A stretch of 59,378 bases of DNA, counting the filler. It is 3 parts of 3 records of this genome, joined end to end, with 100 filler letters (N's around TTAATTAATTAA, not from the genome) between each part and the next. Parts side by side here need not be neighbours in the genome. Positions count along the whole stretch, not along the records: positions 20,721 to 41,890 come from SRR31156797_3968; 2 more parts are not named here. One strand, given 5' to 3'. The position numbers were made by a program, and so were the translations under genes. Each line of letters opens with the position of its first letter. The first letter of the stretch is position 1. The notes under the pieces were generated by a model. It did no database searches and was not told the origin of the DNA. It saw only the letters and a list, made by a program, of their open reading frames with translations. Of this stretch, positions 1 through 59,378 are shown one piece after another.

Positions 1-26
1 TGAACAGAAACTTATGTAGGTTGGTA

Positions 27-1256
27 TTAAGTGGTTGCCTGAGCTTTATTCACCTTAGCCAAATCCGGTAAATTCCCTTTCAAACCAAGCGCACGCTTCA
101 TGATTTCATCTTTCGCGCCCGGAAGCTGACCCGCCAAACGCATACCAATACCACGAATCAGTTTTTTAGCTGGATTGTCGCCTTCAAACAGATCTTTAAA
201 GCCTTGCATCGCCGCTATCATGGTTGCAGCTTCGGCCTTACGCCAGCGCTCATAGCTGCGCAAATTACGTTTAGAACCGATATCTTCACCCTGTTTCCAA
301 AGCTCTATCACTTCCTGAGCAAGGCTTGCAGCATCTAAGAAACCGAGGTTAACACCTTGCCCTGCCAATGGGTGGATGGTATGTGCTGCATCGCCAACCA
401 ATGCAATACGCTCTGCAACAAAGTCTCGCGCATAACGCATTTTAAGTGGGAATGCACTACGCTCACTCACCACTTTACAAAGCCCGAGTCGAGAATCGAA
501 CTCGGCGGTTAATGTTTTGTTGAACTCACGATCATCCATTGCAACTAACTGTTCGGCTCGATTCGGGTCTGTCGACCAAACAATGGAACTCATGTGTGAA
601 TCACCCAATGGCAAAAATGCTAGCGGCCCTAACGGTGTAAAAATCTGACGCGCGATTTGTTGATGAGGTTCATGAGTATGAATATTGGCAACCACAGCGC
701 TATGACCATAATCCCAATGCGTCAAGGGAATATCTTGCTGCTTACGTACCCAAGAATTCGCACCATCAGCCCCTACCACCAGCTTAGCTGTTAATGATTG
801 GCCATTACTTAACGTTAGCCAAGCTTCACTTTCTCCCACCGCCAAGTTTTCACAAGTTGCAGGCATAAACAGTGACACGTTATCTTGTAGCTTCACCTGA
901 TCAAGTAAAGCGAGCTGAATAACACGATTTTCGACAATGTGTCCAAGGTTAGGTTGGGTCAAACTATTTGCATCAAATTCAATCCGCGCAAAACTATCCT
1001 GCTCCCACACTTCCATCGCTCGATACGGCGCAGCCCGACGCATCGTGATGCCCTGCCATGCACCTAAATTACGCAGAATAATTTCACTCGAACGGCTCAA
1101 CGCTGATACGCGGGTATCTGGCTGCTCGCTCAATCCTTCATGAGGAAGATTCCCTTCGATAACAGCAATACGCAAATCGGTATTTTTAAATGCGGCAGCT
1201 AACGCAAGCCCAACCATGCCGCCACCAACGATCGCAATATCTACACTTTGCATCAT
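27..1256 (-). CDS. ubiI: FAD-dependent 2-octaprenylphenol hydroxylase (UbiI/VisC)
   Basis: GGGMVG FAD motif, GADG, GDAAHTIHPLAGQGVNLG; directly downstream of ubiH; start trimmed to the ATG at 1256 (MMQSVDI) behind an AAGGAA SD. Confidence 0.9.
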   Translation of the reverse strand: MMQSVDIAIVGGGMVGLALAAAFKNTDLRIAVIEGNLPHEGLSEQPDTRVSALSRSSEIILRNLGAWQGITMRRAAPYRAMEVWEQDSFARIEFDANSLTQPNLGHIVENRVIQLALLDQVKLQDNVSLFMPATCENLAVGESEAWLTLSNGQSLTAKLVVGADGANSWVRKQQDIPLTHWDYGHSAVVANIHTHEPHQQIARQIFTPLGPLAFLPLGDSHMSSIVWSTDPNRAEQLVAMDDREFNKTLTAEFDSRLGLCKVVSERSAFPLKMRYARDFVAERIALVGDAAHTIHPLAGQGVNLGFLDAASLAQEVIELWKQGEDIGSKRNLRSYERWRKAEAATMIAAMQGFKDLFEGDNPAKKLIRGIGMRLAGQLPGAKDEIMKRALGLKGNLPDLAKVNKAQATT

Positions 1257-1269
1257 ATACCAATTCCTT

Positions 1270-2454
1270 TTATCGATTGACCACACCAAGGGTGCGACGA
1301 AGCAGCGGAGTTTTCAGCACTGGAAAATTATCCATTGCCATTAGCCCTAAGTTCCTGCCTATACGTAGAGCAATTAAATCATTTGAGAACAGGTGTACCA
1401 ATCCTGACGTGAGGTTAATGGTACTGGTTCTATCATTTTCACGACGCTGCTTAAATTTACTAAGATGGCTGTAGCTTCCCACATCATCAGCTTGAATAAT
1501 CTCATCCACCAGGCTGGCCACGTCTCGGATACCTAAATTAAAACCTTGCCCAGCAATGGGGTGAAGTGATTGCGCTGCATTACCAACAATAGCAAAGCGG
1601 TGAGATACATTTTGCTCTCGGTATCTCAACAATAGTGGGTACGCACTCCGCTCCCCTGTTTTTTCTAACTTACCTAGACGCCAACCAAACGCAGTCTGCA
1701 ATTGAGTTAAAAAATCACTATCGTCGAGAGACAACACGTCATTCGCTTGTTCTGGTGGCAGACACCAAACCAAAGACATTCGATTATCACTCATTGGCAA
1801 CAAAGCGACAGGGCCATGAGAAGTGAAACGCTCAAATGCACGCCCTTGGTGTGATTCAGTTGGGACAACATTAGCAATCACAGCAACCTGATTAAAATTG
1901 TGCTCTTGCAATGATAAACCAATCTTCTCGCAACAGGTTGAAACCGCGCCATCAGCCGCGACTAGAAGCTTAGATTGAATTTGAGAACCATCAGATAAGG
2001 TTGTTACAACACGTTCGCTGCTGCGCTCAATATCGGTAATGCTTAAAGGGCAATAAAGTGAAACAGCGTCAGAACTATCAATGTGTTCCGCATAAATTCG
2101 GCCGACATCAGCTAACTCAACAACATAACCTAGCGCATCGACCCCGACATCTTGCTTGTCAATTTCTGTCATGCCAGCATGAGATCGGTCAGAAACATGA
2201 ATATGATTGATTGGTGTTGCAACGCTACTGAGTGATTGCCATAAGCCAAATCGTCGTAAGATTTCTACCGTACCATGAGATAAAGCTATCGACCGAGCAT
2301 CAAATCCCGGATGTTGTTGGTGGTCAGCTTGATAAGCTTCGACCACAGCAACCGACACGTTTCCGTGACTTAGCCGGCTTAATGCCAAAGCGAGTGTCGC
2401 TCCCGCCATGGCACCACCAGCAATAATGACATCAAAGGATTTTATCTCATTCAC
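1270..2454 (-). CDS. ubiH: 2-octaprenyl-6-methoxyphenol hydroxylase
   Basis: GGAMAG, HPGFDARSIAL, GNAAQSLHPIAGQGFNLG motifs; ygfB-ubiH-ubiI order; GTG start at 2454 behind GAGGA. Confidence 0.92.
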   Translation of the reverse strand: MNEIKSFDVIIAGGAMAGATLALALSRLSHGNVSVAVVEAYQADHQQHPGFDARSIALSHGTVEILRRFGLWQSLSSVATPINHIHVSDRSHAGMTEIDKQDVGVDALGYVVELADVGRIYAEHIDSSDAVSLYCPLSITDIERSSERVVTTLSDGSQIQSKLLVAADGAVSTCCEKIGLSLQEHNFNQVAVIANVVPTESHQGRAFERFTSHGPVALLPMSDNRMSLVWCLPPEQANDVLSLDDSDFLTQLQTAFGWRLGKLEKTGERSAYPLLLRYREQNVSHRFAIVGNAAQSLHPIAGQGFNLGIRDVASLVDEIIQADDVGSYSHLSKFKQRRENDRTSTINLTSGLVHLFSNDLIALRIGRNLGLMAMDNFPVLKTPLLRRTLGVVNR

Positions 2455-2464
2455 ATTCGCGTCC

Positions 2465-3040
2465 TCAGTGAATGGTTGGCTGCTTATCTTGCTCTGGCTT
2501 AACGCCCAGCTCGGCATGCAGAATCAAAACACACGCTTTTACATGCTCGATAACTTGCTCGAGCAGTTGAGCCTGCTCTTCAAGATCGTCATCTTCATCG
2601 ATACCCAGCTTGGTTATCTCTTCTAAATCTTCCAATGCCTCTTTTGCATCGGCAGAAGCTTGTTTAATCGACGCTCCCGCAAGCCCCAAGCCTGAAATGA
2701 AGTGATTGACCCAATCAGCAACCCCATCAGCGAAATCAAACAGAGCTTCTTCACCTTCCGTTACCGGTAAAATAAGACTCAGCTCTAAGCTGGTATCAGT
2801 AAGCTCAGCATTCGTTGCCGCTAATACTTGTTTCGCAAAAGCTAATGCGCCAACAGGCCATCCCATACCATCATTGGTATAATCAAATATCAATGGTTGC
2901 CAGCTATCATCCTTTAAGCTTAAACCGCCCGCTAACATACCCGTCAATAAGCCATGTAACTCCGCAGGATTGACACCTAGAGAAGCAGATTTCAACTCAT
3001 TGGCTAAATTATCGTAAGTAGGAAAAGTGGTTTCGCTCAT
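2465..3040 (-). CDS. ygfB: UPF0149 family protein (YgfB/YecA)
   Basis: AELHGLLTG motif, acidic C-terminal half, divergent from zapA as in gammaproteobacteria. Confidence 0.88.
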
Positions 3041-3285
3041 AACGGGCTCGTCTTAAAAGATAAAAATATGCTTAATCCTACCACTTCGACCATCATGCGA
3101 AAACGCTGATGTTGTCAATTATGACTAGCTTTTATGCAAATTGACTAAGAACTGAGTTTTCGTTCCTCATTTTTGGATGATAATCGGGAAAAGCTTGAAT
3201 CTTAGAAGCGCTTTACCTATAGTTTCCACCTTGATGGTGAGTTGAGAAACACCATCCTTGGCGACGTGAATAGAGTTCATTAATC

Positions 3286-3597
3286 ATGAGTAATCAAGCG
3301 GTTGACGTAGAAATATTAGGTAAGCTAACGCGGGTAAACTGTCCGGCGGGTCAAGAAGACTCTCTGATCAGTGCTGCGCAAGATCTTGACCGACGATTAA
3401 AAGAGATGGCTGACAGAACGAAAGTGACCAATGAGGTAAAATTACTCACTATCGCCGCGTTGAACATCTGTTATGAGTTGCAAACTTACCAGCAACAAAA
3501 TGATGGACAACAACAAGAAATTAACGAGAGAATGGAAAAACTAACGGTTTCTCTCGAAGATGCTCTCAGTAAGGTTAACCCGGAACCAACCGTCTAA
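3286..3597 (+). CDS. zapA: Cell division protein ZapA
   Basis: VDVEILGK..RVNCP, IAALNICYEL, C-terminal coiled coil; upstream of 6S RNA. Confidence 0.93.
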   Translation: MSNQAVDVEILGKLTRVNCPAGQEDSLISAAQDLDRRLKEMADRTKVTNEVKLLTIAALNICYELQTYQQQNDGQQQEINERMEKLTVSLEDALSKVNPEPTV

Positions 3598-3615
3598 CCT
3601 TCGACATATAAAAGT

Positions 3616-3800
3616 ATTTACCCTGGGGTGTTTGTCAGTGGATTTAAGTCCCCGAGCCGATAAGCAATACCCAAGGATTAGTACTTGATGACTATTGAGC
3701 AAGCTTGGCTCGTACCGAGAAGCCTACGGTTATCATTGCTGATCCGCCTTGAACTAGCTGGTTCAAGGGCCACAATCTACAACGGCACTCTGGGGTACCC
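3616..3800 (+). ncRNA. ssrS: 6S RNA
   Basis: About 185 nt between zapA and ygfA; complementary ends (ccctggggtg...cactctgggg) and conserved internal motifs (gtccccgagccgata, ccttgaac, ggttcaaggg); ends approximate. Confidence 0.92.
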
Positions 3801-3803
3801 TAT

Positions 3804-4391
3804 ATGATTACTCGCAACGAATTTCGTTCTGCTATCCGTAATAAACGCAACCAACTCCCTAGTGATGTTCAGTTTCAGGCGAGTCAGGATCTCATAGAGC
3901 GTTTTTCTTCTCTCCCTGAAATGCAACGCTGTCAAAAAATCGCTCTGTACCTCTCTACTGATGGTGAGCTTGATACTCAGCCATTGATTGAATGGTTGTG
4001 GTCACAAGGGAAAAGTATCTACCTACCGGTATTACACCCCTTTTCCTCTGGGCACTTGCTGTTTTTACACTACAACCAAAACACGCCTATGACCTACAAT
4101 AAGTTTGGGATTCTTGAACCAAAGCTAAACCAAACTTTAGTATGCCCAGTAAAAGAGCTCGATCTCATATGTACCCCATTAGTCGGATTTGATTCCAACG
4201 GGCACAGACTGGGGATGGGCGGTGGGTACTACGACCGTACATTAGAACCCTGGTTTAAAACTGGGTTAGGCGCAACGCCTATCGGCTTAGCGCATGACTG
4301 CCAGCATGTCGACGAATTACCTACCGAGCAGTGGGATGTTCCACTTCCTAAAGTTGTCACTCCTAGCCAAATCTGGCAATGGAACCAATGA
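3804..4391 (+). CDS. ygfA: 5-formyltetrahydrofolate cyclo-ligase
   Basis: FGILEP, PLVGFD, RLGMGGGYYDR, WDVPL motifs; directly downstream of ssrS. Confidence 0.93.
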   Translation: MITRNEFRSAIRNKRNQLPSDVQFQASQDLIERFSSLPEMQRCQKIALYLSTDGELDTQPLIEWLWSQGKSIYLPVLHPFSSGHLLFLHYNQNTPMTYNKFGILEPKLNQTLVCPVKELDLICTPLVGFDSNGHRLGMGGGYYDRTLEPWFKTGLGATPIGLAHDCQHVDELPTEQWDVPLPKVVTPSQIWQWNQ

Positions 4392-4543
4392 ATTTCCCTC
4401 ACTCTAGTTCTCAGGTAGTTCAACGTCTAACCGTAGAGATATAGCTTCGATTATTCACAAAGTGCAGTACATCTTGGCTAATTTTGAGTATATAATCCCG
4501 CGCAGAAAACTCGAACCACCTCTAAAGACATAGGAATATAGGC

Positions 4544-5200
4544 ATGACTCAAGATGAAATGAAAAAAGCCGCCGGTTGGGCTGCACTTAAATATGTAGAA
4601 AAAGGCAGCATTGTTGGCGTTGGTACAGGTTCAACTGTTAATCACTTCATCGATGCTTTAGGTTCAATCAAAGACGATATCAAAGGTGCGGTATCGAGCT
4701 CAATCGCTTCAACTGAAAAGCTAAAAGGCTTGGGTATTGAAGTATTCGATTGTAACGATGTAATGAGCCTAGATATTTATGTTGATGGTGCCGATGAAAT
4801 CAACCCACAACGTGAAATGATCAAAGGTGGTGGCGCTGCGCTTACTCGCGAAAAGATCGTCGCAGCTATTGCTCAAAAATTTATCTGTATCGTAGATGGT
4901 ACTAAAGCGGTCGACGTTTTAGGGACTTTCCCACTTCCTGTTGAAGTGATTCCAATGGCTCGTTCATACGTTGCTCGCGAGTTGGTGAAACTTGGTGGTG
5001 ATCCGGTTTACCGTCAAGGAGTGGTCACAGACAACGGCAACGTGATTTTAGATGTTCACAGCCTGCACATTACCGACGCAAAAGATCTGGAAGCGAAAAT
5101 CAATGGCATTGCCGGTGTCGTCACCAACGGTCTATTCGCAATTAGTGGTGCTGATGTGGTAGTAACAGGTACTCCAGAAGGCGCAAAAATCGAAGAATAA
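4544..5200 (+). CDS. rpiA: Ribose-5-phosphate isomerase A
   Basis: [23 protein letters not shown] motifs. Confidence 0.97.
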
Positions 5201-5235
5201 TTCTAAAAAAAGCTTATTTTTCGTTATTTGATTAC

Positions 5236-5261
5236 AAACGGCACCTCAGGTGCCGTTTTTG
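5236..5261 (+). terminator. Intrinsic terminator after rpiA
   Basis: aaacggcacc-tca-ggtgccgttt hairpin followed by T-run. Confidence 0.8.
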
Positions 5262-5450
5262 TTACTTTTCTATGAAGAAAATTATGCCTTATTCCGTAAT
5301 TTTCTTACCCAATCACAAAAAAATTTGATAACTTAATGGTCAGAAGAAACGCAACGAAAACGTTTGCTTTTTAAATTAAGAGTAATTTTTGTGTAGTTCG
5401 CTCGATGTTTCTCACATCAGCACTCCCTTCCCATTTTAAGGACGAGAACA

Positions 5451-6680
5451 ATGGCCAAAGTTTCACTGGAAAAAGAAAAGATCAAGATACTACTCCTTGA
5501 AGGACTTCACCCATCTTCTGTTGAAGTTCTGCAAGCTGCTGGCTATACCAACATTGAATATGTAAAAGGTTCTTTGGAAGAGCCGGAACTGATTGAAGCA
5601 ATCAAAGATGTTCACTTTATCGGGATTCGCTCCCGTACGAACCTGACAGAAAAAGTGATTAACGCTGCAGAGAAACTTGTCGCTATCGGTTGTTTCTGTA
5701 TTGGTACCAACCAAGTCAATCTTGATGCCGCAGCCGCTCGCGGTATTCCAGTGTTCAACGCACCATTCTCAAACACTCGTAGTGTCGCAGAGTTGGTACT
5801 GGGTGAAATTCTATTGATGCTTCGTGGCATTCCAGAAAAGAATGCGCTTGCTCACCGTGGTATTTGGAAGAAAAGTGCAGACAACTCATACGAAGCTCGT
5901 GGTAAAGCTCTTGGTATCATCGGTTACGGCCACATTGGTACTCAGCTAGGTATTATTGCTGAAAACTTAGGTATGCGCGTTTACTTCTACGACATCGAAA
6001 ACAAACTATCGCTGGGTAATGCTACTCAAATCCATACCATGAGTGAACTACTGAACAAATGTGATGTTATCTCTCTTCATGTTCCTGAAACACCAGAAAC
6101 TAAGAACATGATGGGTAAAGAACAGTTCGACCGCATGAAGCCAGGTTCAATCTTCATTAACGCGGCTCGCGGCACCGTTGTGGATATTCCAGCACTGTGT
6201 GATGCTATGGAATCTGGCCACCTAGCGGGTGCGGCGATTGACGTATTCCCAACAGAGCCAGGCTCAAACAAAGAAGCATTCGAATCTCCTCTAATGAAAT
6301 TCGACAACGTGATCCTAACTCCGCACGTTGGTGGTTCAACACAAGAAGCACAAGAAAATATCGGTATCGAAGTTGCCGGTAAACTCGCGAAATACTCAGA
6401 TAACGGTTCAACGCTCTCTAGCGTTAACTTCCCTGAAGTATCGCTGCCTGAGCATCGTCAATGTTCTCGTCTACTACACATTCACGAAAACCGCCCAGGT
6501 ATTCTGACGCAAATCAACACCATCTTTGCTTCTGAGGGCATCAACATCGCCGCTCAGTACCTGCAAACTACGGCAAATATCGGTTACGTAGTGATTGATG
6601 TTGAGGTCGATCGTTCAGAAGAGGCGTTAGAGAAACTGAAAGGTATCGAAGGCACAATGCGTGCTCGTATTCTTCACTAA
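5451..6680 (+). CDS. serA: D-3-phosphoglycerate dehydrogenase
   Basis: GIIGYGHIG, INAARG, TPHVGGSTQEAQ, C-terminal ACT domain (HENRPG). Confidence 0.97.
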   Translation: MAKVSLEKEKIKILLLEGLHPSSVEVLQAAGYTNIEYVKGSLEEPELIEAIKDVHFIGIRSRTNLTEKVINAAEKLVAIGCFCIGTNQVNLDAAAARGIPVFNAPFSNTRSVAELVLGEILLMLRGIPEKNALAHRGIWKKSADNSYEARGKALGIIGYGHIGTQLGIIAENLGMRVYFYDIENKLSLGNATQIHTMSELLNKCDVISLHVPETPETKNMMGKEQFDRMKPGSIFINAARGTVVDIPALCDAMESGHLAGAAIDVFPTEPGSNKEAFESPLMKFDNVILTPHVGGSTQEAQENIGIEVAGKLAKYSDNGSTLSSVNFPEVSLPEHRQCSRLLHIHENRPGILTQINTIFASEGINIAAQYLQTTANIGYVVIDVEVDRSEEALEKLKGIEGTMRARILH

Positions 6681-6683
6681 ATG

Positions 6684-6743
6684 AATATTTGCTCTTAGGA
6701 GCAAATATTTTCCATAAAAAAACCAGCCAATCGGCTGGTTTTT
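6684..6743. terminator. Two hairpins between convergent serA and ilvH; the second is a bidirectional terminator
   Basis: aatatttgctc-ttag-gagcaaatatt (6684-6709) and aaaaaccagcc-aatc-ggctggttttt (6718-6743), the latter with A- and T-runs on both sides. Confidence 0.78.
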
Positions 6744-6763
6744 GTTTATCTCGATGTTAATGG

Positions 6764-7258
6764 TTAGCCACGCAACGCTCTTTCACCACGGGCAATACCC
6801 ACCACGCCGCTTCTCGCTACTTCTACCACATCCGTGACCTCAGCCATTGCCTGAATGAAGGCATCCAACTTTTCACTGGTTCCGGCAAGCTGAACCGTGT
6901 ATTGAGAGGCCGTTACGTCAACGATCTGTCCACGGAAGATATCCGTCGTACGTTTAACTTCCGTGCGAGCAAAACCTGTCGCTTTTACTTTTACCAACAT
7001 CAACTCACGTTCAATGTGTTCACATTCAGTCACTTCCTGAACTTTAAGCACATCAATCAGCTTATGCAGTTGTTTTTGAATTTGCTCAAGCTGCATTTCA
7101 GTTGACGTTGTCGTCAGGTTCAAACGCGATAAAGTATCATCATCGGTTGGTGATACATTCAAACTCTCAATGTTGTAGCCACGTTGAGAGAACAGACCAA
7201 CAACGCGAGACAAAGCACCCGGTTGGTTTTCCATTAATAGTGAAATAATGTGTCTCAT
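6764..7258 (-). CDS. ilvH: Acetolactate synthase III small subunit
   Basis: ENQPGALSRVVGLFSQRGYNIESL ACT domain; downstream of ilvI. Confidence 0.96.
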   Translation of the reverse strand: MRHIISLLMENQPGALSRVVGLFSQRGYNIESLNVSPTDDDTLSRLNLTTTSTEMQLEQIQKQLHKLIDVLKVQEVTECEHIERELMLVKVKATGFARTEVKRTTDIFRGQIVDVTASQYTVQLAGTSEKLDAFIQAMAEVTDVVEVARSGVVGIARGERALRG

Positions 7259-7259
7259 C

Positions 7260-8981
7260 TTAGGTTCTCTCCGTTTTGCTCAACCACATTTTATCCATAC
7301 CCTCGCCTTTAATTTGCATAGGGTAAACGTGCTCAGTTTCATCCACATTGATATCGACGAAGACCAGACGATCTTTCATATCGAGTGCTTTTTGCAAGCC
7401 CGCTTCCAGTTCATCTGGAGTATTAATGCGAATACCTACGTGACCGTAAGCTTCCGCGATAGCTGCAAAGTCGGGAACTGAACTCATGTAGGAGTTAGAG
7501 TGTCGCCCTTGATAAATGATGTCTTGCCACTGTTTAACCATTCCTAAGAATCGGTTGTTCAGGTTGATAATTTTTACCGGAATATCGTATTGCAATGCCG
7601 TTGATAGCTCCTGAATATTCATCTGAATACTACCATCACCGGTAATGACGACGACTTCTTCCTGAGGCATAGCGAACTTAACGCCCATTCCCGCCGGAAG
7701 ACCGAATCCCATCGTGCCTAAGCCACCTGAGTTAATCCAACGACGCGGTTTATTGAATGGATAGTAAAGTGCGGCAAACATCTGGTGCTGACCAACGTCG
7801 GATGCCACATACGCATCCCCATTCGTCAGCTTGTGAACGGTTTCGATGACTTGTTGCGGCTTAATACGCTCGCTGGAAGTCTCGTAAGATAAGCATTGAC
7901 GATCTCGCCATACCTGAATTTCACTCCACCAAGTATCGATGGCTTCTGCATCGTTGCTGCTGTTTTGTTCCACCAGCAGTTGAAGCATGGTTTCCAAAAC
8001 CTGATCCGCTGAACCAACAATCGGTAGATCCACTTTCACATTTTTAGAAATGGAGGAAGGATCAATATCGATATGCATAATCTTGGCATCAGGACAGTAC
8101 TTCTCAAGGTTATTGGTGGTACGGTCATCGAAACGAACGCCGATACCGAAGATCAAATCAGCATTGTGCATCGCCATGTTGGCTTCATAGACACCATGCA
8201 TGCCCAGCATACCCAGCGCATTTTTATGAGTGCCAGGGAAAACGCCCAAGCCCATCAGTGTACTGACCACGGGAAGGTTCAGTTTTTCTGCTAATTGAGT
8301 CACTTGTTGGTCTGCGCCAGCAATTGAAGCACCACCGCCGACATACAGCACGGGTTTTTTCGCTTCAAGCAACGCTTTCAAGGCTTTCTTGATCTGCCCT
8401 TTATGACCTGACGTCGTCGGGTTATAAGAACGCATTTTGATCGTTTCTGGATATTGATAAGGAAGTTTGATCTGCGGATTCATGACGTCTTTAGGCAGAT
8501 CAATCACCACCGGACCAGGGCGGCCAGTTGAAGCAATATAAAAAGCTTTCTTGATCGTTTCTGGAATATCTTCGGCTTTCTTTACGAGGAAACTGTGTTT
8601 AACGATCGGACGTGATACACCAACGATGTCACATTCCTGAAACGCATCATTACCGATCAGGTTGGTTGCTACGTTTCCAGAGATAACGATCATTGGGATC
8701 GAATCCATGTAAGCTGTCGCGATACCCGTAACGGTGTTCGTTGCGCCGGGGCCAGAACAAACAAGTACTACGCCAGGTTTCCCTGTTGCGCGTGCATAAC
8801 CATCGGCCATATGAGTTGCAGCTTGTTCATGACGAACAAGTACGTGTTTGATATTGTCGGTTTTTTCATGGAGGGCGTCGTAGATATCAAGTACTGAACC
8901 ACCTGGGTAGCCAAATATTTGTTCTACGCCTTCTTCGATCAGAGATTGAACGACCATCTCTGCGCCGGATAACATTGCCAT
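7260..8981 (-). CDS. ilvI: Acetolactate synthase III large subunit
   Basis: [26 protein letters not shown]...NN TPP motif. Confidence 0.96.
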
Positions 8982-9331
8982 ATTTTCTCCTTACCAGAAT
9001 CCGATTAACTAGGTCAGTCAATGAGTCTGGTTTTACATAGTCTAGGGCTTATTCGTAGCCTAATTCGAAAACTTTCCGCTTTCAGCTATGTCCCGCTTTT
9101 GTCATAACAAAAGCAAAGGTAACGCAACAACTTTAACCCTTTCTTATCATCAGGTCTAACCATCAATATGAGCGATTTTAATAGATGTATGGCAAAGCGG
9201 TATTCAACAAGTATCAAACGTTAGTTTCAAATAAACAGACAGATGATTATTTTTATAGTATATAAAAAAACGGTACATAATTTTAGCAACAACTATAAAC
9301 AATCCAGATCGGAGATTGGGTACTTATGAAT

Positions 9332-9370
9332 AAAAAAATCCCCAGTTGATCACACTTCAACTGGGGATTT
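9332..9370 (-). terminator. Intrinsic terminator of the acyl-CoA ligase gene
   Basis: 14-bp stem aaatccccagttga / tcaactggggattt with an A-run on the left (U-run on the minus strand). Confidence 0.8.
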
Positions 9371-9397
9371 AAAGTTTATAAAATGGATTTAAATTAA

Positions 9398-11203
9398 CTA
9401 CTTAGTTTTCTTCTCTTGATACATTTCGTCAATCTCATCTTGGTAACGAGTGTTGATCACTTTACGGCGTAGTTTCTGCGTTGGTGTCAATTCACCTTCG
9501 TCCATAGAGAAGGCTTTTGGTAGCAGCTTGAACTTTTTCACCTGCTCAAACTTTGCCAGCCCTTCTTGAAGTTCGTTAATGCGCTTTTCGAACATCTCGA
9601 TAACTTCGTTGTGCTTCAACAACTCCATACGATCGTGATATTTAATGTTCAGTTCTTTAGCGTGCTCTTCCAGAGCGTCGTAACAAGGTACGATAAGCGC
9701 AGATACAAACTTACGGGTATCAGCAATCACCGCGATTTGCTCGATAAAGTGGTCTTTACCAATTGCGCCTTCAATGACTTGAGGAGCAATGTATTTACCA
9801 CCAGAGGTTTTCATTAATTCTTTAATACGATCAGTAATAAACAGATTACCCTGATCATCAATATGACCAGCATCACCCGTTTTTAAGAAACCATGCTCAT
9901 CAAATGTTTTCGCAGTCTCTTCCGGCATTTTGTAATAACCGCGCATGACCATCGGACCACGAACCAGAATTTCGTTATTGTCACCAATTTTAACTTGAGC
10001 ACCCGGCATAGACATACCGATAGAGTCAGGGTTGAAGCATTGATCATCCCAGCAAGAAACGGTGGCTGTTGTCTCTGTCATGCCGTAGCCGAGCTTGACG
10101 TTAATACCTAGCGCGTGGAAGAAGCGACCGATGGTTTCATCCAGCTTCGCACCACCACATGGCATGAAGTTAATACGACCACCCAATAATGCTCTGAGTT
10201 TACCCAGAACAATTTTGTCTGCGAACTTATGACTGCGTTTCAATAACCAAGAAGGCTGACGGTGTTCCTGATGACACAGGGCCATTTTTGCCCCCATGTT
10301 GACCGCCCAGGTAAACATCACTTTACGGTGGAACGGTGCACGAGACACTTTTTCATGAATAGCAGAGAAGATCTTCTCGTAGAAACGAGGCACCGCACAC
10401 ATCACAGTCGGACGTACTTCACTTAATGCTTCACGTACATGGGACACATCGTGCAGGTAGCAGTTTGTTGCGCCTTTATAAAGTACGTAGAAAGTCCAAG
10501 CTCGCTCAAAAACGTGAGAAAGCGGTAGGAAACACAGCGATACATCTTCTGTACTGAGGTTCAGACGTTGATCATGTCCCTCAAGTTGCGAACCAATATT
10601 ACGGTAGTCCAACATCACGCCCTTCGGCTGACCGGTGGTACCAGAGGTGTATATCAGTGTAATGAGATCATCAAAGTTAACTTGCTCTAAACGTAACTCT
10701 AGTTCTGCGCGATCAGATTCCTGACCCAGTGCAATAAACTGAGACCAATGCTGAGCATGTTCGAAACCTTTCAGTTCGATGGTTTCATCCATTGCAACGA
10801 TGAGCTGCAACTGTTCGCACTGGTCAAAAATGCGAATCGCTGCGTCATATTGAGGCTGTTCACCGACAAATAAGATCTTAACGTCTGCATTTTGCAGAAT
10901 ATAAGCAGACTGATCAGCGGTATTGGTTGGGTAGATAGGAACAGTAACGGCTCTTAATTGCAGAGCAGCAAAATCAGTGATCGTCCACTGCGGAATATTA
11001 TTGGAGAAAATACCAATTTTATCCTGTACGCCAATGTTCTGTGAAAGTAATGCTAATGACAACGCATCCATTTGTTGTCCAAATTGCTTCCAACTAATGC
11101 TTTTCCATGCATCGCCCACTTTGTGTTTGAGGGCACAACGTTCACCACCCGCAGAAACTTGCTCACGGATTCGTTTAACGATATGAAAATCTAAATTAGT
11201 CAT
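9398..11203 (-). CDS. Long-chain fatty acid--CoA ligase (AMP-dependent synthetase)
   Basis: [14 protein letters not shown]-binding loop, [26 protein letters not shown]. Confidence 0.9.
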
Positions 11204-11215
11204 CTATCTACCTAT

Positions 11216-11257
11216 AGCTTACACCTGTAAGCTTAATTGAGCGCACAAGTGTACCTT
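11216..11257. promoter_or_regulatory. Two FabR-like operator palindromes upstream of the acyl-CoA ligase
   Basis: AGCTTACA-CC-TGTAAGCT (11216-11233, perfect arms) and AGCGCACA-AG-TGTACCTT (11240-11257) resemble the FabR consensus AGCGTACAnnTGTACGCT. Confidence 0.65.
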
Positions 11258-11346
11258 TGGAACGGCAAAAGGCAACTGACAAACATCAAACTTCTGAATT
11301 ATTTTAGAGGCATCAAACAGTATTATTTTAAGAAGCTCTAAAGAAT

Positions 11347-11387
11347 AAAAAAACCTTGGGCTGGTCTCCCTTCCCAAGGCTTTTTTA
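11347..11387. terminator. Probable terminator downstream of leuO
   Basis: A-run, ccttggg...cccaagg hairpin, T-run. Confidence 0.6.
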
Positions 11388-11450
11388 ACATCCTGTTTTC
11401 ATGTTAGTTCCAGCAAAAATGTGTAGAATTTGCTAGAACTAGTACGGAAA

Positions 11451-12407
11451 TTATCGAGTGATCACTTCGCGACAAATCATCATCAATTGATCTCGTAACC
11501 AAATGTGTCCACGATCTTTTTCACTAGACTCATGCCAGCTCAAGTAGCCACTGATTTTTGAATTTTCAAACGGGAAATCCAGAATTTGCAGCATGTCAGA
11601 ATTTGCTACGTTTTCTACAATCCAACGTGGAGCAACCGTAATTAGCTCAGATTGACCCACAACGTACAGAACGTTACTCAAGCTCGTGCCTTCATAGCTA
11701 GAAGAGCAGTAAAGCTCTTGGTAAGCCTGTTCAGCAAAACTACGTTGTCCATGGATCTTAGACAGTTTCGCGTGTTTTTCTTGCAAGATAGCGTCACGAC
11801 TCACACTGCCTTGAATGCGAGGGTGTGATTTGGCAGCAACAACAACTAACTCATCTTGGAATAATTCAGTGCTCGAGAAACCTTGACCATCAAAGTGCGC
11901 GTAATCAATCACAAAATCTGTATCTTGATAGCGCATACGTTCTGCAAGCATTCGGTCAAACTCGGCATCTAAATGCAGTTGGATACTTGGGGCAATATCA
12001 TTAATCGTTTCCATAATTTTTGGAGCGAAACGAATGTCACAAGGGCTACAAATTGCCAGTTTAAACAGACGGCTAGATGTTTCAGGCGAGAATACAGAAC
12101 TTGGCAATTCATTACGAATAAGTTGTAGAGCCTGACGGATTGGACCAAAAAGCTGGCGAGCGCGTTGCGTAGGCTGAATACCACGGCCTTGACGCATAAA
12201 CAGCTCATCATTAAACATCACTTTTAAGCGAGCAACAGCGTTACTTACGGCTGGTTGTGACATACCTAAGTTGTGTGCAGCTCGTGTAATGTTCTGCTCT
12301 TGCATAACAGCATCAAATACTGTTAATAGATTTAAATCGACTCCGCGTAATACACTCTCCATGCGGTAGCTAGAAATCGCTCCCATTCCGTCTTTTTTGT
12401 CTAACAT
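11451..12407 (-). CDS. leuO: LysR-family regulator LeuO
   Basis: VDLNLLTVFDAVMQEQNITRAAHNLGMSQPAVSNAVARL HTH; position between the ilvIH and leu loci. Confidence 0.9.
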   Translation of the reverse strand: MLDKKDGMGAISSYRMESVLRGVDLNLLTVFDAVMQEQNITRAAHNLGMSQPAVSNAVARLKVMFNDELFMRQGRGIQPTQRARQLFGPIRQALQLIRNELPSSVFSPETSSRLFKLAICSPCDIRFAPKIMETINDIAPSIQLHLDAEFDRMLAERMRYQDTDFVIDYAHFDGQGFSSTELFQDELVVVAAKSHPRIQGSVSRDAILQEKHAKLSKIHGQRSFAEQAYQELYCSSSYEGTSLSNVLYVVGQSELITVAPRWIVENVANSDMLQILDFPFENSKISGYLSWHESSEKDRGHIWLRDQLMMICREVITR

Positions 12408-12759
12408 TCTCTATACCTCAATTATTCGTTTACTCAATCAAATACCAAACATTCTTGAGCGAATAGATAACCTGTAGTTTTAATATTGGCTGTTTGGATA
12501 TTTCCAAGCGTGAGGCAATGATGATTCATTCGTTTGCCGAATGGCAACAGCATTAATAAAAAGTCAGTATTTTTGACAGCTGAAAGAGGAAAAGACCTAC
12601 AAAAATTAGGTATTTATAAGCTGTAAAAAAATCTAAATACAAAAGGCTAAAACTAAAAATCAAATATAAATACAGCCCATCAATTGACGAGCTGTATTTA
12701 TGAGAAAAAAGCATCCAGAAATGTATTAAACTGAGTGACTATCAGTACTACAGACGGTA

Positions 12760-13809
12760 CTACAGATTGACAGAAGCATAACTTGGGAAGTCAACTTGTT
12801 GCCACAGCGAATCACACAGAGCGTGTTGATTATGCCACTCTCCTTTCAGTATCCATTCAACGATCGCTTGTGCAACATTTGGATATACCACCCGTTCAGC
12901 CTGTTGTTCATCCAGCCACTTTCTGACGGCGGAAGCGTCAAGGAAGTCCATCGCCGATGCTAAACCTAGATATTCGAGTGTCGCGACATTGCTCTGCTGT
13001 TCGAACTGCCCTTGAAGTGGCTTTAGAAGCAGTTTTTTTCCAAGCGATAGTGCTTCTGACGGTAGTTCGAAACCTCCGTTCGCAATCACTCCAGAGCAGC
13101 GATGAAGGTGGTGTTGGAAACTACTGTGATTCAGCGGTCGAAGTTCCACATTTTCAATTATTTCCGCTTCAATTACGTTGGGGTGATAGCAAACAAAACT
13201 CTGATTAACAAAACGAAACAGCAACTCACACACATGTTCTACCGATTCAAAAGGAAGATAGACTAAGACAAAGTTTTGATTTTGCATGTCTTGCTCAATG
13301 GTATGTACAATCGGCGGTAATATTGGCTGATCGAAGTGATACCAATGTAATCCCAAATGATGATCAGCTGGTGCAAAACGTTGCATGATTTGTTTATCAA
13401 GCCAGTTCGCCCCTTTTAAAGGCACTGGATAACGAAACGCATTTTGATGACTAATACCAATAACATTCTTTTTCTGGCGTTTCGCCGCCCATGCCGAGAC
13501 GGGTTCAAAATCATTTAAAATTAAGTCATAACTCGATAAATCCAATCCTCGAATTTCTCGCATAACTTGGATTGGGCTATTGTTTAATGCAGTCTGAACA
13601 TAACTGACCCGCCCTCGACTAAACTGAAATGTAAACCCTCGTCGAACTTGATAGTCACCAAATTGTTCCATAGAAAAGTATTTTTCGGCTTCGCGCCCGG
13701 AAAATAAAAAGTCGACGTCGGTATTCGTGTCTCTAAATGCATCGCTCATGGCTCTTGCTCGCGCAATGTGACCATTTCCCGTTCCCTGCACTCCATAAAG
13801 AATCTTCAA
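12760..13809 (-). CDS. MJ1255/VC2487-family glycosyltransferase
   Basis: KILYGVQGTGNGHIAR, NDFEP, NGGFELPSEAL, GQFEQ; TTG start overlapping the stop codon of the upstream PAP2 gene. Confidence 0.85.
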   Translation of the reverse strand: MKILYGVQGTGNGHIARARAMSDAFRDTNTDVDFLFSGREAEKYFSMEQFGDYQVRRGFTFQFSRGRVSYVQTALNNSPIQVMREIRGLDLSSYDLILNDFEPVSAWAAKRQKKNVIGISHQNAFRYPVPLKGANWLDKQIMQRFAPADHHLGLHWYHFDQPILPPIVHTIEQDMQNQNFVLVYLPFESVEHVCELLFRFVNQSFVCYHPNVIEAEIIENVELRPLNHSSFQHHLHRCSGVIANGGFELPSEALSLGKKLLLKPLQGQFEQQSNVATLEYLGLASAMDFLDASAVRKWLDEQQAERVVYPNVAQAIVEWILKGEWHNQHALCDSLWQQVDFPSYASVNL

Positions 13810-14339
13810 GCAAATGTCTCCAAAAACTGTAATGACACAGTGGCACATCCAGCACCTAGTATTGCGCCAATAATCACATCAGTTAAAAAGTGCACGCCTA
13901 GCAGAATTCGGGCACTACCAATCAACGTCGCCCACATAAAAGCTAAGCTGTATCCATCTGGATAGTAATGCCCAATAACTGTTGCCATCACAAAAGCAGC
14001 AGCGGTATGCCCAGAGGGAAGACTGTAACGATCTGAGGGAGTAATAAAAGCCGTCAGCAAAGGCGATAACTCTTGCGGCCGACGTCGCTGGAAGCTGTTC
14101 TTTAACAGCCAATAAATTGGGAGTTCGATTGCAAACGCAATTAAGCCTGCAATAAGAAAGTTCTGTCCGTGTGCTCCGCCGATGAGACAAGCGATAACAC
14201 CAAATAGTGCGTAAAGGTGGCCATCACCAGTATGTGATACCGCCTTACTGATTCTCGCGATAGGCTGATTAAACTTATGCTGTAAGCAAAACATCGAAAA
14301 AGCTAAATCAAGCTTAGCGATAGGCTTAATGGTCTTCAT
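13806..14339 (-). CDS. PAP2-family phosphatase
   Basis: KxxxxRxRP, PSGH and SARILLGVHFLTD motifs; hydrophobic segments. Confidence 0.9.
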   Translation of the reverse strand: MKTIKPIAKLDLAFSMFCLQHKFNQPIARISKAVSHTGDGHLYALFGVIACLIGGAHGQNFLIAGLIAFAIELPIYWLLKNSFQRRRPQELSPLLTAFITPSDRYSLPSGHTAAAFVMATVIGHYYPDGYSLAFMWATLIGSARILLGVHFLTDVIIGAILGAGCATVSLQFLETFA

Positions 14340-14634
14340 AATATGCCCCTATCTTAGTTAGGTATTTCCTACTTCCAAGCTAAGAGCATTACATTGCAAA
14401 ACCGTGACTGTTTGTTTGTAAATGGATGACATTTAGTCGTAGTTCCAATCTACTGACTTCCAAATCCTAAACACATTAAAAACCTATCGCGTAGATAACA
14501 CCTTCCCAAATTATTGATTTTCTCTGTATTGGGTATAAAACTCGTCCGATATGAATAAAAAAACAACTTTATGGTTGACGTACCGTGTTGAGTACGGTAC
14601 TAATTTGTTAATTCAATTTTGTGGATGTTAATTA

Positions 14635-14697
14635 ATGACAACTCGTTTTTCACTGCTCCTGAACTTACTCCTTATCGTGACTCAATCGCGCGGGTAG
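14635..14697 (+). CDS. leuL: leu operon leader peptide MTTRFSLLLNLLLIVTQSRG
   Basis: Translated by hand: 20 aa with six Leu codons in two triplets, directly upstream of the attenuator hairpin and leuA. Confidence 0.88.
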   Translation: MTTRFSLLLNLLLIVTQSRG

Positions 14698-14758
14698 TTA
14701 GTGGACGAAAAACACCACAACAGATTCATAAGAACCCGCACATGATGCGGGTTTTTTT
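14688..14758 (+). promoter_or_regulatory. leu transcription attenuator
   Basis: Terminator aacccgca-catga-tgcgggtt plus T-run (14733-14758); upstream gcgggt (about 14690-14695) can pair with acccgc as the antiterminator. Confidence 0.88.
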
Positions 14759-14809
14759 ATAACTAAATCTAGGAAGTAAACGATTACCTCTCCAAGTAAG
14801 GAAGCAAAC

Positions 14810-16363
14810 ATGAACGATCAGGTCATTTTATTCGATACAACATTACGTGATGGCGAACAAGCGTTGTCGGCTAGCCTAACAGTGAAAGAAAAGCTGCAAA
14901 TCGCTTACGCTCTGGAGCGTTTAGGTATTGATGTGATTGAAGCTGGCTTTCCTGTTTCTTCCCCGGGTGATTTTGAGTCTGTTCAAACTATCGCAAGAAA
15001 CATTAAGAACAGCCGTATCTGTGCTCTTTCGCGTGCCGTTGCGAAAGATATTGATGCGGCAGCTGAAGCATTAAAAGTTGCAGACCAGTTCCGTATTCAT
15101 ACCTTCTTAGCCACTTCAACTATCCATGTACAGGATAAACTTCGTCGTTCTTACGATGATGTTTTAGAAATGGCAGTAAACGCGGTTAAACATGCTCGTA
15201 AATATACTGATGACGTCGAGTTCTCATGTGAAGACGCCGGACGTACGCCGATTGATAACTTGTGCCGTATGGTTGAAGCCGCTATCAATGCTGGCGCAAC
15301 CACGGTTAATATTCCGGACACGGTTGGCTACACAGTTCCAAGTGAATTTGGTGGCATCATTGAAACATTGTTTAACCGCGTTCCAAACATTGATAAAGCG
15401 GTCATCTCGGTACACTGCCATGATGACTTGGGTATGTCTGTGGCAAACTCCATTGCGGCGGTTCAAGCTGGTGCTCGTCAAATCGAAGGGACTATCAATG
15501 GTATCGGCGAGCGCGCAGGCAACTGTGCATTAGAAGAAATCGCGATGATCATCAAAACTCGTCAGGAGTTTTTGGGAGTGAACACCGGCCTTAAGCACGA
15601 TGAAATTCACCGTACCAGTAAATTGGTGAGTCAACTTTGTAATATGCCGATCCAAAGTAATAAAGCCATCGTTGGTGCCAATGCATTTAGCCACTCTTCA
15701 GGTATCCACCAAGATGGTATGTTGAAGAATAAGAACACCTACGAAATCATGACTCCAGAATCTATTGGCTTGAAAAACCAAGCTCTGAACCTAACCAGCC
15801 GTAGTGGTCGTGCCGCAGTGAAAAGCCATATGGATGCGATGGGCTACAACGAAAACGAATACAACCTAGATGCTCTATACGAAGATTTCTTGAAATTAGC
15901 TGACCGTAAAGGCCAGGTATTCGATTATGATTTGGAAGCTCTAATGCACTTCTCTAATCTTCGTGATGAAGATGATTTCTACAAATTGAACTACTTAAGT
16001 GTTCAATCTGGTAGTGTGATGGCAACAACCAGTATTAAACTGCTTTGTGGTGATGAAGAGAAGTCTGAAGCAGCAGTCGGTAATGGTCCCGTTGATGCTT
16101 TATACCAATGTATCTATCGCGTGACTGGCTATGAGATCGTTCTAGACAAGTTCGACCTAACAGCAAAAGGCGAAGGTGAAGATGGTTTAGGTCAAGCAGA
16201 TATCATTGCCAACTACAAAGGACGTAAATACCACGGTACAGGTGTATCAACTGATATCGTAGAAGCTTCTGGTCAAGCACTATTGCACGTAATTAATAGC
16301 ATTCATCGTGCAGACCAAATCGAAGAAATAAAACAGAAGAAGAAAGTCATTGCTGGCGTATAA
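14810..16363 (+). CDS. leuA: 2-isopropylmalate synthase
   Basis: [29 protein letters not shown]. Confidence 0.98.
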
Positions 16364-16429
16364 ATCAGTAATAACTCTACAAGCAATGACTCGAACACAA
16401 CATTGAACGAATATTATCAAAATTAGTGA

Positions 16430-17530
<1,101 letters not shown>

Positions 17531-17608
17531 TAAATATTAAACTTGTCGCCAAGTTAAGGATGGTTAAACCATCCTTGCTTAAGGACGACAAGGAAAGGAA
17601 GCAAACAC

Positions 17609-19006
17609 ATGGGCAAAACACTCTATGAAAAAGTCTACGACGCTCACGTCGTCGTAGCCGCCGAAGGCGAAAACCCAATTTTATACATTGACCGTCATTT
17701 GGTTCACGAAGTCACTTCACCGCAAGCATTTGATGGTTTACGTGAAAAAGGCCGCCAGTTACGTCAAGTAGGTAAAACGTTCGCGACCATGGATCACAAC
17801 GTTTCAACCACAACGAAAGACATTAACGCTTCTGGCGAAATGGCTCGTATTCAAATGCAAACTCTTGCGAAGAACTGTGAAGAGTTTGGTGTCACCCTTT
17901 ACGACATCAACCACAAGTATCAAGGCATCGTTCACGTAATGGGTCCTGAACTTGGCATTACCCTACCAGGCATGACGATTGTTTGTGGTGACTCACACAC
18001 AGCAACACACGGCGCATTTGGCTCGCTGGCATTCGGTATCGGTACTTCAGAAGTTGAGCATGTAATGGCGACTCAAACGCTAAAACAAGCTCGCGCTAAA
18101 ACGATGAAGATCGAAGTCAAAGGCAAAGTAGCTCCGGGCATTACAGCGAAAGATATCGTACTGGCGATTATTGGCGAAACCACAGCGGCTGGTGGTACTG
18201 GCTACGTGGTTGAATTCTGTGGTGAAGCGATTCGCGATCTGTCTATGGAAGGCCGTATGACAGTTTGTAACATGGCGATTGAATTAGGTGCGAAAGCTGG
18301 CTTAATTGCACCAGACCAAACAACATTTGATTACATCCAAGGCCGTAAATTTGCTCCTACTGGCGCAGATTGGGATGCTGCAGTTGAATACTGGTCAACG
18401 TTAAAAACTGACGATGATGCAGAGTTTGATGCTGTGGTTACACTTGATGCTGCAAGCATCCGTCCTCAAGTCACTTGGGGTACAAACCCAGGTCAGGTAA
18501 TTTCGGTTGATACACCAATCCCATCTCCAGAATCTTTCAACGATCCGATTGAGCGTCTATCAGCAGAAAAAGCACTGGCATATATGGGTTTAGAAGGCGG
18601 CAAAATGCTTTCCGACTATAAAGTAGATAAAGTATTTGTTGGTTCTTGTACAAACTCACGTATCGAAGATATACGCGCTGCAGCTGACGTTGCTAAGGGC
18701 AAGAAAGTCGCTTCTCATGTTCAGGCATTAATCGTACCGGGCTCTGAACAAGTCAAAGCTCAGGCAGAAGCGGAAGGTTTAGATAAGGTCTTTATCGAAG
18801 CAGGTTTTGAGTGGCGCCTACCAGGCTGCTCTATGTGCTTGGCTATGAACAATGACCGTTTAGGTGCCGGTGAGCGTTGTGCTTCAACATCAAACCGTAA
18901 CTTCGAAGGTCGTCAAGGCCGTGGTGGCAGAACACACTTAGTCAGTCCAGCGATGGCCGCGGCAGCAGCAATTGCTGGCCACTTCGTTGATATTCGTAAT
19001 AGCTAA
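17609..19006 (+). CDS. leuC: 3-isopropylmalate dehydratase large subunit
   Basis: [39 protein letters not shown]. Confidence 0.98.
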
Positions 19007-19023
19007 GGATAGAGGAAAAAGAA

Positions 19024-19626
19024 ATGGCAGGTTTTCAACAACACACAGGCTTAGTTGTTCCTCTTGATGCAGCGAACGTCGATACTGATGCAATCATTCC
19101 TAAACAGTTTCTACAAAAAGTAAACCGTATTGGTTTTGGTAAGCACTTATTTCATGACTGGCGCTTCCTAGACGATGCTGGTGAGCAACCCAATCCAGAG
19201 TTCATAATGAACCAACCTCGTTACCAAGGTGCAAGTATCCTATTGGCACGTGAGAACTTTGGTTGTGGCTCATCTCGTGAGCATGCACCTTGGGCACTAG
19301 CGGATTACGGTATCCAAGTCATGATCGCTCCAAGCTTTGCAGACATCTTCTATGGTAACTCAATCAACAATCAGATGGTTCCTGTTCGTCTAACTGAACA
19401 GGAAGTTGATGAGATTTTCCAATATGTACAAGCCAATGAAGGCGCACAAGTAACGGTCGATCTAGAAAAGATGCTGGTGACTGCAAATGGTAAAGAGTAT
19501 AGCTTCGAAATCGATGAATTTCGTCGTCACTGCTTACTTAACGGTCTAGACAATATTGGTTTAACACTGCAGCATGAAGATAAAATTGCGGCTTATGAAG
19601 CGAATATTCCTTCATTTTTAAAATAG
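19024..19626 (+). CDS. leuD: 3-isopropylmalate dehydratase small subunit
   Basis: [26 protein letters not shown]. Confidence 0.98.
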
Positions 19627-19632
19627 AAACGT

Positions 19633-19657
19633 AAGGCTGCCAATGGCAGCCTTTTTT
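19633..19657 (+). terminator. leu operon terminator
   Basis: aaggctgcc-aat-ggcagcctt followed by T-run. Confidence 0.85.
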
Positions 19658-19724
19658 ACAACTGAAAGAATGTCACTTTGATCTCGGTCTTCTTACTAAC
19701 TCCAAATAAACCAAGGCGTTATTA

Positions 19725-20510
19725 ATGAAACGATTTTTGTCTATCATACTGTTACTCTTTTCCACCCACTCGGCGACCGCAGCACCTAAAGCTGACTTAT
19801 GGCCCTATTGGGATATAAGTAACGAACAAAACAGCCAAACGGTCTCACATCAAAAATGGCAAACCATCCTAGACATTTATTTGATTCATCAAGGTGAATA
19901 CACCTTATTTAACTATGCTCAGGTCACGAATTCTCACAAAGAAACACTTAATGCCTACCTGTCACAACTTTCCTCTATCGATCCAAGGCTGCTCAACAAA
20001 AAAGAGCAGTACGCATATTGGGTAAACTTGTATAACGCACTCACCGTCCAACTTATTCTGGCAAATTATCCAGTAAGCTCTATCACCAAGATCGGAAGTT
20101 GGTTTGGATTTGGTCCATGGGATAATCAAATCACGACCATTGCAGGAAAAGAGTTAACTCTAAACGATGTTGAGCATCGGATACTCAGACCCATTTGGGG
20201 CGATCCCAGAACACATTACGCAGTAAACTGTGCCAGTCTTGGCTGTCCTAATTTACAACCGGTCGCATTTACTTCCGAAAACACGGAAAGCTTGTTAGAC
20301 AGAGCCGCTCATCAGTTTATCAATAGCAATAAAGGCGTTGTATTACAGGAAGGAAAGCTCACCCTTTCGTCAATTTATGATTGGTTTGCTGAAGACTTTG
20401 GTCATCAAAAACAGCTCTTTCAGCATCTGTCTCAGTACCGCTCAGGAATAAAGAGTTACCAGGGTGATATCAACTATCAATATGACTGGAAACTTAATGA
20501 GAAGAAATAG
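19725..20510 (+). CDS. DUF547 domain exported protein
   Basis: Signal-peptide-like N-terminus; AYWVNLYNA, EHRILR, DPRTHYAVNCASLGCP, SSIYDWF, YDWKLN. Confidence 0.85.
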   Translation: MKRFLSIILLLFSTHSATAAPKADLWPYWDISNEQNSQTVSHQKWQTILDIYLIHQGEYTLFNYAQVTNSHKETLNAYLSQLSSIDPRLLNKKEQYAYWVNLYNALTVQLILANYPVSSITKIGSWFGFGPWDNQITTIAGKELTLNDVEHRILRPIWGDPRTHYAVNCASLGCPNLQPVAFTSENTESLLDRAAHQFINSNKGVVLQEGKLTLSSIYDWFAEDFGHQKQLFQHLSQYRSGIKSYQGDINYQYDWKLNEKK

Positions 20511-20525
20511 TAAAAGCCGAATACG

Positions 20526-20554
20526 AAAAAGCCCCTGTATTTCTACAGGGGCTT
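20526..20554 (-). terminator. Terminator downstream of the 5S rRNA (rRNA operon end)
   Basis: aagcccctgta-tttc-tacaggggctt hairpin with an A-run on the left. Confidence 0.75.
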
Positions 20555-20561
20555 GGAAATA

Positions 20562-20620
20562 AAGCCTAGCAATGTCCTACTCTCACATGGGGAATCCCCA
20601 CACTACCATCGGCGCTATTG
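20562..20620 (-). rRNA. rrf: 5S rRNA, 3' half (truncated at contig end)
   Basis: Reverse complement reads ...agcgccgatggtagtgtggggattccccatgtgagagtaggacattgctaggc, the canonical gammaproteobacterial 5S 3' half. Confidence 0.93.
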
Positions 20621-20720
20621 NNNNNNNNNNNNNNNNNNNNNNNNNNNNNNNNNNNNNNNNNNNNTTAATTAATTAANNNNNNNNNNNNNNNNNNNNNNNN
20701 NNNNNNNNNNNNNNNNNNNN
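20621..20720. other. Artificial contig linker (N44-TTAATTAATTAA-N44)
   Basis: N runs around a six-frame stop cassette; composition and gene content change abruptly across it. Confidence 0.97.
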
Positions 20721-21112
20721 ATTTCTCTAAAACTTTCGGAGGCTAGTGATAACAAATATATTAGGAGTAATGTTTATATCGGGTTTTCTTCTGTTGAATA
20801 TAGGTTGGTTCATTAAAAAAGCATAAGAATTTGCTCCGAAAAATATTGAAAATGGTTTGGAGCAGCAAATTTTGCACTTATAATTAACTCACATACGTAT
20901 GTTAAAACTTTTCTCTGTTTTTAAAATACATGTGTTTATGTGAATTATAATTGTACTTGAACAAACCATAGAGTTATCTTAAATAAGTATGAATTCAGTA
21001 TGAAAATATTAATAAAGAATGAGGAGATTGCTATTAGTAAATAGAAAATTAAACTATTTTTGTCCGAATTTTTGTTGTAGCTGCAGCAAAGGGTTAATTC
21101 GGGCCGTTTTTA

Positions 21113-22996
21113 ATGATTAAAAGTCTTTTTTTTATAACAACTGTAATACTGCTTATTGTTTGTCATACACAAGGTATGGCCAATAGTAAAACAGACAGCT
21201 TGCGCATTTTAATCCAAGACGAGAACGAAGATTCCATCCGCATCAAAGCTTTGTTAGATTTGGGTGATGAGCTGATTCTAAAATCACACACCGAAGCATT
21301 GGATTGTTATTATCAATCGCGCATGCTCGCCGAAAAAAATAGCGACACTACTTATATTGTATATAATTTAATTGGTATATGCGATGTGTATTCTATGATG
21401 GGTGAATACAAGCAGGCTTTAGCGTTTGTGGAGGAAGCACGTGAATTAGCCACTGGAAACTACGAATTGTTGGCTGCTGTGCATAGCCGTTTAGCAGTTG
21501 AGTACTTTAATCTAAGCGAATTTGATTTGTCGCTCGAAAACGATAAGCTATCCTTAATGTATAATCAAATACTAAAGGATACTATTCAAATGGCATATGA
21601 TTATCACAATATAGGTACTTATTATTTGGGTATTCAAAATATAGATAGTGCATTGGTTTATTATCAACGGTCTGATTCATTGCTTGGGGCGAGAGATGAA
21701 ATTTTACATGCCTACAATAATAGTCGTATGGGCTTTGCAAAGTCATATAATAAGGAATATTTAGCCTCATTACCATATCACGAAAAAGCACTAGCATATT
21801 ATGCTAAAGATAGCTTATTATACGAAATGGCGCAGGAAGAAAACTATATGTCTTCGGCCTATTACAGCAGTCATCAATTAATAAAAGCTACTGAACATGC
21901 TCAAAAAGCTTTAAAGTATAGTGTAAAATTAAACAACCATCAGTTATTGTGCAATAATTATGATTTGTTGTATGATATTTACAACAAACAAAAGGATTAT
22001 AAAAAGGCACTGGAATATACCTTACTTGAAAAAGCATACACTGATTCCCTGGAGGAAAAAAACAAGGAAAGTATTATTCAATCCATGAAAACGAGACACC
22101 GTTTTATGGAACAGAAAAAGATATTAGAGGCTACAGAAGAATCCAATGTACAATTATCTCGTCAACGAATGCAATTGCTTATTTTTAGCTGTGTAAGTGT
22201 GTTTTTGTTGGTGGTGGTGATTATTATATCTAAACAAAACCGAAAAAAGCATCAAAAAAATAAGGAGTTGTTAGTTGAATTAAATCATGTAAATGATTCA
22301 ATTAGAAAACTACTTTCAATTATTGGTCACGATTTAAGAGATTCTGTAGGGAACCTGAAAAACTTTACGCAGTTGATGCACTACGAATTATTGGACAACA
22401 AGTCGGTAAAAGATATGATCCGGATGTTTGTTCCTATGATTGATTCAACACACGGATTGTTAGAAAACCTGCTTACCTGGTCAAAAAATGACAGCGATAA
22501 TTTTCAGCCCCAGATTGAAAAGCTCAATACAAAGGAGATGGCTCAAATCGTAATTGGACAGGTTTATAATATCGCTAAAAATAAAAATATCAGCATTGAG
22601 CAAAATATAGAAGAAGGGACAATTTGTGCCGATAAAAATATGTTGCTAACTGTTTTAAGAAACCTGTTAAGTAATGCCATTAAGTTTTCGAAGGATGGAG
22701 ACAAGGTGATTTTAAAATGCAATTTGCATGATAATCAAGTTGTTTTTTCGGTACTAGATTATGGGGTAGGGTTAAATCAGGAGCAGATTGATAAAATTTT
22801 AGGCGAAGAAACTTTTCATACATCAGGAACTTCAGGCGAAAGAGGATCTGGTTTAGGGCTCTCGCTTTGTGCTTCATTTATTGCCAAGCATGGTGGTAAA
22901 TTAACTATTGAAAGTGAACCAGGAAATGGTGCCTGCTTTCATTTTCAAATTCCGTCGGAATGTTCGAGAGCTAGAAAGATTGAAACAATGCTGTGA
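21113..22996 (+). CDS. TPR-repeat membrane sensor histidine kinase
   Basis: Signal-like N-terminus, TPR-like helices, TM segment, H-box IIGHDLR, N-box RNLLSNAIKF, DYGVG, GSGLGL. Confidence 0.9.
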   Translation: MIKSLFFITTVILLIVCHTQGMANSKTDSLRILIQDENEDSIRIKALLDLGDELILKSHTEALDCYYQSRMLAEKNSDTTYIVYNLIGICDVYSMMGEYKQALAFVEEARELATGNYELLAAVHSRLAVEYFNLSEFDLSLENDKLSLMYNQILKDTIQMAYDYHNIGTYYLGIQNIDSALVYYQRSDSLLGARDEILHAYNNSRMGFAKSYNKEYLASLPYHEKALAYYAKDSLLYEMAQEENYMSSAYYSSHQLIKATEHAQKALKYSVKLNNHQLLCNNYDLLYDIYNKQKDYKKALEYTLLEKAYTDSLEEKNKESIIQSMKTRHRFMEQKKILEATEESNVQLSRQRMQLLIFSCVSVFLLVVVIIISKQNRKKHQKNKELLVELNHVNDSIRKLLSIIGHDLRDSVGNLKNFTQLMHYELLDNKSVKDMIRMFVPMIDSTHGLLENLLTWSKNDSDNFQPQIEKLNTKEMAQIVIGQVYNIAKNKNISIEQNIEEGTICADKNMLLTVLRNLLSNAIKFSKDGDKVILKCNLHDNQVVFSVLDYGVGLNQEQIDKILGEETFHTSGTSGERGSGLGLSLCASFIAKHGGKLTIESEPGNGACFHFQIPSECSRARKIETML

Positions 22997-24921
22997 AAAT
23001 TTATAGTATACATATTCACCAGCATGTACGACTGTTTGGAAAGGCTATCCTTTTAAAATATTGGAGTGTAGTTTTACTATGTGTACTGCTTTTCTTATTT
23101 TCTTCAATAGCTTATTCTTCTACTTCAACTATTGATAGTCTGAAAGCCAGAATTCAAACAGAAACGAACGATTCAATAAAAGTAAGACTGTATTATTCTT
23201 TGGGTGCGGATTTACTAACCAAATCTCATAATGAATCTTTACAATATTATCAGCAGTGTTACGAACTGGCTAAAAAAACGAAGGATACCATGTATATGGT
23301 GCACAGCCTGGTGGGTATGTGCGACTTTTACAATGTAATAGGAGAATACAAAAAGGCCATTTTGTATGTAACTGAAGCGATGGACTTATTAGGGGATGAG
23401 GATTATAACGAATTAAGTTATTGCTATGGTCGTCTGGCTACTGTATATGCCGATATGGGATTAAACGAAAAAAGCATGCAGTATGATCGGATGAGTATTG
23501 CTTGCAACCGGAAGATTAATAATAGAGAAGGACTGGCCTACGATTATAGTAATATAGCTACTTATTTTTTGGATGAAGAAAACCCGCAACCTGATTCTGC
23601 GATTTATTATTATAGTAAGGCGACAACATATTTGGATGATACTACGGATGATTTAACGAGTTTTATTTGGGGAGGATTGGGTGATGCCTATTTTTTTAAA
23701 GCCGAATACGATAAAGCTTTGCGATATCAGCAAAAAGCGTATCAGAACTTTTTAAAGTCGAATTCAATCTATGATTTAGTGTACGAAGAAAATGCCTTAG
23801 CGGGTACTTTCATGAAAATGCAGCAAAAAGACAGTGTACTTTTTTATTTGGCAGAAGCCGAATCACATTCGAAATTGCTGAATAATTTAAGCTGTTTGGT
23901 TGATGTGTATAATTTATACTATAAGTATTATAATGAGCAGGGAGATTATAAAAAGGCTTTGGAATATGTCAGGTTAGAACAAGCATATTCGGATTCTGTA
24001 TCTCAAAAAAACAATGAGAACGAACTACATCTTTTGCATTATTCAATTGATATTGAAGAACAACAAAATATTCTGAATTCAGAAACTGCAATTCACCACA
24101 AGCTTGTTTTACACCGAACTTTATTGCTTATTTTTTTTACAATTAGTGTTAGTCTTTTGGCGGCATATCTGGTTTTGATTTATAAACGAAAACAAGAAAT
24201 TAGACAGCATACGGATTTAATTACACAGGTGGATAACGGAAATTATGCGATCAAAAGAATTCTTTCTATTATAGGTCATGATTTAAGAGATTCTGTTGGG
24301 AATTTAAAGCAATTTACCCGTTTGATGCATTACGAGCTATTGGATAACCGTTCTATAAAACAGATGGTTCAAAAGTTTATTCCTATGGTAGATTCTACCC
24401 ATAGTTTATTGGAAACTTTACTTGCCTGGACCAGATATAATGATGATAACTTTGTTCCACAATACGAACAGCTAAATGCATCAGAATTAATACAGCTAAC
24501 CATTAGTCATATGGAACATGTGGCAAATGCTAAAAAAATAAACCTGCATAGCCAGACAGGGGATGTGAGTTTTATGGCAGATAAAAACATGATGCTAACG
24601 GTATTAAGGAACCTGGTAAGTAATGCCATCAAGTACTCAGATCCGGGTTTGGATGTAGTTATATCTGCAAATCAAAAAGGGGATTATCTTGCTTTTTCTG
24701 TAAAAGATGAGGGGATTGGCATGAATGAGGAACAGGTAAATCTCATATTTAAGGAACATAATACAACGCATACCAAAGGTACACTTGGCGAAAGCGGTTC
24801 GGGACTTGGTTTATCTTTGTGTCATTCTTTTATATTAAAGCATGGAGGCGTTCTTAAGGTTGAGAGCCACCCAGACAAGGGAAGTACATTTACTTTCTCC
24901 ATTCCGATAAAAAACAGTTAG
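22993..24921 (+). CDS. TPR-repeat membrane sensor histidine kinase (paralog of the upstream gene)
   Basis: Same architecture; IIGHDLRDSVGNLK, RNLVSNAIKY, DEGIG, GSGLGL; start uncertain (GTGA overlap). Confidence 0.88.
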   Translation: MKIYSIHIHQHVRLFGKAILLKYWSVVLLCVLLFLFSSIAYSSTSTIDSLKARIQTETNDSIKVRLYYSLGADLLTKSHNESLQYYQQCYELAKKTKDTMYMVHSLVGMCDFYNVIGEYKKAILYVTEAMDLLGDEDYNELSYCYGRLATVYADMGLNEKSMQYDRMSIACNRKINNREGLAYDYSNIATYFLDEENPQPDSAIYYYSKATTYLDDTTDDLTSFIWGGLGDAYFFKAEYDKALRYQQKAYQNFLKSNSIYDLVYEENALAGTFMKMQQKDSVLFYLAEAESHSKLLNNLSCLVDVYNLYYKYYNEQGDYKKALEYVRLEQAYSDSVSQKNNENELHLLHYSIDIEEQQNILNSETAIHHKLVLHRTLLLIFFTISVSLLAAYLVLIYKRKQEIRQHTDLITQVDNGNYAIKRILSIIGHDLRDSVGNLKQFTRLMHYELLDNRSIKQMVQKFIPMVDSTHSLLETLLAWTRYNDDNFVPQYEQLNASELIQLTISHMEHVANAKKINLHSQTGDVSFMADKNMMLTVLRNLVSNAIKYSDPGLDVVISANQKGDYLAFSVKDEGIGMNEEQVNLIFKEHNTTHTKGTLGESGSGLGLSLCHSFILKHGGVLKVESHPDKGSTFTFSIPIKNS

Positions 24922-24960
24922 CAGTGATCAATTAACAGTAAATCAGTTCTCAGTTAGCAA
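24915..24960 (+). repeat. Degenerate heptamer tandem repeat (CAGTNAN)
   Basis: cagttag cagtgat caattaa cagtaaa(t) cagttct cagttag. Confidence 0.6.
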
Positions 24961-25631
24961 TCCCCAGTAAAAAGTTCTTAGTTATTAGGAAACAAGGAGC
25001 ATGGAATAAGTATAAAAGTTTGGAGATATAATACTTGTTGTCCAATGTCCATTTACTAATCTTCGGCCACATGCAGTAATTGTTTTCTAACCAGTATAAG
25101 TTCAACAAATAAATAGTTTCAATACTTCCAGCTACTTCGGTAACCAACATCACTTTGCTGCTTGTAACCACTTTTCTTTGTCCAGTAAGCGGCGAAACAA
25201 TGGTGCTGTATTTTACCGAGTCGGTTTTAACAAAGATTTAAAAGTGTATTTGTTGTTGTAATGCTTTTTTAAGAGTTGAGACTGTTTGTTTAAGCCCTCA
25301 AAGGAATAAGTAACACATAATTAATGTTTGTTTTGAATTATTGATCGGCGATAGTCAATTGCTAATTAGGTATATATATATGTAAGTCTTTTTACCAGAA
25401 ATGCGTAGATGACACAAAGGTTATTGTTTTTAGCATCTCTGTATGGATATACTTTGATGTGAGTGTATTTTAATAGCTTATTTCTGCTCATTTATCTACA
25501 TTTATTAAATAATTATGTATGATAAACAATAAATAATACATGTTTTGTAACTCAAAAAGATAATTGCCGTTAATCAATTAAATAAATAGGATATTTAAAT
25601 ATTTGTATTAATTAAATTATTACCTAATACT

Positions 25632-27440
25632 ATGATATTAAAAAAGCTAATTATTAAAAACTTCCGTGGTTATGATAACCTCGAAGTCCCTTTTGACAAA
25701 AAATTCAATGTTATAATTGGAAAGAATGATATAGGCAAATCAACAATCCTAGAAGCTCTGGAAATATTTTTTAATAACAATAATTCAGTCAAACTTGAAA
25801 TTCAGGATTTACATGTTTGGGCTATACGGAAGGAGATAACCATTGGTGTTATTTTTGAAATTGATAAAAATGAAGAATATTTGATTGATTCAGACACGAA
25901 GACAAATCTTGTAGATGAATTCTTATTAAATGAAGATGGAGATTTAGAAATTCATAAAGTTTGGGATTGTACAAAGAATTTATCTGCAAAAAGTTTAAGT
26001 ACATACTTAATTGCAGATTATCCAATAGAATTTGCAGAAACGCCATTGGTTACACTAAAAATATCAGAACTTAAAAAGATTGTTAAGGAAAGAAATGTTG
26101 AATAGAGTGTTGAAGATAAAAGAACTTCATCTGAATATAGAAAAGTTATTTATGAAACTGTAGATACAGCTTCAAAGCAAAAATTAAAAATTGCAGTAGA
26201 TAAAGAAGATGCAAAAGCAATTTGGGGAAGTTTGAGTGCGGAACTTCCCTTTTTTGCATTATTTCAGTCTGATAGACAGAATAAGGATAGTGATAAAGAA
26301 GTACAAGACCCTTTAAAAATAATAACAAAGCAAGCTATTGCAGAGAAAGAAAAAGAGCTACAACAGGTTATCGATGAAATTAGAGCAAAAGCTGAGGCAA
26401 AAGGACAAAAAACTATAGATAAGCTAAGTGAAATGGATGCTGATATTGCGAAAAGTTTATCTCCAAATGTTAGTAATAGAAATTGGGATAGTCTTTTTAG
26501 TTTTTCATTTACAGGAGATGAAGGTATTCCGCTAAATAAAAGAGGAAGTGGTGTCCGCAGATTAATTTTATTGAATTATTTCAGAGCAGAAGCTGAGGAA
26601 AATCAGAGTAGTTCTAAAGGAGTAATATATGCGATTGAAGAGCCGGAAACATCACAACATCCAAATTTCCAGATTATGCTTATTAACTCACTAATTGCGT
26701 TATCCGAGAGTGAGAATAAGCAAGTGATTATTACAACACATAGTCCAGAAATCGCAAAAATTGCCTCAAATCAGAATTTGATTATGGTTTCTCGTAATGG
26801 AGATGATAAGCCAAATATTATTTCAGATGTGGAAGTTAAGTTATCAGCAATTAAAGAAACGTTAGGTATTATGCCATATTTAAGTAAGTTAGTAATATGT
26901 GTAGAGGGAGAACACGATATAAGCTTCTTGAAAAATGTGAATAAAATACCTGAATTTAAAGAGATAATCGATTTTGAATCGGAAAGAATTTCAATAATCC
27001 CGTTACAAGGTGGTAATCTTAAAAATTGGGTTGACCGCAATTATTTAGAGCATACAAATGCAATAGAGTTTCATCTATACGATAGAGACACTAACTCTGG
27101 AAAAAATACAGAGCAATATTGTAAGCAATGTGATGAAATAAACGAACGAAAAAATGGTAGTTGTGCATTAATGACAGTGAAAAGAGAAATGGAAAATTAT
27201 ATACCAAAGGAAACTATAGAAGAATTCTTTGAAATTGATTGCTCATCAATAAAGGATTGGAGTATTGAAGATTTACCAAATTATATATCAAATAAAACAA
27301 AATATACAGAGCAAGCTGTAAAAGGAATTTTAAATGGAAAATTGGCATCTAACATAACTAAAGAAACTTTAGAGCAGATGGATGCTTTTGAAGAGGTAAG
27401 AAGTTGGTTTGAGATAATTTCCCGAATGAATAATAATTAA
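25632..27440 (+). pseudogene. OLD-family ATP-dependent nuclease (ABC ATPase + TOPRIM) interrupted by one in-frame TAG at 26103-26105
   Basis: ORFs 25632-26105 and 26232-27440 share a frame and 26106-26231 is open (SVEDKRTSSEYRK...AIWGSL); Walker A GKNDIGKST, signature RGSGVRR, Walker B IYAIEEPE, ITTHSP, TOPRIM VEGEHD, YDRD, REMENY. Confidence 0.85.
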
Positions 27441-27483
27441 AGGCAATTAAATTTTAAATGGTTTAATCGAAAATAATATAGAA

Positions 27484-28677
27484 ATGGATTTTTTAGAAAT
27501 ATTATCATTTGTATTTGGAGCAATTATCTTAATATTTCCTTACAAATTAAAGAAGCGTTTTTCAGCTAAAGATTTAGGTTCTTTTGCTGCTGTTCTTGGA
27601 ATATTAGGAACCTTTGTCGGTGTTGCTATTGGACTATTCAATTTTCATGAAGAGGATATACAAGGAAGCATACCATTATTGTTAGATGGGTTAACAACTG
27701 CATTTATAACATCCATCATTGGAATGGGAGTTTCTCTTGTTTTAAGAATATGGCCACATATTTATGGAATTAAAGAGGATGTAGAAAATGAAAAGGATGC
27801 AACAATTGAAACATTAGCAGTATTACTAAAAAGTATAAGAGATAATCAAGTAGAAAGCAATAAAACTTTAATAAAAACATTAAATGGAGACGGAGATTCT
27901 ACTATAATAACTCAAATACAAAAGTTAAGAACTACTACATCCGATAGGTTAGAAGAGGTGAATAAGTCATTTAACAGTTTCGCTGAAAAAATGGTCGCCA
28001 ATAATACTCAGGCATTGATTGATGCTCTAACTGATGTTATGAAAGATTTCAATACAAAGATAAATGAACAATTTGGCGAGAATTTTAAAGAGTTAAATAA
28101 TGCTGTACGATTGATGGTTGAGTGGCAAAATAATTATAAGGAACAAATTGATATGTCAATTGCACAACTAGTTAATACTGCTCATTCATTGTCAGATACA
28201 GAGAAGTCCATTGGTTTAATATCTAATAGTTCTACAGTAATGGTCGCAGCTAGTGAGAAAATGGAAATTGCATTAGGAAATATTATTAATGGTTTGGGGA
28301 GCTTAAATGAAATTGGCGAAAAAGCTCAAACTGCATTGCCAAGAATAAATGACAATATTGAACTATTGACTACAAACTTTACTGAAAGAATAAAATCATC
28401 TATTGAAGAAATTCAAAAGCAAAGTGTGAACTTGACAGATACTCAGGACAAAATTAAAGAAGTTACATTAAGTCGAATAGATAATGTAAATGCAAGTATT
28501 GAGAAACAGTTTAAGGAATTAGACGAAGCGTTATCTTATGAATTAACAAAAGCATTAGAGGCTTTAGGAAATCAGTTAGCTTCAGTCTCTAATAAGTTTG
28601 TTCAAGATTATATTCCATTAACAAATAAGCTTCAAGAAGTATTAAGTATTGCAGAACGAATTGAATTGAGGAATTAA
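27484..28677 (+). CDS. zorA: Zorya ZorA (MotA/TolQ/ExbB-like TM domain plus long helical tail)
   Basis: Three TM segments incl. LGILGTFVGVAIGL and LLDGLTTAFITSIIG, then a coiled-coil tail (DFNTKINEQFGENFKELN); precedes the MotB-like gene. Confidence 0.82.
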   Translation: MDFLEILSFVFGAIILIFPYKLKKRFSAKDLGSFAAVLGILGTFVGVAIGLFNFHEEDIQGSIPLLLDGLTTAFITSIIGMGVSLVLRIWPHIYGIKEDVENEKDATIETLAVLLKSIRDNQVESNKTLIKTLNGDGDSTIITQIQKLRTTTSDRLEEVNKSFNSFAEKMVANNTQALIDALTDVMKDFNTKINEQFGENFKELNNAVRLMVEWQNNYKEQIDMSIAQLVNTAHSLSDTEKSIGLISNSSTVMVAASEKMEIALGNIINGLGSLNEIGEKAQTALPRINDNIELLTTNFTERIKSSIEEIQKQSVNLTDTQDKIKEVTLSRIDNVNASIEKQFKELDEALSYELTKALEALGNQLASVSNKFVQDYIPLTNKLQEVLSIAERIELRN

Positions 28678-28682
28678 TTAGT

Positions 28683-29375
28683 ATGGAATTAGGTAATAAT
28701 AAAAGTGATAGTCATTGGATTCATATCTCAGATTTAATGTCTGTGTTAATGATGGTATTCTTGTTTATTGCTATCAGTTATATGTTTGTTGTAAAGGAGC
28801 AATTTACAACGATTAAGGAAATTGCAGTAACCTATAATAAACTGCAACATGATTTGTATAATGATTTGTATGAAGAATTTAAAGATGATTTAGATGACTG
28901 GAATGCAGAAATAGATAGTACTACTATTTCTGTTAAATTTAAAGCTCCAGAAGTTCTATTTAGCCCTGGCGAAGCTGAATTACAACGAGAATTTAAATCT
29001 ATATTAAATGATTTTTTTCCAAGGTATCTAAAAATAATCACCGACTCAGTTTATGTTCAGGATATTGAGGAAATAAAGATCGAAGGCCATACTTCAAGTG
29101 AAGGAAAAGTTGGGATGTCAAAAGACCTTGCATATATCTATAACATGGATTTATCTCAAAAAAGAGCATTTTCAACATTCAACTATATCTATAAATATTT
29201 GATTCCTTACACAAAAAAAGATTGGGCTATAAAACATCTTACAGCAACTGGGTTGTCATTTAGTAAAATTAAACTGGATGAAAATGGAGAAGAAAATAGA
29301 CGACAATCTAGGCGTGTAGAATTTAGAATTAGAACTAATGCGGAAAAAAGAATGGTTAAGATTTTAAATCAATAA
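28683..29375 (+). CDS. zorB: Zorya ZorB (MotB/OmpA-like)
   Basis: WIHISDLMSVLMMVFL TM with conserved Asp; OmpA-like IEGHT, NMDLSQKRA, SRRVEF. Confidence 0.87.
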   Translation: MELGNNKSDSHWIHISDLMSVLMMVFLFIAISYMFVVKEQFTTIKEIAVTYNKLQHDLYNDLYEEFKDDLDDWNAEIDSTTISVKFKAPEVLFSPGEAELQREFKSILNDFFPRYLKIITDSVYVQDIEEIKIEGHTSSEGKVGMSKDLAYIYNMDLSQKRAFSTFNYIYKYLIPYTKKDWAIKHLTATGLSFSKIKLDENGEENRRQSRRVEFRIRTNAEKRMVKILNQ

Positions 29376-29380
29376 AGAGA

Positions 29381-30208
29381 ATGAAACTAAAAGTAGATTT
29401 TTCGAATTTAGAAGCCATTTTAAAAAAAATGGGAGCAGAGTTGTATTCATTGACGGAAGTCAAGATAGAACAAACTGCTCTTGAGATATTGAAAAGTGAT
29501 GATGGTGCAGATGTAGATATAAATGATGATATAGAGTTTAGTACTGATGGTACACTAGTTCATAAAGAAACAGGAAAACCTGTTTTATTATACATTAGAG
29601 AACCATATGGACATTCTCCAAAATATCATATCGCAAGTTGTAGTACACTCAAAGCTTATATAGATAATGGAAGAATTGAGAGATATGTAGCAGCATATCG
29701 TGATAAAGAAAATCCGTCAACAAGATTTAAAGTTAATTTATTACAAGAAGATGGATTTTCAAGAAAACCAGTTTGGAAAGAGTTGTATGTATGTAAGAAT
29801 TGCCTAAAGCAACTTAGTTATAAAGGGTATGGAGCAACTTATGCAAATAAAGAATCAATATATAATAGCTTTAATATAACTGAGTTTTTTGAGTTGTATG
29901 ATACTACAAAACACAATCAGAATCCTAAAAGACAAGAAAATGATTTTAATCAAGATGAATATCCATCTAATTGGTCAGTAATTAGCAGTCGCTATAAAAA
30001 AGGCATTAATTACACTTGTGAAAAGTGTAATCTATCATTAACTGATAATCCAAAATATCTTCATGTGCATCATTTAAATGGATATAAAATGGATTGTGAT
30101 GATAATAACTTGACTGCACTGTGTATAAAATGCCATGCTAATGAACCTCAGCATTCGCATTTGAAAAATCATCCAGATTATAATAGGTATCTATTATTAT
30201 TTGAATGA
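29381..30208 (+). CDS. zorE: Zorya type II ZorE HNH endonuclease
   Basis: KYHIASC, VCKNCL, CEKC...HVHHLNG...NNLTALCIKCH HNH/zinc motif; directly after zorB. Confidence 0.8.
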   Translation: MKLKVDFSNLEAILKKMGAELYSLTEVKIEQTALEILKSDDGADVDINDDIEFSTDGTLVHKETGKPVLLYIREPYGHSPKYHIASCSTLKAYIDNGRIERYVAAYRDKENPSTRFKVNLLQEDGFSRKPVWKELYVCKNCLKQLSYKGYGATYANKESIYNSFNITEFFELYDTTKHNQNPKRQENDFNQDEYPSNWSVISSRYKKGINYTCEKCNLSLTDNPKYLHVHHLNGYKMDCDDNNLTALCIKCHANEPQHSHLKNHPDYNRYLLLFE

Positions 30209-30322
30209 AAGCTTAAATTTTTGTCAGATTAAATTATTCTACTCGCTCTTTTCTTCAGAAGATCTTATTAATTATAGTAATACCTAATACAACGTACTAT
30301 TGGGTACACAATTAAAAAACAT

Positions 30323-30352
30323 AAAAAAAAACTGCCCGAGGGCAGCTTTTTC
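30323..30352. terminator. Bidirectional terminator between zorE and the convergent 218-aa gene
   Basis: A-run, ctgcc-cgag-ggcag, then cttttt. Confidence 0.75.
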
Positions 30353-30366
30353 TCTAATTAATCAGA

Positions 30367-31023
30367 CTAACTCCGAACAAACAAACCTACTGTTTCGAGG
30401 AGGTCGTTACGTTTGCCCAAGGCTATTTTAAGCAGGGTAATAAGTTCGCGATCGCGGGCAATCATTTTTTCCATGGCTTCGTTGCGTTTTTGCGTAGCCA
30501 CTTGTGCTTCACCCTTTTCTTTTTGTTGCTGTTGTTGCATGGCTGCCAGTACTTCTACTTCTGCTTTTTCGGCTTCCAGTGCTTCGGCACCTTTATTAAA
30601 GCGAGCCATTAGTGGCAGCAGGTTGGTATCGTTTAGTATGCCATCGTAAAAAGTACGCATACGTTCAATTTTAGCGTTAATAGCACTTGGCAGTGGAATA
30701 CCAATTTTAAGTGCCGTTTTAAAATCGGAGTTGGCCAATACCAATCGGGCAATACCCTCGGTGGCATCGTAGGAGCTTTCCACCAGGTCTAGTTTTTCAT
30801 CCCTCTGACTGGTAGCCGTGTACTGTTCGCTATACTCCTGTTTTTGTTGTTGATTTAGTGTTCGGGCATCAGTAATAAACCCCAGCGTTTCGTTAACATA
30901 TTCCGGGTTAATATTAAAATTCCCTACCATACTCATAATTTCAGGATTGGCTAAAGTGTTTTGCGCATGCATTTCTGCTAATGCAATTTTCTCATCAATG
31001 GATAGTTTGCTAAATGATTTCAT
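30367..31023 (-). CDS. Uncharacterised helical protein made of two ~105-aa internal repeats
   Basis: 218-aa ORF with its own terminator; halves align (LANPEIMSMVGNFN / LNDTNLLPLMARFN; QQQKQEYSEQYTATSQRDEKL / QQQQKEKGEAQVATQKRNEAM). Confidence 0.8.
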   Translation of the reverse strand: MKSFSKLSIDEKIALAEMHAQNTLANPEIMSMVGNFNINPEYVNETLGFITDARTLNQQQKQEYSEQYTATSQRDEKLDLVESSYDATEGIARLVLANSDFKTALKIGIPLPSAINAKIERMRTFYDGILNDTNLLPLMARFNKGAEALEAEKAEVEVLAAMQQQQQKEKGEAQVATQKRNEAMEKMIARDRELITLLKIALGKRNDLLETVGLFVRS

Positions 31024-31250
31024 TTTTTTATATTATTAGAATTAGTTCTATTAAATATAAAAAAAAATAAATAAGTTTTATTGGGGTGTCTTCTGATTTA
31101 AGGTGATTTGTTTTAATGTTCAAATAGTAAGTTGTTTGTGGTGTTGGTTTGTAGCGGAGTGTAAATGTTTTGTTCGAATTATTTAGTGTGTGATTATAAT
31201 TTATATTCACTATGGTTGTTGTTGTTTAAAGTTACTATGTAGTCTCAAAA

Positions 31251-31553
31251 AATGGTTTTGTAAGCAAAAAAATGACTTTGTAGGCACAAACAATCACTTT
31301 GTAGCCATAAGTAATGACTTTGTAGGCACGAGTATTCATTTCGTAACTAAAAGTAATGATTTCGTAAGTACAAAAAATCATTTTGTAACTCAAACTAATG
31401 ATTTTGTAATCATGACCAATAATTTCGTAGAGGGAAGTATTGATTTTGTAATCATGAGGAATCATTTTACAGCCAGAATAATGACTTTGTAGGTACGAAC
31501 AATCATTTCGTAGGCTAAAAAATGATTTTGCAGGATCAACCCATCATTTCGTA
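31251..31553. repeat. Degenerate tandem array: 15 copies of a 12-bp core AAT(G/C)A(C/T)TT(C/T)GTA separated by 8-9 variable nt (21-bp period, 42-bp higher-order period)
   Basis: Cores start at 31251, 31271, 31292, 31313, 31334, 31355, 31376, 31397, 31418, 31439, 31460, 31480, 31501, 31521, 31542; a possible degenerate copy at 31230. Confidence 0.92.
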
Positions 31554-31564
31554 ATTTCATTTTG

Positions 31565-31607
31565 TTAAAATGTTTAATTAATGAGTTTAAAAGGTTAAAC
31601 ATTTTAA
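31565..31607. promoter_or_regulatory. Perfect 13-bp inverted repeat, putative operator or hairpin
   Basis: TTAAAATGTTTAA-N17-TTAAACATTTTAA between the array and the DoxX gene. Confidence 0.45.
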
Positions 31608-31710
31608 ATTGCTCCACGTTACTTTAAAGTAGTTAATGGTATAATTAGAAATGGGTTTGGACTAGAGTTATGGGGGAGTGAAGTTTGTTTCATCAATTAA
31701 AAATAGAAAA

Positions 31711-32202
31711 ATGAATTTAAGAGGAAGAACATTTCATAAAGTAGATATAGCCATTACCCGGTGGATGGCATTAAATGGCGTTTATCTTTTAAAAATTAGC
31801 ATTGGTATTATTTTTATATGGTTTGGGGCTTTAAAGTTTTTTGAGGGTTTAAGTCCGGCAGAAGATATTGCCATTAACACGATTAAAGTGTTATCTTTTG
31901 AAATGTTATCAGAAAAAACAATACTCTTTGGGTTGGCTTTATGGGAAGTGTTGATAGGATTAGGATTGATCCTAAATGTTTTTTTAAGAGAGACCTTGTT
32001 GTTGCTTTACCTTCAGATGGCCGGGACGTTTGCTCCTATTTTTCTTTTTCCACAGGAAGTTTTTCAGGTATTTCCTTATTCATTAACATTAGAAGGACAG
32101 TATATTGTAAAGAATTTAGTTTTGATAAGTGCAGGTATTGTGATAGGAGCAACGGTTAGAGGAGGAAATTTAACACCATTAAAACAGGTTGCCAAAGAGT
32201 AA
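31711..32202 (+). CDS. DoxX-family membrane protein
   Basis: IGIIFIWFGALKFF, GQYIVKNLVLI, several TM segments; ATG at 31711 preferred over the GTG at 31678. Confidence 0.78.
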   Translation: MNLRGRTFHKVDIAITRWMALNGVYLLKISIGIIFIWFGALKFFEGLSPAEDIAINTIKVLSFEMLSEKTILFGLALWEVLIGLGLILNVFLRETLLLLYLQMAGTFAPIFLFPQEVFQVFPYSLTLEGQYIVKNLVLISAGIVIGATVRGGNLTPLKQVAKE

Positions 32203-32220
32203 ATATAAAAGGATACAAGG

Positions 32221-33642
32221 ATGCGAATTCTACTAACAGGAGCAACCGGATATATTGGCAAAAGATTATTGCCTGAATTGATTCATCAAGGACATGAGGT
32301 GATTTGCTGTGTGCGCGATAAAAATCGGTTTAATCCGCCATCTGTATTAAAACCACATATTCAGGTTATTCAAATTGACTTGTTGGATAAGGAAAGCTTA
32401 AGTCAGATTCCTGCCGATATTGATGGTGCCTATTATCTGGTGCATTCTATGTCGGCCAGTACAAATTATAAAGAGCTGGAACATCAGTCTGCCATTAACT
32501 TTCGTGAAGCCCTGAACAAAACTAATGTTTCGCACGTGGTTTATTTAAGTGGTATTATTAACGAAAAGGAATTGTCGGATCATTTAAGTTCCAGGCAAAA
32601 TGTAGAAAAAGAATTAGGTAAAGGTAATTACCATTTAAGCACCTTAAGAGCCGGAATTATAATAGGATCGGGCAGTGCTTCCTTCGAAATTATCCGCGAT
32701 TTGGTAGAAAAACTACCCATTATGGTAACGCCACGTTGGTTAAACACCAGGTGTCAGCCCATTGGCATTTCGGATGTAATTAGTTTTTTATCGAAAACCT
32801 TGTTTAATGAGCGCACATTTGATCAAAGTTTTGATATTGGTGGACCGGATATCCTGACTTACAAAGAAATGTTGCTGGAATTTGCCGCGTCCAGAAAACT
32901 CACTCGGAAAATTTATACGCTGCCTGTATTAACACCACGGCTTTCTTCGTATTGGTTATATTTTGTTACCTCAACCACCTACAAATTAGCAGTGGCACTG
33001 GTCGATAGTATGAAAATAGAAGTGGTGTGCCGGAATAACGATTTAAACGAGATATTGGATATTACTCCTATTAGCTATCGCGAAGCCCTAAAAAAAGCAT
33101 TTGTAAAAATAGAAGGAAACACCATTGCATCGAGTTGGAAGGATGCCTATGTAAGTAGTGGTTTTTCTAGTCATATATCCGATTTTATTCAGGTTCCCAG
33201 TTTTGGGTGCTTTAAAGATGTCCGTCGAAATGCTTTTACTAATCGAGATAAATGTATTCAAAAGATATGGCGTATTGGCGGTGATACCGGTTGGTATTAT
33301 GGAGAATGGTTATGGAAATTACGTGGCGTGCTGGATAAAATGATGGGTGGAGTGGGCTTGAGGCGAGGGCGAACCAATCGCGATACATTAGCTGTTGGAG
33401 ATGCACTCGATTTTTGGCGAGTATTATATGCCGACCGCAATGAGGGGCGTTTATTACTTTTTGCAGAAATGAAATTGCCCGGAGAAGCCTGGCTCGAATT
33501 TAAAATTGTAGGAGATTCTTTAATACAAACAGCCACATTCAGACCTTTAGGTTTATTGGGAAGACTGTATTGGTTTGCTGTTCTTCCTTTTCATGGATTT
33601 ATTTTTAGTGGAATGATTAAAAAAATTACGAGTAATGATTAA
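32221..33642 (+). CDS. SDR-family NAD(P)-binding oxidoreductase with C-terminal DUF2867 (YbjT-like)
   Basis: ILLTGATGYIG, YYLVHSM, HLSSR, GSGSASFE, GDALDFWRV, AEMKLPGEAWLEF. Confidence 0.88.
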   Translation: MRILLTGATGYIGKRLLPELIHQGHEVICCVRDKNRFNPPSVLKPHIQVIQIDLLDKESLSQIPADIDGAYYLVHSMSASTNYKELEHQSAINFREALNKTNVSHVVYLSGIINEKELSDHLSSRQNVEKELGKGNYHLSTLRAGIIIGSGSASFEIIRDLVEKLPIMVTPRWLNTRCQPIGISDVISFLSKTLFNERTFDQSFDIGGPDILTYKEMLLEFAASRKLTRKIYTLPVLTPRLSSYWLYFVTSTTYKLAVALVDSMKIEVVCRNNDLNEILDITPISYREALKKAFVKIEGNTIASSWKDAYVSSGFSSHISDFIQVPSFGCFKDVRRNAFTNRDKCIQKIWRIGGDTGWYYGEWLWKLRGVLDKMMGGVGLRRGRTNRDTLAVGDALDFWRVLYADRNEGRLLLFAEMKLPGEAWLEFKIVGDSLIQTATFRPLGLLGRLYWFAVLPFHGFIFSGMIKKITSND

Positions 33643-34093
33643 ACGAATTATACTATTCTTAATATTAAATTTTACCGCTCTGGGCATTGGGAGTCAGTTT
33701 ACTTCAGAAGGAGTAGCTTCTTTGTGGTATCAAAATCTGGATAAAGCACCATGGACTCCACCAGGCTGGATGTTTGGTGCTGCATGGACATTCATCATGA
33801 TATGCTTTGCCATTTATATGGTCTATCTACTAAAAGAGAATTCTCATTCAAAAAAAATAATAGGCCTTTATGCCATACAATGGATTTTAAATACAGCATG
33901 GAATCCGGTTTTCTTTTATAGTCAAAGTATTTGGGGAGGATTGGTATGTATATCCATCCTGACGATTCTTATCGCCTATTTCTTTTTTACCTATTTACGG
34001 GAAATGAAAATCAGATCCATATTCGTAGCTCCATATTTTATTTGGTTGATATTAGCTACTTCTTTAAATACTTATATATTGATTTATAATTAG
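33635..34093 (+). CDS. tspO: TspO/MBR tryptophan-rich sensory protein
   Basis: WYQNLDKAPWTPPGWMFGAAW, LNTAWNPVFF, PYFIWL..ATSLN. Confidence 0.9.
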   Translation: MIKRIILFLILNFTALGIGSQFTSEGVASLWYQNLDKAPWTPPGWMFGAAWTFIMICFAIYMVYLLKENSHSKKIIGLYAIQWILNTAWNPVFFYSQSIWGGLVCISILTILIAYFFFTYLREMKIRSIFVAPYFIWLILATSLNTYILIYN

Positions 34094-34193
34094 GGTTTTT
34101 CATAATTCCTCTATTAGCCCTTCTCCTTTCTAGATATAAATAAATATTGTTTAGTTTTGAGTTACTTTAACAAGTACTTTAAAGAAAACCAAA

Positions 34194-35018
34194 ATGAAAC
34201 TAGCAAGAATTATTATACTGACTGTTCTTAGCATTGGAGTACAGATAAATTTAAAGGGTCAACATTATTCTACCAGTGAGGAATTGCTTTCGGACATGCG
34301 ATTTTTTAGGAATAGTATTTTTGCACATCATGGCAGAAAATTTATTTCCCCGGATTTGCAGGCGCATTTTAGAAGTAAAACCTGGTATAAGCCGAAAGAT
34401 AGCTTTGATGTGAGTCAGCTTTCATCTAAGGAATTACTTGCTATTGGAACTTTAAAGAAAATAGAAGACTATTATGAACAGCTAAACTGTCAGGAACGAA
34501 AGACAGCAGAAGGAATTTTCCGGTTTATTAAATCTTATACTTTTCAACGATTAGATACTGTTTTATATACGATAGCAGATTTTGATACTAAAGCGGGCTT
34601 GGATACTATTCAAACCATCATTAAAGAAACTGAATTAGGTAATTTTACATTAAACTATCGTTTTGAAAAGAATAATAGTACGATGTGGCAGGATTCTGTC
34701 GTTAACCCATATTTTTGGATTGGCGATCATGAAATATTCAAAAACTGGGAAAATCATTTTTATATAGGATTTACAGCTACTCAATTCTGCAAGGCTTAGT
34801 CCAATGCAATGTGGGAACAACCTTTGGAGCTCGGATTATTAGAATTAGGATATAGTAGTATTTTGGAATGCGATCAGCATGCAACCTTAAGCGAGTATGA
34901 ATCTTATCTAAAAAACTTTCGAGGCAATTTATTAAACTATAATGTGTATGAAGGAGGAGGGAAGCTTTTAGTTTGGTACGAACCTATAAAAGGATTTATC
35001 ACCTTCTATGCACCATAG
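34194..35018 (+). pseudogene. Exported YARHG-domain protein interrupted by an in-frame TAG at 34797-34799
   Basis: RNSIFAHHGRKF..PDLQAHF..KTWY YARHG-like motif; ORF 34809-35018 is in the same frame (aag gct TAG tcc aat gca atg). Confidence 0.6.
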
Positions 35019-35044
35019 AAAAAAGTGTAATTCAAGAAAGCGAT

Positions 35045-36019
35045 ATGAGAAAAGATCTTAAAAAATACTTTGTTGCCATTTGGGTGTTTTCCCTGTTGTT
35101 TTTTTGTGCTGAACTTTTTCTGGTATTTGCCAACTATTGGATGTTGAAGTCCGTCAGCTATCTATATGTAGCCTCTGTTATTTTTTTGTATATAAATCCA
35201 GCGAGTTTTCGAGAAAAGGAGGTAGTAGAAGATTACCTGATCAAATTCAAAGGATATGATATATGGGGCGTGCTTTTTATTATTTCCGGAATTACAGCCT
35301 TGTTACTCTTTGCTGGTTTCAAAAACTCCGTATTATTTGTTTTGGCTATTGTTACACTGGCTATTTCTGTATGGATTATTATAAAGTATAGAAGTCAAAT
35401 TACCAAAAGATTATTCCTTAATGGGATAATTGTAGGATTTCTTTGTGCTTTGGCTCAATATAATTATTGGCCGTCTTTACTTGTCATTTTCGTTATAGCT
35501 CCAGCCTATTATATAGCAGTTTCCTTATTAAATACCAGGTTTCATTTTACCGTAATTCAATTCAATAATGGTTCATATCGTCAAATAGTAAAATCGTTTT
35601 TTATAGGTTGTGTCTTAGCGCTTCCTATGGCTCTTTCTAATTTAAATAATGTGATGGCGACTCAACCTTTTGATTGGATTAAAGAGTTTTGGCAGCCGAT
35701 ACTAGCCTTTAATTTTGTATTGATTGAGGAAATGTGGGTGAGGCTATTTATGATGACCCTGATTTTTGCTTTGCTTGTACCTAAAACAGAGAAGAAAATA
35801 ATTCCTGCCATAGCAGCTATTCTTATAAGTGCCATCATTTTTGGTTCTACACACTACCCACGCGTGGATATTCAAAACTGTATTCATATTAGCTTGCTTT
35901 ACGGATTACCACTTGGGGTATTGCTATACAAAAGAGATTTTGAAACGGTGATTGGCTATCATTTTATTATCAATTTTATTAGTGCCGTATCTGCATATTA
36001 TGTGAATAGTGGTGCTTAA
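35045..36019 (+). CDS. CPBP-family (Abi/CAAX) intramembrane metalloprotease
   Basis: Multiple TM segments; EEMWVR, FGSTH and HFIIN motifs; start set at ATG 35045 (MRKDLKK). Confidence 0.8.
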   Translation: MRKDLKKYFVAIWVFSLLFFCAELFLVFANYWMLKSVSYLYVASVIFLYINPASFREKEVVEDYLIKFKGYDIWGVLFIISGITALLLFAGFKNSVLFVLAIVTLAISVWIIIKYRSQITKRLFLNGIIVGFLCALAQYNYWPSLLVIFVIAPAYYIAVSLLNTRFHFTVIQFNNGSYRQIVKSFFIGCVLALPMALSNLNNVMATQPFDWIKEFWQPILAFNFVLIEEMWVRLFMMTLIFALLVPKTEKKIIPAIAAILISAIIFGSTHYPRVDIQNCIHISLLYGLPLGVLLYKRDFETVIGYHFIINFISAVSAYYVNSGA

Positions 36020-36078
36020 CTGTTAACTGATTACTAAATAATGCTATCAGTTAACTGCTCACTGTTCACTGTTCCCTG
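36016..36078 (-). repeat. Degenerate heptamer repeats (reverse complement of CAGTNAN) with a 10-bp hairpin
   Basis: ttaactg ttaactg ... ttaactg ctcactg ttcactg ttccctg; gttaactgat (36022-36031) pairs with atcagttaac (36046-36055). Confidence 0.6.
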
Positions 36079-36193
36079 ATTTTTGTGGTTCCCTTTTAAT
36101 TTTTATAACTTAAAGCTTATACGACCTTTCCAAATAGGAAGCACTCACACAATTCTTAAGAACGAACTTTACTCATCTTTAAAACACATAGCA

Positions 36194-37402
36194 ATGAAAC
36201 AAATGGAGGATTACTTACCCATAGTGGGCGAGAAAGTACTTTATGATATTTATAAAAAAGCATCTAAACTTTACGACAAACACCTGGTACATGTAAATTC
36301 TACTTTTATAGGCGGAGGTGTAGCAGAAATATTAAATAACCTGGTACCGCTTACCAATGATACCGGTTTAGATGCCGGATGGCGGGTTCTACACGGCAAC
36401 CTTGAGTTTTACGACATTACTAAAAGAATGCATAATGCGCTTCAGGGATCTAATGATAGCTTTAAAGATGAAGATCAGAATACGTATTTAAGAGTGAATA
36501 AAGCCTTTGCCACTTATACACATTTCGATCATGATTGTATTGTTATTCACGATCCACAGCCACTTTCCTTAATTAAGTTTATAAAGAAAAGACAGCCATG
36601 GATTTGGCGATGCCATATTGACCTAACCAATCCTAATCCTGCATATTGGGAATTTATCAAGCCTTTTATTCTTCGCTATGATTTAATGATTGTTTCGGCT
36701 GAGCAATACAAGAAAAAAGATATTCCTGTTGAGCAAAGAATTGTGCATCCGGCCATAGATCCTTTGGCAGCTAAAAATATACCTCTATCCAAATCTCGTT
36801 GTCAACAAATTTTACACGATGCCGGAATCCCAACTGATAAGCCTATAATTACCCAGGTTTCACGTATGGATAAATGGAAAGATCCGGAAGGCTTACTAAA
36901 GATATTTGAAAAGGTGAAAGAGAAAGTAGATTGCAGACTTTTATATGCTTATAATCTCGCTACGGATGATCCTGAAGGAATAGATATATTTAATCGGATT
37001 CAACAAACCGTTACTGATTTACCGTTTAAAGATGATATTTTATTTGTATTGGGAAATAACGACTATCTGGTCAATGCCATTCAAACTTATTCTGATGTGG
37101 TTATTCAAAAATCTATTCGCGAAGGCTTTTGTTTGTGCGTTACAGAAGCCATGTGGAAAGGAACGCCTGTAGTGGCATCAAATGTAGGAGGTATTCCTGT
37201 TCAAATTGATGATGGTGACAATGGTTATCTTTTAGAACCGGATGATTATCAGGGATTCGCTGATCGTATAATAGAACTGCTTAAAAATGAAAAGTTAGCA
37301 GAGTCTATTGGTATAAGCGGAAGGGATAAAATAAAAAATCAGTTTCTATTGCCACGCCTACTAAACGACTATCTAACGATTATGTATGATGTATTGAAAT
37401 AA
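36194..37402 (+). CDS. treT: GT4 glycosyltransferase, trehalose synthase TreT-like
   Basis: HVNSTFIGGGVAEIL, IHDPQP, WRCHID, QVSRMDKWKDP, REGFCLCVTEAMWKG; start set at ATG 36194. Confidence 0.78.
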   Translation: MKQMEDYLPIVGEKVLYDIYKKASKLYDKHLVHVNSTFIGGGVAEILNNLVPLTNDTGLDAGWRVLHGNLEFYDITKRMHNALQGSNDSFKDEDQNTYLRVNKAFATYTHFDHDCIVIHDPQPLSLIKFIKKRQPWIWRCHIDLTNPNPAYWEFIKPFILRYDLMIVSAEQYKKKDIPVEQRIVHPAIDPLAAKNIPLSKSRCQQILHDAGIPTDKPIITQVSRMDKWKDPEGLLKIFEKVKEKVDCRLLYAYNLATDDPEGIDIFNRIQQTVTDLPFKDDILFVLGNNDYLVNAIQTYSDVVIQKSIREGFCLCVTEAMWKGTPVVASNVGGIPVQIDDGDNGYLLEPDDYQGFADRIIELLKNEKLAESIGISGRDKIKNQFLLPRLLNDYLTIMYDVLK

Positions 37403-37424
37403 GAATCTGTTTTATCAATTAGTT

Positions 37425-37455
37425 AAAAGCCGTTCCTCAAAGGAGTGGCTTTTTT
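37425..37455 (+). terminator. Intrinsic terminator after the treT-like gene
   Basis: aaaagccgttcct-caa-aggagtggctttt hairpin with G-U pairs and T-run. Confidence 0.72.
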
Positions 37456-37728
37456 ATTTCCTCAATTATGATTGGTCGTAAAACTTCTAAAAACAACGAG
37501 TTGTAAATGCTGTTGGGATGTGTTGTTTTATGAATATATAGTAATTTATTTTTGTCAAAATGTAAAGGAAAGATGTCATTGTGTAATTTAATGTTTACAT
37601 TTGAGTGTAAATAAATGAATAACAATTTTTAAATTATACAGATGTGGCGAGCCATGAGAAAGCTATTCTAACTTTTGATATGACGAAAATGGTGAGTTAT
37701 ATATCGTAATTAAAACAATTTTAGACAT

Positions 37729-38205
37729 ATGAAAACAAACTATTTATTTTCGAATCGATTAAAGCCTATAGGCTGGGTAATATTAATTACAGGAATTGTA
37801 TTAGGCGTACTTTGGATCACTTTTGAATTCTCTCGCGAATTTCTGGACGTTAAAATGTTTGCATTGTTCAGTCATGAATATATAGGCAACGTAGAGTATT
37901 TTACTCTAACCGAACAGAATATAATAGATGAAATCATCGCTATTTTTATTGTAATTGGGGCATCTTTGGTTGCTTTTTCAAAAGAAAGATATGAAGATGA
38001 ATTGATTGTTAAAATGCGCTTGGAATCTCTTTTGTGGGCAACTTATATAAGCTATAGTATTTTAATACTGGCCATCTTGTTTGTGTTTAATATGGCTTTT
38101 TTATGGGTGCTTATTTTTAATATGTTTACCATACTCATCATTTTTATCATCCGATTTAATTGGGTATTATTTAAATCAAAAAAGCTGGCAGATAATGAAG
38201 AATAG
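37729..38205 (+). CDS. Four-TM membrane protein of unknown function
   Basis: Hydrophobic segments; FSKERYEDE..RLESLLWA motif typical of small Bacteroidota membrane proteins paired with XRE regulators. Confidence 0.75.
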   Translation: MKTNYLFSNRLKPIGWVILITGIVLGVLWITFEFSREFLDVKMFALFSHEYIGNVEYFTLTEQNIIDEIIAIFIVIGASLVAFSKERYEDELIVKMRLESLLWATYISYSILILAILFVFNMAFLWVLIFNMFTILIIFIIRFNWVLFKSKKLADNEE

Positions 38206-38401
38206 CATTAAAGTAGAAAGGGCAAAGAAAAACATTACGCAAGCGCAGTTGGCCAAAATGTTAAATGTAAGCAGACAAACAATTAATGCCATCGAGTTGG
38301 GAAAATATAATTTATCTACTATTCTGGCATTAAAAATGGCGGAAGTATTTGAGGTGTCGGTTCATGAAATTTTTCAGTTGGAAGAAAAAGACTGGGCGTA
38401 A
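38195..38401 (+). CDS. XRE/Cro-family HTH transcriptional regulator (68 aa)
   Basis: MKNSIKVERAKKNITQAQLAKMLNVSRQTINAIELGKYN; start overlaps the end of the upstream gene. Confidence 0.9.
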   Translation: MKNSIKVERAKKNITQAQLAKMLNVSRQTINAIELGKYNLSTILALKMAEVFEVSVHEIFQLEEKDWA

Positions 38402-38539
38402 ACAATTTTTATGGTTAAATAAAAAATCCTATATTAAAGCACTGTATTTAAAAGTGTTGTTTATTAATGTTGCATTTAAACAAGCTTTTACATTTGTCAT
38501 TGTCTTGTCATTCTTTCTAATCTAACTAATTAAAATTTC

Positions 38540-41500
38540 ATGAAGAATTTATTTCTATTTTTTGTGTTGTTGGCGCTACCCTTTAGTGTCAAAGCACAAA
38601 TCAGTGCTAAATTAATGCGTTATATGGATGTGTCTGAAACGCAAATCACCTTTGTGTATGGCGGAGATATATGGTTGGTTCCTAAATCAGGAGGTACAGC
38701 CATACAATTAACGCACTCTCCCGGGGAAGAATCCTGGCCAAAGTTTTCTCCCGATGGAAAGGAGATTGCTTATACCGCGAGATATAATGGTAATTCAGAT
38801 ATTTACGTAGTTCCGGTTAGCGGAGGAATTCCAACGCGCGTTACTTATAATTCATTTTACGATCGTATGATTGATTGGCATCCTGATGGAGAGCGCCTGT
38901 TGTTTGCTTCCGGTCGCGAAAGCGGTATCGGTAGAACCAACCAGTTTTTTATGGTTTCTAAAAAAGGAGGGTTACCTCAAAAGCTTAAAATTCCTTATGG
39001 AGAATTGGCTACGTTTTCACCTAAAGGTAATCAACTAGTATATATTACGAAGATTACAGAAAACTATCCGTTTAAACGATATAGAGGAGGCTTAACTTCA
39101 GATATTATTTTATATGATTTTGATAGTCAGAAAACAGAAAGACTGACCACAGATGAAGCCAATGATGGAAAACCAGCATGGGTTGGGGATATGGTTTATT
39201 TTCTTTCGGATAGAGGTGAAAATATGCGTTTAAATATATGGTCATATAATCCTGCTACTAAAGCCAAAGAACAAATTACCCATTACAAAAACTTTGATAT
39301 TTCATTCTTATCAGGAAATAACAATGAGTTAGTTTATGAGATGGGAGGCGATGTTTATGTAATGAATACGTCTTCGGGTAAGCCCGAAAAAATTCAGGTA
39401 AATGTAATTAGTGACCTTTCGGTAGAATTACCTCGCTTAAAGAATGTCAGCGGATCTATTGCGAATGCAACTGCCTCACCAGGAGGTAAACGTATTGTTT
39501 TTGAGGCGCGTGGCGAATTATTTAATGTGCCGCTTAAAGACGGTTACGTGATAAATCTGACGCAATCGAGTGGTGCTTTTGATCAGAATCCATCCTGGTC
39601 GCCGGATGGAAAAGCGATTGCTTATTGGTCCGATAAATCTGGAGAATATGAAATTTGGTTACAGGATTGTCAGTCTAAAAATCCTCCAAAAAAGTTAACA
39701 AAAAGAGGAAAAGGTTTTGGTTACAAGTTATTTTGGTCGCCCGATAGTAAAAAAATAGCTTTTGTAGATGAAACCAATAATATTTCAATTATAGATATTA
39801 AAAGCGGAGAGACTACTGTAGCCGATAATTATCAATGGAATTTAGGTCATTGGGGACGATATGGATTTCCTTTGTCTTGGTCGACCGATTCTAAATGGTT
39901 GACCTATAGTATTGGACAGGAAAATGCACAGGGCGCTATTTTTATCTATGATATAGAAAATAAGGCGACGCATCAGGTAACAAGTGGTTTTTATAATGAT
40001 TATTCGCCTGTTTTTAGTGAAGATGGAAAGTACTTATTTTATCTAACCAATAGGAGTTTGAATGCCGCTTATTCATCTTTGGATGACGGTACCTGGATTT
40101 ATCCCAATACAACAAAAATTGCTTCCATTGCATTAAAAACAGATACTCCTTTAATCTTAAAGCCTAAGAATGATAGCGTGGATATAAAGGAAGAAAAAGA
40201 AGAGGAGGATAAAAAAGACGATAAAAATGATGATGATAAGAAAAATGGAGAGGAAAAAGATAAGGCTAAGAATGATGAGGATGAAAAGGAAGGAATAGTA
40301 ATAGACTTCTCAAACATGGAAGCAAGAGTTGAGATGTTACCTAGTAAAGCTGGAAATTATTTGGGACTCTTGCCCTTTAAAGATAAATTGGTTTACCTGA
40401 AACGACCGAATACAGGCTCTGAGGAAAAAAAGAATAACTTATTCTATTTCGATTTAAAGGAGCATGAAGAAAAATCTATCATGAATGATGTGAGTATGGT
40501 CATTCCTACAGCCGATGCTAAAGCTATGTTAGTAAAATCAAGTGGTAAATACGGTATCATTCAAGCGGCACCCGGCCAAAAGATTAAAGATCCAATTCCA
40601 ACTAATGGCTTAACAATGAATTGGATTCCTAAAGAAGAATGGAAACAGATATTTATAGATACCTGGCGTCGTCATCGCGACTTTTTCTACGATCCGAATA
40701 TGCATGGTGTAGATTGGAATGCTTTAAAAGTGCAATATTTAAAATTGGTCGATGATGCACGAACCAGGTGGGATATTACAAACCTTCAGTTAAACCTGGT
40801 TTCTGAACTTAGTGCCGGACATACCTATGCCGGAGGTGGCGATGTGAACAGGGGATCTAGTCGTGATGGTGGATTTTTAGGAGTTGATTGGGAAGTGGAT
40901 GGTAGTTTGTATAAAATAAAACGAATTATAAAACCTGCCATTTGGGACACTAAAGTTCGATCACCTTTTGATAAACCCGGAGTGGAAATAAAGGAAGGAG
41001 ATTATATTTTATCTGTTAATGGAGTCAAATTAAAAACAGATGTTGATCCTGCTGCAGCATTTCAGGGACTGGATGGCAAGACTGTTTTATTGCAGGTGTC
41101 ATCAACAGGAAAAGAAGAAGATGCAAAAGAGGTAATTGTTGACTGTTTAAAAGGTCATGAGGAAAGAAACCTTCGTTACCTGGAGTGGATTGAGAATAAT
41201 CGTAAGATGGTCGAAAAGTTATCTGATGGTCAGTTAGGGTATATATATATGTCTAATACATCAAGCCAGGGACAACGCGAATTAGTCAGGATGTTTTATG
41301 GACAAATAGATAAGAAGGGTTTCATTGTTGATGAACGCTTTAATGGTGGAGGACAGCTGGCAGATCGTTTTCTGGAATTATTGCAACGTCCAGTTAATTG
41401 TCATTTACATTGGCGCCATGGTAAAGATCATAGAAGTCCGGTAAAAACAAATACAGGTCCTTTAGGCATGCTGATCAATGGTTGGGCAGGTTCAGGTGGG

Positions 41501-41851
41501 GATGGTTTGCCCTGGGCATTTCAGGAATTAAAGGCCGGACCTATTGTTGGAGAGCGAACCTTAGGTATCTTAGTTGGACCAGCTACGGGCCATCGTTTAA
41601 TAGATGGAGGATCTATTACAGTACCAGGTGCCAGATTGTATGATAATGATGGACATTGGTTTTGGGAAGGAGAAGGTGTTAGACCAGACTATAAGGTTTG
41701 GGACGATCCAAATATATTAATGCAGGGGCGTGATCCGCAAATGGAGAAAGTAGTTGAAGAAGTTATGAAACTTGTGAAAGAAGGAAAATATAAGATGACA
41801 CCAGCTCCGCCGATAGATGATCGCTCAGCAAAAGGTTTGCAGAAGAAATAA
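38540..41851 (+). CDS. Tricorn-like S41 peptidase
   Basis: Signal peptide, PD40-like beta-propeller repeats (FSPDG, WSPDG), ELSAGH, PDZ region, DERFNGGG, AGSGGD catalytic Ser, DPQME. Confidence 0.92.
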   Translation: MKNLFLFFVLLALPFSVKAQISAKLMRYMDVSETQITFVYGGDIWLVPKSGGTAIQLTHSPGEESWPKFSPDGKEIAYTARYNGNSDIYVVPVSGGIPTRVTYNSFYDRMIDWHPDGERLLFASGRESGIGRTNQFFMVSKKGGLPQKLKIPYGELATFSPKGNQLVYITKITENYPFKRYRGGLTSDIILYDFDSQKTERLTTDEANDGKPAWVGDMVYFLSDRGENMRLNIWSYNPATKAKEQITHYKNFDISFLSGNNNELVYEMGGDVYVMNTSSGKPEKIQVNVISDLSVELPRLKNVSGSIANATASPGGKRIVFEARGELFNVPLKDGYVINLTQSSGAFDQNPSWSPDGKAIAYWSDKSGEYEIWLQDCQSKNPPKKLTKRGKGFGYKLFWSPDSKKIAFVDETNNISIIDIKSGETTVADNYQWNLGHWGRYGFPLSWSTDSKWLTYSIGQENAQGAIFIYDIENKATHQVTSGFYNDYSPVFSEDGKYLFYLTNRSLNAAYSSLDDGTWIYPNTTKIASIALKTDTPLILKPKNDSVDIKEEKEEEDKKDDKNDDDKKNGEEKDKAKNDEDEKEGIVIDFSNMEARVEMLPSKAGNYLGLLPFKDKLVYLKRPNTGSEEKKNNLFYFDLKEHEEKSIMNDVSMVIPTADAKAMLVKSSGKYGIIQAAPGQKIKDPIPTNGLTMNWIPKEEWKQIFIDTWRRHRDFFYDPNMHGVDWNALKVQYLKLVDDARTRWDITNLQLNLVSELSAGHTYAGGGDVNRGSSRDGGFLGVDWEVDGSLYKIKRIIKPAIWDTKVRSPFDKPGVEIKEGDYILSVNGVKLKTDVDPAAAFQGLDGKTVLLQVSSTGKEEDAKEVIVDCLKGHEERNLRYLEWIENNRKMVEKLSDGQLGYIYMSNTSSQGQRELVRMFYGQIDKKGFIVDERFNGGGQLADRFLELLQRPVNCHLHWRHGKDHRSPVKTNTGPLGMLINGWAGSGGDGLPWAFQELKAGPIVGERTLGILVGPATGHRLIDGGSITVPGARLYDNDGHWFWEGEGVRPDYKVWDDPNILMQGRDPQMEKVVEEVMKLVKEGKYKMTPAPPIDDRSAKGLQKK

Positions 41852-41890
41852 ATTAAAGATTTGACTAGTCCTAAATAACCGTTACAGATT

Positions 41891-41990
41891 NNNNNNNNNN
41901 NNNNNNNNNNNNNNNNNNNNNNNNNNNNNNNNNNTTAATTAATTAANNNNNNNNNNNNNNNNNNNNNNNNNNNNNNNNNNNNNNNNNNNN
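41891..41990. other. Artificial contig linker (N44-TTAATTAATTAA-N44)
   Basis: Same cassette as 20621-20720; GC content jumps after it. Confidence 0.97.
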
Positions 41991-42082
41991 AATTTTCACG
42001 TTAATCCGCGATGAGCCGAATGGTTTCAGTGTAGCCATGGGTAGAATAAATTTTCGTTCCAAAAACTTTTCATTAAGGGAGG

Positions 42083-43636
42083 ATGGTTACTGTGGTTGGA
42101 CATTTCAGGTATTCATGGGGAGTTATGTTTCTGGTCTGTGTTGTGTTGCCGGCAGTCATACCTGACAGGGGGGTGGGTTCTGAAACGGTTTCGGAGAACA
42201 ATGTTATTGCCGCCGTGGCCGCAGGGGGCGATAGAATTGAGTGGCATCCCCGTGCGGCTTTCCATAAGTTGATCCTGACCGTTTCGGGACCTGGGGATTA
42301 TCAGTATAAACGGGAGTTTCAGCAGGGGAGTCTTCCATTTTTTCAACTGCCGGACAACGGTGGAGATGGATTCCCGGACGGGACCTGCGGTTATCGTTTG
42401 GAACTGGTCCCGGCATCCGGGGGGAAGATGCGCCGGAAGGACATTCCGGCGGGCAGGGACGCAAATACCAAGCCGGCTCTGAAAGGGGCTCCCGAACAGG
42501 TAAAGGTGCAGTCGGGCTCCTTTTTGATTGCGGAAGGCCGTATTGTCTCGGGAGAAGGGGTTCTTGAGATGGAATCGGACGTGCAGGAAGAACCGCGGCC
42601 CGAATCCCGAAATCCGGATCAGTGCATCAATGATGATGCGGTGATTGTCGGAAGTCTCTGCGTGGGCAACGACTGTGTATGCCCCTATCCCGGTTTCGGT
42701 TTCGACACCATCGTCCTTGCGGAAGACAACCTCAGGATTTTGTTTGATGACGCCAGCACTATCGCGGGTTATCCGGCAAATGACTGGCGCATCACCCTCA
42801 ATGACAGCACTTCCGGCGGGGCCGGTTATTTTTCAATAGACGATGCCACCGGGGGAACTTCTCCCTTCAGGGTGGAAGCGGGGGCCCCCGATAATTCACT
42901 TTATGTGGAAGATTACGGCCGGATCGGCCTCGGTACGTCAACGCCCTATGTGGAGTTGCACATGTTGGACGGCGATTCTCCCACCATTCGGCTGGAACAG
43001 GATAGTTCTTTTGGATGGACCGCCCAAACCTGGGACATCGCGGGCAACGAAAGCAATTTCTTTATCAGGGATGCCACCAATGGTTCAAAACTCCCTTTCA
43101 GGATTCAACCCAACACCCCGTCCAGCACGCTTTGCCTTAGAAGTACCGGAACAGTCGGAGTGGGGACCTGGTCGCCGCAAGCCAAGCTGCATGTTCAGGG
43201 GGCTTCCGGTTCAACCGATCCCTTGTTCCTGGTGGAGAGACTTTCGGCGGGCGTCCAGCAGACCTATTTTACGGTGAAGGACGGCGGGGACGTGGAGCTT
43301 TTTAAAAGCATAGGCGAGGGATCGGATCGGAACCTTAAGAAAAACATCAAACCCGTGGATACGGCCATGGTGTTGGCGGGGGTTGCCAAAATGCCCGTGT
43401 CCACATGGAATTACAAGGTGGACCATGATGCGGTGGTTCATATGGGCCCCATGGCCCAGGATTTTCACGCCGCCTTCGGCCTCGGTAAAGACGATAAACA
43501 TATCACCTCAATTGACGCCTCCGGCGTTTCTCTGGCCGCCATTCAGGAACTGAACAAACAGCTCCAAAGGCAGCATGAAATGATTCAAAAACTCCAGGAA
43601 AAAATTGCCCGGCTGGAGGTTCTGGTCAAACAATAA
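42083..43636 (+). CDS. Probably secreted fibre-like beta-rich protein with a C-terminal peptidase S74 intramolecular chaperone
   Basis: AAGGGAGG SD; hydrophobic N-terminus; GRIGLGTSTP and GTVGVGTWSP repeats; SDRNLKKNI...WNYK...HMGPMAQDF...AIQEL plus terminal coiled coil. Confidence 0.82.
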   Translation: MVTVVGHFRYSWGVMFLVCVVLPAVIPDRGVGSETVSENNVIAAVAAGGDRIEWHPRAAFHKLILTVSGPGDYQYKREFQQGSLPFFQLPDNGGDGFPDGTCGYRLELVPASGGKMRRKDIPAGRDANTKPALKGAPEQVKVQSGSFLIAEGRIVSGEGVLEMESDVQEEPRPESRNPDQCINDDAVIVGSLCVGNDCVCPYPGFGFDTIVLAEDNLRILFDDASTIAGYPANDWRITLNDSTSGGAGYFSIDDATGGTSPFRVEAGAPDNSLYVEDYGRIGLGTSTPYVELHMLDGDSPTIRLEQDSSFGWTAQTWDIAGNESNFFIRDATNGSKLPFRIQPNTPSSTLCLRSTGTVGVGTWSPQAKLHVQGASGSTDPLFLVERLSAGVQQTYFTVKDGGDVELFKSIGEGSDRNLKKNIKPVDTAMVLAGVAKMPVSTWNYKVDHDAVVHMGPMAQDFHAAFGLGKDDKHITSIDASGVSLAAIQELNKQLQRQHEMIQKLQEKIARLEVLVKQ

Positions 43637-43710
43637 TCCCATGGCGGTCAGCTGAACATGAATTCATACCAGTGGTCCGTGGGATTACATGGATGGTGGT
43701 CCACCGAAAA

Positions 43711-43815
43711 GGGATCGTAGCGACTGAACAGGTTTGTGGCGCCGGAACCGTCATTTCCGCCGAAAAAATAGATCCGGTCGCCGATTCTGCTCATGCTGTG
43801 CCCTTTCCGGGTCCG
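43711..43815 (-). pseudogene. Single Kelch-repeat fragment
   Basis: RKGHSMSRIGDRIYFFGGNDGSGATNLFSRYDP inside the short ORF 43648-43893. Confidence 0.45.
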
Positions 43816-44082
43816 GTTCCGGTTACCTGCTTCCACCCCGCTTGGGCACAATGCCAAACCGGAATGGCCAACAAGAACATCAAAATGAAACATACCTTTT
43901 TCATGGGCATGGAAGTCCCCTAATTGTTGACGGCTAACCGCTTCTTTTTTACCGATTTTTTACCCTTTAACACCTTGATTAAGTATCCATATGCGTATAT
44001 GAAGTCCCAAACAGCATGGTTTTCATTTTATAAAAATAGACCAAATGATCTATTTTCAACCTTTTTCCGGATATTTTAAGAC

Positions 44083-45066
44083 ATGAAACAGGACACGATG
44101 ATTGACAATCCCAGGATTCACGCGTTTTTCCTGGCGCTGTTAAGCTCCGTGCACGGGGTATCGCCGAAAGAATTCCAGAAAAAGATAATGGATCAGCTGC
44201 AGTCGCTCATATCCTTTGATAAGGGCCTTTGGCTCAGCGGGTACGTAAAGGAAATTTTGATCACCCATGTCTATCTCCATAACCTCCCTGAGACATTAAT
44301 GACGTCCTGGGAGTCGATGAAGGGGCAAGACAGGATTTTGAAAGGTATTCTGGAAGAATGGCCCGGTAAAACCGTGGATATGCGTGAGTTCTATACTCAA
44401 GAGGAGAGGATTAATGCCGATATCTATCAAAAGCACTCCAAGAAATTCGGCATCGAGCATGTCATAACAACGGCATTGCCGGACTATCATACCGGGCTTG
44501 TGGAGGCCATCAGCCTCTATCGCAGCGACCCGGACGCTCCGTTCTCTCCCGGGGACCGAAAGCTGAAAGAGTTTCTCTTTCCATTGATGATCGAGGCATT
44601 CTGTTACAACCAGCTCAACTACATGCTCAGCATCTCCAGGCAGAGTCACACCTCCACATTGGCGGTATGCGACGAAAAGGCATGGCTGCGCCATGCGGAA
44701 CCCGGGTTCTATTCATTGCTCAAAACCGAATGGCCCCACTGGTCCGGGCCTGTGCTGCCCCGGCCCATTCTGAAATTGATCTCATCTTCAACCAGGTCAT
44801 TGCTGCGGTATGAACAGGTGAGCTTTCGCCACCAAAAAATTGCGAAAATGCGGTTGATTTTTGCCCACCAGCGCACCCTCACCCGGCAGTTGAGCAAACG
44901 GGAAGACCAGATCGCCGTGATGTTTTCATCCGGTAAAAGCCATAAAGAGATTGCAAAAGACCTCAATATTTCTCCGGCAACCGTTAGAAATCATATCGAT
45001 TCGGTTTATAAAAAACTGGATGTTTCCAATAAAATTCAACTGCTCAACGTCATCAACAGCTCTTGA
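44083..45066 (+). CDS. LuxR-family transcriptional regulator with an N-terminal sensor domain
   Basis: C-terminal LSKREDQIA..GKSHKEIAKDLNISPATVRNHIDSVYKKLDV HTH. Confidence 0.88.
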   Translation: MKQDTMIDNPRIHAFFLALLSSVHGVSPKEFQKKIMDQLQSLISFDKGLWLSGYVKEILITHVYLHNLPETLMTSWESMKGQDRILKGILEEWPGKTVDMREFYTQEERINADIYQKHSKKFGIEHVITTALPDYHTGLVEAISLYRSDPDAPFSPGDRKLKEFLFPLMIEAFCYNQLNYMLSISRQSHTSTLAVCDEKAWLRHAEPGFYSLLKTEWPHWSGPVLPRPILKLISSSTRSLLRYEQVSFRHQKIAKMRLIFAHQRTLTRQLSKREDQIAVMFSSGKSHKEIAKDLNISPATVRNHIDSVYKKLDVSNKIQLLNVINSS

Positions 45067-45116
45067 TCATCTGAAAACAATATTCAGGGACAATATGGAA
45101 TGCGGCGGTCCGTTGC

Positions 45117-45893
45117 TCAGGTGATGATGAGCCGCTGGGGGTCGCAGGTGTCGCGAAGCGTTGCTAGCTCCGCTTCGGTGGGGGGGCGGGCTTCTGTTGC
45201 CCGCGTCACATCAACGCAAAATTCCATGTTGTCCAGGATTTCTTCGGTGGTTACCCCCGGATAATAGCGGTCCAGGTACATTTCCCCGGTTTTATCATCA
45301 AAACGCATCACTCCCAGGTTGGTCACCACCATCCGCACTCCGCCCGACCTGAGGCCGGCGGCCGCGCGGGCCCCGGGGCCGTCAAGGCCTCCCGGGCTGG
45401 TAAGATAGTCAAGCTCCTCTGGGAATTTGCGTTTTTGGTGCTGCATGAAGGCGATGACCCGGGGTACGAAAGATGCCACATCGCACCCTCCGCCGGATCC
45501 GGCAAACCGTATTGCGGGACGCTCGTAGTCGCCGATGCAGGTGCTGTTCAGGTTGCCGTAGCGATCTATCTGGGCCGCCCCCAGTATGGCCACCACCTTT
45601 TGGCCGGTGATGGGGTTTTGCATGGTGGCGAAGGAGTCCAGGAGCTTTGCGTTGCTGGCGGCCTTGTACATGATGCGGGGGTCGGCCACGGCCAGGGGGA
45701 TCTCCGCCAGCAGTGAATCGATGGCCCCGGTCTCAAAGAAGATCACGCTGTTGGGGGCGTGGATGTGTTTGGCGGCGGTGGCCGCCAGCATGCTGATGCC
45801 GGTTCCGCAGAACACGATGTCGTCATCGGTGATTTCCCGGGCCGCCTGCAGGGTCATCATCTCCCGGGGGGAGTAGCGCACTTGTTCCGACAT
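45117..45893 (-). CDS. Family I CoA-transferase subunit B (glutaconate CoA-transferase-like)
   Basis: VFCGTGI, FFETG (catalytic Glu), LGAAQIDRYGNLNST, GSGGGCD, DYLTSPG. Confidence 0.88.
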   Translation of the reverse strand: MSEQVRYSPREMMTLQAAREITDDDIVFCGTGISMLAATAAKHIHAPNSVIFFETGAIDSLLAEIPLAVADPRIMYKAASNAKLLDSFATMQNPITGQKVVAILGAAQIDRYGNLNSTCIGDYERPAIRFAGSGGGCDVASFVPRVIAFMQHQKRKFPEELDYLTSPGGLDGPGARAAAGLRSGGVRMVVTNLGVMRFDDKTGEMYLDRYYPGVTTEEILDNMEFCVDVTRATEARPPTEAELATLRDTCDPQRLIIT

Positions 45894-45895
45894 GA

Positions 45896-46873
45896 CTAAT
45901 CTCTCCTAAGCCCCACGGCATAGCCGGTTACCGGGTCCGCTTTGATGGCTTCCAACCGCTCTTTTCCCACCAGATCCAGCAGGTCCTCGTGTCCTGTCAA
46001 ATCATATATGTGGCGCTTCTGGAAAGCGGCAAAGGCCTCGTCGTCCCTGGCCGCGTCCCCATACTCTCTCAGATAGCGGGGGTCGTAGTCATAATGACGG
46101 TAACAGGCCGTGGGATAGGCCCCGTGGGGCGCCCGGCAGACGGCGCTGATGTGGATAAAGGGGATCTGCACCTGATCCGGATCGGCTCTCAGAACGGACG
46201 TGTCCACCATCTCCTCGCAGGTGACGATCACCGCTTTTGAGGCCTTGGCCTGCTCCACGTCCATAAAAGTGAGCCCGGCGATGCTGACATTTCCGTCTTT
46301 ATCGGCCCGCTGCGCATGGATAAGGGTCACGTCCGGGTTGATGGACGGGACGCAGAGGACCTTGTCCGCCCCGGCCCAGCCTTCAAAGGGGTTCTCCATG
46401 ACCACCACCTTCAGATTGGGCAGGGACGGGTTTTTTGCCCGCATTTCCCGGCTGAAACCCCAGCGGGTGGTGATATGGCTGCCGAAGCCGGAAAGGCAGG
46501 GCAGAAAAGGGACGCCCATGGCACCGGCCTGGAACCGCAAGGCCATCATGTAGTTGGAGTAGTCCTCCATTTCCAGCTGCCCCCGTTCGGCGGCGAGGCG
46601 GAAGCGGATGCAGGTGGCAGCCGTTTTGCCCACCCCGCTGTAGGCGATTTCCAGGCGCCTGAGGCAGCCGCCCCCGATCAGCTCGTCCACGGCCTGGCCG
46701 TTGGAGTGGGCATAGAGATGCAGGTCCCTGATGCCGGCCCGGATGATTTCATACACCGCGGCCATGGGGTTGCGGTTCAGGGTGAAGCCGCCCACCGAGA
46801 TGTGGCAGCCGTCTTTCACATATCTTTTCACCGCCTCGGCAAGGGGCATGGTTTTGTCGCCTTTGATGCTCAT
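45896..46873 (-). CDS. Family I CoA-transferase subunit A
   Basis: GGFTLNRNPMA, RFQAGAMGVPFLP, PDVTLIHAQRADKDGN, HGAYPTAC. Confidence 0.88.
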   Translation of the reverse strand: MSIKGDKTMPLAEAVKRYVKDGCHISVGGFTLNRNPMAAVYEIIRAGIRDLHLYAHSNGQAVDELIGGGCLRRLEIAYSGVGKTAATCIRFRLAAERGQLEMEDYSNYMMALRFQAGAMGVPFLPCLSGFGSHITTRWGFSREMRAKNPSLPNLKVVVMENPFEGWAGADKVLCVPSINPDVTLIHAQRADKDGNVSIAGLTFMDVEQAKASKAVIVTCEEMVDTSVLRADPDQVQIPFIHISAVCRAPHGAYPTACYRHYDYDPRYLREYGDAARDDEAFAAFQKRHIYDLTGHEDLLDLVGKERLEAIKADPVTGYAVGLRRD

Positions 46874-49536
46874 GGACCATTCCGTCCCGATTCACCCAAG
46901 GCGGCCAGGACCTTGTCGGGGGTGGCAGGCAGATCGGTGATGAAAGAACCCGTGGCGTTTTTTATGGCGTTGATCACCGCCGGAGCCGTGGGCACCAGGC
47001 ACATCTCGCCCACTCCGGTGCACCCCATGGGTCCTTTGGGCCTGGGCGTCTCCCGGATGATCACCTCCTGTTCACAGGACAGATCAATGGTGGGGAACTT
47101 GAAGGTGCGCCAGTCCCTGGTTTCACCTGCCACATACTCTTCACGCAGTGCCAGACCGACGCCCATGTCCGCCCCCCCTTCCAGCTGTCCGGTGAGGTTG
47201 TTGGGGTTGATGACCGGACCCGCGTCCACCGCGGTGGTGATCTTGAGAACCTTCACCCCGCCGGTCTCCCTGTCCACCGCCACTTCGGCCATCTGCATTG
47301 CGTGTACCTGGGATTCAAAGGAAGGCCCCTGGCCGGTCTCCGGATCCAGGGTTCCGGTTTCCCGGTTCTTCTTCTTGCCCAGATATTGCGCCGGCTTTCC
47401 TGCTGCTGCCAACTCCGGCCCGGTTTCGGCCCCGGTCTCCCCCATGGCCCGTTTCAGTTTTTCCAAACCGTCCAACAGGGCGCCGCCCATCATGTAGGTG
47501 ATGCGGCTGCCAGCCGCCGGGCCGGAAGCGGCGGTAAGATCCGTATTGCGGGTAAACAACCGGATCTTGTGAAGGGGAAGCCCCATGAACTGGGCCGTCA
47601 ACTGGGTCAGCATGGCATCGTTCCCCTCGCCGGGATCGGCCGCCGCACCATGGATGGAAACCCCGCCGTCCGGGTCAAGTTCCACCGCCACCACCGAGGC
47701 ATCGTTGGGGCCACCGATGCCGAAGGAACCGGTGGCAAGGCCCACCCCACGCAGATAGCGTCCTTCGGGTGCCGCCAGGGCCTCTTTCTTGGCCCGATCG
47801 TAATGGGGCCGGATGGCTCCGGCCAGTCCGTCCATGGGCCATTCGGTGACATCACGGCCGGTGGATTTGGTCTGGCCCGGTTTCAGAAAGTTTTTAATCC
47901 TGAACTCAAGGGGATCCATGCCCAGCTTGTCTGCCAGCATCTCCATGGCACATTCCAGGGCGAAGTTGGCCTGGGGCGGCCCCGCCCCCCTGGCCGCAGC
48001 TCCCCAGGGGTTGTTGGTGTAGACCAGGCGGCCCAGGGCCTTGACATTGGGGATGTTATAGGAGCCGGAGAGCATCATCATGGCGCGGAGCACAACCACG
48101 TTTCCCATGGAATAATAGGCCCCGTTGTCCACCAGCATGTCGTTTATATAAGCGGTGAGCTTTCCGTCCCCATGGGCGGCCAGCTTCACATCCATGTGAA
48201 AGGGATGCCGCTTGGGGCTCATGAGCATGGACTCGTGGAGGCTGGGGATGTAACGCACCGCCCGGCGGAAGAATATGGCGGCCGCGGCGCAGAGACCCTC
48301 GGAGACCACCTCGATCTTGATGCCGAACTGCCCGCCGGTGAACGCTTCCTCATAGGACATGTTTTCCCAGCCCAGGGCCTCCTGCAGCATGCCCAGGTGG
48401 TGATGGATGTTGATGCTCCGGCCCACCACCACCAGCATGGGGTCTTCTTCGTCGTTCCAGTAAGCCACGGTGGCCTCCGCCTCAAGGGGGGCCTGGTGAT
48501 TGGTCTGGGTGGTGAAACGGGCCTCCACCACGGCGGCCGCATCCTTTAGTGCCTCTTCGGCGTCGCCCTTTATCTGGGGCTGTCGGAAGCAGAGATTGGG
48601 TGTTCCCTCATGCACTTCCACCGAACCTTGGGCCAAACCCTCTTCCTGGCTTAAAAGAACCGGCAGGGGCTCCAGTTCAACCTTGATGGCATCCACCGCC
48701 TGAAGGGCCTCTTCCCGGGTGCGGGCCCCCACCAGGGCGATGGGATCGCCGATGCAGCGGACCTTGCCGTCGCACAGCACCGGCCGGTCGTCAATGATGT
48801 ATTTGAGACGGTTGGTTCCCTGAATGTCCTTGGCCGTCATGACACCGGCCACGCCGGGCATCTTTTCGGCCTCTCTAAAATCTATGGATTTGATGAGGGC
48901 GTGGGGCCTTTCACTTCTCAGCACGGCCATTTCCAGGGCCCCGGGAATCTTGTAGTCCGCCGTGAAACGGGCCGTGCCGCAAGCCTTGGCATAGTCGCCG
49001 GGCTGAGGGTGGCTCACCCCCATGTAACCCCGGCTCTCCCTGGGAGCCACCGCTTCCGGAGTGATCTCACCCCGCAGGAATCGGCCGGCCAGCCTGACCG
49101 CCTCAATGATCTTCACATAGCCGGTGCAGCGGCAAAGGTTGCGGCTAAGCCCCTTCTTGATCTCCTCGTCGTCGGGGTCGGGATTTTTGTCCAACAGCGT
49201 TTTGGCGGCCATGATCATTCCGGGCATGCAGAAACCGCACTGGATGGCGCCGGCCAGGACAAAGGCGTGCTGGATGAAATGGGGGTTTTCCGGGGTTCCC
49301 AAACCCTCGATTGTAATGACCCGGGAGCCGTTGAGTTGGTTCATCTTCATCAGACAGGAGGGGACCGCTTTATTGTCCACAATGACGGTGCAGGCCCCGC
49401 ATTGGCCCTTTCGGTCACAGGATTGCTTGGCACCGATGAGGTCCAGGCCGTTCCGCAGATAATCGAGCAATACCATTTTGTCATCAGCAAGCACCTCTTT
49501 CCGGCGCCCGTTCACTTCAAAAACAATCTTTTCCAT
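46870..49536 (-). CDS. Molybdenum-dependent aldehyde oxidoreductase (Mop-like, 2x[2Fe-2S] + Moco, no FAD domain)
   Basis: CDRKGQCGAC, QCGFC, CRCTGY, GGQFGIK, AARGAG, QLEGG, GVGE; start trimmed to ATG 49536 (MEKIVF) behind AAGGAG. Confidence 0.88.
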   Translation of the reverse strand: MEKIVFEVNGRRKEVLADDKMVLLDYLRNGLDLIGAKQSCDRKGQCGACTVIVDNKAVPSCLMKMNQLNGSRVITIEGLGTPENPHFIQHAFVLAGAIQCGFCMPGMIMAAKTLLDKNPDPDDEEIKKGLSRNLCRCTGYVKIIEAVRLAGRFLRGEITPEAVAPRESRGYMGVSHPQPGDYAKACGTARFTADYKIPGALEMAVLRSERPHALIKSIDFREAEKMPGVAGVMTAKDIQGTNRLKYIIDDRPVLCDGKVRCIGDPIALVGARTREEALQAVDAIKVELEPLPVLLSQEEGLAQGSVEVHEGTPNLCFRQPQIKGDAEEALKDAAAVVEARFTTQTNHQAPLEAEATVAYWNDEEDPMLVVVGRSINIHHHLGMLQEALGWENMSYEEAFTGGQFGIKIEVVSEGLCAAAAIFFRRAVRYIPSLHESMLMSPKRHPFHMDVKLAAHGDGKLTAYINDMLVDNGAYYSMGNVVVLRAMMMLSGSYNIPNVKALGRLVYTNNPWGAAARGAGPPQANFALECAMEMLADKLGMDPLEFRIKNFLKPGQTKSTGRDVTEWPMDGLAGAIRPHYDRAKKEALAAPEGRYLRGVGLATGSFGIGGPNDASVVAVELDPDGGVSIHGAAADPGEGNDAMLTQLTAQFMGLPLHKIRLFTRNTDLTAASGPAAGSRITYMMGGALLDGLEKLKRAMGETGAETGPELAAAGKPAQYLGKKKNRETGTLDPETGQGPSFESQVHAMQMAEVAVDRETGGVKVLKITTAVDAGPVINPNNLTGQLEGGADMGVGLALREEYVAGETRDWRTFKFPTIDLSCEQEVIIRETPRPKGPMGCTGVGEMCLVPTAPAVINAIKNATGSFITDLPATPDKVLAALGESGRNGP

Positions 49537-49552
49537 ATGAATTTCCGCTCCT

Positions 49553-50737
49553 TTAGAAGGCGCTGCGGTATATATTTTCCACGTCCTTCTCCGTGAGATC
49601 CCGGGGATTGGGCACAAACAGACGCGCCTGCTGCATTGCGCCCGCTACCAGTTTGGGCAAATCCTCCTCCGGAATCCCGTAATCGGCGAGTTTGGGGGAG
49701 ACATCCATGGCCTCCATGAGTTCGTAAACCGCCTCCACCGACATGGCCGCGGCTTCGTAGGTCGGGAGCCGGTCCACGTTCTTGCCCATGGCCTTGGCGA
49801 TCCGGGCGAATTTCTCCAGATTGCCCACCTTGTTGAATTTCATGATGTGCGGCAGCATGATGGCGTTGGAGCGGCCATGGGACATGTGGTATTCGGTTCC
49901 CAGGACATATGCCGAACCGTGCACCGCCCCCAGGCCCCCGCTGGCAAAGGCGGAGCCTGCGAGGTTGGCCGCCAGGAGCATATTGTAACGGGCCGGCATA
50001 TGGCTCCCCTTGGCATAGGCCTGCGGCAGATGGCGGGCGATCATGCCGATGGCCTGCAGGGCCAGTATCTCGGCGTAGGGTGTGGTGTTCACCGACACAT
50101 AGCTCTCTATGGCATGCACCAGAGCGTCCATGCCGGTATCGGCGGTCACCACGGGCGGCATGGAGAGGGTGAGCGAGGGGTCCAGTACGGCCAGGTCCGG
50201 CAGCAGGTAGTCGCTGTAGACCACCTTTTTGATATTGTCGTTCTCATCGGTGAACACCATCACCCGGGTGGCCTCGCTACCGGTACCCGCCGTGGTGGGC
50301 ACCAGGACCAGGGGCGCCCCCTTTTGGGGCACCGTGTCCATGCCCACATAGTCCAGCACCGATCCGGGGTTTGCGGCCAGGGTCGCCACCATTTTGGCCG
50401 AGTCCAGGGAGCTGCCGCCCCCCAGGCCCACACACAGGTCATAACCGCCCCGGCGGAACATGTCGGCGCACCGGTCGATAATCCCGGCAGGCGGCTCGGG
50501 CAAAACCCCGTCGAACATCCCCACCTCAAGACCCGCCGCGGCCAGGGAATCCTCCACCGCTTCCGCGAGACCCGCCTTCACCACCCCCTGGTCGGTGACC
50601 AGCAGGGCTTTGCCGGCGCCCAGCTTTTTGGCCTCCGTACCCACCTGGGATACGGCTCCCTTGGCGAGAACCGTCTTCCTGCCGGCCAGGAAACTGCTCA
50701 ACTTTTCCATTTCATAAAACGTTGTCTTCATTATCAA
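49553..50737 (-). CDS. Iron-containing alcohol dehydrogenase
   Basis: GGGSSLD, PTTAGTGSE, GMDALVHAIE, GAVH, HGRSNA. Confidence 0.92.
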   Translation of the reverse strand: MIMKTTFYEMEKLSSFLAGRKTVLAKGAVSQVGTEAKKLGAGKALLVTDQGVVKAGLAEAVEDSLAAAGLEVGMFDGVLPEPPAGIIDRCADMFRRGGYDLCVGLGGGSSLDSAKMVATLAANPGSVLDYVGMDTVPQKGAPLVLVPTTAGTGSEATRVMVFTDENDNIKKVVYSDYLLPDLAVLDPSLTLSMPPVVTADTGMDALVHAIESYVSVNTTPYAEILALQAIGMIARHLPQAYAKGSHMPARYNMLLAANLAGSAFASGGLGAVHGSAYVLGTEYHMSHGRSNAIMLPHIMKFNKVGNLEKFARIAKAMGKNVDRLPTYEAAAMSVEAVYELMEAMDVSPKLADYGIPEEDLPKLVAGAMQQARLFVPNPRDLTEKDVENIYRSAF

Positions 50738-51720
50738 CTCCTCACTTCATCGAATCTTTTTTGGACCCACTGGGTGATGCTTCCCACGATCCCTTTGGGC
50801 AGGAAAATGATCATCACCAAGAGGGAGATACCGAAAATCACCTCCGACACGCCCAGGAAGCCTGAGTGGAAACTGACCCGGAAATATTCTTCCAGGGAAA
50901 CCATGATGGCACTTCCCACCAACGGACCGAACATACTGAACATGCCGCCCAGGATGGCCTTGAAGCAGGTTGCCAGGGAAATTCCCACGCCGCTGATGGT
51001 GCCCGGGTTTATGTACGTCAGGTATTGTGCATAGAGCACACCGCCCATGGCGGTGAGCCCCGCGCTGAGCAGGGTGATTCCCATTTTAAAGCGGATCACG
51101 CTGACACCCAGGGACGAGGCGGCCAGTTCCGACTCCTCGATGGCGGTGAGCGCCAGGCGCATTCGACTTCTATCGATACACCGCCAGATGTAAAGGGCCA
51201 ACAGCAGAAAGGCGAAGGTGATGAAGTAGAAATAGCGCTTGTCCGTGAACTGCAGACTGGCCCACCCCACCGAAGATTTGAGGGTGCAGCCCAGGGAGCC
51301 GCCCGTGATCTCCCGTAAGGCCACAATGGCCAGGCTGGCCACTTCGGCCATGGCCAGGGTGACCAGGGCGAAGTAGTCGCCGGTCAGGCCGAAACGGAAG
51401 CAGGCATAGCCGATAATGGACGCCACCACCAGGGCCGTGCCCACACCCACAAACATGCCCAGCCAGGGGGAGATTCCGTAGTAGTTGAACAACAGCACCG
51501 GGATGTAGGCCCCGATGCCCAGAAACACCCCGTGGCCCAAGGAGACCAGGCCGAAACGGGCCATGTAGGCCCATGCGGTGGATACGAAACCCCACAGGAG
51601 GATCAGGGTGCCGATGTGGATGAGGTATTCCGAAGTGGCCAAGAAAGGGGCTGCGGCCAGCAGCACCAGCAGTACGACCATCATGGCCCCGGCAGTCTTA
51701 CCTTTTGGTTCCATACTCAT
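50734..51720 (-). CDS. Liv-type ABC transporter permease (LivM-like)
   Basis: SLGHGVFLGIGAY, YFALVTLA, TGGSLG, ILGGM..GPLVG, PKGIVG. Confidence 0.9.
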   Translation of the reverse strand: MSMEPKGKTAGAMMVVLLVLLAAAPFLATSEYLIHIGTLILLWGFVSTAWAYMARFGLVSLGHGVFLGIGAYIPVLLFNYYGISPWLGMFVGVGTALVVASIIGYACFRFGLTGDYFALVTLAMAEVASLAIVALREITGGSLGCTLKSSVGWASLQFTDKRYFYFITFAFLLLALYIWRCIDRSRMRLALTAIEESELAASSLGVSVIRFKMGITLLSAGLTAMGGVLYAQYLTYINPGTISGVGISLATCFKAILGGMFSMFGPLVGSAIMVSLEEYFRVSFHSGFLGVSEVIFGISLLVMIIFLPKGIVGSITQWVQKRFDEVRS

Positions 51721-52577
51721 GCCTTCTCTCCCATAATCCCTTGAGGGCGCACCATCATCATGAAAATAAAGAGCACCAGGGCCAGTATGTCGGCCACTTC
51801 AGTGGATGTGAGCACCGCCGTTATGGAGGTGACCACCCCGATGATGAAAGCGCTGATAAAACCGCCCAAAAGGTTGCCCATACCGCCGAATACGACGATC
51901 ACAAAAGCCATCAGCGTGAAGCTCGCCCCGAAGTGGGGGTGCACCGTATAGATCGGTATGAAAAAGGCCGCCACCAGGCCTGTGAGCGCCCCGCCCGCGG
52001 CCAGGGTGATGTAGTAGATACTCCGGGGGTTGATGCCCATGCCCCGGGCTATTTCCACATCCTGTGCCACCGAGCGGATGGCCAGGCCGTAGTAGGTCTT
52101 GTGCAGAAAGAGATAGAGAATCCCCAGGGTGGCGATGGCCCCCAAAAAAGCCAGCAGGTAGGATGTACGTATGAAGATGTCTCCGATCTGCATGATGGGC
52201 ATGGAGATGGGGATGCCCCGGTAGTCGGCCCCCCAGATCACCTGGGCCAGGTTTTCGATGACGATGATCAGACTGGCCAGGGCCAGAAGCTGATTCAGGC
52301 GGGGCGCCCCCAGAAGCGGGTTGATGATCAAAAGCTGCACCACCATGCCCAACAGGCCCATGACCACGATTCCCGCGGCCATGGCCAACAGAAGCGGCAT
52401 GTGCCAGGCCGTGTGGAAGTAATAGATGAAATAAAACCCGAGCATTACAAACTGGCCGTAGGCCATGTGGATGATCTTCACCACACCGAATATGAGGTTG
52501 AGCCCAAAAGCCAACAGGGCCAGGACCCCACCCAACAGGATGCCGTTGATGAATGCCATCAATAGTTCTTCGAGCAT
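51717..52577 (-). CDS. Liv-type ABC transporter permease (LivH-like)
   Basis: GLNLIFGVVKIIHMAYG, AIRSVAQD, FGGMGN, RPQGIMG. Confidence 0.9.
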   Translation of the reverse strand: MLEELLMAFINGILLGGVLALLAFGLNLIFGVVKIIHMAYGQFVMLGFYFIYYFHTAWHMPLLLAMAAGIVVMGLLGMVVQLLIINPLLGAPRLNQLLALASLIIVIENLAQVIWGADYRGIPISMPIMQIGDIFIRTSYLLAFLGAIATLGILYLFLHKTYYGLAIRSVAQDVEIARGMGINPRSIYYITLAAGGALTGLVAAFFIPIYTVHPHFGASFTLMAFVIVVFGGMGNLLGGFISAFIIGVVTSITAVLTSTEVADILALVLFIFMMMVRPQGIMGEKA

Positions 52578-52579
52578 GA

Positions 52580-53284
52580 TTACAGCCCCAGATAAGCGGT
52601 TTTGATGTAAGGGTTCTTGTCAAAGATGTTCCGGTCGCCCTCGAACACCAGCTTGCCCGACTCCACCAGATACGCGTAATCGGCAACCTTCAGGGCCTTG
52701 TTGGCGTTTTGCTCCACCAGGAGGATGGTGGTATCTTCCTCCTTCATTTTCCTGATGAAGTCGAACACCATGTTCACCACCAAAGGGGCCAGCCCCAGGG
52801 AAGGTTCATCCAGCATGATCAGCTTGGGGCAGGACATGAGGCTACGGGCGATGGCCAGCATCTGGCGCTCGCCGCCGCTCAAAGAGCCGGCGGCCTGTCT
52901 CTTGCGGCTGGAAAGAATGGGAAACAGATGGAAGATCTGCTTCATCCGGCCCTGGGCTTTGGGGCGGGCCGTGCGGTTGTAGGAGCCGACCCTCAGGTTG
53001 TCCCGCACCGAGAGATCGGGGAACACCCGCCCGCCTTCGGGCACCAGGGAGATGCCCCGCTCGACCATTTTGTGGGCCGCCAGCCCGGCCACCTCCCTCC
53101 CCTGAAAGGTGATGCTGCCCCGGCGGGGCTTTATCAGGCCCAGGATGGTTTTGAGCAGGGTGCTCTTGCCGGCGCCGTTGGGCCCCACCACAATGACGGT
53201 CTGACCCGGATCCACCTCCAGGGAAATTCCCTCCAGAGCCTTGAATTCGCCGTAATAGGTCTCTATTGCGTTTACTGTGAGCAT
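52580..53284 (-). CDS. Liv-type ABC ATPase (LivF-like)
   Basis: GPNGAGKST, LSGGERQMLA, LDEPSLGLAP, LLVEQN; alternative GTG start at 53305. Confidence 0.9.
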   Translation of the reverse strand: MLTVNAIETYYGEFKALEGISLEVDPGQTVIVVGPNGAGKSTLLKTILGLIKPRRGSITFQGREVAGLAAHKMVERGISLVPEGGRVFPDLSVRDNLRVGSYNRTARPKAQGRMKQIFHLFPILSSRKRQAAGSLSGGERQMLAIARSLMSCPKLIMLDEPSLGLAPLVVNMVFDFIRKMKEEDTTILLVEQNANKALKVADYAYLVESGKLVFEGDRNIFDKNPYIKTAYLGL

Positions 53285-53301
53285 ATGGATGACCCTTATT
53301 G

Positions 53302-54027
53302 TCACTCTACGCCCAGATAGGCTTCGACCACCTGCTTGTCGTTGGACACGCTGTCCGGGTCGCCGTCGGCTATCAACAGGCCATGATTCAGCACAATCAC
53401 CCTTTCCACCAGCCGCATGAGGACGTGCATGATGTGTTCCACCCAGATGATTGTCACATTCAGTTCTTCCCGGGTCCTGACCAGAATCTCCGAGGCGTCC
53501 TTCAGCTCCTCCTTGTTCAGGCCGCTTAAGACCTCGTCCGCCAGAAGGATCTTGGGTTTGGTGGCCAGGGCCCTGGCCAGTTCCAGCTTGCGCAGATCGC
53601 CGGCGGTCATCTTCTCCGGATAGGCGTCCGGGTCAAGACCGAGACCCACGAACTCCTGCAGCTTCACGGCTTTCTCTTTGATGTGCCGTTCCTGAAACTT
53701 GGCTTTGCCTTCTCGGCCGAACAAGACCCCCAGCATGATATTTTCAGCCACGGTCAAGCTCTTAATGGGCTGGGGGATCTGAAAGGTGCGGGCGATGCCC
53801 CCATGGCAGATGGCGTTGGGATTCAGCCCGCTGATGGTCCGGCCCTGATAAAGCACCTCACCCACCGTGGGCTTCAAGGCACCGGAGATCAGGTTGAACA
53901 TGGTGGTTTTACCCGAACCGTTGGGGCCTATGAGCCCCACGAAGCTCCCTTCGTCGATGCGGAAAGAGACCTCGTTAAGGGCCGTGATTCCGCCGAAACG
54001 CTTACTGATGTTCTGAATCTCAAGCAT
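53302..54027 (-). CDS. Liv-type ABC ATPase (LivG-like)
   Basis: FGGITAL, GPNGSGKTT, IARTFQ, ADEVLSGL, WVEH, VVEAYLG. Confidence 0.9.
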   Translation of the reverse strand: MLEIQNISKRFGGITALNEVSFRIDEGSFVGLIGPNGSGKTTMFNLISGALKPTVGEVLYQGRTISGLNPNAICHGGIARTFQIPQPIKSLTVAENIMLGVLFGREGKAKFQERHIKEKAVKLQEFVGLGLDPDAYPEKMTAGDLRKLELARALATKPKILLADEVLSGLNKEELKDASEILVRTREELNVTIIWVEHIMHVLMRLVERVIVLNHGLLIADGDPDSVSNDKQVVEAYLGVE

Positions 54028-54093
54028 GACATCCCTCAGGCCTTCCTCCCGGATTTCCGGCGGGAAAAACGGGAAGCGTTTTGGCCCCGGTTG

Positions 54094-54120
54094 GGGAGCC
54101 GGAGGAAAGCCCCGGCTCCC
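54094..54120 (-). promoter_or_regulatory. Intercistronic stem-loop after the substrate-binding protein gene
   Basis: gggagccgg-N9-ccggctccc 9-bp stem. Confidence 0.5.
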
Positions 54121-54126
54121 TGGATA

Positions 54127-55452
54127 TTACTTAAGGGCGAAGGGGCTGCTTTCGGGCAGCGGTATCACCGGTTTAATGGTTTGCAGGGCCTCGGGCCAGG
54201 CGATGCCCAGCTTGCCGTTGATGGACTGCACCACCACCGGATAAGACCGCAGGTTCTGCCCGGAAAGGGGGGTGCCCGGCTGTGCGAACTTCACGCCGTA
54301 GCCGCAGGGGGTACCGCCCTCGGGTATGTCGATATCAAGGGAGGCCTTGCGGATGGAATCGGGGCTCAGGTCTCCGTATTTTTTGAGCGCCAGGGGAGCC
54401 ACGTCGTTGAGGAGGATCCAGGTGTGGCCGAAACCCTGGGTGGCGTGGGTGGGCGGATTGCCGACCTTGAACTTTTCCTCGTAGCGCTTGAGGAACTCGC
54501 CGATGAGCTCGCCGGTGCCCGGGGTCAGCTTTTTGCGGTCCAGCATCTGGGCCGGGGCCGGGTCCACGTTAAAGCAGAAGTTCATGAGGTCTCCGCCCGC
54601 CGCCTGGGCCAGTTTGGGCATGTTGGCATGGCCCGATCCGTGACCTTCGATGGCCTTGGTCTTAAGCCCCAGTTCCCGGGCCTGGCGGAAGAACAGCACC
54701 ACGTCCGGAAAGTAGCCGGTGTGCAGAATGGCGTCGGGTTTCACCCGTTTCAGTTTGAGAATCAGGGAGGACATGTCCTTGGTCTTGTGGGAATAGGCTT
54801 CGTTCAGCACCACCTTCATGCCGAACTTTTCGGCCATGGCCTTGTTTGCCTTTGACACAGAGGAGCCGTAGGGGCCGTCCTCGTGGATAATGGCCACTTT
54901 GAGGTCCCGGGCCTTTTGGACCCCGAACTTGGCCAGGTTGTCGTTGAGCAGCTTAACGGTGCTCTGGCCCCACTGGGAACCCATGGGCTGCACCCGGAAG
55001 ACGTACTTCAGGTCGCGGTCCTGAACCACCTTGTCGGAAATGGCGATGACCACCCAGAAGATCTTCTTGTTCCTGTCGGCCATGGGGGCCAGGGGAACCG
55101 CGATGCCGCTGGAGAACACGCCCAGCACCACCGGCACCTTTTCAACGGTCATCAGGCGCTGCCCCTCGCGGATGGCCACGTCCGGGTTGCTCTGGGCGTC
55201 GGCCACCACGGGGACCACCTTGTACTTGCCGGCGATGCCGCCCCGGGCGTTGATCATGTCAACGGCCACCATGGTGCCCCGGTAGCCGGCCAATGCCCCG
55301 GCCGGGGCAAAGGGGCCGGTCATGGAAAAGAGTACTCCCAGCTTGAATTCCTCGTCCTGGGCCGTCGCGGGGGCGGTTATGCCCGCCACCATTACCACCA
55401 GTATCGCCAACATGGCCATCCACTTTCTCATCCGTGCCGTCAACTTTTCCAT
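54127..55452 (-). CDS. Liv-type ABC substrate-binding protein
   Basis: Signal peptide; LGVLFSMTGPFA, INARGGI, DAQSNP, EDGPYG. Confidence 0.9.
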   Translation of the reverse strand: MEKLTARMRKWMAMLAILVVMVAGITAPATAQDEEFKLGVLFSMTGPFAPAGALAGYRGTMVAVDMINARGGIAGKYKVVPVVADAQSNPDVAIREGQRLMTVEKVPVVLGVFSSGIAVPLAPMADRNKKIFWVVIAISDKVVQDRDLKYVFRVQPMGSQWGQSTVKLLNDNLAKFGVQKARDLKVAIIHEDGPYGSSVSKANKAMAEKFGMKVVLNEAYSHKTKDMSSLILKLKRVKPDAILHTGYFPDVVLFFRQARELGLKTKAIEGHGSGHANMPKLAQAAGGDLMNFCFNVDPAPAQMLDRKKLTPGTGELIGEFLKRYEEKFKVGNPPTHATQGFGHTWILLNDVAPLALKKYGDLSPDSIRKASLDIDIPEGGTPCGYGVKFAQPGTPLSGQNLRSYPVVVQSINGKLGIAWPEALQTIKPVIPLPESSPFALK

Positions 55453-55556
55453 CTGTCTGTCCTCCCTTTTTTGGTTTATGGACGTTCGCTATTTGGGTGA
55501 AAGTGTACACGCCGGCCAACAAGGCGTACGCCGACACCCTTCACCAAATTCCCTTA

Positions 55557-56369
55557 TCAAGGCCTGGCCCTATCAACCTGGTGCAAAAACGAGGTGATCT
55601 CTTTGTTGAATCGGCCGGCCATCTCCATAAAAAAGCAGTGCCTTCCCCGGGGAAACACCAGCAGGGAAGTGTCCGGAATCAGCCCGGCCAAAACAAAGGC
55701 GTTTTCCGTGGGGATGAGACGATCGTCGGAGCCGGTGGTGATCAGGGCCGGCTGTGCCAACACGGACAGCCGCTTGGCAGACGAAAAATTGTGCATGGCT
55801 TCCATCTGCCGCCGAAGAACAAGCTCCGGCGGGTCGCTTTTAAGGGCTATCCGGATGAATTCTTCCACCTTCCCGCCTTCCTCTTCCAACCATTGATCGG
55901 AAAAATATATCCCCAGGTTTCGTTGCAAAAAATCGTGGTGGCTCAGGCCGCCCGGATCGGCGTACCATTTGATGATGTGCTCCGGCGGGGCCAAAGCCTC
56001 CGTGCCGCCACAGGTGGTGCAGGCCAAAACCAGGCTGCGCACACGCCGGGTGGAACGGATGGCCACCTCCTGGGCAATGCATCCCCCCATGGAAACCCCC
56101 AGAAAATGGGCGGAGCTCAATCGCAGTTCGTCCATGAGGTTTACGGTGTCTTCCGCCATACCCGCGATGCTGGAAGGCTTGTCCGGCTTGCCGCTTTGCC
56201 CCACGCCCCGGTTGTCCACCAGGATCAGCCTGAAGTGCCGGGCCAGTTCCGGAACCTGGCGGTAAAACCAGGTGTGGTCACCCCCCAGCCCCATGAGCAT
56301 CACCAGGGGCGGCCCCTGGCCCAGGACCTCGTAATACAACCGCATATCTTCCAAATGTATAAAGGGCAT
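55557..56369 (-). CDS. Alpha/beta hydrolase (enol-lactonase/esterase-like)
   Basis: LMGLGG, DNRGVGQS, GVSMGG nucleophile elbow, GSDD, GRH. Confidence 0.88.
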   Translation of the reverse strand: MPFIHLEDMRLYYEVLGQGPPLVMLMGLGGDHTWFYRQVPELARHFRLILVDNRGVGQSGKPDKPSSIAGMAEDTVNLMDELRLSSAHFLGVSMGGCIAQEVAIRSTRRVRSLVLACTTCGGTEALAPPEHIIKWYADPGGLSHHDFLQRNLGIYFSDQWLEEEGGKVEEFIRIALKSDPPELVLRRQMEAMHNFSSAKRLSVLAQPALITTGSDDRLIPTENAFVLAGLIPDTSLLVFPRGRHCFFMEMAGRFNKEITSFLHQVDRARP

Positions 56370-56443
56370 GGGCGATTCCTTAAAATGGGATGGCGGGGCG
56401 CCTCGATCAATCTTGAGCTTCGAAGACTCACCATGTTTTTTAT

Positions 56444-56459
56444 TGCAACGAGCATGCCG
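56444..56459 (-). promoter_or_regulatory. Sigma54 (-24/-12) promoter of the catabolic operon
   Basis: Minus strand reads CGGCATGCTCGTTGCA (GG-N10-GC, consensus TGGCACGNNNNTTGCW), 75 nt upstream of the hydrolase ATG. Confidence 0.85.
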
Positions 56460-56544
56460 GAGTAGGCACAGGCGCGATTATCCGCTATCTATTTGATTTT
56501 ACGTGTAATTATTTTCAGATGATTTATTCATGAAAAATCGGCGA

Positions 56545-56673
56545 CTCGCATTTTTGCGAGATAGCCCTTTTTAGGTTTTCGGGATTATGTCCCTTATCCA
56601 TTGACAGCACCTTACATCCCGGCTATAGAAGAGACCCACTCGCAGGATTGCGAGCAATTCGCATCTTTGCGAG
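56545..56673. promoter_or_regulatory. Three palindromic upstream activator sites YTCGCA-N4-TGCGAG
   Basis: ctcgca-tttt-tgcgag (56545-56560), ctcgca-ggat-tgcgag (56639-56654), ttcgca-tctt-tgcgag (56658-56673). Confidence 0.8.
56601..56629 (+). promoter_or_regulatory. Putative sigma70 promoter of the activator gene
   Basis: TTGACA-N17-TATAGA. Confidence 0.55.
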
Positions 56674-56714
56674 TAATGGTCTGTGGAGAATACTCCTGGA
56701 AAGGGGGTGCAGCT

Positions 56715-58508
56715 TTGCCGGATCCTGAACTTTCCAATATTGAAGGGCGCTTCCATTGGCTGGTGGCCTTGAATTCCACCCATAACGGCATTCTGGTTGT
56801 GGATGCCAAAGGGATCGTGTTGCTCTACAATCAGGCCGCCCACCGCATTTTCCGCCTGGACAATCCGGATCCCGTGGGCAAACACATGCGCCAGGTGCGC
56901 CCGGAAGCCTGGCCGGACATTCACAAAATCCTGAAAACCGGCCAACCCCAGGTGGGGAAGCGCATCGAAATAGCCCAGACCACCATCATCGCCAACCGCA
57001 GCCCCATTATGGATTCCGGCGAGATCATCGGAGTGATCAGCGTCTTTCAGGACATATCCGACCATGAGGCCATCATCAGTCAACTGCGGGGATATCAGGA
57101 TTTGTACCGGGAACTGGAGGCTGTTTTCGAGTCCTCCTATGACGGGCTGTTCGTGGTCAACGGCCGGGACAATACGGTGCTAAGGCTCAACAGCGCCTAT
57201 GAGCGGATGAGCGGCCTGAGCCGGGAACAGATCGTGGGCATGCACGTCAACGAAATGCTGAGGGACAAAATCATCGACCGTTCGGTGACCATGCAGGTGC
57301 ACAAAAGACAGGCCCCGGTGACCATCATGCAAAAGATCTGGGGTGATCGGGACGTGATGACCACCGGCACCCCGTTCTTTGACGAAAAGGACGACATCAG
57401 CCTGGTGGTCATCAATGTGCGCGATCTCACGGAGCTCAACCAGCTCAAGGCCAAGCTGGAAGAAACCCGCAAACTGGAAAGCCGCTATCAACAGTCGCTC
57501 ACGGAACATATCAACCTGGAACACGCCCAGAAACGGATGATCGTTCGCAGCGAAGCCATGAAGAAGGTGCTGCAGAAGGCGGTCAAGGCGGCCAATGTGT
57601 CCAACGCCATGCTGCTGCTCGGGGAATCCGGGGTGGGGAAAAGCATGTTGGCCCGGATCATCCACGAGATCAGCAGCCGTTGCAGCCAACCCTTCGTGAA
57701 GATAAACTGCGGGGCCATACCGGAGTCCCTCATGGAGAGTGAGCTGTTCGGATACGAGCCCGGGGCGTTCACCGGGGCCCTGCCCCAGGGAAAGGCCGGA
57801 CTTTTCGAAACCGCAGACAAGGGCACGATCTTTCTGGACGAGGTGGCGGAACTGACCCCGACCATGCAGGTGAAGCTGCTGGAGGTCATCGACGAGGGGC
57901 GCTTCTCCCGTGTCGGAGCCATCCGGCACAAGGATGTGGACGTGCGGGTCATCGCCGCCACCAACCGCAACCTTAAGGAGATGATGGAAAAGGACCTGTT
58001 CCGGGAAGACCTGTACTACCGGCTAAAGGTCATCTCCATCGATATCCCCCCCTTGCGCCACCGAAGGGAGGATATCCCGGCCCTGGCCCACCAATTCCTG
58101 CAGAATTACTGCGAACAGCACGAAGTGGACAAACGGCTCCAGCGCGAGGTCTTGGACGCCCTGGCCCAATACGATTATCCCGGAAACATCCGCGAACTCA
58201 AGAATCTCCTGGAATCCATGATGGTCATGGGCGAGGGAGATGCCATTTCCCTGGCCGATGCACCCGGCGATCTTCGCCGAAGCTTGAAAAGGCCCAACGC
58301 GTCTTCTTTCCGGGAAACCGGCTTCAAGCAGGCGGTAGCCGGGTTTGAACTGGACCTGATCAAAAATGCGTTGAGCCGCTACGGCTCGGTTCCCGAAGCG
58401 GCCCGGGCCTTGGGGATTCATCCCGCCACCATCTGGCGCAAGCTGGCTTCCGAAAAATCGGGCCTGATTCACCCGAAAACAAGACAAGACCGGCCGAGGC
58501 AAGGTTAG
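56715..58508 (+). CDS. Sigma54-dependent activator (two PAS domains, AAA+, HTH)
   Basis: GESGVGKS, INCGAIP, ESELFG, GAFTGA, FLDEV, FREDLYYRL, YPGNIREL; start moved to TTG 56715 behind AAGGGGGTG because the track start at 56601 falls on the -35 box. Confidence 0.9.
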   Translation: MPDPELSNIEGRFHWLVALNSTHNGILVVDAKGIVLLYNQAAHRIFRLDNPDPVGKHMRQVRPEAWPDIHKILKTGQPQVGKRIEIAQTTIIANRSPIMDSGEIIGVISVFQDISDHEAIISQLRGYQDLYRELEAVFESSYDGLFVVNGRDNTVLRLNSAYERMSGLSREQIVGMHVNEMLRDKIIDRSVTMQVHKRQAPVTIMQKIWGDRDVMTTGTPFFDEKDDISLVVINVRDLTELNQLKAKLEETRKLESRYQQSLTEHINLEHAQKRMIVRSEAMKKVLQKAVKAANVSNAMLLLGESGVGKSMLARIIHEISSRCSQPFVKINCGAIPESLMESELFGYEPGAFTGALPQGKAGLFETADKGTIFLDEVAELTPTMQVKLLEVIDEGRFSRVGAIRHKDVDVRVIAATNRNLKEMMEKDLFREDLYYRLKVISIDIPPLRHRREDIPALAHQFLQNYCEQHEVDKRLQREVLDALAQYDYPGNIRELKNLLESMMVMGEGDAISLADAPGDLRRSLKRPNASSFRETGFKQAVAGFELDLIKNALSRYGSVPEAARALGIHPATIWRKLASEKSGLIHPKTRQDRPRQG

Positions 58509-58755
58509 AGTTCATCATTTCTGAAGGATTCCGAGCCGGATCAGTTCCGAAACGATCGCCTTGGCGCCCGCCCGGTCAAATCGTTTTTCCGCTTCCGTGA
58601 GGTGCTCGCAGGGAACCGGCCCGGGGTGCCGTTTCCCGGCGTCATCCCGTTGCTTGGCTTTGGCAAAGGTCAAACGTAGACTTGACCCTCCCCATGACCC
58701 TCCCCATTCGGATCTCCAAAAGCAGGTCTAAAATAGCTGGCCCCAAGAAACAGGG

Positions 58756-59295
58756 TTAAACATTACTTAAAAGACGACCCCTGACCACTTCAAACAGATC
58801 ACCAAACCTCAGAACGCCGGTGATCTCATCACCATTTTTTACGATAAGCGGTTGATGGACACCCATTACAAATCCGTTTAAAGCTTTTTCAAGAGTATCG
58901 CTTTCCTGGATATATTCTACGTTTTCAGGAGCATGCATAACATCGGCAACCTTCAGGTTTTTACCCCGTTCGCTAATATCCTGCATCGGTTCCATCCAGA
59001 GGTTGAAATCCCTGACCGCATCCATAACAAATCTTTTCGTCAGTACACCTTTTGATGCTTCTGGTTCGATCTTTTTATAATTCGGCTCAAGTGCCCGGAA
59101 TATGTCTATCATTGTGAGCTTGGCAATAAAATTACCGTCTCCGTCAACAACAATGGCATCTCTATGGGCGTGATCTGTTTTCGATTTTCGATCCGCATCC
59201 AACGCCTGCAATACTTCAATCAGGCTGTTTTCTTTTTTTACGGTTACATAATTGGATATGGGAATCATGATTTCTTTTACCTGGATGTTCTTCAT
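58756..59295 (-). CDS. CBS-domain protein
   Basis: VKEIMIP and VADVMH CBS starts; IVVDGDGNFIAKLTMIDI and GVLRFGDL. Confidence 0.82.
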   Translation of the reverse strand: MKNIQVKEIMIPISNYVTVKKENSLIEVLQALDADRKSKTDHAHRDAIVVDGDGNFIAKLTMIDIFRALEPNYKKIEPEASKGVLTKRFVMDAVRDFNLWMEPMQDISERGKNLKVADVMHAPENVEYIQESDTLEKALNGFVMGVHQPLIVKNGDEITGVLRFGDLFEVVRGRLLSNV

Positions 59296-59378
59296 TTTTT
59301 CTCCTCCTCTTATCTTTATTCTATCAATTTTGAGGGTACAAGAAGGACGCCCTTAAATTCCAACTTTCTCGTTTTTTT

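Follow-up and report, generated by a model that had tools for sequence, protein, structure and literature searches.

A conserved, co-oriented 21-bp repeat array beside the genes of a large, unannotated family of helical proteins

Introduction

Pairings of a small protein with an array of short repeats have on earlier occasions marked new biology, as with CRISPR, toxin-antitoxin (TA) systems of type III, and TIGR-Tas. Direct repeats of roughly 11–22 bp also lie beside the gene of their own binder in iteron/Rep systems and in parC-type centromeres with ParR, where they often overlap the promoter and serve in autoregulation. Bacterial promoters and leaders, moreover, may carry VNTRs that tune expression, the repeat lying between the promoter region and the gene; these are short and species-specific, and are not known to have a motif conserved between species. 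In type III TA loci, tandem repeats lie on the same strand as the protein gene and beside it, usually upstream and rarely downstream, with units of 31–62 nt in 1.9–5.6 copies in known families (PMC3401426). TIGR arrays consist of two alternating short repeats, UG...CCA-ended, with stretches of about 9 nt between them (PMC12045711).

The locus considered here lies in a window (the whole stretch of DNA that was analysed, 59,378 nucleotides with its filler) in which a gene for a small helical protein has a tandem array of 20- to 21-bp units upstream of it. Together, array and gene make up a single genetic unit, conserved and co-oriented. On the features compared below the pair fits none of CRISPR, type III TA or TIGR-Tas; a search of the literature found no description of the protein family or of the array; and the one firm clue to the family's biology is the conserved, co-oriented 21-bp array beside the gene. 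There is also a practical side to the matter, in that these arrays break assemblies and mislead gene callers into N-terminal heptad extensions.

The array and its gene in the window

The array (31247–31553, no strand assigned) is non-coding and comprises 15 units of 20–21 bp, each consisting of a 12-bp core, AATSAYTTYGTA on the + strand, plus 8–9 bp. All 15 core copies claimed in the original prediction were located, with starts at 31251, 31271, 31292, 31313, 31334, 31355, 31376, 31397, 31418, 31439, 31460, 31480, 31501, 31521 and 31542, and the three 20-bp units that it described are found as the steps 31251 to 31271, 31460 to 31480 and 31501 to 31521. From 31271 onwards, G-type cores (31271, 31313, 31355, 31397, 31439, 31480 and 31521) have C-type cores between them, giving a 42-bp super-unit; the alternation is broken once, by AATAAT at 31418. 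TRF reports, besides several rows of period 21, a repeat of period 42 at 31271–31553 (6.8 copies, score 193), and both this and the seven G-type starts agree with the prediction that the cores mostly alternate in seven units of about 42 bp. When one mismatch is allowed, AATSAYTTYGTA recovers 14 of the 15 array cores on the + strand (that at 31460 has two mismatches), and it has 18 matches in the whole window, against 3.45 ± 1.95 expected and a maximum of 9 in 100 shuffles.

On the gene strand the window motif reads TACRAAnTSAWT, and, written as RNA, the two strands of the cores are AAUSAYUUYGUA and UACRAARUSAUU. The palindromic nature of the core AATSATT makes the strand of the motif shared with other loci ambiguous in the window array; in the twin array of a sister strain (L001) the two strands score 8.8 and 6.0 bits per unit with a PWM. 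Beyond the far end of the array, at 31565–31607 (no strand assigned), lies a perfect 13-nt inverted repeat, TTAAAATGTTTAA / TTAAACATTTTAA, with its arms 17 nt apart.

The gene is an ORF on the − strand (30367–31023) for a 218-aa acidic, all-helical protein of two repeats. Its ATG lies 228 bp from the closest core start, close to the 230 nt or so first estimated, and the AT-rich gap of 223 bp between array and start codon (31024–31246, − strand) is the presumed promoter and leader. This gap contains a single weak sigma-70-like match (31061–31032, − strand), and the count of promoter-like matches in the region is not above that in shuffles. It contains no terminator-like site; the only such site on the − strand is 3′ of the gene, a hairpin of 14 pairs with a 4-nt loop and a T-run (30323–30354), and since this lies 12 nt past the stop codon the gene looks monocistronic. 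An Rfam search of the window gave only a sub-threshold match to STnc370 (30270–30358; 31.9 bits, as against 54), overlapping the same terminator. Relative to the sister strain the gene has 17 nucleotide differences yet 99% protein identity, which indicates purifying selection. The defence island said to adjoin the gene was identified as Zorya type II, with ZorA2, ZorB2 and ZorE2 at 27484–30208 (E = 4e-84, 2e-86 and 2e-63), and PADLOC found no cas families among seven neighbouring ORFs of the window.

The protein family

That the protein is built of two repeats of about 105 aa, as had been suggested, is borne out by alignment of its halves (score 64, against 27.7 ± 5.2 for 200 shuffles). An AF2 model (pLDDT 95.7) has helices at 9–25, 27–36 and 40–97 and then at 115–131, 135–140 and 146–202. 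The family is large, with 429 clusters when grouped at 90% identity and 3679 representatives when grouped at 50%, and acidic (median pI 5.0 and net charge −6.5 over 38 members), and it has no annotation, Pfam model or known structural relative. In Pfam the window protein matched no family at E ≤ 0.01, and the 38 members gave no Nop match at E ≤ 0.1 and no Rep winged-helix or RHH domain; neither PADLOC nor the PDB sequences gave a match for the family; and Foldseek returned nothing at E ≤ 0.001 from PDB or BFVD. The top VIA score (Z 9.6; YscO, BAR, SipB and similar) is in the range of generic long-helix matches. The Foldseek and VIA matches listed include no Nop5, Prp31 or Tas chain, an absence from a fold list that does not exclude the family; nor do the fold matches listed include a ToxN-like chain, the predicted fold being an all-helical bundle, or a Rep winged-helix or RHH domain, and the fold searches revealed no recognisable nucleic-acid-binding fold.

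A lead to DUF6261 from the ESM Atlas (score 0.88) was tried and rejected, hhalign against the DUF6261 neighbour in locus L051 giving a probability of 0.3%; otherwise the Atlas yielded only unnamed clusters. No relative of the protein was found on viral contigs, and tblastn with the window protein or that of L073 gave no match on plasmids or phages (single-sequence queries, of low sensitivity). No longer, fused forms of the protein were found, which is weak evidence.

Array and gene in related loci

Of 72 related loci, 59 carry a period-21 array in the 900 bp upstream of the homologous gene, where an array was counted if the best period was 21 with a score of at least 0.5, and TRF arrays were also used; two further loci have an upstream period of 20. 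Among control windows such an array was seen in 2/77 downstream and 1/57 far-upstream cases, or 3/134 together. These figures support the proposal that gene and array form one module: far from generally lacking flanking arrays, homologs usually have one upstream. The array-bearing loci come from Bacteroidota, Cyanobacteria, Anaerolineae and Calditrichota, and also from Planctomycetes-type, Ignavibacteria and Bacillota-labelled MAGs, and the pairing is present in at least six phyla at protein identities of 25–33%.

From the array end to the ATG the distance is usually 18–250 bp. In three Anaerolineales loci (L017, L034 and L064) a same-strand array sits some 250 nt downstream of its gene, and in L022 and L075 the array is inverted. 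Three paralogs of one MAG (L005–L007) have, as judged by eye, a canonical TTGACA/TTGCCA/TTGGCA-17/18-TAnnnT promoter in the gap that separates array from gene; L024 has a strong promoter-like pair upstream of its array; and inspection by eye showed hairpins ahead of the ATG in L040, L048 and L078 only. The 127 neighbouring ORFs include Uma2 (15), PIN (4), HsdR (2), GmrSD, ThsA, RES, PemK and IS elements. No conserved neighbouring gene was found among these ORFs or around the metagenomic arrays, and no partner NTPase or Rep-like gene is conserved among the 127.

The motif shared between loci has the consensus AAATCGTTCCCGAC on the gene strand, and its strand is that of the gene in 34 of the 36 loci where it could be called. 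Unit anchors are 21 bp apart in 208 of 337 cases, 20 bp apart in 10 and 22 bp apart in 7; arrays hold 5–15 near-identical units, and a 42-bp superperiod is present in about a third of the loci (14/41). The stretches between cores are not variable. Over 41 loci, agreement with the locus consensus is about the same for unit positions 11–21 (0.74) as for the core (0.77), and the arrays of L005, L006, L044 and L073 contain near-identical unit copies, which bears out the earlier caveat that the spacers descend by tandem duplication. A few loci gave promising signs of a 10/11-bp half-period, but it reaches significance in just 3 of 49 arrays. Predicted RNA structure in 49 arrays does not go beyond that of shuffles on either strand (median z about −0.5), G-U strand asymmetry gave no general signal, and Rfam gave nothing at gathering level in 13 array loci and nothing at E ≤ 0.1 in three Anaerolineales loci.

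Stranded RNA reads from Riemerella anatipestifer cover the array in the direction of the gene at a depth of 36–158, the depth over most of the gene being 150–370; antisense is below 10% of sense depth in every bin of the array, and transcripts extend upstream of it (52 loose ends). It must be remembered that these data come from one run in one species, with read-through from an upstream same-strand gene possible, and from a library that would lose small RNAs. The number of units is polymorphic, strain differences inside the array being of exactly 21 bp or 42 bp.

The pairing is nevertheless not exclusive: there are orphan arrays, and roughly one gene in six lacks a clear array; of the module as originally conceived, therefore, the pairing (59/72) stands but the exclusivity does not, some paralogs being without an array and some arrays without a gene. 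Genome-wide searches were carried out in the genome behind locus L001. Genome G001 has seven paralogs, together with three arrays that share one unit type, two of which are not near a family gene; where a paralog is seen to have an array (L217), its unit differs from that of the window array. In one MAG the three paralogs found sit at the ends of three separate contigs or close to them, and two of these contigs end inside the array. A metagenome scan for three copies of AAATSRTTC at 21-nt spacing found the gene in only 4 of 80 loci with flanks, the pattern being too unspecific for a gene-per-array rate; many of its matches are short repeats of 3–5 units inside or beside unrelated genes. Two orphan arrays (L129 and L108) closely resemble the gene-linked array of L096, and orphan metagenome arrays have no orientation bias to neighbouring genes (downstream, 10 on the same strand as against 14 on the opposite one).

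Coding potential of the array

The N[DH]FV ORF of the + strand runs from 31190 to 31492 (100 aa) and is closed by a TAA, in keeping with the prediction that no single ORF would span the array; ORFs on the − strand across the window array are of 76 and 51 aa only, and the twin array in L001 has stops in all six frames. The N[DH] reading occurs on both strands because the core is palindromic. Against PF21300 (LbR_Ice_bind) the 100-aa ORF gives E = 1e-6 and 29 bits, below the cut-off of 30. Among relatives there is no support for an intact, conserved heptad ORF: the best motif-anchored frame is open in 19 of 36 loci and the LVVGNDF frame (PF21300-type) in only 17, so that, with no motif-anchored frame open in more than 19/36, the array is not coding.

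What the array may do

We tentatively favour, as a possible reading, that the array is a cis-acting, multivalent regulatory element in the gene's expression unit. It would offer its 5–15 copies of one motif as a multivalent binding platform in cis, and this platform would set the amount made of the adjacent helical protein; the array could be recognised at the DNA level, immediately upstream of the core promoter, or at the RNA level, within a long leader. The most economical candidate for the binder would be the encoded protein itself, as an autoregulator, the two repeats of which would match the two-unit (42-bp) alternation, and changes of copy number by whole units would tune the response. 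The reading draws on the upstream association across phyla, the predominance of the 21-bp spacing, the strand bias, the place of the array shortly before the ATG (with promoter-like sequences between array and gene in L005–L007 and upstream of the array in L024), the sense transcription in Riemerella and the unit-number polymorphism. We infer here that something binds the motif, that the effect falls on expression, and what the binder would be. Array-less paralogs and gene-less arrays fit a regulatory element better than an obligate partner. On the other side, a promoter or leader element should not tolerate being placed downstream, as in L017, L034 and L064, or being inverted, as in L022 and L075, and these loci argue against it; DNA phasing would predict the half-period that is in fact rare (3/49); the array RNA is predicted to be unstructured and the orientation of orphan arrays is unbiased, both of which also count against the cis-regulatory reading; and since the protein is acidic and without a recognisable nucleic-acid-binding fold, its chemistry does not support autoregulation. 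If the cis-regulatory reading is correct the case would be an unusual one, of a regulatory repeat whose period, motif and partner gene hold from one phylum to the next.

The array might instead form part of a type III TA-like or other RNP, its RNA, transcribed along with the gene or next to it, being cut into many 21- or 42-nt copies that bind the protein and neutralise or arm it, in addiction or anti-phage function; this we judge unlikely. The layout is that of type III loci, with a same-strand array by a gene for about 200 aa and, rarely, an array downstream, but 21 nt in 5–15 copies is unlike the 31–62 nt in 1.9–5.6 copies of known families, and in the window no terminator separates array from gene. 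Sense transcription of the array in Riemerella speaks for such a module; against it, RNA-seq depth is lower over the array than over the gene (though the library would lose small RNAs), and the RNA is predicted to be unstructured whereas known antitoxin repeats form pseudoknots. The two protein repeats could match the two alternating unit types; the protein is nonetheless acidic, helical and not ToxN-like. Neighbourhoods rich in defence, toxin-antitoxin and mobile genes (Zorya type II in the window), the many paralogs per genome (seven in G001) and the L217 unit that differs from the window's are all in favour, as against the existence of both array-less genes and gene-less arrays. Quite unlikely, in our estimation, is that the arrays are iteron- or centromere-like DNA sites bound in trans by the protein or a paralog at several arrays of the genome, orphan ones included, and serving not the protein's own regulation but, for example, DNA organisation, marking or defence-related sensing. 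The geometry is suggestive, 21 bp being two turns of B-DNA and the unit length being kept across phyla, but few arrays have the 10/11-bp half-period; the core, a palindrome (AATSATT) with an A-tract at its start, speaks for such sites, and the acidity of the protein and its lack of any known DNA-binding fold speak against them; and the tolerance of inverted or downstream arrays has to be set against a strand bias of 34:2, which is not required of a DNA site. G001, with its three same-type arrays, two of them away from family genes, and its seven paralogs, would suit such sites, whereas the lack of a partner NTPase or Rep-like gene conserved nearby, and of plasmid or phage copies in two single-sequence tblastn queries of low sensitivity, would not.

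It is very improbable that the array is a present or recent coding heptad repeat (N[DH]FVxxx or xIVPDHx, beta-roll-like) of which the window copy would be a decayed pseudogene. It is true that 21 bp make seven codons, that C/T differences within the window cores sit in the third position of codons when the + strand is read in the N-[DH]-F-V frame, that the weak PF21300 match of the 100-aa ORF has a counterpart in an ORF of metagenome array L123, and that gene callers sometimes run ORFs through arrays; by chance alone, however, a 7-codon tandem repeat should have some open frame, and the 19/36 limit on open motif-anchored frames is accompanied by stops in all six frames of seven gene-adjacent arrays (L001, L013, L027, L032, L037, L076 and L077), by units of 20 and 22 bp, by GTCGG...AAYGAT nucleotides that are kept while the frame between them shifts from locus to locus, and, in Riemerella, by a strand opposite the gene that is barely transcribed and a sense strand without an ORF. 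A TIGR- or CRISPR-like guide array, with variable 8–9-nt spacers steering the protein to targets, is scarcely credible: in the window the layout does resemble TIGR (alternating repeats of about 12 nt, gaps of about 9 nt, seven double units, a small helical protein), but the "spacers" of a locus are conserved to the same degree as its cores, near-identical copies occur in several arrays, no Nop domain was detected by Pfam and no Nop or Tas chain is among the fold matches listed, the cores lack the UG...CCA ends of tigRNA repeats, and no cas genes were found among the seven neighbouring window ORFs. A bolder view, which we consider somewhat unlikely, is that of an unrecognised, widespread RNA-protein (or DNA-protein) system, enriched in defence islands, in which the array would be many copies of a 21/42-nt ligand, each half of the protein would read one of the alternating unit types, and each paralog would have its own cognate array. 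Were this so, it would be a new class alongside type III TA, TIGR-Tas and CRISPR, its fold without known relatives, and its family would count thousands of members spread over at least six phyla.

Comparison with known systems

Type III TA loci (toxIN, cptIN, tenpIN) share with the present loci tandem short direct repeats on the same strand as, and next to, a gene for roughly 150–220 aa, accessory or defence regions, a sense-transcribed array, and a position that is usually upstream and exceptionally downstream; the repeats precede the gene in 59/72 of our loci and lie on its strand in 34/36. The differences are that units here are of 21 nt (42 as a pair) in 5–15 copies, against the longer and fewer units there; that type III loci have a palindromic terminator between repeats and toxin gene, where the window has none; that antitoxin repeats form pseudoknots, whereas the arrays here are predicted to be unstructured; and that the protein is an acidic helical bundle without similarity to ToxN, CptN or TenpN by Pfam, PADLOC or the fold matches listed, whereas type III toxins are endoribonucleases of these types, neutralised by the repeat RNA. 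With TIGR-Tas the likeness lies in two alternating repeats with gaps of about 9 nt, 5–15 units, and a place either upstream or downstream of a small protein that is largely helical. Tas proteins have a Nop domain and bind the tigRNAs of about 36 nt into which their arrays are processed. Here, however, the intervening stretches are conserved rather than variable, so that there are no guides; the UG...CCA (box C/D-like) ends of TIGR repeats are absent, neither strand of the window core having a CCA end; the period, about 36 in TIGR arrays, is 21/42; and a Nop domain was not seen by Pfam or among the fold matches listed. CRISPR-Cas has repeats of 25–36 nt, unique spacers of similar size and cas genes, as against 12-bp cores with conserved gaps of 8–9 bp.

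Iteron/Rep and parC/ParR systems resemble the present one in having direct repeats beside a protein gene, but the modules here are chromosomal and multi-copy (seven paralogs in one genome), with an acidic protein, no Rep, winged-helix or RHH domain by Pfam or among the fold matches listed, no partner NTPase and no plasmid matches. Promoter and leader VNTRs, lastly, have in common with these arrays that the number of units varies between strains, and differ from them in that period, motif and partner gene alike are conserved here between phyla.

The array and its neighbourhood in the window

The original prediction described a gene for a 218-aa protein of two repeats, preceded by an array of short repeats and lying beside defence genes. 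On re-reading the window every element of this description proved correct (array, core counts, two-repeat protein and defence neighbours), and the observation is confirmed, far beyond chance. By sequence reading the array (31247–31553, + strand) comprises a 12-bp core (AATSAYTTYGTA) repeated 15 times, with 8–9 bp between one core and the next; TRF gives a period of 21, and also one of 42 (6.8 copies, score 193) at 31271–31553. Cores of a G type and a C type alternate from 31271 onward, the single exception being an A at 31418. Three of the steps measure 20 bp instead of 21, and the core at 31460 has two mismatches to the pattern. With at most one mismatch allowed, the core pattern matches 18 times in the 59-kb window, 14 of these on the + strand within the array, as against a chance expectation of 3.45 ± 1.95 and a maximum of 9 in 100 shuffles.

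The 218-aa ORF occupies 30367–31023 on the − strand, its start lying 228 bp from the nearest core, and a terminator search places a terminator-like hairpin 12 nt past its stop (30354–30323, − strand). A sub-threshold Rfam match to STnc370, an enterobacterial sRNA (30270–30358, + strand; 31.9 bits against 54, E 0.1), overlaps this hairpin and is almost certainly due to chance. Directly adjoining the gene, convergent with it on the + strand and on the side away from the array, is a complete type II Zorya system (27484–30208) made up of ZorA2 (E 4e-84), ZorB2 (2e-86) and the HNH protein ZorE2 (2e-63). Upstream of Zorya on the same strand an AriA/GajA/OLD-type ATPase appears split into a 157-aa N-terminal ORF (25632–26105) and a 402-aa C-terminal ORF (26232–27440) with a 126-bp gap, which may be due to disruption of the gene or to a frameshift from sequencing; upstream of the ATPase in turn lie two adjoining TPR + HATPase_c proteins of about 630 aa each (21113–24921, + strand), one of them with a weak PADLOC match to PDC-M43B.

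The protein family

When the two halves of the 218-aa protein are aligned to each other they score 64, compared with 27.7 ± 5.2 in shuffles. The AlphaFold2 model, built from a 38-sequence alignment, is confident (pLDDT 95.7) and all-helical, with two equivalent halves, each formed by a pair of short helices and a single helix of 57 residues; a conserved central motif, KE[YK]GE..AT, is present in both long helices. Although a single-sequence search found only six relatives, a profile made from these reached 209 places in one-genome-per-species contigs, and the 38-member profile A2 yielded 429 clusters at 90% identity, in which all informative source names are “hypothetical protein”, or 3679 representatives at 50% identity, 1361 of them at E ≤ 1e-30. 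Nearly all members are stand-alone proteins of 211–220 aa; in the few longer gene calls the N-terminus has been extended by translating the array, and no fused longer forms were found, which counts as weak evidence. The family matched nothing in Pfam, PADLOC or PDB sequences, Foldseek returned nothing at E ≤ 0.001 for the model against PDB and BFVD, and the top VIA fold score (Z 9.6) was against generic long-helix proteins. Family members are acidic (median pI 5.0, net charge −6.5). The window gene differs from that of its sister strain (locus L001) at 17 nucleotides but the proteins are 99% identical, a pattern which indicates that the gene is under purifying selection.

Association of gene and array across loci

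Homolog loci were oriented with the gene on the + strand, and in most of them TRF found arrays of 21, 42 or 63 bp directly upstream of the homolog. For the autocorrelation test (105-nt windows, periods 15–29) a window was called positive if period 21 was best, with a score of at least 0.5; once two duplicates and any locus offering under 300 nt upstream had been dropped, such an array was present in 59 of 72 upstream windows, and two more loci had period 20. The corresponding figures for same-locus controls were 2 of 77 downstream and 1 of 57 far-upstream windows, so that this comparative evidence supports the proposal that gene and array form a module. Carriers are labelled as Bacteroidota, Cyanobacteria, Anaerolineae, Calditrichota, Ignavibacteria, Pirellulaceae, Bacillota and others, and their proteins are 25–33% identical to that of the window.

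Measured from one unit anchor to the next, 208 of 337 spacings equal exactly 21 bp, with 10 of 20 bp and 7 of 22 bp (many others, of 10–12 bp, reflect anchors present twice per unit, together with one N run), and the unit length is tightly held across loci. Despite widely differing G+C contents the arrays share a motif with the consensus AAATCGTTCCCGAC. In 36 loci strand could be called (the two strands differing by at least 3 bits per unit), and the motif is on the gene strand in 34 of these and inverted in L022 and L075; for the window array the strand is ambiguous, because the core AATSATT is palindromic. Of 41 loci, 14 show alternation over two units (42 bp), and the gene strand of the array is A-rich in 40 of 49 arrays, with C exceeding G in 33 of the 49.

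Both downstream positives (L034 and L064), as well as their relative L017, are Anaerolineales, where the array lies some 250 nt past the stop codon on the same strand. In these loci (L017 756–1000, L034 4473–4720, L064 6591–6830) the gene is also followed by a long conserved hairpin (GCGCATCGTGTGAGGCTG ... CAGCCTCACACCATGCGC), a second hairpin precedes the downstream array and a further conserved block lies past it; Rfam gave no match. Elsewhere, three loci from MAGs labelled Bacillota and Bacteroidota (L015, L024, L042) have a second type of repeat, with 7–8-nt units GACTT(T/G)nn, which separates the gene from its 21-bp array and lies in the last 100 nt or so before the start codon. Uma2-family (PF05685) genes account for 15 of the 127 module-neighbouring ORFs scanned, mostly in cyanobacterial loci (L009, L010, L031, L035, L050, L054, L055, L057, L059, L061, L068, L070; also L006 and L038), which may reflect chance, given the many Uma2 copies per genome, or shared synteny. 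In one MAG, three paralogs (L005–L007) are each about 300 nt or less from where their contig stops, the array being at the very edge and, in L005 and L006, cut by the contig end; arrays probably break short-read assemblies.

Each part can also stand alone. The sister strain (genome G001, about 97% identical here) has seven paralogs of the gene, and of the six other than the window's counterpart one (L217) is accompanied by a clear array whose unit is different, two have weak arrays (L215, L216) and three have none. Conversely, three arrays in this genome share the unit type of the window array, one being the window's own; the others, of 11 units beside an IS transposase (L207, 1490–1730) and of about 16 units filling the gap between two convergent genes (L222, 1420–1745), have no family gene nearby. 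Metagenomic arrays in L129 and L108 are 80–86% identical to the gene-linked array of L096, with unrelated flanks and without the gene. A loose pattern scan of metagenomes found at least 119 array-like loci, with the gene in 4 of the 80 having flanks, a fraction that is not meaningful since the pattern also picks up unrelated 21-bp repeats; around these loci there was no other recurring neighbour family, and the orphan arrays showed no strand bias toward neighbouring genes. In one metagenomic contig (L143, 88–2154) some 98 units of 21 bp, their core a related one (AAACCATTC), form a 2-kb array that no ORF spans.

Transcription and variation in unit number

Evidence on expression comes from a single stranded RNA run of Riemerella anatipestifer, its raw reads mapped to locus L043 (contig-only runs being uninformative in this respect). 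The homolog is well expressed, at a depth of 150–370 over most of its length, and the array is covered in the gene's direction at 62, 36, 76 and 158 in successive bins, antisense depth being below 10% of sense in every one. Since 52 reads run on past the upstream end of the array into sequence specific to the strain, transcription begins farther upstream than the array, possibly through read-through from an upstream same-strand gene; RNA 3′ ends accumulate directly past the stop codon. Within the array (5715–5774, 5753) the strains that gave the runs differ from L043 by exactly −21 bp (X1, X4) or show a net change of −42 bp (X24, X12), so that the number of units is polymorphic and could serve as a strain marker. 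In L005–L007 a canonical −35/−10 pair is seen by eye between array and gene, while in L024 a strong promoter-like pair lies upstream of the array; thus, depending on the locus, the array can precede the core promoter or form part of a transcript.

Nature and proposed role of the array

A guide-RNA reading, on which the original prediction touched in its comparison with TIGR arrays, is not supported: unit positions 11–21 match the locus consensus much as positions 1–10 do (0.74 against 0.77; 41 loci), and some arrays contain near-perfect copies (L005, L006, L044, L073), leaving a guide array as the least probable reading of all. Rfam did not recognise the array as a known RNA family, nor is it predicted to fold (49 arrays, median z about −0.5 on both strands). 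That the array might encode protein is suggested by a 100-aa heptad ORF, N[DH]FVxxx, but this ends at a TAA (31190–31492, + strand; the − strand has ORFs of 76 and 51 aa only) and its PF21300 match falls below the cut-off (29 bits against 30). The N[DH] reading occurs on both strands, because the core is palindromic, and across loci the best motif-anchored frame is open in at most 19 of 36. In seven gene-adjacent arrays none of the six frames is free of stops, units of 20 and 22 bp occur, and the conserved nucleotides stay unchanged while the frame between them shifts among loci, making a coding role very improbable.

Association, co-orientation, the usual position just upstream, copy-number changes by whole units and the ability of each part to stand alone fit a cis-acting element, and the reading we tentatively prefer, rating its chances somewhat below even, is that the array belongs to the gene's expression unit. 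It would offer a multivalent platform of identical sites next to the gene, read either at the DNA level, ahead of the promoter, or at the RNA level, within a long leader, and would control how much of the protein is made. The most economical binder would be the encoded protein, whose two repeats echo the two-unit alternation, though its acidity and lack of a known binding fold lend this no support. The downstream and inverted arrays count against a simple promoter or leader element, and so keep two rivals alive: an RNA–protein module of the type III toxin–antitoxin kind, which we regard as unlikely, and a system of DNA sites acting in trans, which seems less probable again; the rest of the probability falls to explanations outside this set.

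Comparison with known systems

A full-text literature search found no paper on the protein family or the array. TIGR arrays have two alternating 8–12-nt repeats with variable 9-nt spacers, give 36-nt processed RNAs and are paired with Nop-domain proteins (PMC12045711). The present arrays have neither variable spacers nor the TIGR motifs at the repeat ends, and a Nop domain was not detected in the family protein. In type III toxin–antitoxin loci, repeats of 31–62 nt occur in about 2–5.6 copies, a terminator precedes the toxin gene and the toxins are ToxN-like RNases (PMC3401426). Set against these features, only the same-strand adjacent layout is common to the array and its gene. In iteron–Rep and parC–ParR systems repeats lie beside the gene of their binder; the type of protein and the chromosomal, multi-copy setting differ here, but the logic of the arrangement is the same.
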